This document shows, one piece after another, positions 1 to 64,000 of a DNA stretch of 64,000 nt. Both the position numbers and the translations under genes were made by a program. Location of the stretch: contig JBBSPE010000002.1 in assembly GCA_038259155.1 (NCBI GenBank), positions 723 through 64,722 of the forward strand, written 5' to 3'. The stretch is from Gemmatimonadales bacterium (GTDB lineage: Bacteria; Gemmatimonadota; Gemmatimonadetes; Gemmatimonadales; Gemmatimonadaceae). Position 1 is the first letter of the stretch; every line of letters starts with the position of its first letter. The notes under the pieces are model-generated. The model made no database searches, was not told the DNA's origin, and saw nothing but the letters and a program-made list of their open reading frames with translations.

Positions 1-561
1 CATCACCTCGGCTTCGCGTGCCCAATGCTCACGCAGCGCCACCAGCTGCGCGCGCTGTGACACCGAGAGCAGCGAAAGCGCGTCGCGCCGGGCGCGCATC
101 AATGCCGTCAACCACGCCGACTCTGCGCTCGCGAGCCCGGCCATGGCCTCGTGCAGCGCCGACGACGGCGCGGCCGAGGGCGACTGTCCGGGGGAAAGCG
201 GAGGAAGCGGTGCCGCATCGCCAAGCAGATCGCTAAGCTGCGTTCGCCGTACCGCCGACTGTTCCGCATACACGACTTCTGCATCGCAGACGGTGCGCCG
301 GAGCTCCTGCAGGCCCGAGACCTGATCCTCGCCGAGGTCGAGATATCCGCTGTGATAGAGCATCACGTGCGGACCACCGAGCACGAGTTCGAGCCGCGCG
401 TCGCGCGCTGGTAATTGGGCGGCGTGTTCGTGCGATTGCGCGGCCAGCGGTACTGCAGAGGCCAGTATCACGGCGGCGAGCAACAGCGTGGACAGCCACC
501 AGCGTTGAACGGCTGAGGTCGAACGCGTGGTTTGCAGGTGAGTGGGCGCAGCACAGTGCAT
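1..561 (-). CDS. Secreted Spy/CpxP-like (LTxxQ-type) periplasmic protein, 3' end cut by window edge
   Basis: The minus-strand frame is open from ATG at 561-559 to base 1 (187 codons, no stop), so it is absent from the ORF track. The stretch RWWLSTLLLAAVILASAVPLAAQ looks like a signal peptide. LSVSQRAQLVALREHW resembles an LTxxQ repeat. The family call is weak. Confidence 0.4.
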   Translation of the reverse strand, partial: MHCAAPTHLQTTRSTSAVQRWWLSTLLLAAVILASAVPLAAQSHEHAAQLPARDARLELVLGGPHVMLYHSGYLDLGEDQVSGLQELRRTVCDAEVVYAEQSAVRRTQLSDLLGDAAPLPPLSPGQSPSAAPSSALHEAMAGLASAESAWLTALMRARRDALSLLSVSQRAQLVALREHWAREAEVM

Positions 562-743
562 GACGCAGAATCTGCACCGAAGTCGGCTGAGCGGAAGACA
601 TCGCGCATCTTCGGCATGTATTCGGCATGCATTCGGCAAGTCGCCGGCATTCCGTCAGCATGCGCTGCGCCCTAGCGAACACGCCACCGTGACCACAGCT
701 TGGAGGCGCATTCGACTCACCTTCTGAACGTCTGGAGCAATTG

Positions 744-2678
744 ATGGCGCGACCCTTCACGATCCGGCCGAGCGTGGCCGTCCTCTTTGCCGCAATGGTG
801 CTCCCGGCCCTGTCAGGCGCGCAACAGGGCACCGGCGCCGAGTGGCGCGTCTACGGCGGCGATCCGGGGCACACGCGCTACTCCACCCTCGATCAGATTG
901 ACTCGACCAACGCCGAGTCGCTCGAAGTCGCGTGGCGATGGAGCGGGCGCAATCAGGGGCCGAACCCGCTCGCCGCGAGCCAGACCACGCCAATTTTTGT
1001 GAACGGCATGCTGTACGCCACCGCCGGTATGCATCGCAGCGTCGTGGCCATCGACCCAGCGACCGGCGAGACGATCTGGACATGGCGCATAGATGAGGGT
1101 GCGCGGCTGGAGGGCGCGCCGCGCGTGAACTCCGGACGTGGTGTGTCCTACTGGTCGGACGGGAACGGCGACAATCGCATCTATGTGGTGACACCGGGCT
1201 ATCAGCTCGTCGCGCTCGATGCTGCGACCGGCCACGCAATCGAGGGCTTCGGTCGCAACGGCGTCGTGGACCTGCAGGAAAATCTCCGCACACGCGAGGG
1301 CGTGGCTCCGGATGGTTCGATTGGGGCGAGCTCGCCCGCTGCCGTCATTGGCGACGTGCTGGTCGTGGGCGCCGCACTGCACGTGGGGCTGCGTCCGCCG
1401 TCCAAGGTGAACATACCCGGCGACGTGCGGGGCTTTGACGCGCGCACCGGACGTCTGCTCTGGACGTTTCACACCATTCCGGAAGCCGGCGAGGTTGGCA
1501 ACGAGACATGGCTGGAGGGCTCGTCGGCCTACTCGGGCAACGCCGCAGTGTGGGCACAAATTTCGTGGGACGCGGAGCTTGGCTACGTCTACCTCCCCAC
1601 GGAAGCCGCGACGGGCGACTACTACGGCGGGCATCGCCCGGGCAACAATCTTTTCTCCACGAGCATCCTCACGCTCGACGCGCGCACGGGCAAACGCGTG
1701 TGGCATTTCCAGACCATCCATCACGACATCTGGGACTGGGACAACCCCAATGCGCCGATTCTCGCCGACGTGACGATCGAGGGCCGAGCGCGGCGCATCG
1801 TCGCGCAGATTACCAAGCAGGGGTTTGTGTTTGTGCTCGATCGGATCACCGGTGAACCCATCTGGCCCATTGAGGAGCGTGCGGTGCCCAAGGGCGACGC
1901 GCCCGGCGAGTGGTACAGCCCAACGCAGCCGTTTCCCACCAAACCCGCACCGTTTGAACGACAGGGTTTCAGCGAGGCGGACCTGCTCGACTTCACGCCG
2001 GAGATTTTCAGGCAGGCCAGGGAAATCGCGAGCCAGTTCCGCTGGGGACCACTCTATTCGCCACCCTCATTGCAGACCGCGGCCGACAGCACGAAGGGCA
2101 CGATCACGTTGCCGGCGGCGACGGGTGGTGCCAACTGGGAAGGTGGCGCGCTGGACCCGGAGACAGGATTTCTGTACATCCCGTCGGTGACGGCGCCGTC
2201 GTTTCTCTCGCTCGTGGCCGGCGGCACCATGTCCGACATGAACTACATCGCCGGTGGCGGCCGCGGTCAGATTGCGCCCGGTGTTCCCATTGTGAAGCCA
2301 CCTTGGGGCCGCATCACCGCAATAGATCTGAGCACCGGCGACCACGCGTGGATGGTGCCCAACGGCGACACACCACCCGCGGTAGCTGAGCGGCTCAAAC
2401 TGCCGCCGGAGAGTATTCCGAATACCGGACGCAGTTCGCGCGCGGGACTGCTGGTCACGCGCACGTTGTTGTTCGCGGGTGAGGGCACCAACGGGACCGG
2501 CAATTTCTGGGTGTTGAACAAGCGCACCGGTGCACGCATTGCGCGGTTGGACATTCCGAGCGGCACCCAGACCGGTATTCCGATGACGTACCTGCACGAG
2601 GGTCGGCAGTACGTGGTGTTCGCGACCACGGGCGCGGGGCAGCCGTCAGAGATTGTGGCCTACGCGTTGCCGCGGTGA
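744..2678 (+). CDS. Periplasmic PQQ-dependent (quinoprotein) dehydrogenase, glucose/quinate family-like
   Basis: ORF 741-2678; the ATG at 744 follows a TTG. It has a signal peptide (MARPFTIRPSVAVLFAAMVLPALSGAQQ). WRVYGGDPGHTRYSTLDQI and HHDIWDWDNPNAP are typical PQQ beta-propeller dehydrogenase motifs. Confidence 0.85.
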   Translation: MARPFTIRPSVAVLFAAMVLPALSGAQQGTGAEWRVYGGDPGHTRYSTLDQIDSTNAESLEVAWRWSGRNQGPNPLAASQTTPIFVNGMLYATAGMHRSVVAIDPATGETIWTWRIDEGARLEGAPRVNSGRGVSYWSDGNGDNRIYVVTPGYQLVALDAATGHAIEGFGRNGVVDLQENLRTREGVAPDGSIGASSPAAVIGDVLVVGAALHVGLRPPSKVNIPGDVRGFDARTGRLLWTFHTIPEAGEVGNETWLEGSSAYSGNAAVWAQISWDAELGYVYLPTEAATGDYYGGHRPGNNLFSTSILTLDARTGKRVWHFQTIHHDIWDWDNPNAPILADVTIEGRARRIVAQITKQGFVFVLDRITGEPIWPIEERAVPKGDAPGEWYSPTQPFPTKPAPFERQGFSEADLLDFTPEIFRQAREIASQFRWGPLYSPPSLQTAADSTKGTITLPAATGGANWEGGALDPETGFLYIPSVTAPSFLSLVAGGTMSDMNYIAGGGRGQIAPGVPIVKPPWGRITAIDLSTGDHAWMVPNGDTPPAVAERLKLPPESIPNTGRSSRAGLLVTRTLLFAGEGTNGTGNFWVLNKRTGARIARLDIPSGTQTGIPMTYLHEGRQYVVFATTGAGQPSEIVAYALPR

Positions 2679-3946
2679 CGACCGAGGCGCTTCCGCGCAC
2701 GGTAGGCTTCTGGGGAACCGCGCTGTTCCCCGTAAATGGCATGATCGGCTCGGGCATTTTCGCCTTGCCGGCAATCATGGTTGCCGCCGTGGGCAGTTTT
2801 GCGCCGTGGATGATGCTGTTTGGCGCGGTGCTGATTCTGCCGTTGACGCTGGTCTTCGCGATCCTTTCCACCCGGTTTGATCGCAACGGTGGGCCGGTGC
2901 TCTATACCAGCGCAGCCTTTGGCCGATTTTTCGGGTTTCAGGCGGGCTGGACGCGCTATGCGTCCGGCGTGGTCGCAGTGGCCGCGAATACGAAGGTATC
3001 GGTCGCCTATCTCACGGTCCTCTTTCCGGTCCTGAACGATCCCACGCTCAAAGCGGCCGCGGTGATCGGCTTTCTCGTGTTCACGACGATCGTGAACTTG
3101 GTAGGCATGCGCACCTCGGTTGGAACGCTCGGCGTGATGACGGCGGTGAAGATCACCCCGCTTCTCGTGCTTGTGACTGTTGGCCTTGCCACCCGCGATC
3201 CGGCGGTCGGGTTCAGTCTGCCCCGGTTCAGCGAGTTTGAGAGCGTCGTCTTGCTCACGTTCTATGCGTATATGGCGTTTGAGAACGCGACGTTTGCCGC
3301 AGGTGAAACGCGAAATCCCGCACGCAACATCCCGTTGGCACTGGTCACCTCGCTGGCCGCGGTGACGCTGCTGTACATGCTGGTGATCTGGGCCTATCTC
3401 GCCATCGCGCCAACCGTGACCGGTGACGAGAGCGCGCTTGCTGCGGCTGCAGGAAACGTGATGGGCCAGGCCGGCGTGATCGCCATTTCTCTCGCCGCTG
3501 CATTTTCCATCAGTGCCAACACCTTGGGTGCCGGTATCGCGACGCCGCGCATGACCTTCGGCATGGCCGAACTGGGCACACTGCCCCGTGCGTTCTCGCA
3601 TGTGTCCAGGCAATTCCAAACGCCGGATGTGTCGATCCTGTTCTATGGCGGCGCGGCCATCGTGTTCAGCCTGTGGGGCGGTTTTGCCGCGCTGGCTGTC
3701 GCGAGCACCTTGTCGCGCCTCGTGATGTATCTGCTGTCCTCGCTGGCATTGCCCGTGCTCGAGCACCGGGACCGCGCAAAGTCCCCATTCTGGCATCTGC
3801 CCGTTGCCGTGCTCTCGGCGCTCTCGACCTTGTGGGTGGCCAGCCACGCCAGCGCTGAGGCATTCCAGATGCTCGGCCTGATTCTGGTGGTCGGCACCGG
3901 GTTGTTCGTGCTTGCCACCCGCGGGAATCCCGTTCAGCCGAGCTGA
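2675..3946 (+). CDS. APC-superfamily amino acid/polyamine permease
   Basis: 423 aa and highly hydrophobic, with about 12 predicted TM segments. The N-terminal GTALFPVNGMIGSGIFALPA motif is typical of APC permeases. Its GTG start overlaps the upstream TGA (GTGA). Confidence 0.85.
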   Translation: MTTEALPRTVGFWGTALFPVNGMIGSGIFALPAIMVAAVGSFAPWMMLFGAVLILPLTLVFAILSTRFDRNGGPVLYTSAAFGRFFGFQAGWTRYASGVVAVAANTKVSVAYLTVLFPVLNDPTLKAAAVIGFLVFTTIVNLVGMRTSVGTLGVMTAVKITPLLVLVTVGLATRDPAVGFSLPRFSEFESVVLLTFYAYMAFENATFAAGETRNPARNIPLALVTSLAAVTLLYMLVIWAYLAIAPTVTGDESALAAAAGNVMGQAGVIAISLAAAFSISANTLGAGIATPRMTFGMAELGTLPRAFSHVSRQFQTPDVSILFYGGAAIVFSLWGGFAALAVASTLSRLVMYLLSSLALPVLEHRDRAKSPFWHLPVAVLSALSTLWVASHASAEAFQMLGLILVVGTGLFVLATRGNPVQPS

Positions 3947-4063
3947 GGCCGCACAAATCGGCAGTCGCACGCTACACGATGTGCGGCGGCGCGCGTACAG
4001 GATGACGGCGTCAGCAGTGATTCGCGTCCCCCCATTGCGGACCGCGAACGCTGGCACTAATTA

Positions 4064-4081
4064 CTGAACCATATGGTTCAG
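4064..4081. promoter_or_regulatory. Perfect 18-bp inverted repeat (CTGAACCAT|ATGGTTCAG) spanning the ArsR start codon; candidate autoregulatory operator
   Basis: The palindrome was read directly from the sequence. It is centred on the ATG at 4073 in a locally AT-rich patch. ArsR/SmtB repressors typically bind imperfect 12-2-12-type inverted repeats at their own promoters. Confidence 0.5.
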
Positions 4082-4417
4082 TTTAACACATCGCGACTTG
4101 ATACCTCGTTCGCTGCACTTTCGGACGCCACTCGACGCGGCGTCGTAGAGCAGCTCGCACGCACCGACGCGTCGATCACGGAGCTCGCCGAGCAGTTCGC
4201 TATGACGCTTACCGGCATGAAAAAGCACGTCGGCGTGTTGGAGAAAGCGGGGCTCGTCACCACGAAAAAGATCGGACGCGTACGAACCTGCCAGCTGGGG
4301 CCGCGACGATTGGAGGAAGAGACGGCGTGGCTTGAGCGGTACCGCCGGCGCTGGGACGAACGCTTTGACGAGTTGGACCGGGTAGTCGCAGAACTCACAC
4401 GGAAGGGAGACGAGTGA
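4073..4417 (+). CDS. ArsR/SmtB-family winged-helix transcriptional regulator
   Basis: 114 aa. LSDATRRGVVEQLARTDASITELAEQFAMTLTGMKKHVGVLEKAGLV is a typical ArsR helix-turn-helix region. Confidence 0.85.
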   Translation: MVQFNTSRLDTSFAALSDATRRGVVEQLARTDASITELAEQFAMTLTGMKKHVGVLEKAGLVTTKKIGRVRTCQLGPRRLEEETAWLERYRRRWDERFDELDRVVAELTRKGDE

Positions 4418-4929
4418 TGAACGCAGAAACAGAGAGTCAGCCGGGCCCCGCCAAGCCCCGCACCACGGTGGAACGGACGTCTGACCGCGAAGTCGTTGTC
4501 TCGCGCACCATCAACGGACCTGCGCGCATCGTGTTCGAGGCATTTTCCAACGCGGAGCTGTTCAGGCGCTGGTGGGTGCCCAAGTCGATGGGCATGACCC
4601 TGCTGTCCTGCGTGTTGGATGTTCGTGTCGGCGGCACGTACCGATTGGAATTCGACGTCGGCGCGCCCGAGCCGGCGGCGTTTTTCGGCACCTACGTCGA
4701 CGTAGAGCCGTACTCGCGCCTCGCGTGGTCGAATGACGAAGGCGACGAGGGCGGGTCGGTGACGACGGTTGCTTTCAAAGAGCAGGACGGCCGGACGCTG
4801 TTGGTGCTGACCGAGACGTATCCGTCCAAGGAGGCACTTGACGCTGCCGGCACCGGAGCGGCCGAGGCGATGTTCGAGACGTTTGATCAACTGGATGAGT
4901 TGCTCGTCACGCTGGATCGGAGCGCCTGA
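4417..4929 (+). CDS. SRPBCC/AHSA1 (Aha1-like) domain protein
   Basis: ARIVFEAFSNAELFRRWWVP and the overall length (about 170 aa) fit the AHSA1/SRPBCC fold family, which is commonly paired with ArsR regulators. Its start overlaps the ArsR stop. Confidence 0.8.
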   Translation: MNAETESQPGPAKPRTTVERTSDREVVVSRTINGPARIVFEAFSNAELFRRWWVPKSMGMTLLSCVLDVRVGGTYRLEFDVGAPEPAAFFGTYVDVEPYSRLAWSNDEGDEGGSVTTVAFKEQDGRTLLVLTETYPSKEALDAAGTGAAEAMFETFDQLDELLVTLDRSA

Positions 4930-5075
4930 CTGTTCTGCCCCGTTGCAGCCCTGCTGCAGTGACCGAAGCGCAACAGCTGCGAGGTATGGTGATCGATTCC
5001 GCAGGGCGAGTTTGCGCCGATGACGGCGATCGGTGATTGCGAGGCTCGGAACAGAGGAAAGCAGGAGTGACGACC

Positions 5076-5279
5076 ATGTCTTCGAGACTTGACGTCAGGC
5101 GCAGCTGGTTCGGTCTTGCAGCCGTGCTGACGCTGGTGTGCAGTGTCAGCGGGCAAGCACTTGACGGGGCTCGCTCGGCAGGCTGGACGTGGAGCGGCAC
5201 CACGCGCCGACGCATCGTACGGCTCCAGAACCAGCGCGATCACGCCAGACTGACTCGTGGAGTAGCGGCGAATCGTTGA
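5076..5279 (+). CDS. Possible small secreted protein (67 aa), hypothetical
   Basis: The ATG is preceded by AGGAG about 8 nt upstream, one of the few clear Shine-Dalgarno-like sites in the window. The N-terminus RRSWFGLAAVLTLVCSVSGQA is signal-peptide-like. I recognise no homology. Confidence 0.25.
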   Translation: MSSRLDVRRSWFGLAAVLTLVCSVSGQALDGARSAGWTWSGTTRRRIVRLQNQRDHARLTRGVAANR

Positions 5280-5388
5280 GCACCCCCATGTACCCCCTGC
5301 GAGGACAGATCAATCGCGGAGCTCACTTGTGAAAAGTGATGAACAACACCGACTCAACCAAGTCGATACACTTGCCGGGGCCCCTTCG

Positions 5389-7338
5389 ATGAACCCCGCG
5401 GCGGAATGGCTGGAGACCGACGGCCTCGGTGGGTACGCGATGGGGCGTGCCGATGCTGTGCGCACCCGTCGTTATCACGCGCTGCTGACGGTGGCTCGGA
5501 CGCCGCCGACCGAACGGTTTACGCTGGTCAGTGGCCTCGATGTCTGGATCGAGACTGCCGACGGTCAGTTTGCGCTGAGCACGCAGCAGTATCATGGTGG
5601 CATCGCATCGCCGGATGGTGTGTCGCGCTTGGTAGATTTTTCCGCCGTGCCATGGCCAACGTGGCGATATCGATTGCCGAACGGCGTTGAGGTGACTCAG
5701 GAGTTGGTGATGCGGCACGGATCACCCTTGGTGATGCTCGCGTGGCGTCTCATTCGGCCAATGGACGCGCGGTTGGTTGTGCGTCCATTCTTCGCGGTGC
5801 GTGATACGCATGCTCTGACGCACGCGAATGACGTGTTTGATTGGCGAGCGACAGTTGAGGGTTCGCGCCTCGATTGGCGACCGTACCACGGACTGCCGGC
5901 CGTCACCGCGATCACGACCGGCTCCTTCACCGCGGATCCACACTGGTATCGTGATTTTGAGTACGAGGAGGAGCGCGCCCGGGGTCTTGACTTCCTGGAG
6001 GACCTTGCCTCACCTGGAACGTTCCGGTTTGCGCTGGACGGCCACGACGCGTTGCTCGCGTTTTGCAGCAATACGGAAGGTGCGAGTGCCATCACGATCG
6101 ATGAGCCTGTCGTGCTGTGGCAAGACGTGACCCAACGCGAGCGCGAGCGGCGCGGCGCATTCGCAACGCCGCTCCACCGCGCAGCGGATGCGTTCGTCGT
6201 GCAACGCGGCGACGGTCGCTCCATTCTTGCCGGCTACCCATGGTTCACCGATTGGGGTCGAGATACCTTCATCTCGCTTCGGGGGCTCTGTCTCGCAACC
6301 GATCGCCATGATGATGCGCACGCCATTCTTCTCGAGTGGGCTCGGCACGTCAGCGCCGGCTTGCTGCCGAATCGGTTCGCCGACTTTGGCGCAGCACCCG
6401 AATACAACTCGGTTGATGCGGCGCTCTGGTATGTGGTGGCGGTTGAACTGTTTCTGCGAGCCACCGAATCAGATGGGTCGGTGACCAGTCACGAGTTGCA
6501 GACACTCGGCGATGCGGTTGGGGCGATTGTCGATGGATACCGTCGGGGGACCAGATACGGAATTCGTGAGGACGAGGATGGACTGCTGGCGGCTGGCGTG
6601 CCGGGAGTACAACTGACATGGATGGACGCAAAGGTCGGCGACTGGGTTGTCACACCGCGTATCGGCAAGCCTGTCGAAGTACAGGCGCTCTGGATCAATG
6701 CCTTGCATGTCGCGTCTCGCTGGGATGAGACGATGGCTGCGGTCGCTGAACGCGCAACCACCGTGTTTGAAAGTCGCTTCTGGAATGACGCAACCAACTG
6801 CCTGAATGACGTCATCGACGTGAACGGCACGCTCGGACAGATCGATGCCTCAGTGCGCCCGAATCAGTTGCTGGCGGTTGGAGGTTTGCCGTGGACGGTG
6901 ATCAGCGGTGCGCGGGCAGGCCTCATTGTGAATCGGGTTGAAGCGGATCTGTGGACCGATGCGGGGGTGCGCTCGTTGGCACCACACGAAGCGGAATACG
7001 TCGGGGTGTATGAGGGGGACGTTCGCCACCGTGATGGTGCATATCATCAGGGCACCGTATGGCCATGGCTCACCGGTGCGTTCGTGGACGCGTGGGTGCG
7101 GGTTCGCGGTGGTAGCACAGCCGCGAAGCGTGCGGCGGCTGGCCGGTTTCTTGCCCCGATGATCGCGCACTACGATCAGTCTGCGCCGGGCTTTGTAGGC
7201 GAGATTGCCGATGGCGATGCGCCGCACACACCGCGCGGCTGCCCATTTCAGGCATGGTCAGTGGGGGAAGCCCTCTGGTTGCAGGTGGTCGTGTTGCAGA
7301 GCGGACGCAAACAGAGTGGCCGCCCCAAGGTGAACTGA
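5389..7338 (+). CDS. Glycogen debranching enzyme (amylo-alpha-1,6-glucosidase type, GDE_N + GDE_C)
   Basis: EWLETDGLGGYAMGRADAVRTRRYHALL is the N-terminal GDE motif, and GYPWFTDWGRDTFISLRGL is the catalytic-domain motif. I prefer the start at internal Met 21 of ORF 5329-7338. Confidence 0.85.
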   Translation: MNPAAEWLETDGLGGYAMGRADAVRTRRYHALLTVARTPPTERFTLVSGLDVWIETADGQFALSTQQYHGGIASPDGVSRLVDFSAVPWPTWRYRLPNGVEVTQELVMRHGSPLVMLAWRLIRPMDARLVVRPFFAVRDTHALTHANDVFDWRATVEGSRLDWRPYHGLPAVTAITTGSFTADPHWYRDFEYEEERARGLDFLEDLASPGTFRFALDGHDALLAFCSNTEGASAITIDEPVVLWQDVTQRERERRGAFATPLHRAADAFVVQRGDGRSILAGYPWFTDWGRDTFISLRGLCLATDRHDDAHAILLEWARHVSAGLLPNRFADFGAAPEYNSVDAALWYVVAVELFLRATESDGSVTSHELQTLGDAVGAIVDGYRRGTRYGIREDEDGLLAAGVPGVQLTWMDAKVGDWVVTPRIGKPVEVQALWINALHVASRWDETMAAVAERATTVFESRFWNDATNCLNDVIDVNGTLGQIDASVRPNQLLAVGGLPWTVISGARAGLIVNRVEADLWTDAGVRSLAPHEAEYVGVYEGDVRHRDGAYHQGTVWPWLTGAFVDAWVRVRGGSTAAKRAAAGRFLAPMIAHYDQSAPGFVGEIADGDAPHTPRGCPFQAWSVGEALWLQVVVLQSGRKQSGRPKVN

Positions 7339-8099
7339 TCGAAGCAGACAGCGGGACGCGGGAGCACGGCGGGGTGACTCACGCTGGTGAGCGCCGCGCC
7401 TGCGCCATGTGCGGCGTGCTGACAGGGCGCGTGCCAGCGCGTAGCTGGTGCGTCCACATAATACACGTCGGGAAAACTCGGATTCTTCGTGCCAGTGCTG
7501 GCCCACAGCGGTCACTGCCGACGCGCTCCTTTGGCCGCGAGCGCCGCGAACTCCGCGCCGTCGCAAACTTCCGCAAACCGCACGTACGCAAGTTTTGCGT
7601 TGGCAATCGCTGATTTCCCGAGCGTTGCCTACCCTGCGCTTGCCTCGGCCGCACCAGCCGCTAGCTGCGCCTCGAGCAAGGGGTCCACCACGCCGTCCAG
7701 GTGGCTCACGAAGAAACTCGCCACTGACGCGATTTGGTCCAGCTTGCCGCCCGCGGCGGCTCGCTTCTGCAGGCCGGCCATATATGCGTCGCTTGCGGCG
7801 GCGTAGCGTTCGGGAGAAAAGATGAGCGTCACATTGACGTTGATCCCATCGGCAATCGCCGCCTCAATCGCGCCAAGGCCCTCCAGCGTAGCGGGGATCT
7901 TCACCATCAGATTGGGACGTGCCACCGTTGCCCACAGACGGCGCGCTTCAGCCAATCTGCCGGCCGTGTCGTGCGCCAGACGTGGGGAGACTTCGATGCT
8001 GACGTAACCATCCTCGCCACCCGTGCGCCCGTACACAGGGAGGAACAGGTCGGCGGACGCCTGAGCCTCACAGGGGACGTGCGTGAGAGTACGTCGCAT
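7339..8099 (-). pseudogene. tal: Transaldolase remnant (long-form type): N-terminally truncated, with two in-frame stops and a scrambled 3' end
   Basis: ORF 7629-8099 reads ...[18 protein letters not shown]...MVKIPAT...[10 protein letters not shown]...[11 protein letters not shown], which is transaldolase. The same frame continues past TAG (7629-7631) as ATLGKSAIANAKLAYVRFAEV...AKGARRQ, then TGA (7512-7514), then PLWASTGTKNPSFPDV. About the first 85-90 residues (the WLDD and TTNP regions) are absent, and the frame is closed 8 codons upstream of the ATG. Confidence 0.7.
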
Positions 8100-9657
8100 C
8101 GGTTGGAGTTGCTCCGCCCGTGCGGCTCAGCCGCTCGTTTGCGGCGAAGTGTTCAAGAATCTTGAACACGGTTTCTGCTTGACCAGGCACACCTGCGGCA
8201 GCCGCGATCTGGTTTGCCGTCTGCGGCGCCGTTGTAGCACGCAAGGCAAGGAGCACCTCCTGTTGAACGTCCAGCACCGCCGTGGCGGCCTTTTTGCCTG
8301 CTTCGACGCCTGGCTGGTGATATGCGTTCACATTCACCAACGACGCGTACAATCCAACGGCGCGCTCGTACAGGGCGATCAGCGCACCCACCGAGCGCGG
8401 GCTGACATCCGGCAAGGTCAGAGTGATGGATTCACGCGCATTCTGGTGCAGCGCTTCGCGTGTGCCAAGCATGAAGCCCAGCAGGTAGTCGCCGGATGTC
8501 ACATTCGGTTCAACCTGCAACGGCGGGCCGTCCTGATCCGTGAGCACTTCGACAAAGGTCACAAAGAAGTTGTGCACGCCGTCGCGAAGCTGTTGCACGT
8601 AGGCATGTTGATCGGTCGACCCCTTGTTGCCGTAGACGGCGATTCCCTGATGCACGATAGCGCCCGACAGATCGCGTTCCTTTCCAATCGACTCCATGAC
8701 CAGCTGCTGCAGGTATCGTGAAAAGAGCAACAGACGATCTTTGTATGGCAGCACCACCATATCTTTTGCGCCGCGACCATTGCCCGCGTGATGCCACATG
8801 AGCGCGAGCAGCGCCGCGGGGTTGCTCGCGACCGTGGTTTGCCGCGTGGCCACGTCCATTGCGCGGGCCCCATCAATCAGCGCATCGATCTCAATGCCCT
8901 GGAGCGCGGCCGGCAGCAAGCCAACGGCGGAGAACAAAGAAGTTCGTCCGCCAACCCAATCCCACATCGGGAACACGTCGAGCCAGCTGCCTGCCGTCGC
9001 AGTCTTGTGCAGCTCGCTGCCCTCACCGGTGACCGCCACCGCGTGCGGTGCGAAACGCAGACCAGCTTTTTGATACGCAGCGCTGGCCACGAGCATGCCG
9101 TTGCGCGTCTCTTTGGTCCCTCCTGATTTGGAGATCACGAGCGTGAGCGTGTTGGCCAGTCGGTCACCGAGGCGCGCAATCACGCGCGCCATGCCATCGG
9201 GGTCAGTATTGTCGAAAAAATGTGGTTGGAGCCGGTCGGCGTGGGTACCCAGCGCGTCGGCAATAAACTGCGGTCCCAACGCCGATCCACCGATTCCGAT
9301 CACCAGCAGTTGCTCGAAGCGCCCACCACGTTCAGGGCAGATCCTCCCGCCATGCACCGCCGCAACGAACTGGTGAATGCGTTGCTGGGTGCTGATGATC
9401 ACGTCAGCCAGCGCTGGCTCCGGAGCCAGTTCGGGAGCACGCAGCCAGTAGTGGCCCACCATGCGTCCTTCATCAGGGTTTGCGATGGAGCCGCCCTCGA
9501 GTGCCTGCATGTCAGCAAATGCGTTGGCCATGGGCGTGGCCATGCGATCCAGAAAGCCGTCGTCGAATCGCATGCGCGAGATGTCGAGCGAGATGCCAAG
9601 CGATTCGATCACGCAGAGATGCGCCCGGTAGCGCTCCCAAAGTTGGAAAGAGTTCAT
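8068..9657 (-). CDS. pgi: Glucose-6-phosphate isomerase
   Basis: 529 aa counted from [26 protein letters not shown] and [14 protein letters not shown] are typical PGI motifs. Its ATG overlaps the upstream tkt stop (ATGA). The 100 extra N-terminal codons in the ORF track are antisense or out-of-frame noise over tkt. Confidence 0.9.
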
Positions 9658-10437
9658 AACAGCTCCTTGGTAGAGGCCACCACGGCGTCCGCAGTGAATC
9701 CAAACTTCGTGAGTAGTTGGGCGAGCGGTGCCGAGGCGCCGAAGGTGCGCATGCCGACAACGCTCCCCGTGGCTTTCGTGTACCGCTTCCACCCAAAGGT
9801 AGACGCTTGTTCCACGGCAACACGAGCCGTTATCGACGGAGGAAGCACGGCGTTGCGACAATCCTTTGACTGTTTCTCGAACAGCTCCCAGCAAGGCAGA
9901 CTCACCACTCGGCTGCGTATACCCTCCGCCAGCAGTCGCTCGTGTGCCTCGACACACAGCGCCACCTCGCTTCCCGTCCCGATCAGAATCACCTGCGGAT
10001 CGCCGCCCGGCGCACTGGACAGGACATAGCCTCCACGATGCAGTCTGGCGGCCGACGCATAGCGTTCGCGGTCAAGTGTCGGCAACGCCTGCCGCGACAG
10101 GATCAGCGCCACCGGTTCGTGCCGAAGCGGTACAATGGCACGCCACGCTTCAACGACCTCATTGGCGTCGCCTGGCCGAAACACGTGCAGCCCCGGGATG
10201 GCGCGGAGCGATGCGATTTGCTCCACTGGCTGCTGCGTTGGGCCATCTTTGCCAACGCCGATCGAGTCGTGCGTGTAGATGTAGATCACTGGCAGTTCCA
10301 TCAATGCCGACAGCCGAAGCATAGGCCGCGAATAGTCGCTGAAGACGACGAACTGCGACCCAAAGGCCCGTAGCTTCGGCAGGGACATGACAGATCTCGT
10401 TCCACTGACGGATGACACAATCCTCACGGTGGCTGCC
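9654..10437 (-). pseudogene. tkt: Transketolase C-terminal fragment (about 245-260 of about 670 residues)
   Basis: From 10388 downwards the frame reads MSLPKLRAFGSQFVVFSDYSRPMLRLSALMELPVIYIYTHDSIGVGKDGPTQQPVEQIASLRAIPG...RQALPTL...GTGSEV...FGASAP, which is clear transketolase Pyr and C-terminal domain sequence. The next expected upstream motif (G-x-RE-x7-N-x-I) appears only in another frame at 10393-10437. No thiamine-diphosphate-binding N-terminal half is present. Confidence 0.7.
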
Positions 10438-10506
10438 AAGCACACTAGCCAACGCCGTATCCAGCAGAAATGCAGCGCCGACTCTGGGCGGATGTCCGAG
10501 CCAGCG

Positions 10507-11058
10507 CGCCGCCATCGTGATCTGCACGTTCTCGACGAACTGTCGATTCCAGATGAGTTCGAGGAACGTGTTGGCGACGCGGAAAAACACGAGGTTCTGT
10601 ACGGCTTCTCCTCCGAGACAATGATCAATCCGAAATATCTGATGTTCACCGAAGGAACCATGCAGGATCGCGTTCAAACGCTTCGCTGACGTCAGATCGG
10701 TTCCGAATGGTTTCTCCAACATCAGCCGGACGTTGGCGTTCTTGTCGCCCCGGCTTGGCTGCTCGATGGCTGTCTCGAACAGGGTTTGCGGTACGGCAAA
10801 GTAGTGCAAGGGATTCGTCACGTCTCCAAGCGTGTCCTTCAGTCGGTCCACCGTTTCCGGCATCGTGTACTCGCCTTCCACGTAACGCATCAGCTGCATG
10901 AGTTTGGGAAACGCCACCGGGTATATACCACCGCCGTGCTTGGTCACGTTCTCGCCGGCGCGCCTTTTCAGCGCTTCCAATGAACCATCGCGTGCCACGC
11001 CAATCACCGGCACGTCAAGCACGCCGGCCTCTACCATGCTTTGCATGGCCGGAAAGAT
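10507..11058 (-). pseudogene. zwf: Glucose-6-phosphate dehydrogenase fragment (about 184 internal residues)
   Basis: The frame of ORF 10159-11262 reads IFPAMQSMVEAGVLDVPVIGVAR...HYFAVPQTLF...MLEKPFGTDLTSA...QIFRIDHCLGGEAVQNL...RVANTFLELIWNRQFVENVQITMA, which is Zwf. Homology starts 13 nt after the gnd stop, so the GxxGDLxxRK NADP fingerprint is missing. It stops near 10507. The signature peptide RIDHYLGKE is degenerate here (RIDHCLGGE). Confidence 0.65.
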
Positions 11059-11071
11059 TTGGGTGTGGGTC

Positions 11072-12082
11072 TCATTTTTTCTCCGAGTGACCGCCGAACC
11101 CTGCACGCATCGCCGAGAGGACACGATTCGTATAGTCGGCTTCACCACGTGAGGCGAATCGGGAGAACAACGCCGCCGAGAGCACCGGTACCGGCACCGC
11201 CTCGTCGATGGCCGCCTTGATGGTCCAACGACCCTCGCCGGAATCGGAAACGCGGCCAGCATACTCCGTTAGATCAGGCGACTTGAGCAGCGCCTGCGCC
11301 GTGAGATCAAGCAGCCACGAGGTGATCACGCTTCCGCGGCGCCACAGCTCCGCAATCTGATCGAGCGGGAAGTCATACTGGTAGTGTTCGGGGTTTCCCA
11401 GCGGTGTCGTTTCGGCATCATGCTTCTGATCAGCGCGTCCAATGTTGGCGCTTTGCAGAATGCCCAACCCCTCGGCGTACGCTGCCATCATGCCGTATTC
11501 GATACCGTTGTGCACCATCTTCACGAAGTGCCCGGCGCCAGCGTGTCCGCAGTGCAGATAGCCATGGTCTGCGGTCCCGATGCCGGGTTGGCGACCGGGT
11601 GTTGGCGGCGCCGAATCTGTGGGCGGCGCGAGTGATGCAAAGACCGGCTCAAGGTGCGCCACGATCTTCTGTTCGCCGCCGATCATCTGGCAATAGCCGC
11701 GCTCCAGCCCAAACACCCCACCGCTTACGCCCACGTCCACATAGTGCAGCCCGGCAGCGGCGAGCTCCTTCGCGCGACGGATGTCGTCCACATAGTGGGA
11801 GTTTCCACCATCCACGATGATATCGTCTGGTGAGAGGTGCGGAATCAGATCGGCTATGGTCGAGTCAACCACTCCCGCTGGGACCATCAGCCAGACTACG
11901 CGAGGCGTGGAGAGTTCACGTGCCAGATCGGCGAAGGACGCGGCGCCCTCAGCGCCTTCCGCTACCAGCGCTGCCACCGCGTCGGGCGACCGATCAAAGC
12001 CTACTGCCTGGTGGCCGTCCCGCATGAGGCGGCGCACCATGTTGGCGCCCATTCGTCCAAGTCCGACCATACCAATGCGCAT
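11072..12082 (-). CDS. gnd: 6-phosphogluconate dehydrogenase (decarboxylating), short form
   Basis: 336 aa from MRIGMVGLGRMGANMVRRL (Rossmann GxGxxG). GGNSHY, GVSGG and HFVKMVHNGIEYG are typical motifs, and the C-terminus FGGHSEKK is also typical. Confidence 0.9.
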   Translation of the reverse strand: MRIGMVGLGRMGANMVRRLMRDGHQAVGFDRSPDAVAALVAEGAEGAASFADLARELSTPRVVWLMVPAGVVDSTIADLIPHLSPDDIIVDGGNSHYVDDIRRAKELAAAGLHYVDVGVSGGVFGLERGYCQMIGGEQKIVAHLEPVFASLAPPTDSAPPTPGRQPGIGTADHGYLHCGHAGAGHFVKMVHNGIEYGMMAAYAEGLGILQSANIGRADQKHDAETTPLGNPEHYQYDFPLDQIAELWRRGSVITSWLLDLTAQALLKSPDLTEYAGRVSDSGEGRWTIKAAIDEAVPVPVLSAALFSRFASRGEADYTNRVLSAMRAGFGGHSEKK

Positions 12083-12464
12083 GAGTCCCACTCCGCTGAA
12101 TTGTTGGTGTTCGTATACCGCCATCGTCGCCGAGGTGACGGTACCGGCAAGTATCATCGCAGCATCTGCTCAATGGTTCAACACTGCGGGACACGTATCG
12201 GCGGTTCTGAGCACTCGTTGCGGGGGGGGCGGGCCTGGCGGCCGTCCGCGCCCTGAGCGTCGCCTCGGCCAACGAGAGTGCGCCACCAGCCCGGTGAACA
12301 GTTCCTGTCCGCCGGTGCAAGTGTGAACTATCCTGTCGCTTCACAGCTAGTCCATCATCTGCTCGCCGGTGGCGTGGCACTGCTCCTGAGCGCCCTCCTC
12401 TGCCTTTCCGCCAGCCACCGCAGCCGTAGGCCGCTTCTTCCCACAAACCAGCGTCCAGAACACC

Positions 12465-12814
12465 ATGGTCCCTTCGCTGCCGCCCGAACCCAATCTCGTT
12501 GATGTGCTGCGCGCCTTCCCGAGCGCCTGGCCAGCACTGTTTGACGCGCCCGACGCCGTCCTCTGAGCCGAGAGCCCGCTTGCCATCGGCGAACGCGAGC
12601 TCATTGCCGCGCCTGTGTCTGGATTGAACGGTTGCGAGTCCTGCGGGAGTGCGCATACTGTGTATGCGGAGTGCTACGGTTTCTCGCTGGCGCAGGCGAT
12701 CCTGAATGCCGGCTGGCCAGAGCAGGCGATGATGGACACCGTCATGGTAGTAGCGCTGTTCAACTTCATGAACCGTATCGGGCGTACGGGCAGCAGCTGG
12801 GCATTGTGGTGTAA
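12465..12814 (+). pseudogene. AhpD/carboxymuconolactone-decarboxylase-like ORF interrupted by in-frame TGA and lacking a normal 3' end
   Basis: ATG 12465 gives MVPSLPPEPNLVDVLRAFPSAWPALFDAPDAVL, then TGA (12564-12566). The same frame continues AESPLAIGERELIAAPVSGLNGCESCGSAHTVYAECYG...VVALFNFMNRI, which is typical AhpD-like core sequence. The frame then runs antisense into the glucokinase gene, while a different frame stops at 12814. Confidence 0.5.
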
Positions 12815-12822
12815 GCCGGCGG

Positions 12823-13566
12823 TCAGTCTGGCGGCCGTGACGAGCCGTGCGGACGGGCTTCCTCCGAACAGAGTCGAATCGCGTCCGCTCCGGCGAGACG
12901 AAAGCCACCGAGAAAGGCTTGTGCGTTGGAACCGAGTCGCGATCCGTCCGGCAGCGTCTCGATCTTTGACGCATTGCCGCCACCAATCACGATGTCCTCC
13001 ACCAGCAAGGCATCTCGCAGCCGCTGGACCGCGTCGTGCACCCGCTTGTTCCATTTTTTCGGCCCCAGCCGATCGAGGCCGTCGGCACCGAGATAGTCCT
13101 CGAAGGAACGCTTTTTGCGATAGGGCAGTCGAGCAAGTTCGAGTGGGTGCGCGACGTCGTCGAGGATCAAGGCGGAGCCAAGGCCCGTCCCGAGGCCAAG
13201 AAAGAGCATGCGTCCGCCCTCGTAGCTCCCCACAGCCTGCAGCAGCGCATCGTTCACGACCGTGACGGCGCAAGGGAAGGCATGGCCGAAGTCGAACCCT
13301 TTCCATCCCCGCCCCAGGTTTGTCGGCTCCTTCGTGGGTACGTTGCAATTCACCGGTCCCGGAAATCCGATCACCACCGCGTCGTACTGCCATCCGGCGG
13401 CGAGTTGATGAATGGCCTCAACGGCCTGCGCCGCGGTCATCTTGGAGCCGGATTCTACATCGCGTTGCTCCGTCTCACCGGTCACGAGCATTTTGAGTCG
13501 TGAGCCTCCGATGTCGACGACGAGGATCGAGCTGGGAACGCTTGGCAAAGAGTTTTTGTCAGTCAT
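12823..13566 (-). CDS. ROK-family glucokinase (polyphosphate/ATP glucokinase-like)
   Basis: 247 aa. ILVVDIGGSRLKM (phosphate-1 motif) and FLGLGTGLGSALI fit ROK sugar kinases of the short PpgK type. Its ATG overlaps the upstream stop (ATGA). Confidence 0.75.
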   Translation of the reverse strand: MTDKNSLPSVPSSILVVDIGGSRLKMLVTGETEQRDVESGSKMTAAQAVEAIHQLAAGWQYDAVVIGFPGPVNCNVPTKEPTNLGRGWKGFDFGHAFPCAVTVVNDALLQAVGSYEGGRMLFLGLGTGLGSALILDDVAHPLELARLPYRKKRSFEDYLGADGLDRLGPKKWNKRVHDAVQRLRDALLVEDIVIGGGNASKIETLPDGSRLGSNAQAFLGGFRLAGADAIRLCSEEARPHGSSRPPD

Positions 13567-16238
13567 GATGCGGGCGGCTCAGAAACTGTTGGTTCCCGCG
13601 ACGCAAGCGGTAGCAACTCGGCGACCAAGGCGGTCCATCCGGTTTGGTGCGACGCGCCGAGCCCACGTCCATTGTCGCCGTGGAAAAACTCATGGAACAA
13701 CAGCAGGTCGCGAAAATGCGGGTCGATGTGATAAGGCGCGTCGTCACCAAATATCGGGCGGTGACCACTGGCATCCGGCCGGAAGAGCGAGGTAAGGCGC
13801 CTCGCCAGCTCTTCCGCAACTTCCCGTATCGTGGTGAAGTGGCCTGAACCCGTGGGGTATTCAATGCGGAACTCATCGCCGTAATAGTTGTGGAACTTGA
13901 GCAGCGACTCGATGAGCAAGTAGTTGACCGGAAACCAAATAGGCCCCCGCCAGTTGGAGTTGCCGCCGAACGACCGAGTGCGTGACTCGCCAGGCTCGTA
14001 CTGAATCGTGTGCGACGTCTCTCCCAGCGTCACCGTGTAGGGTTGGTCCTGGTGGGCCTTGGACAGCGCGCGAACGCCATGAGGAGCGAGGAACTCGGTT
14101 TCATCGAGCATGCGCGCGAGCAGGCGCTTCATGCGGTGGCCACGCAGGAGAGACAACAGATGGCGCTGTCCCCTACCGGGTTCCTGCCAACGGGACACCA
14201 GCCGCGCGAGATCGGGGCGTTGCTCCAGAAACCAGTTCAGGCGACGCGCAAACTCCGGCAGTGCCTGCAGCACTGAATCGTCGATGACTTCAACGGCGAA
14301 GAGCGGAATCAATCCCACCATGGAGCGCACCTTCAATGGTATGCGCTGTCCGTCGGTGAGGTGCAGGATATCGTAGTAGAACTCGTCCGTTTCATCCCAC
14401 AAACCCACGCCGTCACCACCCATGTCTGTCATGGCCTTGGCAATCGCGAGGAAGTGTTCAAAAAACTTGGTGGCGATGTCCTGGTACACGGGATTGTGCA
14501 GCGCCAGCTCGAGTGCGATTTGCAGCAGGTTGAGCGAATACATCGCCATCCAACTGGTGCCGTCAGACTGATGGAGATGTCCGCCGATCGGTAGCGGCGC
14601 GCTGCGATCAAAGAGACCGATGTTGTCGAGCCCGAGAAAACCGCCCTGGAACACATTCCGCCCATCGGCGTCCTTGCGATTTACCCACCAGGTGAAGTTG
14701 AGCAGCAGCTTGTGAAAGACGCGCTCAAGAAACGCCAGATCTCCGGCATCGCCACGTTGCTCCCGGTCAATCTGGAAGACGCGCCACGTTGCCCAGGCAT
14801 GGACGGGCGGGTTCACGTCACTGAAGGCCCACTCGTACGCCGGCATCTGGCCATTGGGATGCAGGTACCACTCGCGAGTCAGCACATCGAGCTGGTGTTT
14901 CGCAAACGCGGCATCGAGGCGGGCCAGGGGAATGGTGTGAAACGCCAGATCCCACGCAGCGAACCACGGATACTCCCATGCGTCCGGCATCGACAGGATC
15001 TCAAACGTGTCAAAGTGTCCCCAGGTATTGTTTCGTCCGTGACGTCGTTCGGCGGGAGGCGCCGGCTGAGCCGGATCGCCATCCAGCCATCGGCGCACGT
15101 CGAAGCGGTATGCTTGCTTGCTCCAGATCAGCCCGGCACAGGCCTGACGCTGGATGAGGCGCGCATCGGCATCGAGCGATCCATGCAGTCGCTCGTAAAA
15201 GCGGTCGGCTTCCGCGCGACGCCGATCAACCGTACTATCGAAGGCGTGAAACGGACGCTTCCCCTCCGCATTGGTCAGACGCATCCGCACCACGCGTGAC
15301 TCGCCTGAGGGAACGTGCAACTCGTGAAGTACACCTGTTTTGGTGCCCTCTTCTGCTGGATTCACCGCGTCCTGACGCTGTTCAATGATTGCGGCGTGGA
15401 ACGCATCCTTTACATGGCGTTCGTGTGAGTCCGCGCTGTTCCAGAGCCGCGCGCTGTTTGACTCATTGTTTGTGAAGAGCAGTGTGGGGGATCCGTCGGC
15501 GTGCACATGAACGGGCGCTTGCTCCGGCCGCGAGATCAGGAGCGATGCCGCATCGGTGCGCGACATGTTGGGTCGGCGCACATCGTGGTCCCACGACCAC
15601 GTGTTCCGCAGCGTGATTTGAGGCATGACGTGACACGTGGCCGCGTCAGGGCCGCGATTGTGCACGGTCACGCGCATGAGAATGTCATCCGGCGACGCCT
15701 TGGCATATTCCACGACCACATCGAAGTACCGCTGCGTGTCGAAGATGCCCGTGTCTACGAGCTCGAACTCCCCATCATCGATGCCGCGGCGTGCGTTCTC
15801 CTGTATCAGCGTGTCGTACGGAAAGGCCTCCTGCGGATACTTGTACAGCATCCGGAGGTACGAGTGAGACGGCGTCGCGTCGAGATAGTAGTACAGTTCC
15901 TTGACGTCCTCACCATGGTTGCCTTCGGTGTTGGTCAAACCGAAGAGCCGTTCCTTGAGTATCGGGTCACGACCATTCCACAGGGCCAGCGAGACACAGA
16001 TCTCCTGCGCGATATCGCTGAAACCGGCCAGCCCGTCTTCGCCCCATCGATACGCGCGACTGCGCGCATGGTCGTGAGGGAAGTACTCCCATGCGGTCCC
16101 GTTGGCGCTGTAATCTTCGCGTACGGTGCCCCATTGTCGTTCGCTGAGGTACGGTCCCCATCGCCACCAACGACCGTCAGCGTTCTCATCGATCCGCCGA
16201 TCTTCCGCTGATCGATCTGGGGTTGCTTCGTCTGACAC
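13563..16238 (-). CDS. GH63-like glucosidase (MGH1/YgjK-type (alpha/alpha)6 glycoside hydrolase)
   Basis: 891 aa. The N-terminus WWRWGPYLSERQWGTVREDYSANGTAWEYFPHDHARSRAYRWGEDGLAG is characteristic of the bacterial GH63-like 'glucosidase' family as I recall it. Confidence 0.75.
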   Translation of the reverse strand: MSDEATPDRSAEDRRIDENADGRWWRWGPYLSERQWGTVREDYSANGTAWEYFPHDHARSRAYRWGEDGLAGFSDIAQEICVSLALWNGRDPILKERLFGLTNTEGNHGEDVKELYYYLDATPSHSYLRMLYKYPQEAFPYDTLIQENARRGIDDGEFELVDTGIFDTQRYFDVVVEYAKASPDDILMRVTVHNRGPDAATCHVMPQITLRNTWSWDHDVRRPNMSRTDAASLLISRPEQAPVHVHADGSPTLLFTNNESNSARLWNSADSHERHVKDAFHAAIIEQRQDAVNPAEEGTKTGVLHELHVPSGESRVVRMRLTNAEGKRPFHAFDSTVDRRRAEADRFYERLHGSLDADARLIQRQACAGLIWSKQAYRFDVRRWLDGDPAQPAPPAERRHGRNNTWGHFDTFEILSMPDAWEYPWFAAWDLAFHTIPLARLDAAFAKHQLDVLTREWYLHPNGQMPAYEWAFSDVNPPVHAWATWRVFQIDREQRGDAGDLAFLERVFHKLLLNFTWWVNRKDADGRNVFQGGFLGLDNIGLFDRSAPLPIGGHLHQSDGTSWMAMYSLNLLQIALELALHNPVYQDIATKFFEHFLAIAKAMTDMGGDGVGLWDETDEFYYDILHLTDGQRIPLKVRSMVGLIPLFAVEVIDDSVLQALPEFARRLNWFLEQRPDLARLVSRWQEPGRGQRHLLSLLRGHRMKRLLARMLDETEFLAPHGVRALSKAHQDQPYTVTLGETSHTIQYEPGESRTRSFGGNSNWRGPIWFPVNYLLIESLLKFHNYYGDEFRIEYPTGSGHFTTIREVAEELARRLTSLFRPDASGHRPIFGDDAPYHIDPHFRDLLLFHEFFHGDNGRGLGASHQTGWTALVAELLPLASREPTVSEPPAS

Positions 16239-16345
16239 CTAGACTCCGAAAGACTGAGAGATTTGGTTCGGGAGCGCACGGTTCTGAACGCACCTATCCA
16301 ACGGTTGTCACAGGAGTTCCGCGGGGCGATCGGCCGAGCCCCGGC

Positions 16346-16915
16346 TCACCGGACCGGGCTATCGGCGCGTTGGTAGTGCATGGCAACCACCCCGTTGCTG
16401 AGCGGCGTGGCGGAAACCAGCTCGAGCCGTCGCGTACACGGCAGCCCTCGTTCGTACAGGGTCGGACCGTGGCCAGCGACCCTGGGGTGGAGGAGGAACT
16501 TGTATTCGTCAATCAAGTCCAGACGGTCCAGCTCAGTAGCCAGCATGCCGCTGCCGAGGAGCACGCCGGCAGGGGTGGCGTCCTTGAGCATCTGCACTCC
16601 CGTCTGCAGGTCCCCGGCGATGTGGTGGCTGGTGGTCCACGGAAAGTCTGTTCGCGTGGAGGACACCACGTATTTGGGTTTGGCTTCCAGCTTGACTGCC
16701 CACGCGCGAATCGCCGGCGGCGCTTCCACGTCTCCGCGAGCAACCGCCGGCCAATAGCTCTCCATCATTTCGTAGGTGACGCGGCCCCACAGCATTGCGC
16801 CTGCTTCGTCCATGAGACGGGTGAAGAAGGCGTGTGTCTCGTCGTCTGCAATTCCCTCTTGGTGGTCGACACAACCATCGAGGGTGAGATTGAGGCTGAA
16901 CGTCAGGAGTCCCAT
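16346..16915 (-). CDS. Dihydrofolate reductase-family protein (RibD C-terminal domain-like)
   Basis: 189 aa. FSLNLTLDGCVDH...MLWGRVTYEMM...KYVVSST...LIDEYKFLLHPRVAG fits the RibD_C/DHFR-like family. Confidence 0.8.
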   Translation of the reverse strand: MGLLTFSLNLTLDGCVDHQEGIADDETHAFFTRLMDEAGAMLWGRVTYEMMESYWPAVARGDVEAPPAIRAWAVKLEAKPKYVVSSTRTDFPWTTSHHIAGDLQTGVQMLKDATPAGVLLGSGMLATELDRLDLIDEYKFLLHPRVAGHGPTLYERGLPCTRRLELVSATPLSNGVVAMHYQRADSPVR

Positions 16916-16944
16916 GGCGCGGACCTTATTCCGGGTGGCCGATC

Positions 16945-17421
16945 CTATCGCACATCAATGAGTTCAACGCGCTGGAGTTGGCGGACCCACCGTGCGGCGC
17001 GTCCGTCCCCCACGACGATCGCGCGCCACGGCCCTTGGTTCGCGGCGAGCGGTTGCCCATTGGCGCGACTGACCACGTACACTCGCCGAGCGCCAAGGCC
17101 CGGATCCAGATCTGCCAAGGCGATGGTGGCCGCGTACCCGTCGGCGCCGATGAGTACCACCACGCGTCGCAGCATGGGACCGCGCAACGAGTCGGTGGGA
17201 CCCGCGGCGGCGAGCTGCAGGATGGCGCGCAGCTCCACACCTTCGAAGCGCGCCGTGACGCCGTGGTCGGCCGCTTCAACGTCGATGCGCGGCAGCGTGG
17301 CCAACTCAGTCGTCGACAGCTGGCGCTCTGACCCGTCCGCTCGGCGTACCGTGATATCCTGCGCCGCCATCGGGGATGTCGCGATCCCGAGCAGCGCCAC
17401 AACCAGCAAGACTGCCTTCAT
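16945..17421 (-). CDS. Secreted molybdopterin-oxidoreductase-like (SUOX/YedY-fold fragment) domain protein
   Basis: I prefer the internal start MKAVLLVVALLGIATSPMAAQ (signal peptide). The rest (158 aa) resembles short 'oxidoreductase molybdopterin-binding domain' proteins. The call is weak. Confidence 0.45.
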   Translation of the reverse strand: MKAVLLVVALLGIATSPMAAQDITVRRADGSERQLSTTELATLPRIDVEAADHGVTARFEGVELRAILQLAAAGPTDSLRGPMLRRVVVLIGADGYAATIALADLDPGLGARRVYVVSRANGQPLAANQGPWRAIVVGDGRAARWVRQLQRVELIDVR

Positions 17422-17963
17422 TGATCCGGAGTTGAGTCTCGTCACGCTAAAGACAGCGGTATCTCGTGGAATCACCGCGAGCGGGGGGTTATGTCGCGTG
17501 AAGCCGCAGCAGAACACACGTAGCCTGGGCCATCGCGAGCGCTCGTAAACAATGTCTTCACAGCCACTTACAGCGCAAGTGAGCTCTTCCGTCGCGGCGC
17601 GCCACAGCGCAAGTATTGCAGCGTAACGCGAGTCGCCGCCGAGCACGGGCCAAGACGCAACGGCACCTCGCGACGACTGCAGGTCCAGCGGGCTTTGACC
17701 CCACCGATCGCCACGGTTCAGGACGTGCATCGCCAACTCGGCGCCATGGTTCGTGCAGCAGCGTCGCGCCGGCCGCGGGCGAGGATCTCTGGTGGCCGGA
17801 AACAGCCACCACCAAAACGCACAGTGGCTCGTCCGAGTTGGCTCGGAAAGTGCGCCGGCTATCTCCTGCGTGATGCCGCGCAGACTCGCGAATGGTGGGC
17901 AAAGGGTCCACAGCGCATCGATGTCGCGCGCTGGGTTCTGAGGCGGTGTTCATCCGCTGCAAC

Positions 17964-18010
17964 GTCGGGGACGACGGCGTCCGGGGACGACGGCGTCCGG
18001 GGACGAGGGC
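17964..18010. repeat. Three tandem copies of a 15-16-bp unit (GTC(C)GGGGACGACGGC) in the ppsA upstream region
   Basis: Read directly from the sequence: gtcggggacgacggc / gtccggggacgacggc / gtccggggacgagggc. Confidence 0.8.
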
Positions 18011-18131
18011 TACGTGGCGCGGCAGCAGACCGCACCACTCACACGCGGGCGACACCGTAAACGACGCGCCCAGTGTCATCAGCATCCTGTCCTGCTGTCA
18101 GGCAATACCTCTCGTGTCGGCGGCGCGGTAC

Positions 18132-20519
18132 ATGGAACTTGGTATCATGCTACGATGGCTCGAGACGGTCTCGCGGAACGACGTTGGTCTGGTGGGGGGC
18201 AAGAACGCCTCCCTCGGGGAAATGCTCGCGCACCTGGTCGATGAGGGAATCCGTGTGCCCGGCGGCTTCGCGGTCACCGCCGACGGATACCGGGCCTTCC
18301 TCTCCCACAACGCGCTCGAGCCGCGCATGCGCGAGGAGCTGGCCCGGTTGGCCGCCGGTGCACCGCTGCATGAGGTGGGGCAGGCGATTCGTGCGATCAT
18401 GCATGCGGGCGCGCTGCCGGCCGACCTCGCAGATCAGGTGCGCGCCGCCTACGTGGAGCTGGGTCGGCGCTCCGGACGTGAGAATCCGCCGGTGGCGGTG
18501 CGCAGCTCGGCCACGGCTGAGGATTTGCCCGAGGCCAGTTTCGCGGGACAGCAGGAGACCTTCCTCAACGTCGCGGGCGCCGGTGCACTCCTCGAGGCCG
18601 TTCGGGACTGTTTCGTATCCCTCTACACCGATCGGGCCATCACCTACCGAATCCACAACGGATTCGACCATCTCAAGGTGGCGCTGTCGGTGGGCGTACA
18701 GCTCATGGTGCGTTCCGATCGTGGCGCCGCCGGAGTCGCCTTCACCCTCGATACGGAAACCGGTTTCCGCAATCTGATCGAGATCAACGGGGCCTACGGG
18801 CTCGGCGAGAATGTGGTGAAGGGCACCGTGACTCCCGACGAGTGGCGTGTTTTCAAACCGTTGCTCCGCGAAGCGTCGTACACGCCGATTCTCAGCCGGT
18901 CACGCGGAGCCAAGCTGGTGAAGATGGTGCTCGACGCGGCTGGCACCCCGGTGAACATCGACACGAGCCCCGCCGAGCGTGAGGCGCTGGTGCTCGACGA
19001 TACCCAGGTACTCGAACTGGCGCGCTCGTGTGTCCGCATCGAGGCCCACTACGGCATGCCCATGGACATCGAATGGGCACTCGATGGCGAGACGCGCGAA
19101 ATGTTCATCGTGCAGGCTCGCCCGGAGACCGTGCGCTCCCACGACTCGAGTACGCTCACCACGTTCGAACTCGACGAGAAGGGGCCGCTCCTCGCCACCG
19201 GCGTGGCCGTGGGCCAACGCATTGCCGTGGGGCGGGCGTTCGTGCTGGAGAGTATGCGTGACGCCGACCGCTTCGAGGACGGCGGGATTCTCGTGGCGCG
19301 CATGACCGATCCGGACTGGGTGCCACTCATGAAGCGCGCCTCGGCCATCGTGACTGATGCCGGTGGCCGGACGAGTCATGCCGCCATCGTAAGTCGCGAA
19401 CTCGGAATCGCGGCCATCGTGGGAGCGGGCTCGGCCACCACCACGGTGCCTGACGGTGCCATGGTCACGGTGTCCTGTGCCGATGGGCCTGTCGGTCACG
19501 TGTATGAGGGGTCACTCGCCTATCACGAAACTCAGGTTGAACTCAGCGACCTTCCCACCACGCGTACGCAGGTGATGCTCAACATCGCCGATCCCGAGGC
19601 GGCCATGCGCTGGTGGCGCCTGCCGGCGAGCGGTGTGGGGTTGGCGCGCATCGAGTTCGTGATTGAGCACATGTGCAAGGTGCACCCCATGGCGCTGATC
19701 CGCCCAGACGCGCTCACGGCGGAGGTGCGTGCACAGGTGGACAAAGTCACCGCCGGCTACGCGCACGCCCCGGACTTTTTTGTGGCGCGCATGGCCGAAG
19801 GGATCGCAACGATCGCGGCTTCGCAATGGCCGGATCCGGTGATCGTCCGGTTCAGTGACTTCAAGACCAACGAGTACGCCAATCTGTTGGGCGGAGCGGC
19901 CTTTGAGCCACACGAGGAAAACCCGATGCTGGGCTTCCGAGGTGCGTCGCGATACTACAGCGACGCGTACCGCGACGGCTTCGGGCTCGAGTGCCAGGCC
20001 ATTCGGCGGGTGCGCGAGCAGTTCGGGTTCCGGAACGTGGTGGTGATGATCCCGTTCTGCCGCACGCTCGACGAGGCCGATCGCGTGATCGCGGAAATGG
20101 CCAAGCACGGCCTCGTGCGCGGTGAACGCGACCTCGAGGTGTACGTGATGGCCGAGATTCCGAGCAACGTGATTCTCGCGCGCGAGTTCGGCGCCCGGTT
20201 TGACGGCTTCAGTGTTGGCAGCAATGACCTCACGCAACTCACCCTCGGCGTCGATCGTGACAATGAGGCGCTTTCGGCGCTGTTCGACGAGCGCAATCCG
20301 GCGGTGACCCGCTCCATCGAGCTCCTGATCCGCGAAGCCCACGCCGTGGGGTGCAAGGTGGGCATCTGCGGGCAGGCGCCGAGCGACTATCCCGAGTTTG
20401 CGGAGTTGCTGGTGCGCGCCGGCATCGACTCCATCTCGCTCAACCCTGACAGTGTCGTACCCGTGCTGCGGCGTGTCGCGGCCGTGGAGCGGGAGCTCGG
20501 GCAGAGCAGTCTCCGCTAG
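18132..20519 (+). CDS. ppsA: Phosphoenolpyruvate synthase (pyruvate, water dikinase)
   Basis: About 795 aa from MELGIMLRWLETVSRNDVGLVGGKNASLGEM, the classic PpsA N-terminus. It has the phosphohistidine region GGRTSHAAIVSRELG and a C-terminal PEP-utilising domain (GSNDLTQL). The start could instead be 18147. Confidence 0.9.
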   Translation: MELGIMLRWLETVSRNDVGLVGGKNASLGEMLAHLVDEGIRVPGGFAVTADGYRAFLSHNALEPRMREELARLAAGAPLHEVGQAIRAIMHAGALPADLADQVRAAYVELGRRSGRENPPVAVRSSATAEDLPEASFAGQQETFLNVAGAGALLEAVRDCFVSLYTDRAITYRIHNGFDHLKVALSVGVQLMVRSDRGAAGVAFTLDTETGFRNLIEINGAYGLGENVVKGTVTPDEWRVFKPLLREASYTPILSRSRGAKLVKMVLDAAGTPVNIDTSPAEREALVLDDTQVLELARSCVRIEAHYGMPMDIEWALDGETREMFIVQARPETVRSHDSSTLTTFELDEKGPLLATGVAVGQRIAVGRAFVLESMRDADRFEDGGILVARMTDPDWVPLMKRASAIVTDAGGRTSHAAIVSRELGIAAIVGAGSATTTVPDGAMVTVSCADGPVGHVYEGSLAYHETQVELSDLPTTRTQVMLNIADPEAAMRWWRLPASGVGLARIEFVIEHMCKVHPMALIRPDALTAEVRAQVDKVTAGYAHAPDFFVARMAEGIATIAASQWPDPVIVRFSDFKTNEYANLLGGAAFEPHEENPMLGFRGASRYYSDAYRDGFGLECQAIRRVREQFGFRNVVVMIPFCRTLDEADRVIAEMAKHGLVRGERDLEVYVMAEIPSNVILAREFGARFDGFSVGSNDLTQLTLGVDRDNEALSALFDERNPAVTRSIELLIREAHAVGCKVGICGQAPSDYPEFAELLVRAGIDSISLNPDSVVPVLRRVAAVERELGQSSLR

Positions 20520-20544
20520 TCGCTTTCGGACGCGGCGCGCGGCG

Positions 20545-21300
20545 TTATTGGTGAGCGTGGTGCGTGTCCGCCAGGCGAACCGCAGGCGCACCCGCGTAGG
20601 TGGCGTGCGGTTGCAGTACCGCCCCCTTGGGCACCACGCTGAGCGCTCCCACCACCGTGCCGGCTCCGATGGTGCTCCCGATCCCCACTACGCATCCAAC
20701 ACCGAGTGTCGCGCCGCGCCCCACATATACCGCGGCGGTCTTGAGCATGCCCCGCTCCACCGTGTGCCCGGACATATGCGTGTCCGAACCGATGACCACC
20801 TCGTCGTCGAGCGTGAGCAGGTTGTGGTCCATGAGACTCAAACTGTTCACCCACACGCCACGTCCGATACGGGCGCCGTTCCAGCGCATGTACATGGCCC
20901 AGAACGGCGTAGAGCGGAACACCGGCCCGGCGAACTGTGAGGCGACGTGCGTGGAGATCATATAGCGACCCCAGTTGAGCACTGGCCAGGTCATGCCACG
21001 CAGCGGCTCGTCGAGATTGGGCGCCGTACGCCAGCCCAGCAGGCGGGCACCGAACGCCGAGTAGCCGAGTACTCCCAAAGCGAACACGATATATCCGGGA
21101 ATGGCGAGGGCGGCCAGGAACAGCACGCGGCCCCAGGGCGGCACCGTGGACAGGCGCGCGCCCCAGCTCCAGAGCGCGACGGCCGGTAGCGCGGATACTG
21201 CCAGAACGGTGGTCTCAAAGACCACCACGGACACCATCGCCCACAGCATGCGAAGTCGAGGCCCGAACCCCTCAGCCGTACTCCCGGGTATCACCGTCAT
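20545..21300 (-). CDS. Membrane-anchored left-handed beta-helix (hexapeptide-repeat) protein
   Basis: The N-terminal half has 3-4 hydrophobic helices. The C-terminal half (IGRGVWVN...VIGSDTHMSGH...VGRGATLGVGCVVGIGSTIGAGTVVGALSVV) is hexapeptide-repeat-like. The start is uncertain (21300 or 21249). Confidence 0.6.
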   Translation of the reverse strand: MTVIPGSTAEGFGPRLRMLWAMVSVVVFETTVLAVSALPAVALWSWGARLSTVPPWGRVLFLAALAIPGYIVFALGVLGYSAFGARLLGWRTAPNLDEPLRGMTWPVLNWGRYMISTHVASQFAGPVFRSTPFWAMYMRWNGARIGRGVWVNSLSLMDHNLLTLDDEVVIGSDTHMSGHTVERGMLKTAAVYVGRGATLGVGCVVGIGSTIGAGTVVGALSVVPKGAVLQPHATYAGAPAVRLADTHHAHQ

Positions 21301-21301
21301 T

Positions 21302-22201
21302 ATGAATGCCCCGTTGCGTGCGTCTTCCGTGAATACGTCCCCGATTGGTGAGCATACTCCGCCCAGCGGGGGTGAGCCAGCGGCGTACCCGTCACGCGCC
21401 GTGTCTTCGCTCACGCACCCGTCGCTCCGGTGGCACGGGACCGGCGCTCCGCTCATCTACGTGCCCGGCATTGACGGCACCGGGGAGCTGTTCTTCTCGC
21501 AGATTCCTCGGCTTGCCCCAACGCATCGGGTGGCAACGTACCGATTGCGGGACAGCGCCGAGCACATGGACGAGTTGGTGCATGATCTGGCCGATGTGGT
21601 GCGGCAGACGTCACCCTCGGGCGAACCGGCAACGCTGGTGGCCGAGTCTTTTGGTGGCGCGCTGGCGCTGAACTTTGCGCTTGTGCATCCGGAGTTGGCG
21701 AAGTCCCTCGTGGTGCTCAACTCGTTCGCCAGCTACCATGTGCCGTGGCAGCTGCAGGTCGCGATCGGCGGGCTCAAGCTGCTGCCTTGGGAATTCAGCC
21801 GATGGCTCCAGCAGTTTTCCGCCGAGCGGCTGCATTCCGCGTCAACGGCCCGCGCGGACATCGAGCGGGCGCAGTCACTCCGCGGGGCCTCGACGCGTGA
21901 GGGATACCTCAACCGGCTTCGCATGTTGGCGGCCTATGACGTGCGCGAGCAGTTGGGCCGGCTGGAGACGCCCACGCTGTTTCTGGCGGGAGACCGCGAC
22001 GCACTCATTCCCTCTGTGCAGCAGGCGCACTTCATGGCCGGCCGCGCTCCCGACGCGAGTGTGAAAGTTCTGCAGGGACACGGGCACGCGGCGCTACTGG
22101 CCCCTGAGGTTGATATCGGGGCGCTTCTGGCGGAGTGGACAAAGTCGCGCTCACACGTTGGCGGGGACGTTGCGCAGGTTCCCTTGCCAGGCAACGGCTA
22201 G
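21302..22201 (+). CDS. Alpha/beta-fold hydrolase
   Basis: PLIYVPGIDGTGELF, the nucleophile elbow AESFGG, and a C-terminal HGHAALL fit an alpha/beta hydrolase. The start is uncertain because the first ATG sits 1 nt from the divergent neighbour's ATG. Confidence 0.7.
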   Translation: MNAPLRASSVNTSPIGEHTPPSGGEPAAYPSRAVSSLTHPSLRWHGTGAPLIYVPGIDGTGELFFSQIPRLAPTHRVATYRLRDSAEHMDELVHDLADVVRQTSPSGEPATLVAESFGGALALNFALVHPELAKSLVVLNSFASYHVPWQLQVAIGGLKLLPWEFSRWLQQFSAERLHSASTARADIERAQSLRGASTREGYLNRLRMLAAYDVREQLGRLETPTLFLAGDRDALIPSVQQAHFMAGRAPDASVKVLQGHGHAALLAPEVDIGALLAEWTKSRSHVGGDVAQVPLPGNG

Positions 22202-22265
22202 ATTTGCGCAACGAGACCCTTGTCACTCCATCGCAACCTTCTTTCTCCCTGCCGCACCCATAGCC

Positions 22266-23504
22266 CTACCGCGCAAACACCGCCGGATCGCTGATCACCC
22301 ACTGATCGTGGTTCGGCCACCAGCTGAGACGCGCCGCGGGGCGCAGCTGGATGACGCGCGTACCGGCGGGCACCGGCGCCCAGTACTGCGCCACGGGATC
22401 GCTGTCGCGACTCACTCGCTGCTGCGCAGCCGCTCTCCACGTGGCCCCACCATTGGTGGAGAATTCCACAGCCCGGCCTCGGCTCACAAACCGCAGGTGC
22501 GCCCCCACCGGTGCCGGGGCCGGCAGCGTGATCGTTCCGCCCGCGTCCACAAACAGACGCGGACTTGCCCGCAGCACGGTGAAGGGCCTCGACGGCGCAA
22601 GGCGCACGTCGTCCCAGTGCCAGCTATTGGGCGCGGCACAGCCACTGCACTTGAGCGGCGTGTAGGAATAGTGCGCGAACTGCACCAACGCCTCCGTCAT
22701 CGGCAGCGGGCGATCCAGCGGCGCGTCCACAAACCAGAGGTCGAGCTCCGGCATGCCGACGCGCACACGGTCCCTCGACACCCGAATCTCAAACGCTGTT
22801 CGCACGGTGGCGCTGGGCGGAATCACCTCGGCCAATGCACGCCACCCCTCACAGGGCAGCGGTGTGATCTCGAACTCGCGGATCACGCTCGCGCAGAATC
22901 CGCCGGTTGAGGTCATTTCCACGAACAGTCCGTTCGCCGGCACGCTGTTGAGATCGGGCGCCGAATGCGAGGCCGGCACCGCGAGCTGGTCATCCCACGG
23001 TGTGAGCCAGACGCCCACCCAGTCGCGGGACGAACGGCTGAGCGTGGACAGCGCGAAGCGCACCACGGCCTCACCCTGATCGAGCGCGAGCAGGCGATCG
23101 GGCGTGAGCACCACCGCCCCATAGCCGTCGGCCCGAAGCGATGTCATGATGTGGTTGCGACATCGATACACCAGCTCCTCCCACGCAGTCACGCGGTGCG
23201 TCGCGGGAAAAGCACCGCAGTCCATACCGTGATGCGCATCGAGCGGCTGCGGCGCACGCCAGGTGTCCCTGTCCCGCGACGTGAGCTGCACATCCCAGCC
23301 GGCTTCGTTGAAGGGCAGCGGAGCGGAAGGCGACCCGTCAAATGTGAACGTGCCTGTTGTGGCGGGCGGCCGGCTGGAATCAGACGGCGCCGTAAGGTCC
23401 GGCCCGAGGTCGCGTGGGTCCCCCTCAGCACCGCAGGCGGCGAGCGCGACGGCAGCGAGCGCCAGCACGGCAACAGACAGCGAGCGGTGAACGGAACGGT
23501 GCAT
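22266..23504 (-). CDS. Hypothetical lipoprotein (about 412 aa), unknown family
   Basis: MHRSVHRSLSVAVLALAAVALAAC gives a signal peptide plus lipobox. The rest shows no motif I recognise. Confidence 0.55.
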   Translation of the reverse strand: MHRSVHRSLSVAVLALAAVALAACGAEGDPRDLGPDLTAPSDSSRPPATTGTFTFDGSPSAPLPFNEAGWDVQLTSRDRDTWRAPQPLDAHHGMDCGAFPATHRVTAWEELVYRCRNHIMTSLRADGYGAVVLTPDRLLALDQGEAVVRFALSTLSRSSRDWVGVWLTPWDDQLAVPASHSAPDLNSVPANGLFVEMTSTGGFCASVIREFEITPLPCEGWRALAEVIPPSATVRTAFEIRVSRDRVRVGMPELDLWFVDAPLDRPLPMTEALVQFAHYSYTPLKCSGCAAPNSWHWDDVRLAPSRPFTVLRASPRLFVDAGGTITLPAPAPVGAHLRFVSRGRAVEFSTNGGATWRAAAQQRVSRDSDPVAQYWAPVPAGTRVIQLRPAARLSWWPNHDQWVISDPAVFAR

Positions 23505-23530
23505 AGGACAAACCTGCACTGAACGAGTGC

Positions 23531-23572
23531 AACAATAAAGAGCGGGCCCTTCGAAAGTTCGAAGAGCCCGCT
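23531..23572 (-). terminator. Intrinsic terminator-like hairpin
   Basis: A 15-bp stem with one mismatch (agcgggcccttcgaa / ttcgaagagcccgct, 23541-23572) and a 2-nt loop. On the minus strand it is followed by CUUUAUUGUU. It lies about 50 nt after the stop at 23625. Confidence 0.55.
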
Positions 23573-23624
23573 TCCTACGTCAATGGCCGACGTCACATCG
23601 GCCGTTCGGACAAGGCAGGGTTCG

Positions 23625-24182
23625 CTACTCGCCCTCCATGTCAAACGCAAACGCATCGGCCTCGCGCACCATGTCGAGCCAGCTCTCGGCGCCGGCCTCA
23701 CCGAGCGTGTTCGCGCCTCCACCCGTCTCCGCCGTGGCGTACAGGGTACTGAGGGTGAAACTCAGGGCCCGGTCAGTGCCCTCCGGCCAATCGGGCATGG
23801 ACAGACCAGCCGCCACCCGACGCAACGTGGGACCGTTTTCGCCCAGCAGCTGGGCCGCACGCAGTTCGAGCGTGCCAATGGGAATGTCGAGATCGCGGGT
23901 GACCAACTTTCCATTGTCGTCGCGCCACGCGGAATCGCCCATCGCACCGCGATCGGACCAAATTCCGAGATGACGGACCACTCCGGTCCGCATGTCCTCC
24001 AGTCGCTCGCTCTCCACCGTGGCCGCCAGGGCCAAGGCCAGCGCATAGGCGTCCGCCGCTCCGTAGAGCGTGACCACCTCGCGCCGAGAGCGTGTGCCGA
24101 AGGGGAGCACGGGAAGTGAATTCACGTGCGCCATAACCGGCGAATCGGTCCGACCATTCTCCAGTCGGACGAGTACATCCAT
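23625..24182 (-). CDS. Hypothetical acidic cytoplasmic protein (about 185 aa)
   Basis: ORF 23625-24290. The internal Met (MDVLVRLENG) is preferred only because the upstream part is Arg/Pro-rich noise. I recognise no family. Confidence 0.4.
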   Translation of the reverse strand: MDVLVRLENGRTDSPVMAHVNSLPVLPFGTRSRREVVTLYGAADAYALALALAATVESERLEDMRTGVVRHLGIWSDRGAMGDSAWRDDNGKLVTRDLDIPIGTLELRAAQLLGENGPTLRRVAAGLSMPDWPEGTDRALSFTLSTLYATAETGGGANTLGEAGAESWLDMVREADAFAFDMEGE

Positions 24183-24415
24183 GGGATCCTCCAAGGGGAT
24201 GTGGTGAAGGCGCGGGCGCCCGAGGTCCGCCTTCGCGGGGCTCTTGGGTACAGACGTCGCACACGCCATATTGCAACGTACCCCGTGCAAGGATGGTGCC
24301 GGGTAATCCGGGTCACGACCACTGCAACACGCCGGTCACGAAAAATCCCGGTCTGAGCGCGCTGTGCGGGGAGCCCACTGCAAACACGCATCCAACCCGG
24401 ATGCGCGGTCCCTGA

Positions 24416-24892
24416 CTACATGCCAGGCGCAGTCGACGTACGCTGTTCGGGTACCCCTGACGCCCAAGGGGTGACCAGCAGCGCCAGCGCGAGTGCCAGC
24501 GCGAGGGGCAGCGCGCGACCGACAGAGGTCACGACGGCGTACCCGATGCCCAAGGCAGGGGGCACAAGCCACAGGTTGAACAGCACGAACGCGACCGGCA
24601 CGAGAAGCGCGGCCAGCGCAAACGCCCAGCCACGAAACTGGCGCGTGATGAGGCCCAGCAGCGCGCCCCACACCAGCGCGATGATGACGTGATGCACCAC
24701 GCCGACCGCGGTCGCGAGGATGGGCAGCGCGGTGCCGCTGCTGGCGTCCGACTCGAGCAACATGCGACCCGCATTGCGAAATGCCTTGGTGGGGTCGCCG
24801 TCGTGACGGCCAAACGCAGTCAGCGCACCAGCGCTGGCCATCGCCACCAATAGTCCGGCGGTGCCGAGACGCGACTTTCGCTGCAATGCCAT
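24416..24892 (-). CDS. Small integral membrane protein (158 aa, about 4 TM), hypothetical
   Basis: This is the C-terminal part of ORF 24416-25681, starting at MALQRKSRLGTAGLLVAMASAGAL. It contains four clear hydrophobic segments. The upstream part of that ORF is antisense to the DUF1800 gene. Confidence 0.5.
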   Translation of the reverse strand: MALQRKSRLGTAGLLVAMASAGALTAFGRHDGDPTKAFRNAGRMLLESDASSGTALPILATAVGVVHHVIIALVWGALLGLITRQFRGWAFALAALLVPVAFVLFNLWLVPPALGIGYAVVTSVGRALPLALALALALLVTPWASGVPEQRTSTAPGM

Positions 24893-25082
24893 GGTATCAA
24901 GCAATCGGGTTGCGACGGCTGGCTCAAGGGCGATGCGGGCGAAAGGCCCAATCCTCGCGCGACGGCACGGCGCAAACACTCGGCTCAACAGTTCTGCGGT
25001 GTGTCGCGTTAACGCCTCCTGGCGCGCGCCGTCCATACAGGAGACCGGGGTCGTACACGTATCCCACCTTGCCAGAGTCCAC

Positions 25083-26879
25083 ATGCCAGACATTCGCCCG
25101 CTTGCCCGCTCCGGGCCCACCGCCCGACGCATCGCGATCGTTGCCGTCGCCGCGTTGATCACATCCGTCGCGTCCAGCGCCCAGGCGCAATCCGCCATGT
25201 CCCCAGTCGCGGGACGCGAGCAGACCGCCGACCAGCAGGTCCACCACGCCCTCAACCGCTTGGCCTTCGGAGCTCGGCCCGGCGACGTGGAGCGGGTACG
25301 CGCCATGGGCGTGGACGCCTGGATCGAGCAGCAGCTGCATCCGGAGCGCATCACCGACACAGCAACCGAGCAGTGGCTCACGCGCTTCCCCACCCTCACC
25401 ATGAGCGGCTCGCAGTTCATGGCCCAGTACCCGCCGCCAGGGCAGTTGCAGCGGCAGTTGGCGATGCAGCAGCGTGGCGGCGGCAAAGTGCCCGGAGGCA
25501 CCGTGCCCAGAGGCACCGTGCCCGGCAGCTCCGTTGCAATCTCGCCCGCTGATTCGGTGCGTCTGCGCGATGCTCGGCGCGCCACGGCCCGCGCCAGCAG
25601 CGAGCTGGCCGTGGCCCGCACCGGCCGCGCGGTCATGAGCGAACGACAGCTGCAGGAAGTCATGGTGGACTTCTGGGCCAATCACTTCAACGTGTTCGCC
25701 GGCAAACCCCAGACGCGCTACTACATCGCGGAATACGAGCGCGAGGCGATTCGCCCCAACGCACTGGGCAGCTTCCGCGCGCTACTGGGCGCGGTGGCAA
25801 AAAGCCCGGCCATGCTCACCTACCTCGACCAGTGGCAGAGCGTGGCCGACAGCGGACGCCAGACGCTCGCGTCGGTGCGACAGGCTCGCGCTGCGCGCAT
25901 GCGTGCGGCCAGTGCCAACCGTCCACGCGGCATCAATGAGAATTACGCCCGCGAGCTGATGGAGCTGCACACACTGGGCGTGGATGGCGGCTACACGCAG
26001 CAGGATGTGATGGAAGTGGCGCGCGCCCTCACCGGATGGACGCTCTCGCGGGGCGCCGGACAGGGCGGCAGTTTCGTATTCCGTCCCGACGTGCATGACG
26101 CGGGCGCCAAGCGCATCCTCGGTCAGACGTTCCCCGCCGGTCGCGGCCAGGACGACGGCGAGCGCGTGCTCGACCTGCTCGCAGCGCATGCGAGTACGGC
26201 GCACTTCATTGCCACCAAACTCGTGCGCCACTTCGTGAGTGACGAGCCGCCGGCAGCGCTCGTGGACCGTGCGACGGTGGTCTTCACGAAGACCAAGGGT
26301 GACATCCGCGAAGTGATGCGCACCATCATCACGAGTGACGAGTTCTTCGCGACCGATGCGTATCGGGCCAAAGTGAAGACGCCGTTCGAGCTGGTTGTGA
26401 GCGCGTCGCGCGCGCTGGGTGGTCTGGCCGACCCCACGCCCGCGACGGCACAGCTGATCGCGCGCATGGGGCAGCCGATCTACGGCCGCTCCACGCCGGA
26501 CGGCTATCCGGACACCGCGGATGAATGGATCAACACCGGCGCCATCCTGAACCGCATGAACTTCGGGCTCGCTGTGGGCGCCAACCGCCTGCCGGGCGCT
26601 CGGCTCAACCAGTGGGAGACGGCGCGGACGCTGCGTACGGAACCGGCCGAGGTTCAGGTGGACGGCCTGGTGAGAGCACTGCTTGGTGGCGACGTGTCCG
26701 CCGACACACGAGCGATTCTGCTGAGTGGTGAGAATCCGTTGCTGGCGCGCGCGCCGACCGGCAGTGATTCGATTTTCCGTGCCGATCCGGACGCCGAAAC
26801 GAATGACATGAAGCGCATGAACGGATTTCCCAAGCTCGTGGGACTCGCCATTGGCGCGCCCGAGTTTCAGCGTCGCTGA
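25083..26879 (+). CDS. DUF1800-family protein
   Basis: DFWANHFNVF, AMLTYLD and NENYARELMELHTLGVDGGYTQQDV are DUF1800 hallmarks. The start is at MPDIRPLARSG, followed by a signal-like segment. Confidence 0.85.
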   Translation: MPDIRPLARSGPTARRIAIVAVAALITSVASSAQAQSAMSPVAGREQTADQQVHHALNRLAFGARPGDVERVRAMGVDAWIEQQLHPERITDTATEQWLTRFPTLTMSGSQFMAQYPPPGQLQRQLAMQQRGGGKVPGGTVPRGTVPGSSVAISPADSVRLRDARRATARASSELAVARTGRAVMSERQLQEVMVDFWANHFNVFAGKPQTRYYIAEYEREAIRPNALGSFRALLGAVAKSPAMLTYLDQWQSVADSGRQTLASVRQARAARMRAASANRPRGINENYARELMELHTLGVDGGYTQQDVMEVARALTGWTLSRGAGQGGSFVFRPDVHDAGAKRILGQTFPAGRGQDDGERVLDLLAAHASTAHFIATKLVRHFVSDEPPAALVDRATVVFTKTKGDIREVMRTIITSDEFFATDAYRAKVKTPFELVVSASRALGGLADPTPATAQLIARMGQPIYGRSTPDGYPDTADEWINTGAILNRMNFGLAVGANRLPGARLNQWETARTLRTEPAEVQVDGLVRALLGGDVSADTRAILLSGENPLLARAPTGSDSIFRADPDAETNDMKRMNGFPKLVGLAIGAPEFQRR

Positions 26880-26908
26880 CCACCCCACCTGAGATAAAGG
26901 ACACATCA

Positions 26909-28186
26909 ATGCAACGCCGAGTCTTTCTGAAGTCGGGGGCGATGGCGCTGGTGACAATGGGACTGTCGCCGTCGTTTCTCCGTCGCACCGTGATGGGGAT
27001 GTCGCTGCCCAAGGCCGCACGCGGCAAGACACTCATCTGCCTGTTCCAGCGCGGCGCGGCGGACGCCCTGAATGTTGTGGTGCCGTTTGGCGAACAGGCC
27101 TACTACACCGCGCGTCCGCAGCTCGCCGTCGCCGCACCCACGCGTGCGGCCGCAGGTACCGGGGCTATCGATCTGGACGGGTTCTTCGGGCTGCACCCGG
27201 CACTGTCGCCGTTCAAGCCGCTGTATGATCGCGGCGTGTTGGTGCCGGTGCACGCGGTGGGCAGTCCAAGCGCCACGCGCTCGCACTTTGACGCGCAGGA
27301 CTACATGGAGTCGGCCACCCCTGACCTCAAGGGCACGCGCAGCGGTTGGCTCAATCGCTATCTCGCCACCAAGGGCACCTGCGAAGCTGGCTGCGACGCG
27401 CACGCGTCCCCGTTTCGCGCGGTGTCCATGACGCAGCAGACGCCGCGCATTCTCGACGGTGACGCGCCGGTGGTGGCCATGAACTCGCTCCAGGAGTTCA
27501 GCATCCGTTCGTCCGGCGGTGATGCCGCGGCGCGACTGGAAGCGCTGTATCGCACCGGCAAGGCCGATGTTGTGCACGGCTCGGGCAGTGATGTGTTCGA
27601 AGCCATGAAGATGCTGCGATCGGCGAACCCGTTGCAGTATCGCCCCGTGACGGGCGCAAACTATCCGCGGTCGGCGTTCGGGCAGCGGCTGCAGCAGATC
27701 GCGCAACTCATCAAGAGTGACGTGGGCCTCGAGGTCGCCTTTGCCGACGTGGGCGGCTGGGACACGCACGTGAACCAGGGTGGCGCACAGGGACAGCTGG
27801 CGCAGCGCCTCGGCGACTTCTCGCAGTCCGTCGCAGCACTCGTCACCGATCTTGGCGATCGGATGGACGACGTGGTCATTCTCACCATGTCGGAGTTTGG
27901 CCGCACCGTACGCCAGAACGGTACCAGCGGCACCGACCACGGCCACGCGGGTGCGATGTTCGTGCTGGGTGGAAACCTTGGCGCGCGCCAGCGGGTTCTC
28001 GGAACATGGCCCGGTCTCGAACGCGAACAGCTCTACGAGGGACGCGACCTCGCACTCACCACGGATTTCCGAGCCGTGTTCAGCGAGGTGACGTCGCGAC
28101 ACCTGGGCGGCAACGCGCTCGGTGATGTATTTCCCGGATACGAGGCGCGACCGGACGCGTGGCTCGGACTGCTGCCGAGTGCGTAA
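26909..28186 (+). CDS. DUF1501-family (sulfatase-fold) protein with Tat-type signal
   Basis: MQRRVFLKSGAMALVTMG is Tat-like. GGWDTH and GTDHGHAG are DUF1501 motifs. It forms the conserved pair with DUF1800. Confidence 0.85.
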   Translation: MQRRVFLKSGAMALVTMGLSPSFLRRTVMGMSLPKAARGKTLICLFQRGAADALNVVVPFGEQAYYTARPQLAVAAPTRAAAGTGAIDLDGFFGLHPALSPFKPLYDRGVLVPVHAVGSPSATRSHFDAQDYMESATPDLKGTRSGWLNRYLATKGTCEAGCDAHASPFRAVSMTQQTPRILDGDAPVVAMNSLQEFSIRSSGGDAAARLEALYRTGKADVVHGSGSDVFEAMKMLRSANPLQYRPVTGANYPRSAFGQRLQQIAQLIKSDVGLEVAFADVGGWDTHVNQGGAQGQLAQRLGDFSQSVAALVTDLGDRMDDVVILTMSEFGRTVRQNGTSGTDHGHAGAMFVLGGNLGARQRVLGTWPGLEREQLYEGRDLALTTDFRAVFSEVTSRHLGGNALGDVFPGYEARPDAWLGLLPSA

Positions 28187-29321
28187 GTCGCCCGCGGTCG
28201 CAACAATCGCCGGAGCGCTGTTTGCAAAGGGGACAGCACGCCGGCGCCTGCTCCATGGGCATCTCATGGTCGGTCTGCTTGTTGGTTTGTCCGCGTGCGA
28301 CGGGATGGCCGGCGGGACGACACCGTTCGAGCCACGACCCACGGACCGGTGGGCGGCGGTGGACAGCGTCATCCGCGCCACCATCGCGACCGACGGCGGC
28401 AGTGGCGACCTCACCCTGAGTGTGTACAGCGCGCAGGACTCGCTCGTATTCGAACGCAGCTACGGCAACTTCTCGCCCACCACCGCCGTGGCCGTGGCCA
28501 GCGCGTCCAAGCTTGTGTCGGGCATGTTGCTGTTGGACGTCGTGTCGCGCGGTGAGCTGTCGCTTGAGAGCACCACGGGTTCTGTGCTGGGTTGGTCCGG
28601 CGCGCACGGCACGATCACGCTGCGCCAACTGCTGTCGTTCACTTCGGGCATGGACAGCGAGAATCTGTGCGCGTTCAATCCGCTCGTCACGCTCGCGAGT
28701 TGCGTGAACGCGATTGAGTCGGTGCCCTTGGTGGCCTCTCCCGGTACGCGTTTTGATTACGGCAGCACGCACCTGGCCACCGCTGCGCGCATGGCGGAGG
28801 TGGTCACCGGCAAAAGCTGGGCGACGCTGTTTCGTGAGCGAGTCGCCGATCCGCTGGGTCTGCCAGCTGCCGTGCGCTACTACGCACTGCCCAACCAGTC
28901 GCTCGGCACCAGCAATCCACTCGTTGCGGGCGGTCTGCGCGCCTCGGCCCGCGATTACGCCGCACTGCTCGCACTTGCTTTTCACAAAGGCACCTACAGC
29001 GGTGTGACCGTGGGAACGCCCGCACTTTTCGACCTGCAGACGCGTGAGCCCTTTCCCGCGGTGCAGATTGGCAGCTCACCGTCCGTGAACCTGGGCGTCC
29101 CCTTTCGGTATGGGCTGAGCGCTTGGCTCGAGTGCACCACGCCGGCCACCGGCTGCACGGTGATTTCCTCAGCCGGCGCGTTCGGCTTCACGCCGTGGCT
29201 CGATCGTGCCGAGGGGTACTACGCAACGCTGGCCATGGAGCGGCTGGATGGCGCCGGCACCGGATTCAGCGTGCGGCTGCAGCAGTCGCTCATCCCCTTC
29301 ATCAAGACCGCGCTGCGCTGA
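28179..29321 (+). CDS. Beta-lactamase-related serine hydrolase (class C/PBP4-like), probable lipoprotein
   Basis: It has the SxxK motif ASASKLVSG and a lipobox-like LVGLSAC. The start is uncertain: GTG 28179 (8-nt overlap with the upstream gene) or ATG 28266. Confidence 0.75.
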   Translation: MRKSPAVATIAGALFAKGTARRRLLHGHLMVGLLVGLSACDGMAGGTTPFEPRPTDRWAAVDSVIRATIATDGGSGDLTLSVYSAQDSLVFERSYGNFSPTTAVAVASASKLVSGMLLLDVVSRGELSLESTTGSVLGWSGAHGTITLRQLLSFTSGMDSENLCAFNPLVTLASCVNAIESVPLVASPGTRFDYGSTHLATAARMAEVVTGKSWATLFRERVADPLGLPAAVRYYALPNQSLGTSNPLVAGGLRASARDYAALLALAFHKGTYSGVTVGTPALFDLQTREPFPAVQIGSSPSVNLGVPFRYGLSAWLECTTPATGCTVISSAGAFGFTPWLDRAEGYYATLAMERLDGAGTGFSVRLQQSLIPFIKTALR

Positions 29322-29347
29322 CCGTTCCCGTGTTTCCGGGTTAGAAT
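29318..29347 (+). promoter_or_regulatory. Sigma-70-like promoter candidate (CTGACC-N18-TAGAAT) directly upstream of the rhomboid ATG
   Basis: TAGAAT lies at 29342-29347, 6 nt before the ATG at 29354, which implies a leaderless or near-leaderless mRNA. The -35-like hexamer overlaps the upstream stop codon. Confidence 0.3.
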
Positions 29348-29353
29348 GATCGC

Positions 29354-30112
29354 ATGACTCCTTGGGTAACCCGACTGATTTTTGCGAACGTCGCCGTGTT
29401 TCTGCTGCAGAAGGCCATGCCAGCGGTCACGAGCATGCTGGCGTTTGTGCCGGCCTACATTCTGGTGCGGCCGTGGACGCTGTTCACGTACATGTTCACG
29501 CACAGCACGATTGGCATTTCGCACATCCTGTTCAACATGTTCGCGCTGTACATTTTCGGCCCACGGGTTGAGGCACGGCTGGGCGGGAAGCATTTCATCC
29601 GGCTGTACCTGCTGGCGGGCGTGTCAGGCGGCCTGCTGTCGCTGTTCTTCACGCCGTTCGTGTCGATTGTGGGCGCGTCCGGCGCGGTGTTCGGCGTACA
29701 GCTCGCGTACGCAATGTTCTACCCACGGGACAAGATTTATATCTGGGGCGTGATCCCAGTGGAGGCCCGGGTGCTGGTCATCCTGATGACCGTCATCACG
29801 CTCTACGGTGGCTTCTCCGGCGGTGGTAATGTGGCGCACTTCGCCCATCTGGGCGGCTACGTGGGCGCGTACGCGTATCTCAAGTGGCTACAGAAGCGGG
29901 CGCCGAGCAAGCAGTGGGAAGCCAAGCTGGCCGGCCCGCCGGCCGCGAAGGTGGCGCTGGGCAACTGGAAAGGCGTGAACCTGGAGAGCGTGCACGAGGT
30001 GAACCGCGACGAGGTGAGTCGCATACTCGCAAAAATCCAGATGCAGGGCGAAAGCAGCCTGACATCACAGGAGAGGGTCTTTCTCGGTCACTTCACGCCA
30101 AAGGACGCGTAA
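29354..30112 (+). CDS. Rhomboid-family intramembrane serine protease
   Basis: GASGAVFG (catalytic Ser) and HFAHLGGYVGAY (catalytic His) sit in a multi-TM protein. It has a soluble C-terminal tail of about 70 aa. Confidence 0.85.
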   Translation: MTPWVTRLIFANVAVFLLQKAMPAVTSMLAFVPAYILVRPWTLFTYMFTHSTIGISHILFNMFALYIFGPRVEARLGGKHFIRLYLLAGVSGGLLSLFFTPFVSIVGASGAVFGVQLAYAMFYPRDKIYIWGVIPVEARVLVILMTVITLYGGFSGGGNVAHFAHLGGYVGAYAYLKWLQKRAPSKQWEAKLAGPPAAKVALGNWKGVNLESVHEVNRDEVSRILAKIQMQGESSLTSQERVFLGHFTPKDA

Positions 30113-30130
30113 CGCACCTCGCGCCGGCCA

Positions 30131-32479
30131 TCATTGCCGACCCGGCCCGCGACCTCGACGCCTCGTGTCCTCGCGCGCCTTGCGTTTGGCCTCCTGGGCA
30201 AGGCGCTCGAGCAGCGCATTGCGGAGCTCTCCTTCGCCGATAGCCTCGCGCAGGGCGTCCACGGCGGCGTCGATGACCTCATCGGGATCTCCGTCGAAGT
30301 CACGATCGAATGAACCGTCGCGCACTCCGTCGCGCACTCCATCAAGCACACCGTCGAGCGACCCGGTAAAGCGAAACCAACCGCCATCGCACGACTCGGT
30401 GGGCTCGGCCCCTGGTTTGAACCACTCCTCCTGCGACTCGCCACACCAGCCGTTGGACAGCAGGCCAGTATTGGCGTCGATGGTGCGCGACACCAGCGTC
30501 GGCGGCGCAACCCAGGCGCGATCGCGTTCCGGTGAACGCCAGCCCGTGCGCATGAACTGCGCCCACACGGGCGCCGCATAGCGGCCTCCGCTGGCGGCAG
30601 CACCCAGCGAAGTGGGCGTGTCGGCGCCCAACCACACGCCGGTGATGAGCGTGGGCGAGTAGCCCACAAACCACGCGTCGGCTCCTTCATTCGTCGTGCC
30701 CGTCTTTCCGGCGACTGGTCCGCGCACACCGTATTCGCGCACCGCGTGTCCCGTGCCCTGATCCACCACCGAGCGCAGCATGCTGGTGACCAGAAACGCA
30801 TCCTCTACACTCAGCGCACGCTCGCGCACATCGGGAGCGCGCTCCCACAACACGCGACCATCTGCGGTTTCGATGCGCGACAGCACGTGTGGCGTCACAC
30901 GCCAGCCGCCGTTCGCGAACGGGGCATAGGCCGCCGTGAGCTCCAGCGGCGTGAGCGAAGCGGCGCCAAGGGCGAGTGACGGCACGTCGGGCAGGGTGGA
31001 CGTCACGCCGAGCGCGCGCGCCGCGCTGATGATGCGCTCGTTGCCGATGTCCTGCGCCAGCCGCACGGTGGCCGTATTGGACGAGCGCACGAGCGCGGTG
31101 CGCATGGTCATGCGGCCATCAAAGTCGTCACTGAAATTGGTGGGCGTCCACATGGTACGGCCGGATTTGATGGTGACCGGCTCGTCGGTGAGCATGCGGT
31201 TGCCGGCGTAGCCGTTGGCCACGGCCGCCGCATACACAAACGGCTTGAACGTGGACCCGACCTGACGACTCGCGAGCGTCGCCCGATTGAAGCCGCGCGC
31301 GTCCACGGCGCGACCACCGGCCACCGCGCGAATGGCGCCGTTGAGCGGATCAACGGCAATCAGCGCGCCCTGCGTGGGATTGTCGCGCGCACCGCGCCGA
31401 GCGCCGTCCACACGCTTGGCACCCGCCGCAATCGCACGCTCGGCCGCCCGCTGCGCACGCACGTCGATGGTGGTGAACACGGCCAAATCGTGCGACCGGT
31501 CCGCGCGCGAGATCACACCCGCGTCCTGCAGCGAATCCAGCGCGTCGCGCACCACGTCCACCGCCCACGTGTGCGCCGGCCACTCGGGACTCCACGCCCG
31601 CCTGGGCACGCGCACCGCACGACCACGCACTTTCGCGGCGGCCGAGGAGTCCATGATACCGGCAGTGGCGAGCACGCCCAGCACCACATCGCGGCGCGCC
31701 TGCGCACGCTCGGGATACTTGCGCGGCGAATACGCCGATGGCGCCTTGGGCAAACCGGCGAGCAGCGCCGCGTCGGCGACGGTCGCCTTCGAGATGCTCT
31801 TGCCCAGCAGATCGCGGCTCGCCGCCTCGATGCCCCACGTGCCGTTGCCGAAGTAGATCGTGTTGAGATAGCGCTCGAGAATCTCGTCCTTGCTGAGCGC
31901 GGACTCGATGAGACCGGTGTAGCGGACCTCGAGAGCCTTGCGCCGCCAGCCACGTGTGGAGGAGGTGAGAAACGCGTTGCGCGCGAGCTGCATGGTGATG
32001 GTGCTTGCCCCCTCGCGCACGCCACCGGCACGCACGTTGTTCACCATCGCGCGCAGCACGCCACGCACGTCAATGCCGTGATGGTCGCGGAACCGCCGAT
32101 CCTCCACCGCAACGAACGCCTCGCGCACGTGCACCGGAATCTTGTCGAAGGCCACGGGAATGCGACGCACCGGATCGAGCATGCCGAGTAGTTCGCCGTC
32201 GTGCGCGAGCAGCCGGTCACCGGCACGTGGGCGCCACTCGCGCAGTTCAGCCGTTGTGGGACAGCCGGCGAAGCCGCACGTCTGCCACCAGGTCGCGCCG
32301 GTGGCCGAGGTGAGCGCGATCAACGCCGCGGCGCCGGCCCAGACGCGCCGATCCTGTCGAGCGCGCGCGGCCAGCGGCCGCAGGCCGTCCACGACGCGAT
32401 CCGCCATGCGGCGCAGGAAGTGGAGCAGCTGCCCTGCCCGTGGGCGCGGTGCGCCACTAGCGTTCGGTTCGTGTTGCAT
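30131..32479 (-). CDS. Class A penicillin-binding protein (PBP1A-type transglycosylase/transpeptidase)
   Basis: The GT51 motifs are EDRRFRDHHGID and GASTITMQLARN. The transpeptidase motifs are SxxK (STFKPF) and KTGTT. The start is at internal Met 23 (MQHEPN). Confidence 0.9.
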   Translation of the reverse strand: MQHEPNASGAPRPRAGQLLHFLRRMADRVVDGLRPLAARARQDRRVWAGAAALIALTSATGATWWQTCGFAGCPTTAELREWRPRAGDRLLAHDGELLGMLDPVRRIPVAFDKIPVHVREAFVAVEDRRFRDHHGIDVRGVLRAMVNNVRAGGVREGASTITMQLARNAFLTSSTRGWRRKALEVRYTGLIESALSKDEILERYLNTIYFGNGTWGIEAASRDLLGKSISKATVADAALLAGLPKAPSAYSPRKYPERAQARRDVVLGVLATAGIMDSSAAAKVRGRAVRVPRRAWSPEWPAHTWAVDVVRDALDSLQDAGVISRADRSHDLAVFTTIDVRAQRAAERAIAAGAKRVDGARRGARDNPTQGALIAVDPLNGAIRAVAGGRAVDARGFNRATLASRQVGSTFKPFVYAAAVANGYAGNRMLTDEPVTIKSGRTMWTPTNFSDDFDGRMTMRTALVRSSNTATVRLAQDIGNERIISAARALGVTSTLPDVPSLALGAASLTPLELTAAYAPFANGGWRVTPHVLSRIETADGRVLWERAPDVRERALSVEDAFLVTSMLRSVVDQGTGHAVREYGVRGPVAGKTGTTNEGADAWFVGYSPTLITGVWLGADTPTSLGAAASGGRYAAPVWAQFMRTGWRSPERDRAWVAPPTLVSRTIDANTGLLSNGWCGESQEEWFKPGAEPTESCDGGWFRFTGSLDGVLDGVRDGVRDGSFDRDFDGDPDEVIDAAVDALREAIGEGELRNALLERLAQEAKRKAREDTRRRGRGPGRQ

Positions 32480-32563
32480 CACCGTGTTTCGACCCCGCTC
32501 CCGATGTCGAGTTTCGCCCACAACGCCGTGCGCGTCGAGCGCCACCTGTCCAACAACTTCTTC

Positions 32564-33751
32564 ATGCGCCCCACGGTGCGTGCGCCGGGACTGTTCCGTG
32601 GGTTCAGCGGCGTCCGGGCAGCCGCCGTCTGGCTGACGCTTTCGCTGCTGGCGGCCTGCGATACCTCCACCCCAGACGCGCGATTGTCCGCTTCCGCGCC
32701 AATCGCGTCGCCGGCCACGGAGGCACCCGTTCCCGCCTCCGTACGGTTGGACGCCACGAGTGGTGACACGGTTCGTCCCAGTTCTTCAGATCCCCGGACA
32801 ACGCCGCCTGCGGCTGTGGCGAGCTCGACCGTGGCGGGCCGCTCCCAGCCCGTGGACAGCGCCACCGCCGCACGGACACCCGACGAATACGGCCGCATCC
32901 CCATTCTCGAGTATCATCTCGTGGTGGACGAGGACGGCAGTTACGCTGTGAGCCGCGAACGCTTCCGGGCAGAGCTCGACACGCTGTACGCCCGCGGCTA
33001 CCGCCCGATCAGCCTGACCGAGCTGCTGGACAAACGCATCGACCTGGCGCGCGGGCTCTCGCCGGTGCTGTTCGTGTTCGATGACGCCTCGCCCAGCCAG
33101 TTCCGGTACGTGCTGCGCGACAGCGTGCCCGTGATCGACTCGAGCAGCGCGCTGGGCATCTGGCTGGCGTTCGCGCGCGACAAGCCGGACTGGCGCAATC
33201 GCGGCCTGTTCTGCCTGCTCTCGGGCGCCGAGGCGGGCCGCTCGTTCTTTGGCAACAAGGGGATCGAGGGGCAGGAAACCGCGTGGCGCTTCGCCAAACT
33301 GCAGCAGCTGGATTCGCTGGGCTTCGAGTTGTGCAATCACACGTTGTGGCACGCGCGACTGGACAAGTACGCGGACGGATTCGTGCAGGAACAGATTGCG
33401 CGCGGCGAGCTGGCGATCGACTCCGCCATTCCGGGCTATCGTGTACGCGGCTTCGCGCTGCCATTGGGCATGTGGCCGAAGAATCGCGCGTTGGCGTCGC
33501 GCGGCTCGTGGACCGACCCCAGGTCAGGGCGCGTGGTGTCGTATGACTACGACGCCGTGTTCGAAGTGGCAGGCGGACCGGCGCGCAGTCCGTATGATGC
33601 CAAGTTCACCCCGCAATCACTGCCGCGCGTACCGCTCTTTCGGAACGCTCCGCTGTCCACCACGTTGCGCTCGCTCGAACGCGACAGTCTTGCCCGCCGC
33701 TACGTCAGCGACGGCGACCCGAACACGGTCAGCGGCCGGCCGCGGCCATGA
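32564..33751 (+). CDS. Polysaccharide deacetylase-like lipoprotein (NodB-homology family)
   Basis: MRPTVRAPGLFRGFSGVRAAAVWLTLSLLAAC gives a lipoprotein signal. ILEYHLV...LFVFDDASPSQF...LCNHTLWH fits a NodB-type deacetylase. The alternative ATG 32504 leaves only 24 bp to the divergent PBP gene. Confidence 0.6.
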   Translation: MRPTVRAPGLFRGFSGVRAAAVWLTLSLLAACDTSTPDARLSASAPIASPATEAPVPASVRLDATSGDTVRPSSSDPRTTPPAAVASSTVAGRSQPVDSATAARTPDEYGRIPILEYHLVVDEDGSYAVSRERFRAELDTLYARGYRPISLTELLDKRIDLARGLSPVLFVFDDASPSQFRYVLRDSVPVIDSSSALGIWLAFARDKPDWRNRGLFCLLSGAEAGRSFFGNKGIEGQETAWRFAKLQQLDSLGFELCNHTLWHARLDKYADGFVQEQIARGELAIDSAIPGYRVRGFALPLGMWPKNRALASRGSWTDPRSGRVVSYDYDAVFEVAGGPARSPYDAKFTPQSLPRVPLFRNAPLSTTLRSLERDSLARRYVSDGDPNTVSGRPRP

Positions 33752-34232
33752 GTTCGTCCCACCGGTCGACGGCGCGCCGCAGGTGGGGAATCACAATGCT
33801 GCCGCCCACCACGAGTCCGATGCTGAGTGTCTCGAACACCTCGTCGCGCGTGACGCCTTCCTCCGCGCATCGCACGATGTGGTAGGTGATGCAATCGTCG
33901 CAGCGCAGCACGAGCGAGGCGACGAGGCCGAGCAGTTCTTTCGTCTTGACGTTGAGTGCGCCCGTGTCGTAGGCGCGACCGTCCAGCGCGAAGAACCGAT
34001 TGATCACCAGGTTGTTCTCGCCGAGGATACGCGTGTTCATGCGTTCGCGGAACTCGCGGAACTCCGCCAGGGCGCGGGACGCGTCCGCGCCAGCGGCGCT
34101 TGCGCCAGCGGCGATGGCGCCAGCGGCGATGGCGCCAGCGGTGGACGTCAGTTCGGGTGCCGAGGGATCGCCGGTGGCATCGGGCGCCGGCGCGGGTGGG
34201 TGGGTGTCGTGGTCGGGGCTCACAGCGTCCAC
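33729..34232 (-). CDS. Carboxymuconolactone decarboxylase (AhpD-like) family protein
   Basis: KTKELLGLVASLVLRCDDCITYH is the CxxC core of the CMD family. The N-terminus is Ala/Gly-rich and is encoded by a 15-bp tandem repeat. Confidence 0.8.
   Translation of the reverse strand: MDAVSPDHDTHPPAPAPDATGDPSAPELTSTAGAIAAGAIAAGASAAGADASRALAEFREFRERMNTRILGENNLVINRFFALDGRAYDTGALNVKTKELLGLVASLVLRCDDCITYHIVRCAEEGVTRDEVFETLSIGLVVGGSIVIPHLRRAVDRWDELMAAAGR
34087..34146. repeat. Four tandem copies of a 15-bp unit (GCGCCAGCGGCGATG-like) inside the CMD-family gene
   Basis: Read directly from the sequence. It encodes the AGAIAAGAIAAGASAAGA stretch on the minus strand. Confidence 0.85.
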
Positions 34233-34813
34233 TTGCGCAGGGTGGTCAGCGCCGTCTCCAGCGCCGCTTTCTGCTGCTCACTGGTGGCGAGTGCGAGCAG
34301 CTGTTCGTAGGTCCGGATAGCGAGCGCCATGGCTTCCTTGTCCTGCTCGGCGCTGGCCAGCGAGGCGGCGTTGTCTGCCAGCGCGGCCTTGGCCAGCTGG
34401 TCGTCGGGAAACCGTTCGGTGACCTGCAGCCAGCGAATGGTGCGATCGCGCTGATTGCCCTCAGTGAGGGCCCACATGTGCCAAGCCCCACGGTTCTTCG
34501 GATCGGCGGCGATGGCGCGGTCGGCAAGCACGCCCACGACTTCCGGTCCCCGTCCGCTCAGCCAGTAGGCGTTGGCGAGGATGACAAGTGCACGGGCGTT
34601 GGTGGGTTGTTCGTCCACCACCCGTTCATAGATGGGGCCGGCCACTTCGGGCATTTCGCGCCACGGTTCAACGGCGGCGATGAGGGCGTCGGCGGTGGTG
34701 CCGTCGCGCAGAGTGTGGAGGCGTTCCATGAGGACGCCCAGATTTCCGGAGCCTTCGTAGGCGGAAACGGCCTGCTCGATGCGTGACCGGAGGTCAGTGG
34801 GTGGAGCGATCAT
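34220..34813 (-). CDS. Hypothetical helical (TPR-like) protein
   Basis: 197 aa from MIAPPTDLRSRIEQ. It is predicted all-helical, with ALVILANAYWLSGR and KNRGAWHMWAL resembling TPR-like repeats. It overlaps the downstream CMD gene start by 13 nt. Confidence 0.4.
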   Translation of the reverse strand: MIAPPTDLRSRIEQAVSAYEGSGNLGVLMERLHTLRDGTTADALIAAVEPWREMPEVAGPIYERVVDEQPTNARALVILANAYWLSGRGPEVVGVLADRAIAADPKNRGAWHMWALTEGNQRDRTIRWLQVTERFPDDQLAKAALADNAASLASAEQDKEAMALAIRTYEQLLALATSEQQKAALETALTTLRKWTL

Positions 34814-35372
34814 AGCGGTCAAATGTAGCGGGCGGACGCGGCGATCGGGACAGTCGCATGGCGGCCGACGGTCCGTCGGTGGGCGGACCGCCGTGACGCG
34901 GTCTGCAGCAATTCGTCTCTTTCGTGACGTGGGGTGGCTTGCGCGATTTGGCCCGGTCTGCAACATTCCTTGCGTCGTTGGCGTAGAAACGTCAACGAAG
35001 CGAGGTCAACGAACGTACAGACCCCCGAAGGTCCCCGGCCAGCCGGCGGAGTCCTGTCACGCGAACGGCGTGGCACCCGCTCACGGGTTTGCACCTGCTG
35101 GTCCTGAGACGACGACGCAGTGCGTCGGGACATCCCCACTCGGTGTCAACGTCCCCTGCGAAAACGGATGGGTTCTCCCCCGTCCGCAGCACGACGGCCA
35201 GTAGCCCATCCGTCCTGATCATCAGTACCAGTTCCAGTCCCGCGGGAGCTTCTGCTCCCTCGGAAAGACTGATCCCGTGCGACATGCACGAATCGGCGCA
35301 CCCGCGCCGAACGCCGGATCGGTGTATGCACGTGGTGCATCCACCCGTCCTCCACGCCCCACGCAGTACAGC
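34814..35372 (+). promoter_or_regulatory. Long (559-bp) divergent intergenic region / rho leader with C-rich, G-poor stretches
   Basis: No credible CDS is present. Stretches such as cccatccgtcctgatcatcagtaccagttccagtccc (about 35.2 kb) are C-rich and G-poor like rut sites. Rho autoregulation through its leader is established in E. coli. This is inference here. Confidence 0.25.
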
Positions 35373-37058
<1,686 letters not shown>

Positions 37059-37095
37059 CACACGCGTTGCGCAACGAATCGGGAGACCACGAGAA

Positions 37096-37125
37096 GGGCG
37101 GGCCATCGACGGCTCGCCCTTTTTG
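37096..37125 (+). terminator. Rho-independent terminator after rho
   Basis: The stem is gggcgggcc / ggctcgccc (9 bp, one mismatch) with a 6-nt loop. It is followed by TTTTTGT, 38 nt after the rho stop. Confidence 0.65.
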
Positions 37126-37271
37126 TGGTCTGCACCCGCGTCGGACAACGTGCCCGCGGAAGACTCCCGCTAAAGCTCGCAGCGCGCGAGCCGATACCTC
37201 GAAGAGGACCCTTCGTGATCATCGATCGCGGACCTGCGCCACTGGCCGCTCCCCTTTTCCCGCTCATTGGC

Positions 37272-39434
37272 ATGTTTCGCTCTCTTACGCTCCGCGCCAA
37301 GATCCTGGCCCTCCCTGCGGTGGCCGGCATCGGTTTCCTCGTGACGCTGGCCGTCATCATGACCCTCGGCCTCAAGGCCCAAGGGGAACAGCAACTCATA
37401 GAGACGGGCTATTCGCCTGCCTTGCAGCTCAGCCAGCGTCTTGAACGTTCGCTGGAAGACTATCAGCGGGCGCTGCGCGACGCCGTGGGCGCGAGCGACA
37501 ACGCTGCCGTAATCGCCGCCGACTCGCTGTCAGCGAGCTTCGCGAGCATCGCGGACTCCCTGCGCTCGAATGCCGTGGTGCAGCCGGAGGCTGTGGACAG
37601 CTTGTCGTCCGCCTTCACGGAGTACGCCCGGGTGGCGAGAGAGACGAGCCTCGGGATGATTTCCGGCGACCTCGAACTCGACCTCGTGTCGGGCATGCAG
37701 GCCATGCGCTCGCAGTACGCGGCGCTCGCCGATACGCTGTCCTCCCGCACGATCACGGAAGAGGCGCGCATTGCGACGGCCTTCGCGACCGCCCGCACCC
37801 TGCAGCGTTCGACGCTGTACGGATCGGCCGGTGTGCTCGTGATCGCCCTTGCCCTGCTCGCGGTGCTCACCGTGGGCACGCTGCGGAATGTGCTCGGCGC
37901 GTTGCGCGAACTGTCCAACGCAGCGAATGGCATCGCCATCGGGCGCATCGAGCAGAACATCGACATTCACACCAAGGATGAAATCGGCGCCGTGGCCGAC
38001 GCGTTCCGCGGCATGGTCGCGTACATCGGGGACATTGCACACGCCGCAGATCGTCTCGCGGTGGGGGACCTCGATGCTGCCACCGTCACGCCGCGCTCGG
38101 AGTCGGATGTGCTGTCGCGCAATGTGAACCGCGTGAGCGAGGCGCTCCGCACCGTAGTCGGTGAGATCAGCAGCACCATTCGTGGCGTGGAATCCGGCAA
38201 CCTGTCCACCCGCGGTTCGGCCGCCAAGGTGGAAGGGGCCTATGCGGACGTGATCAAGGGGACAGGCGCGATGCTTGACGCCGTGAACGCCCCGATCGAA
38301 GAGGCGCGCACCGTGCTGGCGCGCGTGGCAAAGCGCGACCTCGCCGTGCGCATGGAAGGGGACTACAAGGGTGACCACGCGGCCATCAAGGACTCGCTCA
38401 ACGCGGCGCTCGCCAATATCGGCGAGGCGTTCGCCTCCCTCACGTCCGCCGTCGCACAGGTGAACGCCGCCGCGTCGGAGATCGGATCGGGCAGCCAGGA
38501 CCTGGCGAGTGGCGCGTCGGATCAGGCCGGCTCGATCGATCAGGTCTCCAATCGTCTCGTGATCGTTGGCGAACGGACGAAGGCCAGCGCTGCGGATGCG
38601 CATGAAGCGCGGGCTGCCATGGAGCGGGCGCGGACCGACACGGAACAGGGTGTCGAGCGCATGCAGGCACTCGCTGAAGCCGTGACGGACATAAAGAAGT
38701 CCGCCGACTCCACGGCCAAGATCGTCAAGACCATTGATGAAATCGCGTTCCAGACGAATCTGCTCGCGCTCAATGCCGCGGTGGAAGCGGCCCGCGCGGG
38801 TGACGCCGGCAAGGGCTTTGCGGTGGTCGCGGACGAGGTGCGCAGTCTTGCCATTCGCGCGGCCGAAGCGGCGCGCAACACATCCGCGCTCATCGAGGAA
38901 TCGGTGCAGAAGACGGAAGTGGGCGTGAAGCTCAATGACGGCGTGCGCCGTCGTCTCGAAGAGATCCGGACCGGCGTGGAGCGTGCGAGCACCATGATGG
39001 CCAACATTGCCGACGGTGCGCGCGAGCAGGAGCAGGAGCTGGAAGAGGTGACGAGCGCGATCTCGCAGATCGCCCGGCTCACCCAGCGGGTTGCCGCGAA
39101 CGCCGAAGAGTCGGCAAGCGCGGCGGCCGAGTTGCAGGCACAGGCCGGCGAGATGCACGACATGGCGTCGCAGTTCATCGTGGACGCCAGCGCCTCACGT
39201 TCCGAGTCACGCGGTGCGCACCCGACGACTCAGCCGTCGGCAGCAGCTGCGGCGCGATCTGCCGCTCCAAGCCAGCGCAAGTCACGCGCGGCCACGCCAG
39301 CCGTCGCAGCCGGACGGCGCGGCGCTACGGCGTCGTCACGTGTCACCGCGAAGCAGGCGGCCACGGCGCCGAGTGACGCCGAGAGCCTCATCCCGTTCGA
39401 CGACGAAGACTCGGATATTTTCTCCGAGTTCTGA
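37272..39434 (+). CDS. Methyl-accepting chemotaxis protein
   Basis: The start is at [28 protein letters not shown] (TM1). It has HAMP-like segments and a highly conserved signalling hairpin ([40 protein letters not shown]). A long Ala/Ser/Pro tail ends in DIFSEF. Confidence 0.9.
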
Positions 39435-39440
39435 TCGCCG

Positions 39441-39460
39441 CGCGTCGCTACGGCGACGCG
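39441..39460. terminator. GC hairpin (8-bp stem, tetraloop) between convergent MCP and peptidase genes
   Basis: The stem is cgcgtcgc-tacg-gcgacgcg. There is no U-tract, and it overlaps the peptidase stop codon. Its function as a bidirectional terminator is speculative. Confidence 0.3.
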
Positions 39461-40842
39461 AATCGGTCCAACAGCGTCGCCGCAGCACGCATCCCCTGAC
39501 GGAAGTTCTCCTCGGAGATCCATTCGTCAGGGGCATGTGCGTTCTCCCCCGGCAGTCCGAAGCCCATGAGCAGCACGGGCGCGCCGAGGATGCGCTCGAA
39601 ATCGCCCACTACGGGAATGGACCCGCCCTCTCCTGTGATCACGGGTGCCGTGTTGAACGCCGCTTCGAGCGCAGCGACGCCGGCGTCGTGCAGCGGGCCC
39701 TTGAGGTCCGCTCGCCAGGGCCGTCCGCCGTGCATGGCCGTGACCGTGGCCGCCACGCCTTTGGGCGTGACACGCGCCACGTGCTCCCGAATGAGCCCTT
39801 CGATTACCGCGGGATCCTGATTGGGCACCAGACGACAGCTCACCTTGGCCATGGCCACCGCGGGCAGCACCGTCTTGGCACCCTCGCCGGTGTAGCCGCT
39901 GAGCAGGCCGTTCACTTCACACGTGGGACGCGTCCACAACCGCTCCAGCACACTGAAGCCAGCTTCGCCGCCGAGGGCGGGCGCGCCCACCTCCTCGCGA
40001 AATGACTCCTCGTTGAACGGCAGCGTACGCATCTGCGCGCGGACCGCGTCCGGCCACGCCTGCACCTCGTCGTAGAAGCCGGCAATCGCCACACGCCCCT
40101 GCTCGTCGTGCAGCGTGGACAGAATGTGCGCCAGCGCCATGGCCGGGTTCACCACTGCGCCGCCGTACATGCCGGAGTGCAGGTCACTGGTGGATCCCCG
40201 TACGTCGATCTGCACGTACGCCAATCCCCGCAGCGACGACAGAATGCTCGGCACGCCCGGCGCGAACATCGTGCTGTCGGAAATCACGACGCCGTCGCAG
40301 CGCAAGCGCTCGGTGTTGGCCTCGAGATACTGTTCGAGATTCGCACTGCCAACCTCCTCTTCACCCTCGGCAAGCACGATCACGTTCACCGGCAGGGTGC
40401 CGCGCACCGCGAGGTGGGCCTCCAGCGCCTTCACGTGGAGGTAGAGTTGCCCCTTGTCGTCCACGCTGCCGCGCGCGTAGATGCGGCCATCGCGTACCTC
40501 CGGCGCAAACGCGGGGGAGGTCCACAGCTCCAGTGGTTCGGCCGGTTGCACGTCGTAGTGTCCGTACACAAGCAACGTGGGAGCGTCCGGCCGCGCACGG
40601 CGCCATTCCGCCAGCACGAGGGGATGACCGGGGGTCTCCTCCAGCGAGGCCGTGAAGCCCGCGTGTGTGAGACGCGCCGCCAGCCATTCGGCCGCGCGCC
40701 GACAGTCGCCACGATGCTCGGTGCGCGCGCTGACGCTCGGAATGCGCAGGAAGTCGAACAGCTCGTGCATGGCCTCGCCGTGGTGCGCGGCGAGCCATTG
40801 ATCGAGATCGGTCGGTACGGTGGCGGCGGTGGGAGCGGTCAC
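39448..40842 (-). CDS. M20-family metallopeptidase (dipeptidase/ArgE-DapE-like)
   Basis: LRIPSVSA, LLVYGHYDVQPA, ARGSVDDKG and LAEGEEEVGS are M20 motifs. There is no in-frame ATG upstream of these. A GTG at 40842 is proposed as the start, 38 nt after crcB. Confidence 0.8.
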   Translation of the reverse strand: MTAPTAATVPTDLDQWLAAHHGEAMHELFDFLRIPSVSARTEHRGDCRRAAEWLAARLTHAGFTASLEETPGHPLVLAEWRRARPDAPTLLVYGHYDVQPAEPLELWTSPAFAPEVRDGRIYARGSVDDKGQLYLHVKALEAHLAVRGTLPVNVIVLAEGEEEVGSANLEQYLEANTERLRCDGVVISDSTMFAPGVPSILSSLRGLAYVQIDVRGSTSDLHSGMYGGAVVNPAMALAHILSTLHDEQGRVAIAGFYDEVQAWPDAVRAQMRTLPFNEESFREEVGAPALGGEAGFSVLERLWTRPTCEVNGLLSGYTGEGAKTVLPAVAMAKVSCRLVPNQDPAVIEGLIREHVARVTPKGVAATVTAMHGGRPWRADLKGPLHDAGVAALEAAFNTAPVITGEGGSIPVVGDFERILGAPVLLMGFGLPGENAHAPDEWISEENFRQGMRAAATLLDRFASP

Positions 40843-40880
40843 GGGATGTGGAGTCTGAGGGAAAACGGCGTGATGGGTGT

Positions 40881-41270
40881 CTACGATCGCATCGCAGTGA
40901 GTACGCGGCCACCGACGGCAATGCCGGCCAGCGTGGCGAGCAGCGCCAGCGCGAGGCTGCCGCTCACATACAGAGCGGCACGCGCCATGCGCCCTTCCTG
41001 GGCCAGCGTGATGACTTCGGCGCTGAATGTGCTGAAGGTGGTGAAGCCGCCGCAAAAGCCGACCGTGAGCGCGATGCGCCATACCGGATCGACGGCGGGC
41101 GCGCTGAGTGCGCGCGCCAGCAGTCCAATGAGGAACGAGCCGACCACGTTGACAACGAGCGTGCCGATTGGAAACGCGGCCGTCGGGCGCAGCAGCGCGA
41201 GCCCCACGGCATAGCGAAGCACCGAGCCGGCCGCGCCACCCAGCGCGACGCCCAGCCAGGTCATGTTCAT
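40881..41270 (-). CDS. crcB: Fluoride ion channel CrcB/FluC
   Basis: 129 aa with 4 TM. GGAAGSVLRY, PIGTLVVNVVGSFLIG and GFCGGFTTFSTF are CrcB hallmarks. Confidence 0.9.
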   Translation of the reverse strand: MNMTWLGVALGGAAGSVLRYAVGLALLRPTAAFPIGTLVVNVVGSFLIGLLARALSAPAVDPVWRIALTVGFCGGFTTFSTFSAEVITLAQEGRMARAALYVSGSLALALLATLAGIAVGGRVLTAMRS

Positions 41271-41288
41271 TGCGCGCTCATTCCCGCT

Positions 41289-42872
41289 TCACTCCCATGT
41301 GCTCACCCCCATGGGCGGTATGTCCACGGCAATGCGGTAGAGCCACAAGCGGCGTTGCGTCACCACGCCGCCATTTCGCGTGAGGTCCACCGTGGCGCCC
41401 TGTCGGTGATCGCGAAACCAGGTGCTCACGACCGTGGCCAGCGAGTCGCCATGCGGCGTGGCTTCGAACGCCACCACCAGCCCGTCGCCGGGATGGACGC
41501 GGTCGTGCGCCGTGTCCCACAGGTCGTACTGGTTGCGGCGGGACGCGAGATTGAGCGCGAACACGGTGGGCTGGTCCGGCAGATGAAAGGCCAGCTCTGA
41601 CGCGTCCTGATAGCGGTTGGCGGCCACCCAGATGTTGGCACTGCCGTCAAGGAACGGGTCGCGGCGGGCCGAGTGGGCGGCCTGTGCAAGGGCGTCCCAA
41701 CCATAGGCGCGTCCGATCGGATCTCGGCGCGGTTCCAGCGGCAGCACGGGGCGCCAGGCCTGCAAGGCCACCACGGAGAGCAACACTGCCGCCAGCGCCA
41801 CGCCCGCCTTGTACCATCGACCATAGGCCCAGCGGCCAGCGCTGGCTGCGAAGAGCGCGACGGCAGCCGGATAGATCGGGGCCGGCCAGTTCGCCTCCAC
41901 CGACCGCTGCCAGGCACTCACGGCAAACACGCCAAGCGGGACCAGCGAGACCGTGGCCAGCGCGAACCGGCGCACCAGGATGTCGTGCGGCGACAGGCGC
42001 TTCCGCACCTCCCAGCCGTCGCGGAGCGCCAGCAGCACCGCACCCATGAGCAGCACAAACAAAATCGGGGACGCCAGCCCCAGCTGACCGCCCAGCAGTT
42101 CCAGTTCTCGGCCCAGTGGCGACCCGCGCGCCGGCGAGAAGCCATGCGAGAGCTGGAAGCGGAACGACACCCAGCCGTAATACCAGTTCCAGACTACCAC
42201 GGGCGCGAACAGCAGCGCCGACACCACCGTGGCCACCCAGGGGCCCGCTTCCGCGAAGCGTTTGCGCAGGGCCGGATGCAACAGGAACGCGATCGTGACG
42301 GCGACAGGCAGGATGGCCGCGGAGTACTTGGAGAGGAGCGCCACGCCGAGTGCGGCGCCGGTGAGCACCCACCAACCGAGTGCCGCGCCCGACCGCAAGA
42401 GCGACCCGATGGCACGGGTTAGGCAGAGGCAGGTCACGGCGACTGCCGCCAGAAACGGCGCGTCGGGGGTGGCGAGTACGAAACCGAGTGTGGCGAGCGG
42501 GAGCACCAGCATGAGCACCGATGCGCGAACGGCGGCGCGCGGCCCGCCCAGATGCGAGGCGAGGGCGATCAGGGCGCCGTGCGCCACCCCGCCCATGACC
42601 CATGGGCCCACCCGCACGCCGAACAGTGTGTTGCCGAACAAGTGCGTGCCGGCGGACAGAAGGAGCGCGATGCCCGGCGGATGGTCGAAGTAGCCCGCGT
42701 CGAGGCGGCGCGTCCACTCCCAATAGTAGGTCTCGTCCGGCAGGAGGGGAACGAGCCAGGCGAGCACGGCACGTACGGTGGCACCGGCGAGCCACCAACT
42801 GAGCGCGACGCGCCAGTACCGCCGGCTGGCAGACGGCGAAGGAGGCGACAGCGGGTCGTCGAATTGTGGCAC
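41289..42872 (-). CDS. GT39/GT83-like (ArnT/PMT-type) membrane glycosyltransferase
   Basis: LLPDETYYWEWTRRLDAGYFDHPPG, followed by many TM segments, is typical of ArnT/PMT-like transferases. No ATG is available. In-frame GTG 42872, TTG 42878 and GTG 42887 are candidate starts. The rest of the 948-aa track ORF is antisense to the Big_2 gene. Confidence 0.7.
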   Translation of the reverse strand: MPQFDDPLSPPSPSASRRYWRVALSWWLAGATVRAVLAWLVPLLPDETYYWEWTRRLDAGYFDHPPGIALLLSAGTHLFGNTLFGVRVGPWVMGGVAHGALIALASHLGGPRAAVRASVLMLVLPLATLGFVLATPDAPFLAAVAVTCLCLTRAIGSLLRSGAALGWWVLTGAALGVALLSKYSAAILPVAVTIAFLLHPALRKRFAEAGPWVATVVSALLFAPVVVWNWYYGWVSFRFQLSHGFSPARGSPLGRELELLGGQLGLASPILFVLLMGAVLLALRDGWEVRKRLSPHDILVRRFALATVSLVPLGVFAVSAWQRSVEANWPAPIYPAAVALFAASAGRWAYGRWYKAGVALAAVLLSVVALQAWRPVLPLEPRRDPIGRAYGWDALAQAAHSARRDPFLDGSANIWVAANRYQDASELAFHLPDQPTVFALNLASRRNQYDLWDTAHDRVHPGDGLVVAFEATPHGDSLATVVSTWFRDHRQGATVDLTRNGGVVTQRRLWLYRIAVDIPPMGVSTWE

Positions 42873-43142
42873 ACCCAATACTCGCACCCTGCCCGCGCAG
42901 GGCACACCCCCCAATAGGTTGCGGAGTGTTCCAGCCGCACCGCGAACTCCGCTCCTTTGCGCGGGTAGACACCGAGGGCGCGACTGGGTCAGCTTGTGAA
43001 GCGTCTGCAAATAGCTTGTGCCCGTGGCGTGACGGTTACCGTGCTTCGTCTCCGCGCGTCCCTGATTGTGGTCCCCCGTCCGGCCAGGTGGCCGTGCACG
43101 GGCTTTCCGAGTCATTCCTCCCAGTAGCCAGGATAGACCTGC

Positions 43143-44870
43143 ATGCGGGTCATGCCCACTTTCGCCGTTTCGCCTGTCCGTCGCGCGCTCGTTGCCGCGG
43201 CGGCGGTCGCGTCCCTCCTTGCGCTCTCCTCGTGCCGTGAGCTGATCACCGGCCAGAAGGAGGCGAAGTCCGTTTCGATCGCTCCCGTGAACTTCGAGGT
43301 GCCCGTCAACGGCAGCGTGAGTGTGATCGGAACGGCGTTCGACAAGGACGGCAACACCATCGGCGGCAAGACGATCAGGTACTCTTCGTCCAACTCGGCG
43401 GTGGCGACCATCACCGATCAGGGTCTGGTGATCGGCGTCTCGCCGGGCCAGTCGATCATTGCCGCCGAAGCCAACGGCGCACGTGGCGAGACCACGGTCA
43501 CCGTGGTGCCCGAGGTGCCCAGCAGCATCCTCGTCACACCGTCGCCGGTGACGCTGCGCGTCAACAACACGCGACAGTTCACCGCCACGCCGCGGAACGC
43601 CAGCGGCACCCCGATCGCCGGGCTCAACGTCACGTGGCAGTCGAGCAACTCGTCCATTGCGAGCGTCTCGTCGTCGGGCGAGGTCACGGCCGTGGCGTCG
43701 GGGAATGTGGTGATCGCGGCATCTGTGAACTCGGTCAGCGGCACCTCGCAGGTCACTGTGACGGAAGTGCCGATTGGCAACATCACGCTGGCGCCGCTCA
43801 CCAAGAGCGTTCAGGTGAATGAGCCGTTCATTCCCACGGTTACGCTGAGAGACAGTGCGGGGAACGTGATTTCCACGCAGGGGCGCACACTCAGCTGGAC
43901 CAGCTCCAACGAGCTCAACGCGACGGTGTCCAACTCGGGCGTCGTCACCGGGCGGCGCGTGGGGACGGCCACCATTACGGCGGCATCGCCCGCGAATGCC
44001 GCAATCAACGGCAGCATGGACGTCACGGTGCGTGAGCAGGTGGTGAGCACCGTGGTGATCACGCCGCGTACCGGCTCGCTGCGGCTCACGCTCCCGCGTC
44101 AGCTCAGCGCCCAGTTGCGGGACTCCATCGGGCAAAACGTCACCGGTCGTGTGGTCACGTGGACCAGCCTGACGCCCACTATCGCCAGCGTCAGCAGCAA
44201 CGGCAGCGCCACGGGCTTGTCGTTGGGCACCGCCCGTATCGCGGCCCGCGTGGATGACGCTGCTGATACGGTGAGCTTTACCGTGACCAAGATCCCGGTC
44301 GGTGAGGTCACCGTGTCACCGCCTCAGGCAAGCGTGATTCAGGGCCAGACCGTTACGCTGTCCGCCGTCGTCAAGGACTCGGTGGGATCGGAAGTCGACG
44401 ACCGACCGCTGGTGTGGCTCACGAGCAACCAGAACACGGCCAGCGTAGTGAACGGGGTGGTCACGGGCGTCAGTACGGGTACGGCCACCATTACGGCCAC
44501 GGTCGAGAACCGCAGCGACAACGCCACCGTCACGGTACTGCAGATCGCGGTGGATTCCATCCGGCTGGCCGATCCGGCCGATGTCGCGTTCAGCCTGAAC
44601 GGCGCAGCACCTGGCAACGCCAAGCAGGTGCAGCTGGAACTGCTCGACGCGCAGGGCGCCACCGTATTGGGCCGCAATCTGCTCGTGACGTCCTCGTCAC
44701 CAAGCGTCGCGAACGCGGCGTGGAACCAGAACACCCGCATCCTCACGGTCACCGCCACCAACGGCGCGCCCACCGGTTCTACCACCATCTCACTGCGCGC
44801 GCTCAGCCAGAACGGCAATCCGGAAGGCAAGACCACGCAGATCACCGTCTCGGTCACGGCCGCACCGTGA
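43143..44870 (+). CDS. Lipoprotein built of repeated bacterial Ig-like (Big_2) domains
   Basis: It has a lipobox (LLALSSC). About six repeats of about 85-90 aa follow the pattern V.V.P....L.VG.T.QL.A...D..G..I.G....W.SSN..VA.V...G.V.......G.A.I.A. Confidence 0.75.
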   Translation: MRVMPTFAVSPVRRALVAAAAVASLLALSSCRELITGQKEAKSVSIAPVNFEVPVNGSVSVIGTAFDKDGNTIGGKTIRYSSSNSAVATITDQGLVIGVSPGQSIIAAEANGARGETTVTVVPEVPSSILVTPSPVTLRVNNTRQFTATPRNASGTPIAGLNVTWQSSNSSIASVSSSGEVTAVASGNVVIAASVNSVSGTSQVTVTEVPIGNITLAPLTKSVQVNEPFIPTVTLRDSAGNVISTQGRTLSWTSSNELNATVSNSGVVTGRRVGTATITAASPANAAINGSMDVTVREQVVSTVVITPRTGSLRLTLPRQLSAQLRDSIGQNVTGRVVTWTSLTPTIASVSSNGSATGLSLGTARIAARVDDAADTVSFTVTKIPVGEVTVSPPQASVIQGQTVTLSAVVKDSVGSEVDDRPLVWLTSNQNTASVVNGVVTGVSTGTATITATVENRSDNATVTVLQIAVDSIRLADPADVAFSLNGAAPGNAKQVQLELLDAQGATVLGRNLLVTSSSPSVANAAWNQNTRILTVTATNGAPTGSTTISLRALSQNGNPEGKTTQITVSVTAAP

Positions 44871-46759
44871 CCACCACGCCGTCGTTCGTTCGCGGCCTCT
44901 TTGACGGCGAGCTGCACGACGGCCTGCTCTTCCCCTACCCGGCCCCGCTTGACGAGCGGGCGCCGGAGGACGCAGCGACCGCTCGGCGGCTGATCGCCGA
45001 GCTGCACCGACTCGTGGAGACCGGCGTCATTGATCCGGCGCTCATGGATGAACGCGAGGAGATGCCGGAGGCAGTGATCAAGGCACTGGCAGCCTGCGGG
45101 CTCCTTTCCATCTCGATTCCGCGCGAGTACGGTGGTCTGGGGCTCTCCGCCTCCGGATACGCGGCGGTGGCCGGCGCGGTGGCCAGTGTGGACGCGTCAC
45201 TCGCGGTGCTGATTGGCGTGCACTGCGGGCTGTGCTCCAAGGCCATTGTGCTGTTCGGCAACGATGCGCAGAAGGCGCGCTATCTCCCCATGCTCGCGCG
45301 CGGCGAAACGCTGGGTGCCTACGCGCTCACGGAGCCGGAAACGGGCTCGGACGCGCAGAACATCGTCTCGCGTGCCGAGCGCGCGCCCGATGGTCAGGGG
45401 TGGCTGCTTTACGGTCGCAAGCACTGGATTGGCAACGGACATCGTGCCGGTGTGATCGTGACGTTCGCACAGACGCTCGTGGAACGCGACGGCGCCATGG
45501 TGCGCCGACCCACCGCGTTCATGATCCGGCCGGACATGGCCGGATTCCGGGTGCACGGCACGGTGCGCAAGCTCGGCATTCGCGCGAGCACACAGGCCGA
45601 ACTCGTATACGACGGGCTGTACGTGCCCGACGATCACGTGCTGGGCGAAGTGGGCAAGGGCTTCAAGGTGGCAGTGCACGCACTCAACGCCGGCCGACTC
45701 TCCCTCGCGGCTGGCTGCACCGCCGGCGTCAAGCAACTCATCAGCGAGTACATCGCGTATGGCGAGCTGCGCGTGCAGTTCGGCGCACCGCTTGCGTCGT
45801 TCGAAGTGACCCAGCGCAAGGCAGCCACGCTGGCGGCCGACGCCTACGCCGCCGATGCCATGGTGGGCGCGCTCGCGGCCGCCCTCGATGGCGACAACGT
45901 GGATGCGTCGCTCGAGGCAGCCATTGCCAAGGTGTTCGCGTCGGAACTCATCTGGCGTGCGACCGACGAAATGGTGCAGCTCGCGGGTGGACGCGGCTTT
46001 GTGAAGCCATGGCCGTACGAGCGCTATCTGCGCGATGCTCGCATCAATCGCATTTTCGAGGGGGCCAACGAGATCCTCCGGCTGTATGTGGGGCTCAACG
46101 GCGTGCAGGGCCCAGCCGCGCAACTGCAGGAGCTGGCCGAAGCGCTCAAGAGTCCGCTCCAGCATTGGGAGCGGGTGGCGGAATACGCCGGCGATCGCGT
46201 ACGGTCGGCGTTCGGGCGGCACGCCAAGTTCTCGGTGGCGATGCATGCGCGGCTCGAAGCGCACGCGGGTTACGTGGAAAAACACACCGCCGAACTCGCG
46301 CAGTCCACCGAACGCGCCGTGATCCGGCACAAGAAACGCATTGTCGAACGACAGATGGTGGTGGAGCGGCTGGCCGACATGGCTGCGGAGCTGTACGCGC
46401 GCACGGTCACGATCGCGCGCACCCAGCGGCTGATCGAGGAGCGCGGCGTGGAGGGTTGCGCGCGGGAGCTCGACCTGTGCGACCTGTTCTGCGTGACATC
46501 AGGACGTCGCTTTCGCGAGCTGCGCATCGCCCTGCAGGAGGGCGGTGAGACCATCGATGATCGGCGCCGGAACATCGCGGCCGCGCTTCGGGCCGACGAG
46601 GGCTACCACATTACTGCGGCGCTGCTGGACGTGCCGGCTCTGCAACGTCCAGCGCCGACGATGACCCCTCCGCCTGCGCCGGGCACGGCCGCTCAGACCA
46701 ACGAAGGCGCGAAGATCGCATACCCCCATGGGGTACCGGAGTCCACAGCGGCGCAGTAA
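44867..46759 (+). CDS. Acyl-CoA dehydrogenase family protein (long, about 630 aa)
   Basis: YALTEPETGSDA, WIGNG, LNAGRLSLAAG and GGRGF..P.ERYLRDARINRIFEGANEI are ACAD motifs. Its GTG start overlaps the Big_2 stop (GTGA). Confidence 0.85.
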   Translation: MTTTPSFVRGLFDGELHDGLLFPYPAPLDERAPEDAATARRLIAELHRLVETGVIDPALMDEREEMPEAVIKALAACGLLSISIPREYGGLGLSASGYAAVAGAVASVDASLAVLIGVHCGLCSKAIVLFGNDAQKARYLPMLARGETLGAYALTEPETGSDAQNIVSRAERAPDGQGWLLYGRKHWIGNGHRAGVIVTFAQTLVERDGAMVRRPTAFMIRPDMAGFRVHGTVRKLGIRASTQAELVYDGLYVPDDHVLGEVGKGFKVAVHALNAGRLSLAAGCTAGVKQLISEYIAYGELRVQFGAPLASFEVTQRKAATLAADAYAADAMVGALAAALDGDNVDASLEAAIAKVFASELIWRATDEMVQLAGGRGFVKPWPYERYLRDARINRIFEGANEILRLYVGLNGVQGPAAQLQELAEALKSPLQHWERVAEYAGDRVRSAFGRHAKFSVAMHARLEAHAGYVEKHTAELAQSTERAVIRHKKRIVERQMVVERLADMAAELYARTVTIARTQRLIEERGVEGCARELDLCDLFCVTSGRRFRELRIALQEGGETIDDRRRNIAAALRADEGYHITAALLDVPALQRPAPTMTPPPAPGTAAQTNEGAKIAYPHGVPESTAAQ

Positions 46760-46767
46760 CGTGTGGC

Positions 46768-47253
46768 ATGCGTTCCTCGTTGCTGCGTCGCCCGTTGTCC
46801 GCCCTGCTTGGCCTGCTGCTCATTCCCGCGTTGACGGGAATGTGGGCCTGTCGCGCACCGGCAGCGGCCCACGGCACGCACACCGGCGCCGCCACAGCAG
46901 CTGGTGCATCCGAAGCATCCGCAGCGGCTGGTGCATCCGAAGCATCCGCAGCGGCAACTGCAGCGGCTCCCACACACGCTCACGCTCAGGTGCACCAACA
47001 CCCGATGGCCAGTGATGCGCCGTTCGCACCGATCGTGGGCGAGTTGGTGATTGACTCCGGCGATGCGTGTTGCCCGACACCCGGCCTGCCCACGCACTGC
47101 ACGACCTCCGCCGGCTGCGGAACAGCATTGGCGGTGGCCAGTGGCATGCCATCGCCACGAATCGTTCCGGCGTGGCGCGCCAGCATCGTGTGGCGTGCGT
47201 TCGCACCGCCTGGTCCGTCTCCCGCTCCCGACGTCCCACCTCCCAGGGCGTAA
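46768..47253 (+). CDS. Small secreted Cys/His-rich protein, hypothetical (weak resemblance to DUF2946/CzcI-like peptides)
   Basis: It has a signal peptide (LLGLLLIPALTGMWA). There is a His-rich stretch THAHAQVHQHPM and a Cys cluster DACCPTPGLPTHCTTSAGC. The C-terminus is Pro-rich (PPPRA). Confidence 0.5.
   Translation: MRSSLLRRPLSALLGLLLIPALTGMWACRAPAAAHGTHTGAATAAGASEASAAAGASEASAAATAAAPTHAHAQVHQHPMASDAPFAPIVGELVIDSGDACCPTPGLPTHCTTSAGCGTALAVASGMPSPRIVPAWRASIVWRAFAPPGPSPAPDVPPPRA
46900..46953 (+). repeat. Two tandem copies of a 27-bp unit encoding AGASEASAA in the small secreted protein
   Basis: Read directly from the sequence: gctggtgcatccgaagcatccgcagcg x2. Confidence 0.9.
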
Positions 47254-47386
47254 GTGATCGCGCGGCCAGTGTCCCGACCTGGTGCGCGCCGTTGGATTTG
47301 TGCTCCGGCGGACCTGTGCCGCCGTGGAGCGACAACGCTGCTTCGCGTGCCCCGAGCGCACGCGCAACTCACCTCCCGGAGCTTTC

Positions 47387-48361
47387 ATGTGCAGGTCTCT
47401 GCGCGCGTCCATTCGCGCGCGCGTCTCTCCACCCGTTTGTTGTACGCGAGTGCACGCCGCCGCTTTGGCGCTATTGCTCGCGATCTGGGCCGTCCCCGCG
47501 GCGGCACAGACCGACTTTCTGAACACCGACGGCGGTCGTCCGCTGCACGTGCAGGATGCGATGTCGGTGGATTGGCGCGCGTTCGAGCTGCAGTTCGCGC
47601 CGCTGAGCATCGAGCGCCATCGGGAAAGCCAGTGGCTGGTGTCCATCGAGCCGGAGCTCGCGTTCGGTCTGTGGCCGCGCACGCACGTTTCCATAGGCCT
47701 GCCCCTCGTGTCGTTGCCCAAACCGAGCCCCGCCGTGTTTCAGCTGTTCGGCCGCTCGGCAGGCCAGGCCCGCCTGTCACGCTCGGCGAGCATACCGGCG
47801 CGCGACGTGATCATTGATCCGTCCGTGCCCTCCGCCGGACAGACGGGAGGTCTCGCCGGCGTGCACCTCTCGGTGTTCCACCAGCTCAACGTCGAAACGC
47901 GCATCCCGGCCTTGGCCGTGCGCGGCGCAGTGTTGCTGCCCGCGGGTCCGTTTGGTCCGGCGCGGGCCATCCCATCGATCATGGGCATCGTCACGCGCAC
48001 GCTGCCCGCGCTCGGCGCCGTCCGCGTGCACGGCAACGCGTCCGTCGCGTTCGGGGATGCGCCGGAGACGTTGGGTGTCGGCCAGTTCGCCGCGGAGGAG
48101 CCGCGCTGGATGGCGGGCGTGTCGATGGATCGGGCGTTTCCGCTTCAGTCCACGCTCATCGCCGTTGAAGCCGTGGCCGAGCAGGGCATGCGGGCCGACG
48201 ACGTGGTGCGCTGGCGCAGCGGCGTTGGTGTGCGGCACCAGTTTTCCCCGCGCGTGGTGCTCGACTTGGGTTTCGGCCGCCAGCTCACGGGTGCCGACTC
48301 GCACTGGTCGTTCACCGCAGGCAGCGCCATCGAGCTTGGGCTCGGCCGACGCATTTTCTGA
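47387..48361 (+). CDS. Putative outer-membrane beta-barrel protein (MetA-pathway/'transporter' PF13557-like)
   Basis: The signal peptide ends AVPAAAQ. TDFLNTDGGRPLHVQDA and alternating beta-strand-like segments run to a C-terminal aromatic residue (RRIF). The family call is from memory only. Confidence 0.5.
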   Translation: MCRSLRASIRARVSPPVCCTRVHAAALALLLAIWAVPAAAQTDFLNTDGGRPLHVQDAMSVDWRAFELQFAPLSIERHRESQWLVSIEPELAFGLWPRTHVSIGLPLVSLPKPSPAVFQLFGRSAGQARLSRSASIPARDVIIDPSVPSAGQTGGLAGVHLSVFHQLNVETRIPALAVRGAVLLPAGPFGPARAIPSIMGIVTRTLPALGAVRVHGNASVAFGDAPETLGVGQFAAEEPRWMAGVSMDRAFPLQSTLIAVEAVAEQGMRADDVVRWRSGVGVRHQFSPRVVLDLGFGRQLTGADSHWSFTAGSAIELGLGRRIF

Positions 48362-48378
48362 CCCGATCCGGAGGTTAC

Positions 48379-49575
48379 ATGACTCGATTGACACGAGCGG
48401 TCGCCGGTATTGCGACCGCACTGATGATAGGCCTGCCGTGGCAGGCGGCGCACGCGCAGTGGGTGACCACCGCCGAGCAGTTCTATCCGGGCGGCGCGTG
48501 GAACTGGCGGTTTCTGCGCGTCTATCCGAACTCGGCGCGCCTCTTCAACGCGTTCGACTACGGGCACGCCATCCTGTACGAGGTGCTGTGGCGCCAGCCG
48601 GCCACGCAGGCCATTCCGCGTCTGGAGGAACGGGAGTTTGATTTTCTGGTGAACAAGCTGCTGGTGAATCCTCCGCGCATTCCGCTGGCGGAAGAGTCCG
48701 TGATGCCGTCATACGCGCGGTTGGCGCCGGAAGCGAAAATGATGTTCGAGTGGGCGCACATCCTGCACCGGCAGATCTACGACATCTGGGCCGATGGCCG
48801 GATCAGCACGGACGAAAAGGACGACGAGGTCGCGCGTGTGTTCGAGGCGTACCTGACGCGCCGCGATCTCGCCTTCAGCACGAAGCCCAAGAGCATGCGG
48901 CTCATGCAGGAAATGCCCTACTCGCTCGCGTTCCGGAAGCAGTATCCCAAGTTCAACGGACTGATCTGGGCCTACCACTGGCTGCAGGTCGGGCTGTACG
49001 AACCCATGATCGTGGCTGAGACGCCGTTGGCGCGCGACTCGCTGGTGCGGGCCACGACGGATCGCTTCCGGGCCATGATCGCGGAGGCGCCGTCGCGCAT
49101 GCCGCACGTGATGCCAATGACGGCGGCCGTCGCGCCCGCGTTCGCCGCGCGCTACCCGAGCATCGCCATCGTGTTCGACAACCTGCATTCAATGCACGAT
49201 GTCATCAGCGATATTCTGGCAAACGACAGCGTGCCGCAGAACGCCAAGCGCGCAGAAATTCTGCTGGCCGCGTCACGCTATCGCGACAGTACCTCGTATG
49301 TGATGCCCGACTCGGCGTGGCGCACGATGGCGCGCGAAATGGGTATCGAAAATCAGGGCGGCCCGGCGGTTGGATTCGGCGCCACCTTTCCGACGCCAAC
49401 CGTCACGCGTGGCGCCGTGATGCAGCACGATGATCGCACAGGCCGGCACACCGGTATGGCGTGGGGCGAGATGCTCATGGAGGGCATGGACCACTCGGGC
49501 CGCCTGATGCCGCGTGACACGCTGCCCAATGCGCGCTCGCTCACTCCCGCGCGTTCAGTCTTCCGACGCGAGTAG
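48379..49575 (+). CDS. Secreted helical His-rich protein with Met/His-rich C-terminal tail, hypothetical
   Basis: It has a signal peptide (IGLPWQAAHAQ). Recurrent His-containing helices include FDYGHAILYE, WAHILHRQIYD, YHWLQ and LHSMHDV. The tail reads GAVMQHDDRTGRHTGMAWGEMLMEGMDHSGRLMP. Confidence 0.5.
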   Translation: MTRLTRAVAGIATALMIGLPWQAAHAQWVTTAEQFYPGGAWNWRFLRVYPNSARLFNAFDYGHAILYEVLWRQPATQAIPRLEEREFDFLVNKLLVNPPRIPLAEESVMPSYARLAPEAKMMFEWAHILHRQIYDIWADGRISTDEKDDEVARVFEAYLTRRDLAFSTKPKSMRLMQEMPYSLAFRKQYPKFNGLIWAYHWLQVGLYEPMIVAETPLARDSLVRATTDRFRAMIAEAPSRMPHVMPMTAAVAPAFAARYPSIAIVFDNLHSMHDVISDILANDSVPQNAKRAEILLAASRYRDSTSYVMPDSAWRTMAREMGIENQGGPAVGFGATFPTPTVTRGAVMQHDDRTGRHTGMAWGEMLMEGMDHSGRLMPRDTLPNARSLTPARSVFRRE

Positions 49576-50250
49576 GCCAAGCCGGAGTGCCAGCTTCACG
49601 TAGTCGGTGCGATGCGCGATCCCCAGCTTTTCGTTGATACGCTGCTTGTACGTGTCCACCGTTTTGGGACTGATGGAGAGCCGCGAGCCGATCTCGGGTG
49701 CGGTGTGGCCTTCGGCAAAGAGCTGAAGCACTACCTGCTCGCGATCGGTGAGCCGCTCGAACCGCGCGCGATCATCGGAGTGTTCGTCCTTGCGCGCCAG
49801 GCCGCGTGCGAGCGCGCGGGCGGCCGACGGCTGCACGTAGATGTCGCCGGCCGCAACGGTGCGTACGGCGTCCACCAGCTCGCGCTCGGCCACCGTCTTG
49901 AGCAGGTAGCCAGCGGCACCGGCTTCGAGCAGGGCGACGAGGTGTTCGTCTTCGTTGTGCATGGTGAGCACGAGCACACGCTGCGTGGGGGGCGTGCCGC
50001 GTTCGATCACGCGATCAGCCGCCAACTTGGCGAGCTCGCGCGTGGCGGTGAGTCCGTCCATTTCCGGCATGGACAGATCCATCACCACCACGTGCGGATT
50101 GAGTCGGGCGGCCAACGCGAGTGCCTCCTTGCCCGTGCTCGCCTCGCCGACCACCGTGATGTCCTTGGCGGTCGCCAAGACGGCCGTGAGGCCTGCACGC
50201 ACGATGGCGTGATCGTCCACGAGCACAACGCGAATCAGATCAGGACGCAT
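49555..50250 (-). CDS. NarL/FixJ-family response regulator (REC + LuxR HTH)
   Basis: IRVVLVDDHAIVRAGL...VVMDLSMPEMDG is the REC domain. LTDREQVVLQLFAEGHTAPEIGSRLSISPKTVDTYKQRI is the LuxR-type HTH. Confidence 0.9.
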   Translation of the reverse strand: MRPDLIRVVLVDDHAIVRAGLTAVLATAKDITVVGEASTGKEALALAARLNPHVVVMDLSMPEMDGLTATRELAKLAADRVIERGTPPTQRVLVLTMHNEDEHLVALLEAGAAGYLLKTVAERELVDAVRTVAAGDIYVQPSAARALARGLARKDEHSDDRARFERLTDREQVVLQLFAEGHTAPEIGSRLSISPKTVDTYKQRINEKLGIAHRTDYVKLALRLGLLASED

Positions 50251-50291
50251 GTCGTAATGTCGCGCCGACCGGGTGCAAGCTCAAGGCGGTA

Positions 50292-51374
50292 TCAGCGATC
50301 GAGTTGCTCGAACACCGTTTCGCGACGCGGCGATTGGCGTTCCTGGCGCGGTGGCGAGCGCTTGAAAATCCAGAACAGGTAGACAAAGGACGGCAGCAGG
50401 ATGAGCGTACCGATGCCGAGCACCCCGAGCACGAGCTGCTGTGTGATACGCGGCGCGGCAAGCGATGTGATGCTGTGCGAGGGTGGCAGCAGCCAAGGGA
50501 ATTGTGACCACGCCCATCCCCACAGCAGGAACGACGCCTGTGCGGCTGCGGCCACCACTGCCAGGAGCCAGCGCCGTCGCCACAGCGCCCACACCCCACC
50601 CAGTCCGGCGACCGCCGTGGCGCCGTGCATGCCGATTGCCACCGTCCCCGAGGTGAGGCCCACGAACACCAGCGGCGCTTCGCCGCGAGCGGCGAGAATG
50701 GTCAGCGTGCCGCAGACGAACACCGCCACGGCGGCGAACAGCGCGCGGGTGCGGAAGTCCTCCATGAGAGCCGGGTCCTTGCTCTCCCACGCCAGATAGA
50801 CGGCGGCCAGGTGCGCGAACAGTGCGAGCGTGAGCACGCCGACGGCCACAGTGAACCCGTTCAACCACGGGTCCACGTACACCGTGCGAAATCCGAGCGC
50901 GGGATTTACGACGTCGAGCGGCACGTTGCCGGCGGCGACCGCGCCGAGACACATGCCGAGTACCACGGGGGTGACCACGCTGGCGATCGCGAAGATGCGT
51001 CCCCAGCGTCGTTGGACGACGTCCTCCTTGCTGTCGTAGCTCCGGAAGGTGAAAGCGGAGCCGCGCAGCACGATGCCCACGAGCATGAAGGAAATGGGGA
51101 CGTGCAGCGACGTCGCCAAATGGGCGAAGGCGCGCGGAAAGCAGCTGAACAGGAGGACCACCACCAGAATCAACCAGACGTGATTCGCCTCCCAGATGGG
51201 CCCGATGGCCGTCGCGACCGCCGAACGCTGCGTCTCGCGGCGCGGACCGGTGGCGAGCAGGTCCCAGACGCCGCCACCAAAGTCGGCCCCTGCCAACAGC
51301 ACGTAGGCGTTGAGCGCCAGCACCATGACGCCGGCCACCGCGTGCGGTAGCGTGAAAATCGAGTCCGTGTTCAC
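50292..51374 (-). CDS. cydB: Cytochrome bd ubiquinol oxidase subunit II
   Basis: 360 aa from a GTG that overlaps the cydA stop (GTGA). AYVLLAGADFGGGVWDL is the typical CydB N-terminal motif, followed by 8-9 TM segments. Confidence 0.85.
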   Translation of the reverse strand: MNTDSIFTLPHAVAGVMVLALNAYVLLAGADFGGGVWDLLATGPRRETQRSAVATAIGPIWEANHVWLILVVVLLFSCFPRAFAHLATSLHVPISFMLVGIVLRGSAFTFRSYDSKEDVVQRRWGRIFAIASVVTPVVLGMCLGAVAAGNVPLDVVNPALGFRTVYVDPWLNGFTVAVGVLTLALFAHLAAVYLAWESKDPALMEDFRTRALFAAVAVFVCGTLTILAARGEAPLVFVGLTSGTVAIGMHGATAVAGLGGVWALWRRRWLLAVVAAAAQASFLLWGWAWSQFPWLLPPSHSITSLAAPRITQQLVLGVLGIGTLILLPSFVYLFWIFKRSPPRQERQSPRRETVFEQLDR

Positions 51375-52735
51375 GCGCGGCCCGGCACAACCAGCTCCTC
51401 GGTGAATCGGGCCGCCCCCGGGGCGCCCACGTGCGTCTTCAGGATCTGACGGTACAACAGCCAGACCACCGCCACCGACAGCCCGATGTACAGCAGCGTG
51501 AAGGCGAGGAACGGCACCACGAGCCCGGGCATGGGCGTGACCGCGTCCGCCGTGCGCATCACCCCTTGGATGATCCACGGCTGTCTTCCCACCTCGGTGA
51601 CCGTCCAGCCGGCCTCGATGGCGATGAAGCCGAGGGGTGCCGTGGCCACCAGCGCGCGCAGATACCACACGTGGTCGGGCAGCGGCGTGCCGAGCCCGTG
51701 TCGGCGTCGCCAGGTACGCCCGATCGTCCACACGCCAACCAGCGCCATGAGCACACCGCACGCGACCATGAGCTGGAACGCCACGTGCACCACGCCCACC
51801 GGTGGACGATCGGCGGCGGGCACCGCGTCGAGTCCGGGTACAGCGACGGACGCGTCACCATGCATGAGCAGCGAGATCGCGCCCGGCACCTCGATCGCGA
51901 ATCGGTTGGTGCCCGTGGCGGCATCGGGCCAGCCGCCGATCACGAGCGACATGGGACCGGTATGGTGATGCGCCTCCATCGCCGCCAGCTTCACTGGCTG
52001 CTGCTCCGCCACCACGCGCGCCGCCAGATCGCCGGAGAGCGGTTGCAGCAGCGCCGCCGGCACGCCCACCAGCAGGCCGATGTGCACCGCGGCCCGATGG
52101 AAGGCCGGATATCCCGTGCCGCGGCGCAGGGCCAGCGCGTGGATGCCGGCCGTGGCGAAGCCCGTGGCGGCGTACGCGGCCAATGTCATGTGCAGCACCT
52201 GCGAGAAGGCCGCCGGATTGAGCATCGCGGCGATCGGGTCCACGTTGCTGACCACGCCGTCCGTGAGCGTGAAGCCGGTCGGACTGTTCATCCAGGCATT
52301 GGCGGTGACCACGAACGCGCCAGAGAGCGCGCCGCTCACGGCCACGACGACGCCCGCCGCGAGGTGTGCGCGCGTCGAGATGCGGTCCCAGGCATACAAA
52401 TAGATGCCCAGAAAGATGGCCTCGGTGAAGAACGCGAGGCCTTCCAGGGAGAACGGCATGCCGATGATGCCGCCCGCGTGCTCCATGAAACCGGGCCAGA
52501 GCAGGCCAAGCTCGAAGGAGAGCACCGTGCCGGACACCGCGCCCACGGCGAACAGGATGGCCGTGCCCTTGGCCCAGCGCTTCGCCAGTTCCTTGAGCAG
52601 CGGCTCGCCGCGCCGCAGGTAGCGGTACTCAGCGATCACCATGAGCGCCGGCATGCCGATGCCGACCACAGCGAACAGGATGTGGAAGCCGAGCGACATC
52701 GCCATCTGACTGCGTGCAGCAAGCAGGTCGTTCAC
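51371..52735 (-). CDS. cydA: Cytochrome bd ubiquinol oxidase subunit I
   Basis: LARSQMAMSLGFHILFA, the Q-loop region and GWTVTEVGRQPW are CydA hallmarks. Confidence 0.9.
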   Translation of the reverse strand: MNDLLAARSQMAMSLGFHILFAVVGIGMPALMVIAEYRYLRRGEPLLKELAKRWAKGTAILFAVGAVSGTVLSFELGLLWPGFMEHAGGIIGMPFSLEGLAFFTEAIFLGIYLYAWDRISTRAHLAAGVVVAVSGALSGAFVVTANAWMNSPTGFTLTDGVVSNVDPIAAMLNPAAFSQVLHMTLAAYAATGFATAGIHALALRRGTGYPAFHRAAVHIGLLVGVPAALLQPLSGDLAARVVAEQQPVKLAAMEAHHHTGPMSLVIGGWPDAATGTNRFAIEVPGAISLLMHGDASVAVPGLDAVPAADRPPVGVVHVAFQLMVACGVLMALVGVWTIGRTWRRRHGLGTPLPDHVWYLRALVATAPLGFIAIEAGWTVTEVGRQPWIIQGVMRTADAVTPMPGLVVPFLAFTLLYIGLSVAVVWLLYRQILKTHVGAPGAARFTEELVVPGRA

Positions 52736-52778
52736 GGAGCGCTGGCCCGGCGCGTGCCGTTGCCGGCTGCGCGCGCCC

Positions 52779-53180
52779 TCAACCGGCCATCGCCGCCTTG
52801 AGGCGTGCGCGCATGGTGAACAGCTCGGCGTTCTGATTCGGATTCAGCTTGATGATGTCCTCGAGCAGCTTGAGGATCGTGGTGTCGTCCTCCACGCTCG
52901 TGGGCTCGGCGCTCAACCGCACGCCGAAGCCGAAATGCTGGCCCGGCAGGAGAATCATTTCTTTTTCGAGCGCCACGTCGCTCATGTCGTCGGCGATGCG
53001 GACGGCCACGAAGTTCTTGCCGACCTGTTCCATGTAGCACACGCGCAGCCCGTTGGCGGCCGCGGGCCATGGCTGGTATGGGTGCATCCGGCCATCGGTT
53101 CCGCGGAACTCGCTGGTCGTGTTGCTCAGCTCGGGGAAGTTGGTCTCGAAGGCACCGACGTAGAGCAGGGCGTGTCGCAT
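52779..53180 (-). CDS. Unknown protein, paralogue A (133 aa), first of two tandem paralogues upstream of cydA
   Basis: I prefer the internal start MRHALLYVGAFETNFPELSN because paralogue B starts with the same MRHAL motif. There is no signal peptide or TM segment, and I recognise no family. Confidence 0.6.
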   Translation of the reverse strand: MRHALLYVGAFETNFPELSNTTSEFRGTDGRMHPYQPWPAAANGLRVCYMEQVGKNFVAVRIADDMSDVALEKEMILLPGQHFGFGVRLSAEPTSVEDDTTILKLLEDIIKLNPNQNAELFTMRARLKAAMAG

Positions 53181-53208
53181 GACAGAATCGGGCAGAAGAA
53201 ATGGAAAT

Positions 53209-53237
53209 CCGGACGGCGGAATCACCGCGCCGTCCGG
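53209..53237 (-). terminator. Intercistronic GC hairpin followed by a U-rich tract between paralogues B and A (attenuator/partial terminator candidate)
   Basis: A perfect 10-bp stem (ccggacggcg / cgccgtccgg) with a 9-nt loop. On the transcribed minus strand it is followed by AUUUCCAUUUCUUCU, 28 nt before the paralogue A ATG. Confidence 0.45.
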
Positions 53238-53260
53238 TGCTACAGGGAGGAGCACGCCGC

Positions 53261-53671
53261 TCAGGCGCGCTTCTTGCTCGCGTTGGACTTGAAGCGTGCG
53301 CGCATGTTCAGCAGCTCCGGCCCTTGGTCGAGATTCTTCTTGGCAATGTCCTCGAGCAGCTTCATGATGGCAATATCGTCTTCCACGCTGGTGGGCTCGC
53401 CACTCAGGCGCACGCCAAAGCCGAAGTGCTCTCCGGGCACCAGCACCACCTCGTTCTCCAGGACCACGTCACTCACATCATCGGCCACGCGGACCGCCAC
53501 GAACTTCTTGCCCGTCTTCTCCATGAAGCAGAAGCGCAGACCATTGGCACTGTCCGGCCACGCCGGGTAGGGATGCATGCCGCCGTCGCTGCCCTCGAAC
53601 GTAGTGGTGGTGTTGGTGAGGTTCGGGAAGTTCCGTTCAAAGGCACCGACGTACATGAGCGCGTGTCGCAT
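53261..53671 (-). CDS. Unknown protein, paralogue B (136 aa)
   Basis: The start is MRHALMYVGAFERNFPNLTN. By hand alignment, 89 of the first 128 positions are identical to paralogue A. Confidence 0.6.
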   Translation of the reverse strand: MRHALMYVGAFERNFPNLTNTTTTFEGSDGGMHPYPAWPDSANGLRFCFMEKTGKKFVAVRVADDVSDVVLENEVVLVPGEHFGFGVRLSGEPTSVEDDIAIMKLLEDIAKKNLDQGPELLNMRARFKSNASKKRA

Positions 53672-53911
53672 AGGTCTCTGATGGGGTGAGAGGATGGCCC
53701 GGGACGCCGCGGGGACGCCGTGTTCGGGAGGAACATTACGCCGAGGAGGCCAATCCCGCACCTCCGGCGAACGGTCTGGAGCATCGAAGCCGCCACGTTC
53801 GCGACAGTTCGGGGGTGGTGGGCTTGTGTTTCGCACGGCAAAGGCTGACCCTTCCACGACAGGTTTTCACAGGGCTCTTCCCGCGTTCCTTCCCCTGTCC
53901 AGGAGCTGACG

Positions 53912-54448
53912 ATGCCGTCATCCCCTCTCCCGATCAGCTCGCTGCAGTCGCTTACCATCCCGCTCGAGCGTGATGTCTTTCTGCGGTCCATGCTGCGCGA
54001 ACTCGCCGGCACTTTGCAGGACGTCGTCGGGCTGGACGAGGCCGGTGGATTCATCAGCGTGGTGGGACAGCGCATCGGCGACGATCTCAACGCCAGCTAC
54101 CGGACCGCGCTCGACGTCCCGAGACTGAACCGTCCGCAGGTCGCCGAGGTGCTCGTGGACCTCAAACAGCGCATCCAGGGCGGATTCCGGGTGGTCGAAC
54201 AGGACGACACGCGAATCGTCTTTGCCAACACGGCCTGCCCATTCGCCGAGAAGGTCATTGGCCGGCCGGCGCTCTGCATGATGACGTCGAATGTATTTGG
54301 CAGCATTGCGGCGGAGAATCTGGGGTTCGCCAAGGTCGTGCTCGAGGAAACCATTGCGCAGGGCGATGCCGGATGCCGTGTGGTGGTGCACCTGCAGCAC
54401 ACGCCGGAGTGTGAGCTGGCAGAGGGACGCGAGTACTTCCAGGGCTGA
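53912..54448 (+). CDS. Small sensor/output-like protein (methanogen-output-domain-1 / V4R-like)
   Basis: 178 aa. [14 protein letters not shown]...[24 protein letters not shown]...[31 protein letters not shown] matches my memory of 'methanogen output domain 1' proteins found next to histidine kinases. This is not verified. Confidence 0.5.
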
Positions 54449-54452
54449 GCAC

Positions 54453-56114
54453 GTGATCCCCACGCAGTTCGTCGCCGTGACCGAGTGGCTGCCGGAGGCG
54501 ATGATCCTGATCACTCGCGAGGGCATCATCACGGGAGCGAATCGCGCCGCTTGCCAGCTGCTCGGGATCCCGGCGTTGCCGACGGAGCCCTTCTCCATTC
54601 ACGACGCACTGCACGAGAGCAGCAGCGATCTCCGGGGCTATCTGCGCGACGCGGCGCGGACGCGCCAGCCCATGCCGGGACGGCTGACGCTTCGGGGAGA
54701 CGAGGGAGCACCGCTTCCGTTCCGCACCACGGCCCGCCTCGTGCAGCCGGCCGGTCCTGATCGGCGCGCGCTCTTGCTGGTGCACCTGCTCCCCAAGGGG
54801 GGCGCGCACACGCAGTTCAAGCTGCTCACGGAACGCGTTGAGCAGCTGAGCGTCGAGATCCAGCGGCGCCAGCGCGCTGAAGAGGAACGGCGCACCCTCG
54901 AAACGCAGATGCTGCAGACCCAAAAGTTGGAGAGCCTCGGCGTACTCGCTGGCGGCATCGCGCACGACTTCAACAACCTGCTCACCAGCATCATTGGCTA
55001 CTGCGACCTCGCCCGCGGAGAAGTAGCGCCAGCGGCGCCAGCGGCGGCGTTTCTGGACGAAGCCGTGAACGGGGCCCGTCGTGCCGCCGAGCTCACGCAG
55101 CAGATGCTCGCCTATGCCGGCAAGGGGCGCTTCATCGTGGAGCCGGTGGTCCTCTCCTCGCTCGTGGACGACATTGCGCGCCTGCTCGAGGTGTCCATTT
55201 CCAAGCGCTGCGTGCTGCGCTATCACCTGCTCGCGGAACTGCCGGCCTGCCAAGCGGACGCCACCCAGATGCGGCAGGTGATCATGAATCTGATCATCAA
55301 CGCATCCGACGCCATCGGCGATCGCAGCGGAGTCATCTCGCTCACCACCGGCGTTGCGTGGTGCGATCAGGAGTACCTCACCGACAATCATGTGGACGAC
55401 GACCTGCCGGAGGGACTCTATGTCCATTTGGAGGTCGCAGACACGGGGGTGGGCATGACCGCCGAAACGCGCCGGCGCATCTTCGATCCGTTCTTCACCA
55501 CCAAGTTCACGGGACGCGGGCTCGGACTGGCGGCGGTGCTTGGCATCGTGCGCAGTCATGGCGGCTCTATCCGGGTGTACAGCGAGATTGGACGCGGCAC
55601 CTCGTTCAAGATCCTCCTGCCCGCTATTGACCAGACGATTTCCAGGGACGCGACCGGCACCGCGGCCGAACCCGAGTGGAATGGACGCGGCACCGTGCTG
55701 GTCGTGGACGACGAAGAAAGCATTCGGGGCCTGACGAAACACATGCTCCGCAAGGTCGGCTTCGATGTGATCACGGCGAGTGACGGCCGCGAGGCACTGG
55801 AGCTGTTCCGGGCTGATCCGTCGCGCATTGCGCTGGTGCTGCTCGACCTCACCATGCCGCATCTCGATGGCGCGGCCACGTTTCGCGAGCTCCGCCGCAT
55901 CCAACCGGGCGTTCGCGCCATTCTCATGAGCGGTTACAACGAGCAGACGGTTACCGCACAGTTCGCCGGCAAGGGCATAGCCGGCTTCATCCAAAAGCCG
56001 TTCCGGGTCTCACAGCTGCGGGACGCCGTTCAAGCGGCACTGGGCGAGCCCGTAGCGCCGCTGGCTGAACGCGCCGCTCAACGCCCCGCTCAACGCCCGA
56101 TCGAAACCGGTTAA
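54453..56114 (+). CDS. Soluble hybrid sensor histidine kinase (PAS - HisKA - HATPase - REC)
   Basis: The GTG start lies 5 nt after the upstream stop. It has a PAS-like N-terminus, an H-box (GGIAHDFNNLLT), N/G boxes (NLIINASDA, DTGVGM, GLGLAAV) and a C-terminal receiver (VLVVDDEE...LLDLTMPHLDG). No TM segment is present. Confidence 0.85.
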   Translation: MIPTQFVAVTEWLPEAMILITREGIITGANRAACQLLGIPALPTEPFSIHDALHESSSDLRGYLRDAARTRQPMPGRLTLRGDEGAPLPFRTTARLVQPAGPDRRALLLVHLLPKGGAHTQFKLLTERVEQLSVEIQRRQRAEEERRTLETQMLQTQKLESLGVLAGGIAHDFNNLLTSIIGYCDLARGEVAPAAPAAAFLDEAVNGARRAAELTQQMLAYAGKGRFIVEPVVLSSLVDDIARLLEVSISKRCVLRYHLLAELPACQADATQMRQVIMNLIINASDAIGDRSGVISLTTGVAWCDQEYLTDNHVDDDLPEGLYVHLEVADTGVGMTAETRRRIFDPFFTTKFTGRGLGLAAVLGIVRSHGGSIRVYSEIGRGTSFKILLPAIDQTISRDATGTAAEPEWNGRGTVLVVDDEESIRGLTKHMLRKVGFDVITASDGREALELFRADPSRIALVLLDLTMPHLDGAATFRELRRIQPGVRAILMSGYNEQTVTAQFAGKGIAGFIQKPFRVSQLRDAVQAALGEPVAPLAERAAQRPAQRPIETG

Positions 56115-56196
56115 AACGATTCGACCTGCTCGCTCCGTCCAACAGGGGTACGCCGGCCTGATTCGCGCGCCGACCGTTTCCCTCGCCCAGCTGCCC

Positions 56197-57279
56197 ATGC
56201 GCTCACGTCTGCCTCGTGTTTCTGCTTCCCTCGTCGCCCGGCTCGTCGGCGTCGCCGCACTGCTCGCGCTCGCCGGCGCCGGAACCGCCCGCGCCCAGGA
56301 CACCCGCACGATCCGCTTCGAGTCCAGCGACATCGCCGTGTTCAACTACGTGGGCACACTGCGCGTGAGCGGTTCCACCAGCGGGAGTGCAGAGGCCGTG
56401 GTCGCCCTGCGCGGCGACAACCGGGACCAGCTGGAGATCACCCGTGGCGACGTGCGCGGCCGAGAATCGCTGCGCGTGCGCTACCCCGACGGCCTCATTC
56501 GCTCGCCCGATCGTGCTCGGGGTCGCACCATGACCTGGGTGCGGGACGACGGTACCTGGGGCGACGGCGACGGGCGTCGCGGGCGGCGCGTGGAGATCAG
56601 CAACGACTCGCGTGCCCTCGACGCGTCCGCCGATATCGAACTGCGCGTGCCGCGCGGCACCACCGCGCGCGTGTACCTGCTGGCCGGCCGCGTGGACGTG
56701 CGCAACGTGGAGGGCGAACTGCACGTGGACGTCGCCGCCGCCAGCATCAGCGCCCTCGGAACACGCGGCGCGCTCTGGCTGGACACCGGCTCCGGCGAAG
56801 TGGACGTGAGCGACGCACAGGGTGACCTCTCGCTCGACATCGGCAGCGGCAACGTCACCGTGCGGAACGCGCGCGGCGGCCGGCTCAACGCGGACACCGG
56901 CTCCGGCGACGTCACGCTCGACGGGATCACCTTCGAGACGGGCAACTTTGACACCGGCTCCGGCAACGTGCGCGTGACCAACGCCGAGGTACAGCGCTCC
57001 GTGTTCGACACCGGCAGCGGCGACGTGCTCGGCTCGTTCCGTACGTCGCCCGCGTCCATCAGCATGGACAGCGGCTCGGGAGACGTGACCGTGGAACTGC
57101 CCAAGGACGCAGGCCTTCAGGTGAACCTGTCCACTTCCAGCGGCGACATCAGCACCGATTTCCCCATCCAGGTCACCCGCCAGTCGCGGCGCTCGCTACG
57201 CGGAACCATTGGCGACGGACGGGGACGCTTGGACGTGGAGTCCGGATCCGGCGACCTGCGCCTCCGGATCCGGCCGTAG
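56197..57279 (+). CDS. DUF4097-family secreted beta-helix ('putative adhesin') protein
   Basis: A signal peptide is followed by repeated TGSG(D/N/E)V.V motifs (DTGSGEVDV, IGSGNVTV, DTGSGDVTL, DTGSGNVRV, DSGSGDVTV, SSGDIST). Confidence 0.65.
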   Translation: MRSRLPRVSASLVARLVGVAALLALAGAGTARAQDTRTIRFESSDIAVFNYVGTLRVSGSTSGSAEAVVALRGDNRDQLEITRGDVRGRESLRVRYPDGLIRSPDRARGRTMTWVRDDGTWGDGDGRRGRRVEISNDSRALDASADIELRVPRGTTARVYLLAGRVDVRNVEGELHVDVAAASISALGTRGALWLDTGSGEVDVSDAQGDLSLDIGSGNVTVRNARGGRLNADTGSGDVTLDGITFETGNFDTGSGNVRVTNAEVQRSVFDTGSGDVLGSFRTSPASISMDSGSGDVTVELPKDAGLQVNLSTSSGDISTDFPIQVTRQSRRSLRGTIGDGRGRLDVESGSGDLRLRIRP

Positions 57280-59115
57280 TCAGCCGATCACCTTGGGCTT
57301 GGCAGGCTTGGTGCCGTTGAGCCTGGGCCGCGGGCCGTTCCCGACTTCCACCGTGAGTGTCTTGAGGAAGTTCGTGATCCGCGCGTAGTGCGGGTAGTCA
57401 ATGAACTCGGCCTCGTCACTGCGCTGGTGATAATCGCCGTGCAGGCCAGTGAAAAAGAACGCGATGGGCACACCCTGTCGGGCGTAGTTGTAGTGGTCGC
57501 TGCGTCCGTAGATGTTGTTGTAACCCGCCCACGCGATGGGCTCGTCCAACTTGTAGTCCAGCTGCAGCGGCCGTGACTGCTTTTTGTTCACCGACTGCAC
57601 CATGTCGCCGAGATCCTTCGAGTCAAAGAACGATCCCACGACGGCCAGATAGTCGTCTCCGCCCCCCGGAAGGTCTTCCGCGCGCCCGCGACCGATCATG
57701 TCCACGTTGAGCTGCGCGACCACGGAGTCAATGGGTACGGTGGGGTTGCGCGTGAAGAACGCCGAGCCAATGAGCCCGCCCTCCTCACCCGTGTGCCACA
57801 CGAACAGCGTGCTGCGCTTGGGCTTGACCGGCATGGCCATGATCGCCTCGGCCACCTCGAGCACGCCCATGGAGCCAGAGCCGTCGTCGTCGGCGCCGTT
57901 GTTGATGGAGTCGATGCGCGGCGTGGGATGTACGCGGCGAATGCTGTCCATGTTCACCACGAACTTGGACGTGACGTCGATCGTGGGCTGCGCCATGTCG
58001 TTGGCGATCTGCCACTTGATCTTCTGATCGTTGAACGCCTTGATCGAGTCCTTGTCCACGGGTCCGGCAAAGCCGACGTGGTCGTTGTGGGCGCCGATGG
58101 CCATGTACTGATTGCGGAGCACCGGATCGCTGCCGGGAATGTAGGCCACCACGTTTCGCGCGAAGTCCGTGGGCACTTCCACAAAGTCGAGCGACGCGGT
58201 GGCTGTGCCGCCGGTGTTGCCAGCCACGAGCCCGTCAATATTGCTGCGGGCGAACAGCCGCGCGGCCGCGGTGCGCGTGATGCGGAACGTGGCCTGCGGC
58301 TGCAGGGCGTCGAGCTGCGCCTTGAGCAGCGCGATCGAGTCCACCGCCTCTGCGGCGTCTGCCGCACGCGGCCTCGCGCGCGCGCCGCCAGCTTGCGATG
58401 CCACCGTGGGTTCGTTGATGGCCCGCCGCTCGGCCGGCGAGAGGTCTTCCAGATCGACGGTCGCGATGGCTGCCGCGTCAGCAAAACGATCCGGTCCGGC
58501 GTTGAAGCCGCCGCGACGACCGCCGAACGCCTGCGTCCCCCGACCGGAGCCCGCACCGCGCGTTCCAGGCGCCGGCAGCAGCACCACAAACTTGCCCGCG
58601 GCCTGCGCCGCCGAGATCTGTGTGGTGGTATCTCCCTGCGTTCCACCAAAAATCACTTCGGCGTCCGCCACAGCGCGGGGCGCGCGGGCGCCCGGCACGG
58701 CCACGAACTCGTCATTCCACGCGATGGGGTTGCCGTCCACCGTCAGGCGCGAACCCGTGGTGAAGTAGCGCAAATGGTACGGCAGCACCTGGAAGTACGT
58801 GCCGTTGTCGCCCGCTGGCAGCAGACCCAGGCGCTTCACCTCGGCCGCGATGTAGTCCGTGCCCTTCTTGTTGCCCAGCCGGCCCACCTGCCGCCCCATC
58901 ATGGAGTCATCGGCAAACTGATACAGGCGAATCTGCAGGTCGCGCGGCGTGATCTCCGCCGTGGTGGGCGTTGGCGCCAACCGTTCCGGATTGCCGTAGC
59001 GGTTCACCGCGGGTGCCGACTGCGCGTACAGTGCCAGCGGGGCGGCGAGGGCGGGCAGGGCGAGCATCAACGCGAAACGGCGAGCGGACCAGCGGGCGTG
59101 GCCGAACGACAACAT
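57280..59115 (-). CDS. M28-family aminopeptidase with PA domain, secreted
   Basis: The start is MLSFGHARWSARRFALMLALPALAAPLALYAQ (signal peptide). HNDHVG, DDDGSG and GEEGGLIGS are M28 metal-ligand motifs. Confidence 0.85.
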   Translation of the reverse strand: MLSFGHARWSARRFALMLALPALAAPLALYAQSAPAVNRYGNPERLAPTPTTAEITPRDLQIRLYQFADDSMMGRQVGRLGNKKGTDYIAAEVKRLGLLPAGDNGTYFQVLPYHLRYFTTGSRLTVDGNPIAWNDEFVAVPGARAPRAVADAEVIFGGTQGDTTTQISAAQAAGKFVVLLPAPGTRGAGSGRGTQAFGGRRGGFNAGPDRFADAAAIATVDLEDLSPAERRAINEPTVASQAGGARARPRAADAAEAVDSIALLKAQLDALQPQATFRITRTAAARLFARSNIDGLVAGNTGGTATASLDFVEVPTDFARNVVAYIPGSDPVLRNQYMAIGAHNDHVGFAGPVDKDSIKAFNDQKIKWQIANDMAQPTIDVTSKFVVNMDSIRRVHPTPRIDSINNGADDDGSGSMGVLEVAEAIMAMPVKPKRSTLFVWHTGEEGGLIGSAFFTRNPTVPIDSVVAQLNVDMIGRGRAEDLPGGGDDYLAVVGSFFDSKDLGDMVQSVNKKQSRPLQLDYKLDEPIAWAGYNNIYGRSDHYNYARQGVPIAFFFTGLHGDYHQRSDEAEFIDYPHYARITNFLKTLTVEVGNGPRPRLNGTKPAKPKVIG

Positions 59116-59244
59116 GCGAACTCCGGGGGAAGGTGCGGGTTCAGGGGCTGAATCCTGAAGTTTACGCGATTTGGCCGGGGGACGTGCAAGAGAATCCCTT
59201 GCGGGCAATGGCACGGGACGTGTCACCCGCCCATATTCGCGGCC

Positions 59245-60405
59245 ATGCCCCAGACATCGCAACGACTCGACCAGATCTCCGAATCCGTGATTCGGTCCAC
59301 CACGCGGACGGCCACCCAGCACAACGCGATCAACCTCGCGCAGGGCTTTCCCGATTTCTCGCCGCCCGCCGCGCTGTTGGACGCGCTGGCCGTGGCCGCG
59401 CACGGTCCGGCGCATCAGTACGCCGTCACTTGGGGCGCCCCCAGATTTCGTGAGGCGCTGGCCGCCAAGATCACGCGCGACAGTGGCGTACCCATTGACC
59501 CGGAACAACATCTCGTGGTCACATGCGGCAGCACCGAGGCCATGATGGCGGCCATGATGACGGCCTGCAATCCGGGCGACAAGGTCATCATTTTCTCGCC
59601 GTACTACGAGAACTACTTCGCCGACACCATTCTGGCTGGTGCCGAGGCGATCTGGGTACCGCTGCGTCCTCCCACCTTCGATTTCGACACCGAAGAGCTG
59701 GAGCGCGCATTCGCGCAGGGCGCCAAGGCAATCATTTTGTGCAATCCGGGCAACCCCACCGGCAAGGTGTTCACGCGCGCCGAGCTCGAGACCATTGTGG
59801 CGCTGGCCACCAAGTACGACGCCTATATCATTACCGACGAGCCGTACGAGCACATGGTGTACGAGCCGGCAGAACACATCTACACGCACGCCCTGCCGGG
59901 CGCCTTCGAGCGCACCATCGTGTGCAACTCGCTGTCCAAGACGTACTCCATCACCGGCTGGCGCATCGGCTACGTGCAGGGCCCGCCCGACGTGATTCGC
60001 GCGGCGCGCAAGGTGCACGACTTCCTCACCATTGGCGCCGCCGCGCCGCTTCAGGAAGCTGCCGTCACCGCGCTGCAGTTTCCGCCGTCGTACTACACGG
60101 AACTCCGTGACTTTTATGCGGGGCAGCGCGACCTGTTTCTGGGCTACCTGCGGCAAACGGGCTTGTCGTTCACCGAGCCCCAAGGCGCGTATTACGTGAT
60201 GGTGGACGTGTCACCCCTCGGTTTCGCCAATGACGGCGACGCCTCCGATTGGTTCATCAAACACATTGGCGTGGCCGGCGTCGCGGGATCAAGCTTTTTC
60301 CGCGAGCCGGTGCACGACTACATCCGCTTTCACTTCGCCAAGCGGGCGGAAACGCTGCACGCGGCGGGTGAGCGTCTGCTCAAGGTGAAGGAAGGGCGAC
60401 GATAG
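59245..60405 (+). CDS. Class I/II pyridoxal-phosphate-dependent aminotransferase (YbdL/kynurenine-oxoglutarate-type)
   Basis: INLAQGFPDF, CNPGNPTG and the PLP-lysine motif SLSKTYSITGWRIGY are present. Confidence 0.9.
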   Translation: MPQTSQRLDQISESVIRSTTRTATQHNAINLAQGFPDFSPPAALLDALAVAAHGPAHQYAVTWGAPRFREALAAKITRDSGVPIDPEQHLVVTCGSTEAMMAAMMTACNPGDKVIIFSPYYENYFADTILAGAEAIWVPLRPPTFDFDTEELERAFAQGAKAIILCNPGNPTGKVFTRAELETIVALATKYDAYIITDEPYEHMVYEPAEHIYTHALPGAFERTIVCNSLSKTYSITGWRIGYVQGPPDVIRAARKVHDFLTIGAAAPLQEAAVTALQFPPSYYTELRDFYAGQRDLFLGYLRQTGLSFTEPQGAYYVMVDVSPLGFANDGDASDWFIKHIGVAGVAGSSFFREPVHDYIRFHFAKRAETLHAAGERLLKVKEGRR

Positions 60406-60408
60406 CCC

Positions 60409-60849
60409 CTATTTCGCCGCGTCCAGCGTGGCCTGCATGCGCTTCCGGAACCGCTCGGCAATCTGCTTGCCCATTTCCGTCTGCGTGGCCACCCACTCGG
60501 CGTTCCGGAACCCGGCCGGGCTGACCTGCGCGCGGTACTCCGCCAGCCACGGCTCAATGCGCGAGTACAGCAGCAGCCCCTCCCCGTTGCTCTCCATCAT
60601 GAACTCGGCGTGAATGACGCCGTGGCGCGCCATGCCGTAGGTCATCTCCCAGAACGTGGAGCACTGCCGGAACGCCGCGTTGAGCGGATGGTCGCCCTTG
60701 ATGATGGCCTGGATGTCCTCGAACGACTTGGGGTGAAAGCCCGCAATCAACGCGGATCGCGATTCGCGCAACACGCTTTCGCGGCGGAGTTCGTACAGCT
60801 TGAGCACCAGCTCGGCATCGTGATGATCGGGAAATTCCTTGACGGACAT
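60409..60849 (-). CDS. Hypothetical protein (146 aa)
   Basis: This is the C-terminal part of ORF 60409-61125 starting at MSVKEFPDHHDAELVLKLYELRRE. It looks helical and soluble, and I recognise no family. Confidence 0.45.
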   Translation of the reverse strand: MSVKEFPDHHDAELVLKLYELRRESVLRESRSALIAGFHPKSFEDIQAIIKGDHPLNAAFRQCSTFWEMTYGMARHGVIHAEFMMESNGEGLLLYSRIEPWLAEYRAQVSPAGFRNAEWVATQTEMGKQIAERFRKRMQATLDAAK

Positions 60850-61078
60850 CAATAACTCGGCAGTGGCGTGACAGAGCGTGGCCCAAACGCGTTGGTGCGC
60901 CCGGGTCGCGTGGAACGCCGCAGTATTGTGCGCTGCAGGCCTGACGGCAAGCAGCCTGCTGCGCTTGCCCTCCCGCACCACAGGCGGCAGAATCGAGGAT
61001 CGTCCGCGCATTGGGCCACCGCATCTCGAGTGCGCGCCCGTGTCCGGCCTGCCCCGCTTCCGCCCGACTGGAGAACCC

Positions 61079-64000
61079 GTGTTGCTTCGCACCACTGCCC
61101 TGCTCGCCCTCAGCTGCGCCACCACTCTGGGGGCTCAGCAGCCCGCCGCCCGCGCTGGCGGCCGCGCCGCCGAGAAGCCGTTGCCGCTCGAGGCCACGCG
61201 CAACTTCACGCTCGACACGCGCGAGGGCACGTGGCTGTCGCTCGACGTGAGCCCCGACGGCCAGCAGATCGTCTTCGACATGCTCGGCGACCTGTACATG
61301 CTGCCGTTCGCCGGCGGCGAGGCTACGCGCCTCACCGATGGCATGGCGTTCGACACGCAGCCGCGATTCAGTCCGGACGGCAAACACGTGGTATTCATTT
61401 CCGATCGCCTGGGTGCCGACAACGTCCACGTGCTCGATGTGGCCACCCGCGAGGTGAAGGGCATCACCAAGGGCACGACCAACGTGTATCTCTCGCCCGA
61501 ATACTCGCCCGATGGCAAGTACATCGTGGCCAGCAAGGGCGGCTTCCGCGGCGCGCGTCCCACATTGTGGATGTACCACACCGACGGCGGCAACGGCCTC
61601 GCGTTGTACAAGGCGCCCAGCGGTGCGACCTCGGTGCAGCAGGCAGGCGCCGCGTTCAGCCCGGATGGCCGGACCATCTGGTTCACGCAGCGCAACGGCG
61701 CCTGGAACTACAACGCGCAGTTTCCGCAGTACCAGATCTGGACGTACAACCGCGAAACCGGTGAGCGTGAACAACAGTCGTCGCGCTACGGCTCGGCCGT
61801 GCGCCCAACCGTGAGCCCCGATGGCAAGTGGGTGGTGTATGGCTCACGCTACGAGGAGAAGACCGGCCTGCGCATTCGAGAGCTCGCCACCGGCGAGGAG
61901 AAGTGGCTGGCCTACCCAACACAGCGCGACGAAATGGAGACGCGCGCGCCCATGGACGCGCTGCCCGGCATGAGCTTCACGCCCGACTCCAAAGAGCTGG
62001 TGGCAAGCTATGGCAACAAGATCTGGCGCGTGGCTGTGGACGGCAGCGGGCAGACCGAGATTCCGTTTCACGTGCAGGCCACGGTGGCTGCTGGTCCGGA
62101 GCTCGCGTTCCGCTACCCCATTTCCGACAGCGCGCAGTTCACCGTGCGACAGATTCGCGACGGCGTGCCGTCACCGGACGGTCGCATGCTCGCGTTCGTG
62201 GCCATGGATCGGCTGTATGTGATGGACTGGCCCGCGGGCACGCCGCGTCGCGTGTCGGCGCTGAGCGAGATCGAGGCCGAGCCCGCGTGGTCGCCCGATT
62301 CGCGCTCACTCGCGTGGGTGACGTGGACCGAGAGCGGCGGCAAACTCTACAAGGCCGGTGCCGCGCGCGGTTCGGCGGTGGTGCCGCTGAGCCGAGGGCT
62401 GTCCACCATTCGCCAGCCCGTGTGGTCACCGTCCGGTACGCGCATTGTGGCCACCACCACGGCGGCACAGGGGCGGCGTGACCAGACGGGTGTCACGGCG
62501 CCCACCAACATCGTGTGGTATCCCAGCACGCCTGCAAGCAACACTGGTAGCGACGCCGTGCTCATCGCGCGCGCCGAGCGTCGTGAATCACCACACTTTT
62601 CGCGCGACACCACCCGCATCTACTTCTCGTCGCGCAACGGCCTGGTGTCCATTCGCTGGGACGGCAGCGACGAACAGACGCATCTGCGCGTGACCGGCCC
62701 CGGTGCCAACGGCGGCGGCGACGATCATGAACTGAACGTGTACGACCGCGCGGTGGATGAACTCGAGGGGAATCCCGTGGTCGAGGAACCCGGCTCACCC
62801 GGCCCGCCCGCGTCGCTCACCCTCATGTCACCCACCGGCGATCTGGCGCTCGCGCAGGTGAACCAGGATTTCTACACGGTGGTGGTGCCACCGCGCGGCA
62901 CCGAAGCCAGCGTGAGCGTGGCCAACCCGGCCACTGCCATCGTGCCGGTGCGCAAGCTCACGGACATCGGCGGACAGTTCCCCGCGTGGTCGTCCAACGG
63001 ACGCCGCGTACATTGGTCCATTGGCACTGCGCATGTAGTGTACGACCTCGACTCCGCCTCCGCGCGTGAGGCGGTGATCGCGGAATCGCGTCGTGACTCG
63101 TCGGTGGCCGACAGCTTGCGCCCGGCGGCGTACACGCCGGTGGAGCGACGCGTGCTCGTAATGGCCGATCGCGACATTCCGCGTGGCGCGGTGGTGATGC
63201 GCAACGCACGTATCATCACCATGAACGGTGATGAGATCATCGTGCGCGGCGACCTGGTGGTGCGCGACAATCGCATTGTGGCAGTTGGTGCAGCAGGCTC
63301 CGTGGCAGTTCCGAGTGGTGCGACGGAGATGGACATGGCGGGCACCACGATCATTCCGGGCTTTGTGGACACGCATGCGCATTTGCGTGCGGAGCGCGGC
63401 AGCATTCACGAAACGCAGCCGTGGGCGTATCTCGCCAACCTCGCGTATGGCGTCACCACCACGCGCGACCCGCAAACCGGCACCACGGATGTGCTCACCT
63501 ACCAGGACCTGGTGGACGCCGGACAGATCATCGGCCCGCGCGTGTACTCCACCGGCCCCGGAGTGTTCAGTCAGGACCGGATCGAGAATCAGGAAGACGC
63601 GCGCAACCTGCTCAAGCGCTACAGCAGCTACTACGACACCAAGACCATCAAGATGTACGTGTCGGGTGTGCGCCAGACTCGGCAGTGGATCATCACGGCT
63701 GCGCGCGAACAGCGGCTCATGCCCACCACTGAAGGTTCGCTTGACGTGAAGCTCAACCTCACGGAGACCATTGACGGATATCCGGGGCTCGAGCACTCCA
63801 TGGGCATCACGCCGCTGGGTGACGACGTAGCCAAATTCATGGCGTGGTCCAACCGCACGTACACGCCCACGCTGCTTGTGAACTACGGCGGACCATGGGC
63901 GGAGAACTGGTACTACACCAACGAGAATCCGTGGGGCGATGAGAAGCTGCAGCGCTTCACGTCGTACGAAGATCTCGCGCAGAAAACGCGTCGGCGCATG
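61079..64000 (+). CDS. TolB-like beta-propeller (PD40 repeats) fused to amidohydrolase domain, secreted; 3' end cut by window edge
   Basis: The frame is open for 974 codons from GTG 61079 to the window end, so it is absent from the ORF track. VLLRTTALLALSCATTLGAQQ is a signal peptide. PD40-type repeats are present (FDTQPRFSPDGKHVVF, YSPDGKYIV, AAFSPDGRTIWF, VRPTVSPDGKWVVY, VPSPDGRMLAF, PAWSPDSRSLAW). The amidohydrolase metal motif PGFVDTHAHL lies near 63.36 kb. Confidence 0.75.
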   Translation, partial: MLLRTTALLALSCATTLGAQQPAARAGGRAAEKPLPLEATRNFTLDTREGTWLSLDVSPDGQQIVFDMLGDLYMLPFAGGEATRLTDGMAFDTQPRFSPDGKHVVFISDRLGADNVHVLDVATREVKGITKGTTNVYLSPEYSPDGKYIVASKGGFRGARPTLWMYHTDGGNGLALYKAPSGATSVQQAGAAFSPDGRTIWFTQRNGAWNYNAQFPQYQIWTYNRETGEREQQSSRYGSAVRPTVSPDGKWVVYGSRYEEKTGLRIRELATGEEKWLAYPTQRDEMETRAPMDALPGMSFTPDSKELVASYGNKIWRVAVDGSGQTEIPFHVQATVAAGPELAFRYPISDSAQFTVRQIRDGVPSPDGRMLAFVAMDRLYVMDWPAGTPRRVSALSEIEAEPAWSPDSRSLAWVTWTESGGKLYKAGAARGSAVVPLSRGLSTIRQPVWSPSGTRIVATTTAAQGRRDQTGVTAPTNIVWYPSTPASNTGSDAVLIARAERRESPHFSRDTTRIYFSSRNGLVSIRWDGSDEQTHLRVTGPGANGGGDDHELNVYDRAVDELEGNPVVEEPGSPGPPASLTLMSPTGDLALAQVNQDFYTVVVPPRGTEASVSVANPATAIVPVRKLTDIGGQFPAWSSNGRRVHWSIGTAHVVYDLDSASAREAVIAESRRDSSVADSLRPAAYTPVERRVLVMADRDIPRGAVVMRNARIITMNGDEIIVRGDLVVRDNRIVAVGAAGSVAVPSGATEMDMAGTTIIPGFVDTHAHLRAERGSIHETQPWAYLANLAYGVTTTRDPQTGTTDVLTYQDLVDAGQIIGPRVYSTGPGVFSQDRIENQEDARNLLKRYSSYYDTKTIKMYVSGVRQTRQWIITAAREQRLMPTTEGSLDVKLNLTETIDGYPGLEHSMGITPLGDDVAKFMAWSNRTYTPTLLVNYGGPWAENWYYTNENPWGDEKLQRFTSYEDLAQKTRRRM

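Follow-up and report, generated by a model that had tools for sequence, protein, structure and literature searches.

Gene content of the locus

Positions 7339–12082 on the minus strand of the window (the whole 64-kb stretch of DNA analysed here) hold two intact sugar-phosphate genes, gnd (336 aa) and pgi (529 aa), together with pieces of zwf, tkt and tal. A preliminary description of this DNA had recognized the same two intact genes and three fragments, and profile scores and homology place each of them at the coordinates given there. It missed a 43-codon remnant of a phosphatase gene, the complete absence of pgl, a 49-nt deletion that shifts the frame of zwf and a truncation of tal at its 3' end. 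The features are listed in the direction of reading.

11072–12082, minus strand: gnd, short-form 6-phosphogluconate dehydrogenase, 336 aa plus stop (NCBIfam match)
11031–11075, minus strand: zwf start codon and scar of deletion D0 (comparison with relatives L004 and L009)
10510–11061, minus strand: zwf' fragment, residues 22–206 of a 453-aa Zwf (tblastn, Pfam)
10384–10512, minus strand: 3' remnant of a histidine-phosphatase gene (blastn/tblastn against L001, L002, L004, L005 and L009)
9654–10388, minus strand: 'tkt fragment, C-terminal 244 codons (residues 440–683 of 683) plus stop
8068–9657, minus strand: pgi, glucose-6-phosphate isomerase, 529 aa plus stop (NF010696)
7449–8057, minus strand: 'tal' fragment, residues 88–290 of a 371-aa transaldolase
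7339–7448, minus strand: unalignable tail of 110 nt in place of the last 81 tal codons

Gnd exceeded two NCBIfam cut-offs (455.7 bits, cut-off 271, for NF007161; 402.1 bits, cut-off 297.2, for TIGR00872) with residues 1–336 covered, and is 85% identical to the Gnd of L004 across all 336 residues. Pgi reached 823 bits for NF010696 (cut-off, 671), with residues 1–515 of 529 covered; its C-terminal tail is variable among relatives, to which it has a full-length identity of 82–84%.

The zwf ATG is kept at 11075–11073, where it overlaps the stop codon of gnd as ATGA. Right behind it, between approximately 11066 and 11059, the 49-nt deletion D0 shifts the frame and takes out the NADP-binding GATGDLA motif, and the native zwf frame stops after 14 codons. 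The homology that follows (184–185 residues, 75% identical to L004 Zwf by tblastn) is out of frame with the gene's own ATG. As a glucose-6-phosphate dehydrogenase (TIGR00871) the fragment was rejected: it lacks GxxGDLA from its own start, its nonapeptide RIDHYLGKE (invariant in six relatives) reads RIDHCLGGE with loss of the motif lysine, and G6PD_C is incomplete (27 of 296 positions, next to positions 10–183 of 183 for G6PD_N). EPIWN is also changed, to ELIWN. A second deletion (D1; 1,194 nt relative to L004, junction at approximately 10512–10508) joins zwf' in frame to the last 43 codons (129 nt) of a histidine-phosphatase-family gene, which is intact at 197 aa in L004 and L009. This remnant separates zwf' from 'tkt.

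Deletion D2 (approximately 2,055 nt, junction 10384–10372) took the phosphatase stop codon, the whole of pgl, which is entirely absent from the operon of the window, and tkt codons 1–439. Its junction made a new ATG at 10388–10386, and the source's gene caller reports 'tkt as a 244-aa protein (P0001). Only positions 70–173 of 174 of Pfam Transket_pyr were matched; Transketolase_N found no match in the fragment and no homology anywhere in the 64-kb window. The motif GEDGPTHQP, whose E...THQ residues are present in L004, L009 and 14 database homologues, reads GKDGPTQQP. The fragment was thus rejected as a transketolase (TIGR00232), given the loss of the N domain, the incomplete Pyr domain and the changed invariant motif, and also as a C-terminal subunit of the split type, given the truncated Pyr domain and the lack of an N-subunit partner in the 64-kb window. 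The last tkt codons hold an AAGGAG Shine–Dalgarno sequence and, as had been reported, the tkt stop codon overlaps the pgi start as ATGA (9657–9654).

Downstream of pgi, deletion D3 (approximately 344 nt net) took the pgi–tal spacer and tal codons 1–87. Transaldolase homology, previously said to begin 32 nt inside pgi, starts 11 nt past the pgi stop codon; only the open frame reaches into pgi. The fragment matches only positions 70–173 of 285 of Pfam TAL_FSA, retains the context of the Schiff-base lysine (NLMVKIPAT) and carries two nonsense codons, TAG at 7631–7629 (Gln in L004) and TGA at 7514–7512 (Arg in L004). Comprising residues 88–290 with two in-frame stops, against a frame of approximately 370 aa, it was rejected as a long-form transaldolase (NF002881). 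At its 3' end, tal was truncated by at least approximately 135 nt (D4) and is without its last 81 codons, which in L004 make up 246 nt together with the stop. The unalignable tail adjoins, at 7339, the stop codon of the GDE gene at 7338. GDE and tal are convergent in the window and in L082, L083 and L086 alike.

Ancestral operon and its deletions

Full-length versions of the operon occur at the syntenic position in L004/L082/L086 and L009, in agreement with the earlier view of a formerly normal operon, and their Zwf, Pgl, Tkt and Tal score above the NCBIfam cut-offs. Read from L004 and L009, the ancestral order is gnd–zwf–histidine phosphatase–pgl–tkt–pgi–tal, and the ancestor would have had all seven genes on the same strand, each stop codon overlapping the next start. 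The deletion endpoints, placed by blastn and direct sequence comparison with relatives, resolve into the five deletions above, and approximately 3.8 kb in total is missing relative to L004. The breakpoints show no repeats, insertion sequences, transposase genes or other mobile-element scars, as the preliminary description had stated. Erosion would have proceeded by ordinary spontaneous deletions plus two C-to-T nonsense mutations in tal, with D1 probably preceding D2. At least two deletions may have occurred at short microhomologies (GAAGCT at D2 and GCCG at D1), as judged from the diverged sequence of relatives, the closest of which are 82–84% identical in Pgi. A homology search found no second copy of the lost genes in the 64-kb window. 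In the remaining genes of the window, Pfam domains are covered over their full length, which makes the decay a local one.

Read support for the junctions

We compared the locus with Logan's assembled contigs (approximately 9–10x depth) of X1, the soil run from which the window derives, and of X2, a second sample; rare variants are dropped from such contigs. Two X1 contigs, of 2,585 nt (covering 8950–11534) and 6,114 nt (covering 6500–8446), run without gaps over every junction and both stop codons at a depth of 8.9–10.3x, and depth is even over the locus and its flanks. From the second sample, X2, a 164-nt contig covers 10369–10532 and with it junctions D1 and D2, and a 259-nt contig includes the first tal stop. 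At the junctions, the contigs of X1 and X2 showed no loose ends, branches or alternative joints.

These contigs bear on two alternatives. The first is a collapsed or chimeric assembly of a genome in which zwf, pgl, tkt and tal are in reality full length at this locus, for which the metagenomic source, the modest depth and a second strain or species that produces bubbles within pgi (8500–8968) could be cited. The X1 contigs, however, repeat all junctions and both stops, a contig from another sample bridges D1 and D2, depth is even without branching at the junctions, collapse-prone repeats are absent, and a collapse cannot yield nonsense codons or motif substitutions; an artefact is hardly credible. 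Of the two explanations offered earlier, decay is thus supported by the intact relatives, and collapse is largely refuted by gapless contigs from two samples. The second alternative, that the deleted operon is one allele in a population that keeps the pathway at this locus through a coexisting intact allele, draws on the loss of rare variants from the contigs, through which a minority intact allele could be missed, and on four positions at which the X1 contigs differ from the window by a single nucleotide, a sign of some strain diversity. Against it, both samples carry the same deleted form with no alternative joint at any junction, and five deletions, two stops and motif changes point to a long-established allele. 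We consider such a polymorphism unlikely.

Relaxed constraint on the fragments

The fragments carry 60 unique amino-acid changes in the window versus 33 in L004 (p = 0.007), whereas gnd and pgi together carry 39 versus 40 (gnd, 14 versus 12; pgi, 25 versus 28) and neither is accelerated. At sites conserved between L004 and L009, changes amount to 60/498 in the fragments and 39/628 in the intact genes (Fisher p = 0.0007); rate tests on single fragments are individually not significant (p of about 0.1 each). By these counts and the motif changes above, constraint is relaxed on zwf', 'tkt and 'tal', unlike on gnd and pgi, which would have stayed under purifying selection.

Could the short forms nevertheless be functional, as a stand-alone C-terminal transketolase subunit or a Zwf–phosphatase fusion with a new role? 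The ATG created by D2 with its 244-aa gene call, the in-frame fusion at D1 and the many database proteins of approximately 250 aa that match the Tkt C terminus would fit. Those database proteins, however, begin at a Met within the REHAM motif, and the one examined (L081) represents one half of a gene broken by a frameshift; its assembly is error-prone, with rpiB split too. In the window, 'tkt begins at Pyr position 70 without the thiamine-diphosphate-binding domain and with the invariant THQ histidine mutated, the Zwf piece is not in the frame set by its ATG and is devoid of the NADP motif and the motif lysine, and evolution is faster in the fragments than in the intact genes. Because the relatives (L004/L082/L086 and L009) have full-length genes, the short forms are not conserved genes, and a function for them is very improbable.

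Erosion in relatives and gene distribution across the phylum

Other relatives have eroded in parallel through different breakpoints. In L001 and L005, tkt is reduced to approximately 10 first and 8 last codons; L006, L008, L010 and L007 keep 30–170 nt of its 3' end; L005 keeps 21 phosphatase codons and L084 is without pgl. The last tkt nucleotides are kept in most relatives with losses at the locus, and a purine-rich, Shine–Dalgarno-like motif precedes the pgi ATG in all 11 sequences compared. The survival of pgi probably reflects the sparing, by every deletion, of the terminal tkt codons with AAGGAG and the ATGA overlap, and pgi expression would continue by read-through. A search of RNA runs returned none with the sequence. 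The sister lineage L004, which keeps the pentose-phosphate genes, has a neighbouring glycogen-debranching gene that decayed in the same style.

Among 326 Gemmatimonadota genomes, zwf is annotated in 23% and gnd in 27%, and tkt and tal are found in >80% (PMC9426454). The loss of pentose-phosphate genes, earlier called surprising, is less so, because zwf and gnd are annotated in only about a quarter of the genomes and several close relatives lack tkt and tal at this locus. There is a slim chance that the genome is without any other zwf, pgl, tkt and tal and makes pentoses and erythrose-4-phosphate off the canonical pathway. In that case, gluconate-derived 6-phosphogluconate may feed the retained Gnd (at 741–2678, 4.6 kb from the locus, is a gene for a PQQ dehydrogenase of the glucose/quinate/shikimate type), and a sedoheptulose-bisphosphate-type bypass may be needed instead of transaldolase. 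In a milder version, the tkt 3' remnant may now serve, by exaptation, as a leader reading frame for translational coupling to pgi.

Interpretation and comparison with known systems

We conclude, with a probability of roughly 0.85, that an uncultured soil Gemmatimonadaceae population carries a real, locally decayed pentose-phosphate/glycolysis operon at 7339–12082 on the minus strand. On sequence grounds, two genes (gnd and pgi) appear to be working out of the ancestral seven, after five deletions and two stop mutations; zwf, the phosphatase gene, pgl, tkt and tal would no longer have been needed in this lineage, as redundant or dispensable. For annotation, five apparent sugar-phosphate genes would become two functional ones. 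Automated pipelines would annotate the 244-aa Tkt piece as a gene and assign an oxidative pentose-phosphate pathway to the genome, although this locus cannot supply one. Together with its relatives, the window documents a natural series of operon-erosion stages, with independent deletions of tkt, tal, pgl, the histidine-phosphatase gene or all of the block upstream; this fits the patchy distribution of zwf and gnd over Gemmatimonadota and shows it at nucleotide resolution.

The decay at the gnd–pgi locus is real but ordinary, and no new mechanism is involved. It resembles the formation of bacterial pseudogenes under deletional bias, reportedly described by Mira, Ochman and Moran in 2001 and by Kuo and Ochman in 2010: genes that are not essential are first inactivated and then lost piece by piece, through deletions that range from tens to thousands of bp and frequently lie at short microhomologies, mobile elements play no part, and selected neighbours remain intact. 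Unlike in genome-wide reduction, the decay is local, in an otherwise intact genome segment of a free-living type, and unlike in those cases the relatives show several stages of the erosion next to one another.

Clustered pentose-phosphate operons such as tkt–tal–zwf–opcA–pgl are known from Actinobacteria and cyanobacteria. The ancestral operon shared with these the co-transcription of oxidative and non-oxidative genes and the stop/start overlaps, but was without opcA and had a short-form gnd, pgi and a histidine phosphatase gene. In the split transketolases of archaea and some bacteria, the N- and C-terminal subunits have separate genes, and the C-subunit has a whole Pyr domain and a partner N-subunit gene. 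'tkt is likewise a stand-alone ORF for the C-terminal part, but its Pyr domain is present only from position 70 of 174, the window contains no partner gene and the invariant histidine is gone. The bifunctional transaldolase/phosphoglucose isomerase family (NF007080) is approached in the functional and physical link of tal with pgi, and in that L004 Tal matches its Tal half and the Pgi of the window its Pgi half; both scores, however, are below the 712-bit cut-off, the genes are separate with pgi before tal, and the tal of the window is dead.

Ancestral operon and its lesions in the window

An uninterrupted form of the operon that occupies 7339–12082 (minus strand) was found in two relatives, the main reference L004 (recovered also in the independent assemblies L082 and L086) and the more distant L009. 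In the ancestral order, gnd is followed by zwf (453 aa), a gene of the histidine-phosphatase family (197 aa), pgl (231 aa), tkt (683 aa), pgi and lastly tal (371 aa), with stop and start codons overlapping at most gene joints in both relatives; L004 Zwf, Pgl, Tkt and Tal each score above their NCBIfam cut-offs. In the window, gnd and pgi encode full-length proteins of 336 and 529 aa that exceed curated cut-offs (open reading frame listing, translation, Pfam and NCBIfam), and the reading of zwf, tkt and tal as partial in the preliminary description was borne out: G6PD homology covers 184–185 residues, transketolase homology is confined to the last 244 residues, and transaldolase homology corresponds to residues 88–290 of the 371-aa enzyme and is interrupted by two in-frame stops. 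An ATGA overlap still joins the tkt stop to the pgi start. Mapping against L004 by blastn and direct sequence comparison revealed five deletions and two nonsense codons, for a total loss of approximately 3.8 kb out of an operon of approximately 8.5 kb.

Lesions in the window relative to L004
D0: 49 nt, directly after the retained zwf ATG (11075–11073), minus strand; GATGDLA motif lost and frame shifted
D1: 1,194 nt, zwf codon ~207 to phosphatase codon ~151, junction ~10512–10508, minus strand; in-frame fusion
D2: ~2,055 nt, phosphatase stop codon, all of pgl and tkt up to codon 439, junction 10384–10372, minus strand
D3: ~344 nt net; pgi–tal spacer and tal codons 1–87 gone
D4: at least ~135 nt, taking the 3′ end of tal as far as the stop codon (7338) of the convergent glycogen-debranching gene (GDE)
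tal nonsense codon 1: TAG, 7631–7629, minus strand; Gln in L004
tal nonsense codon 2: TGA, 7514–7512, minus strand; Arg in L004

Both tal nonsense codons can be reached by one C-to-T change each. GAAGCT flanks the D2 segment on both sides in L004, and the D2 junction gave rise to a new ATG at 10388 (minus strand). The phosphatase remnant in the window comprises 43 codons with no gene behind it, and in the relative L005 a stretch of 21 codons from the phosphatase gene persists ahead of pgl, which suggests that D1 preceded D2. As had been described, repeat scars are absent, with 6800–13000 holding chance short repeats only. Rfam gave no match in the window, and promoter and terminator scans remained at chance level.

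Source populations and independent assemblies

The nearest proteins to the window Pgi come from Gemmatimonadaceae and Gemmatimonadota MAGs (81–84% identity), which places the window in Gemmatimonadaceae. No identical Pgi was found in the contig index and none closer than 82–83% identity in a scan of metagenome contigs; thus, neither a freshly intact sister nor a true ancestral junction sequence is available. The L004 contig (JAWXBD010000031.1) is labelled Phycisphaerae and that of L007 (JAJFLN010000329.1) Cloacimonadota; L004 Gnd and Zwf are 93–95% identical to those of Gemmatimonadaceae MAGs, which suggests, from sequence identity, that the L004 contig is mis-binned.

Of the sampled words of 7300–12200, 96% were present in a public soil metagenome (X1) and 13% in X2, a sediment run from the study to which X1 belongs. 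A search for RNA runs that contain the sequence gave none. The preliminary description had offered either decay or a collapsed assembly as the explanation of the fragments. In X1, independent Logan contigs cover 6500–8446 and 8950–11534 with zero gaps, isolated single-base differences only and a uniform depth of 8.9–10.3×. In X2, D1 and D2 are spanned together by a 164-nt contig (10369–10532), and the first tal stop lies within another contig, of 259 nt. No contigs branch off at any junction in either run. Given these gapless independent contigs and the lack of branching, we reject assembly collapse; decay is supported by the full-length operon in relatives and by lesions that are reproduced independently. 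An intact allele may exist at low frequency alongside the deleted one, the evidence here being contig data. X1 also contains a second pgi variant at 8500–8968 that is approximately 9–10% divergent (20/217 and 24/280 differences) and of similar depth, indicating that a related population shares the same soil.

Short forms and selective constraint

Close relatives carry full-length genes and do not conserve the same short forms. Most hits to the window Tkt fragment were partial or frameshifted proteins; the hits include many of ~250 aa, which all begin at the internal Met of a REHAM motif. A conserved ~254-aa Tkt-like family was ruled out after reading these sequences and one locus, L081, the one case examined on a long contig, where tkt is frameshifted and the short Tkt corresponds to its second half. 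On this ENA contig (L081:2084–4765), rpiB and tkt are each called as two genes; such splits are typical of assembly indel errors, and the pieces fill protein databases as 'short transketolases'. Derivation of the last six Pgi residues from tal was also considered and dropped, as Pgi tails differ between relatives and the similarity to tal is too weak.

With L009 as the outgroup, unique amino-acid changes were counted on the window and L004 branches. For the fragments, the counts were 60 (window) and 33 (L004; binomial p = 0.007), whereas for gnd and pgi together they were 39 and 40. Where L004 and L009 share a residue, the window departs from it at 60/498 positions in the fragments versus 39/628 for the intact genes (Fisher p = 0.0007). 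Invariant motifs are affected in Zwf (RIDHYLGKE to RIDHCLGGE and EPIWN to ELIWN) and in Tkt (GEDGPTHQP to GKDGPTQQP). Pairwise dN/dS is still low (~0.1), the window branch carries an excess dN of just ~0.02, and dS between the window and L004 is ~1.1–1.4; judged by these rates, the genes were inactivated recently compared with the divergence from the L004 clade.

Erosion in relatives

Other relatives have lost parts of the same operon. L001, L002, L003 and L005 have gnd–zwf–(phosphatase)–pgl–pgi without tkt or tal; the phosphatase is missing in L003, and pgl is missing in another locus, L084. In L001 (3310–3382) and L005 (9932–10003), tkt is reduced to a mini reading frame of about ten first and eight last codons, and in L006, L007, L008 and L010 the tkt 3′ end survives as 30–170 nt ahead of pgi, preceded by unrelated genes. 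Relatives apparently without tkt thus keep 3′ vestiges (25–170 nt across L001, L005, L006, L008 and L010); none was recognisable in L003. The breakpoints differ, indicating several independent deletions. In 11/11 sequences compared, the pgi ATG is preceded within a few nucleotides by a purine-rich Shine–Dalgarno-like motif (typically AAGGAG or GAGGAG), which in loci with tkt is formed by a Lys-Glu codon pair towards the 3′ end of that gene. Retention of this motif while tkt eroded suggests selection on pgi translation initiation, with tkt itself dispensable.

Decay is reciprocal at the convergent GDE, which is intact in the window and dead in L082, L083 and L086, where the pentose-phosphate operon is intact. 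There, GDE is a multi-lesion pseudogene (L082:10856–11956) with residues ~37–169 and ~517–624 deleted, a frame change and Trp183 converted to a stop.

Genomic neighbourhood

The flanking genes are intact as judged by Pfam coverage, indicating that decay is local and not genome-wide.

Genes around the operon
741–2678, plus strand: PQQ-dependent dehydrogenase, full length (Pfam PQQ 1–595/595)
5329–7338, plus strand: GDE-type debranching enzyme, intact
12823–13566, minus strand: ROK-like kinase, intact by Pfam coverage
13563–16238, minus strand: GH63/MGH1-like hydrolase, intact
17892–20519, plus strand: PEP synthase/PPDK-type enzyme, intact
Farther along the window: PBP1, cytochrome bd, MCP, histidine kinase and others, intact

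The kinase had been called a glucokinase; the gene is indeed intact, but this function is uncertain, with only a weak ROK likeness (21.7 bits, under the Pfam cut-off of 22.9) and a score of 40.7 bits (cut-off 250) for the polyphosphate-glucose phosphotransferase model. In L009, the position directly upstream of gnd is occupied by another kinase, of the Glk type. Between the kinase and gnd, 12083–12822 (~740 nt) contains no convincing reading frame, and tblastx against all fetched loci gave high-GC noise; the stretch may have a regulatory role or be what is left of a gene eroded beyond recognition. GC3 in the carbohydrate cluster (5329–16238; GDE, operon, kinase and GH63) is 0.67–0.71, below the ~0.78–0.81 of its flanks, so GC3-based gene calling is not discriminating here; orthologues in L004 have a GC3 of 0.73–0.78.

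Metabolic implications

No second zwf, tkt or tal is present within the 64-kb window; relatives whose version of this locus lacks tkt and tal probably have both genes elsewhere. Constraint on gnd without zwf and pgl would reflect either another source of 6-phosphogluconate or a loss too recent for gnd to have decayed. The best NCBIfam match of the dehydrogenase at 741–2678 is the membrane-bound glucose/quinate/shikimate family (under cut-off); speculatively, were it to oxidise glucose to gluconate, it could supply the retained Gnd by way of a gluconate kinase.

We conclude that the locus is a real, locally pseudogenised operon. Among 326 Gemmatimonadota genomes, zwf and gnd occur in 23% and 27%, respectively, and tkt, tal and rpe in >80% (PMC9426454); present in about a quarter of genomes, the oxidative branch is accessory in the phylum. 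The phenomenon is ordinary, and is here well resolved; its recurrence in relatives, with the pgi translation signals spared, adds modest interest.

Follow-up and report, generated by a model that had tools for sequence, protein, structure and literature searches.

Tandem proteins upstream of a Gemmatimonadota cytochrome bd operon belong to an uncatalogued family with nuclease-linked relatives

What do two small genes of no recognizable family do immediately upstream of a cytochrome bd oxidase? The question arises in a 64,000-nucleotide stretch of a Gemmatimonadales genome (here called the window), on whose minus strand five genes follow one another. The first, gene B (53261 to 53671), is a generic copy of the family discussed below, with an open reading frame whose translation gives 136 amino acids; the second, gene A (52779 to 53180; open reading frame of 133 amino acids), is its cydA-proximal paralogue. 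They are followed by cydA, encoding subunit I of the oxidase (51371 to 52735; GTG start; Pfam PF01654, E = 1.6e-139), by cydB, encoding subunit II (50292 to 51374; placed by its open reading frame and by tblastn mapping), and by a gene for a NarL/LuxR-type response regulator (49555 to 50250; Pfam Response_reg and GerE). The start of cydB overlaps the stop of cydA by 4 nt (GTGA), and the cydB orthologue in a related genome (L087) carries PF02322. The remaining gaps measure 80 nt between B and A, 43 nt between A and cydA, and 41 nt between cydB and the regulator gene, which is the order and the A-cydA distance that a sequence-only reading of this DNA had described. Upstream of B, in divergent orientation, lie genes for a stand-alone MetOD1 protein and a PAS hybrid histidine kinase. 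Neither A nor B has a nuclease gene as a neighbor in the window, and neither contains a nuclease domain.

That A and B are tandem paralogues, first proposed from 89 identities counted in a hand alignment, is borne out by BLASTP, which aligns them without gaps with 89 identities in 129 positions (69%, E = 4e-66). Their common MRHAL start is kept in the alignment of more than 50 homologues, indicating that the start codons of both genes are right. Nei-Gojobori dN/dS ratios lie between 0.10 and 0.34 for comparisons of orthologues and at 0.20 for A versus B, so both are real coding genes, and purifying selection maintains both. The B orthologues in two related genomes (L088 and L090) are 83 to 87% identical to B (dN/dS of about 0.12), while the A-type orthologues in three (L087, L088, and L090) are 67 to 78% identical to A (dN/dS of 0.22 to 0.34); nonsynonymous evolution has been 2 to 3 times faster in A than in B. 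In public gene calls, B orthologues begin at Met6 and are 131 amino acids long. No transmembrane segment was found in either protein (maximum Kyte-Doolittle means over 19 residues of 0.69 for A and 0.97 for B), in agreement with the suggestion that both are soluble.

The impression that the pair fits no recognizable family also stood. Searches of Pfam gave no match, and those of NCBIfam and the PDB gave only subthreshold matches to AmoB/PmoB (E = 0.012 to 0.028 in NCBIfam, where the cutoff is 336 bits, and E of about 1 in the PDB). A PmoB/AmoB cupredoxin domain was rejected as a chance match, given that these hits (E = 0.012 to 1.2) disappeared with a broader profile. PDB sequence searches with single distant members returned nothing for the domain, tblastn searches of plasmid and phage collections with two distant members returned no match, and the literature searched held no description of the family. 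Relatives themselves are plentiful: 56 were found among 5.8 billion proteins (E = 1e-83 to 1e-18), named “hypothetical protein” where a name is given, with one labeled Gemmatimonadaceae, and a scan of one genome per species found 209, nearly all of the 80 listed being from Gemmatimonadaceae or Gemmatimonadales. The stand-alone form, conserved across hundreds of Gemmatimonadota genomes, is widespread in and characteristic of this phylum, usually as a single gene; each of the 86 genome loci that we compared (L001 to L086) holds exactly one copy. Its full length is about 130 amino acids, and its signature comprises M-R-H-A-L-x-Y-x-G-x-F-E-x-N at the N terminus, YME-x-GK-x-F-x-AVR, His82, and Asn113. 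A and B carry every invariant column of the alignment and are thus members.

AlphaFold2 modeled A with high confidence (pLDDT of 94.5, pTM of 0.88). The model contains seven strands (residues 3 to 10, 24 to 26, 32 to 34, 46 to 52, 56 to 63, 68 to 76, and 94 to 96), a short helix at residues 11 to 17, and two C-terminal helices (residues 99 to 112 and 114 to 132), so that the prediction made from the sequence, a beta-rich part of about 100 residues followed by a helix, is matched by strands up to residue 96 and helices thereafter. A distant relative introduced below, P0208, was modeled with the same order of strands and helices and a core pLDDT of about 97. Foldseek searches with the A model against the PDB and BFVD found nothing significant (best PDB E = 0.2, TM scores of at most 0.34), nor did the P0208 model have a significant neighbor in the PDB. 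The structural comparison proposed earlier for this pair thus yielded confident models and no significant structural match in the PDB, and, relative to solved and viral structures, the modeled fold holds as novel. The SAS-6 head domain recurred as a weak match in both PDB searches and was set aside, as these matches cover 35 to 42 columns with E > 0.1.

A connection to proteins of known type came from profile searches. A profile built solely from Gemmatimonadota-type sequences gave 156 matches at E ≤ 1e-3 among 1.84 billion representative proteins, including matches to the N-terminal ~125 residues of multidomain proteins (E = 8e-14 to 2e-4). Thirteen longer homologues carry the A/B-type domain at the N terminus and an HNH nuclease domain (PF01844 or PF13391) at the C terminus. 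Among these fusions, P0155 matches the PADLOC model of McrA-like type IV enzymes in its C-terminal half (2.8e-30), and the HNH domain of P0140, which stems from a Gemmatimonadaceae metagenome-assembled genome, matches that of EcoKMcrA (PDB accession no. 6ghc); one member of the P0140 cluster is annotated as 5-methylcytosine-specific restriction protein A. In P0171, the domain is joined to a Walker-A ATPase fragment. The C terminus of another homologue, P0189, looks PD-(D/E)xK-like by eye. A second kind of association is seen in P0208 (210 amino acids), whose gene directly precedes an AAA_5 ATPase gene (PADLOC PDC-M26A, E = 6.8e-58) and a DUF2357-PDDEXK_7 McrC-like gene, in a group of defense genes that includes AbiE and NERD-UvrD genes. 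The gene for P0179 adjoins that for a ParB_N protein in a defense island with Mrr-like, DUF1016, and Gabija-like genes. Across this superfamily, His3 is invariant, and conservation reaches at least 90% at Y7, G9, G44, M50, V60, H82, D108, and N113. These profile matches and gene contexts show homology of the A/B domain both to the noncatalytic N-terminal module of McrA-like HNH nucleases and to a small subunit whose separate gene adjoins those for a McrB-like AAA+ ATPase and a McrC-like nuclease. The family, absent from Pfam, NCBIfam, and the PDB, would thus be a new candidate domain of the specificity type that also has housekeeping relatives of stand-alone form.

In type IV restriction enzymes, a nuclease is combined with a specificity domain (PMC11090510), and it is this specificity domain that the noncatalytic module in such a position represents (PMC11090510, PMC7145662, PMC7897488). 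The domain occupies the same N-terminal position in the 13 homologues as NEco does in EcoKMcrA and EVE or SRA in the HNH type IV enzymes VcaM4I and TagI, yet Pfam and Foldseek comparisons showed no similarity in sequence or fold between it and NEco, EVE, SRA, YTH, or ASCH. VcaM4I (6yex_B) gave the best Foldseek value in this comparison (TM of 0.34, E = 2.8), the match to EcoKMcrA is confined to the HNH part, and the readers of the PUA superfamily (EVE, SRA, YTH, and ASCH) gave no match in Pfam or NCBIfam and no significant Foldseek match in the PDB. Stand-alone reader domains also exist in the PUA superfamily. The order of P0208, ATPase, and McrC-like nuclease resembles that of three-gene McrBC-like systems, in which LlaI.R1 and LlaJI.R1 are separate DNA-binding subunits. 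The three-gene organization with a separate DNA-binding subunit is described in a preprint (10.64898/2026.08.31.748284). The DNA-binding N-terminal domain of McrB is among the solved structures that have no detectable fold relation to the P0208 model, and McrBC-like partner genes were not found near A or B in the window.

Because a target-recognition module holds the same position in such nucleases, and because a domain that occurs with two nuclease types as well as with a McrB-like motor is typically such a module, nucleic-acid binding is the most likely activity of the A/B domain, although for A and B themselves this is an inference from homology. This remote homology to HNH and McrBC-type restriction nucleases points away from the candidate roles listed in the sequence-only reading, namely, a soluble partner, a chaperone, a heme or oxygen/NO-handling factor, or a self-assembling protein. 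The two proteins are single-domain, neither fused to nor beside a nuclease, and in this respect differ from a type IV restriction system; they may act in the manner of a specificity module outside any restriction system. We thus tentatively favor a reading, itself somewhat short of probable as a whole, in which A and B are related to nuclease target-recognition modules and are noncatalytic nucleic-acid binders, with A serving a regulatory role for the cydAB unit. In mechanistic terms, A and B would be tandem paralogues from a family of soluble, single-domain proteins of about 135 amino acids, with a predicted seven-stranded beta core and a C-terminal pair of helices, that specifically bind DNA (possibly modified) or RNA without cleaving it. 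Several observations caution against nucleic-acid binding: the Gemmatimonadota clade has an acidic core (median charge of about −3.6 over residues 1 to 112), A has a pI of 5.3, the fold is not recognizable, and the window offers no nuclease partner. In addition, the Gemmatimonadota clade has HFGFGVRLSGEP where the nuclease-linked clade has the loop H-x-DGKGFGP, and the ligand may therefore have changed.

The signals between the genes set A and B apart. The B-A spacer contains a terminator- or attenuator-like hairpin (53209 to 53237, minus strand) with a perfect, G+C-rich stem of 10 bp ahead of a U-rich tract; folding of the spacer (−37.4 kcal/mol) predicts 12 pairs in it. The hairpin narrowly fails the T-run rule of a simple terminator scanner. 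The related genomes L088 and L090 carry other G+C-rich hairpins, different in sequence, at the same place after B. A strong hairpin (z < −2) directly follows 40 of 77 free-standing family genes, and the usual state of the family is therefore a gene that ends its own transcription unit. Conversely, the A-cydA spacer has no significant structure (z = +1.0), and none is significant in the set of spacers between family genes and cydA (z = +1.0, +1.8, +0.4, and −1.5). With no terminator between A and cydA, A is probably cotranscribed with cydAB and the gene for the NarL-type regulator, as far as the spacers indicate. The single operon from B to the regulator gene that had been proposed is thus upheld in its order and strand and becomes doubtful as one transcript, given the strong and positionally conserved hairpin after B, at which read-through is possible. 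Upstream of B, aligned upstream regions share a conserved motif, GGCGTAATGTTCCTC (53728 to 53742, minus strand; about 60 to 70 nt before the B start), which occurs once in the window and is also found upstream of the B orthologues in L088 to L091 despite a different upstream neighbor; by its position and conservation, it could be a promoter element containing a −10 box, or an operator. A search of Rfam found no RNA family in the window.

The proteins themselves also differ. B ends in a basic tail (KSNASKKRA) typical of the family and clusters with typical members in a neighbor-joining tree, and A has no basic tail and ends in AMAG. The single copy in L087 is A-type by its signatures (YQPWP, TTILKLLED, and an AMGK tail), although the tree, contrary to these signatures, places it with B. 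We conclude that B is an ordinary family gene and that A is a specialized duplicate that belongs with cydAB and the regulator gene. Under nucleic-acid recognition, B would be the ordinary copy with its own conserved upstream element and terminator-like hairpin, and A, a duplicate that evolves faster and whose basic C-terminal tail has been lost, would be a regulatory nucleic-acid-binding factor for the cydAB-regulator unit, perhaps together with B or the regulator, and not a subunit of the oxidase.

How firmly, then, is the family tied to cydAB? None of the 86 genome loci has cydA or cydB within 6 kb, and among 80 further metagenome loci, the 63 that could be counted as informative (at least 400 nt of downstream sequence) include none with a cydA of either type. 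No neighbor gene is universal: the largest neighbor cluster covers 12 of the 86 loci, and the downstream genes are very diverse. Close to the window, L087 has one A-type copy followed by cydA, cydB, and the regulator gene, whereas L088/L089 and L090/L091 have B, A, and the regulator gene, the latter about 20 nt after A, without cydAB. Since the genes flanking the L088 locus match those of the window, cydAB would be an insertion or a deletion inside a syntenic block. The NarL-type regulator gene alone lies downstream of the A-type copy in each of the four related genomes; its orthologues (83 to 87% identical) immediately follow A in L088 and L090 and come after cydAB in L087. As it sits in a block that is syntenic throughout, this linkage is weak evidence of function. 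Farther away, two deep-branching members lie upstream of and co-oriented with cydA-cydB, P0052 by 30 nt (L097) and P0050 by 105 nt (L099). They are 51 to 58% identical to A and B, their flanking genes differ from those of the window, and the CydA of their lineage is only 32 to 33% identical to that of the window, which speaks against a purely local linkage. Counting L097 and L099 as one lineage on account of a common downstream PolB gene, the independent cyd-linked lineages number two, the window with L087 and that of P0050/P0052. By a rough estimate based on a few dozen independent neighborhoods and 1 to 2 cydA genes per genome, chance alone would be expected to produce much less than one such adjacency. 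Adjacency to cydAB is thus rare but recurrent, and probably not accidental. Of the tie suggested earlier, what stands is that the pair precedes cydAB here and that this placement recurs in the P0050/P0052 lineage; it fails at all of the 86 genome and 63 metagenome loci, none of which has a cydA within 4 to 6 kb, and a dedicated tie to the oxidase is contradicted by the closest relatives, L088 and L090, in which B, A, and the regulator gene persist without cydAB. The linkage is recurrent rather than defining for the family.

This recurrence keeps alive the main rival to nucleic-acid recognition, namely, that A, and perhaps B, is a soluble accessory protein of the bd oxidase, involved in its assembly, in cofactor delivery, in protection, or in regulation at the protein level, and coexpressed with the enzyme because it acts on it. 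In its favor are the two lineages in which a family gene directly precedes cydAB in the same orientation, with divergent CydA proteins and different flanks, more often than chance would allow by the above estimate; the lack of terminator-like structure in the spacers between family gene and cydA; and the conserved His3, His82, Met50, and Tyr7, residue types able to bind heme or metals. Nevertheless, we regard it as unlikely: none of the 149 genome and metagenome loci has a cydA nearby, even though many Gemmatimonadota carry cydAB (PMC10581226), the B-A pair persists without it in L088 and L090, homologues that are modules of restriction nucleases are hard to reconcile with an oxidase-specific role, and A and B have neither a heme-binding motif nor a membrane anchor. 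Nor would such an accessory be of a familiar kind. The CydX, CydS, and CydH/CydY class consists of single-transmembrane peptides of a few tens of residues within the bd complex. Like A and B, these peptides are encoded next to cydAB; unlike CydX, CydS, and CydH, A and B have 133 and 136 amino acids and no hydrophobic segment, lie upstream of cydA, and, in the case of A, are modeled as globular, so that the distinction drawn from the sequence between the pair and CydX/CydS is supported by size, hydropathy, and the AlphaFold2 model.

Alternatively, the domain could sense a small molecule, a metal, or a redox state: it would gate the nucleases to which it is fused, the same ligand would be sensed or buffered by the stand-alone form, and a link to redox state or oxygen would account for the neighboring cyd and two-component genes. 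The invariance of His3 and near invariance of His82, Met50, and Tyr7 across very divergent members fit this idea, as do the almost constant placement of the domain at the extreme N terminus (M-x-H), its acidic core, and the neighbors in the window, which include the bd oxidase, the NarL-type regulator, and the PAS hybrid kinase; furthermore, some of the nucleases contain other modules resembling DNA readers, and an EVE-like segment in P0140 and a winged-helix-like segment in P0117, both read by eye, leave room for a role other than DNA binding. On the other hand, the domain matches no known ligand-binding family, the weak AmoB/PmoB matches vanish with a broader profile, and in several short McrA-like fusions that consist of the A/B-type domain and HNH only, the domain is strongly basic (+6 to +15), which fits DNA binding. 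The invariant His3 had suggested an amino-terminal X-X-His (ATCUN-like) metal site, but with residue 2 variable, and often Thr or Pro, such a site is not conserved in its strict form; as some N termini are also longer, it was rejected as a general feature of the family. Taken together, we rate a sensor role as rather improbable, below that of an oxidase accessory. Less credible again is that the family is what remains of a defense module, domesticated or decaying, with a general housekeeping role or none and a position ahead of cydAB that is a historical accident kept by synteny. In favor of this view, neighborhoods are highly variable (at most 12 of 86 loci share a neighbor cluster), family genes are mostly monocistronic and end in a hairpin of their own, and the block around the window genes is wholly syntenic with L088. 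Against it, both copies are under strong purifying selection, the family is kept across hundreds of Gemmatimonadota genomes, and another lineage, with a different type of CydA, also has a family gene next to cydAB.

Nucleic-acid recognition, our preferred reading, would, if it holds, add a new target-recognition module for modification-dependent restriction enzymes and one that has been kept as a conserved stand-alone protein in a poorly studied phylum abundant in soil. It is tempting to go further and speculate that a new fold reads a single feature, be it a DNA modification or a redox-linked ligand, both in type IV nucleases and in housekeeping proteins of Gemmatimonadota, and that A-type copies couple this signal to the expression or function of the bd oxidase in some lineages. 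We consider this proposal the most doubtful of those discussed; were it true, it would amount to a previously unseen layer of control over microaerobic respiration. The recurrent placement of family genes before two different bd oxidase operons nonetheless provides a testable lead on how low-oxygen respiration is controlled in Gemmatimonadota. For the nuclease-fused form, cultured sources exist: the cluster of P0162 includes proteins annotated as “HNH endonuclease” from the cultured Anaeromyxobacter terrae and A. soli (WP_242343606.1 and WP_243337493.1).

Genes of the MRHAL-type family, soluble proteins of about 135 aa akin to the tandem paralogues A and B, stand in front of two very different types of bd oxidase, whose CydA subunits are ~33% identical: the cydAB of the window (50292-52735) and that at the loci of the deep-branching members P0052 (L097, 7433-9828) and P0050 (L099, 6829-9226). 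When L097 and L099 are compared with the window, the similarity between the cyd-linked family proteins is much higher than that between their oxidases, which suggests either that the oxidase genes were replaced in place or that recruitment occurred independently. Within the window, the end of cydA and the start of cydB share 4 nt (GTGA, 51371-51374), and the spacer between cydB and the NarL-type regulator gene measures only 41 nt (50251-50291), too short to accommodate a cydX-like small ORF downstream of cydB.

Divergent to B, on the plus strand, lies a gene pair (window 53912-56114) composed of a stand-alone MetOD1 (methanogen output domain 1) protein and, after it, a hybrid kinase with the domains PAS-HisKA-HATPase-receiver, the longest ORF of which overlaps the MetOD1 gene. 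This pair may act as the sensor that partners the NarL-type regulator. It is missing from the syntenic position in L088, a close relative that keeps B, A, and the regulator without cydAB, where DUF4097 adjoins B.

His3 (minus-strand codons at window 53172-53174 in A and 53663-53665 in B) is shared by all 59 sequences in the broad alignment, which includes distant members of the superfamily, and the start of the domain nearly always coincides with the protein N terminus (M-x-H). An amino-terminal metal site at His3 is conceivable, but residue 2 is variable and does not support such a site. In public gene calls, the B orthologues begin at an internal Met6 (L088, 7512-7922; L090, 1027-1437; L096, 1320-1715), yielding 131 aa, compared to 136 aa from the conserved MRHAL start; consequently, the protein collection does not index B at its full length.

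At 11 of the 80 metagenome loci (L141, L143, L148, L149, L157, L166, L172, L173, L175, L177, and L180), the family gene belongs to one sub-clade and has a co-oriented gene 3-72 nt after it. The product of this downstream gene is a secreted protein of ~370-545 aa (complete copies) that carries the motif QTESDAYTRYELLAPGS-KFRI-YEVTA and has no Pfam match. This gene is a second lineage-specific partner of the family.

At L094, the locus of P0208, lies a three-gene McrBC-like cassette (8001-11530). One gene encodes a 210-aa protein in which an A/B-type domain is joined to a three-helix tail with weak similarity to winged-helix domains; the other two encode a DUF2357-PDDEXK_7 nuclease and an AAA_5 ATPase (PADLOC candidate system PDC-M26A). 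The cassette has AbiE and NERD-UvrD genes in its vicinity.
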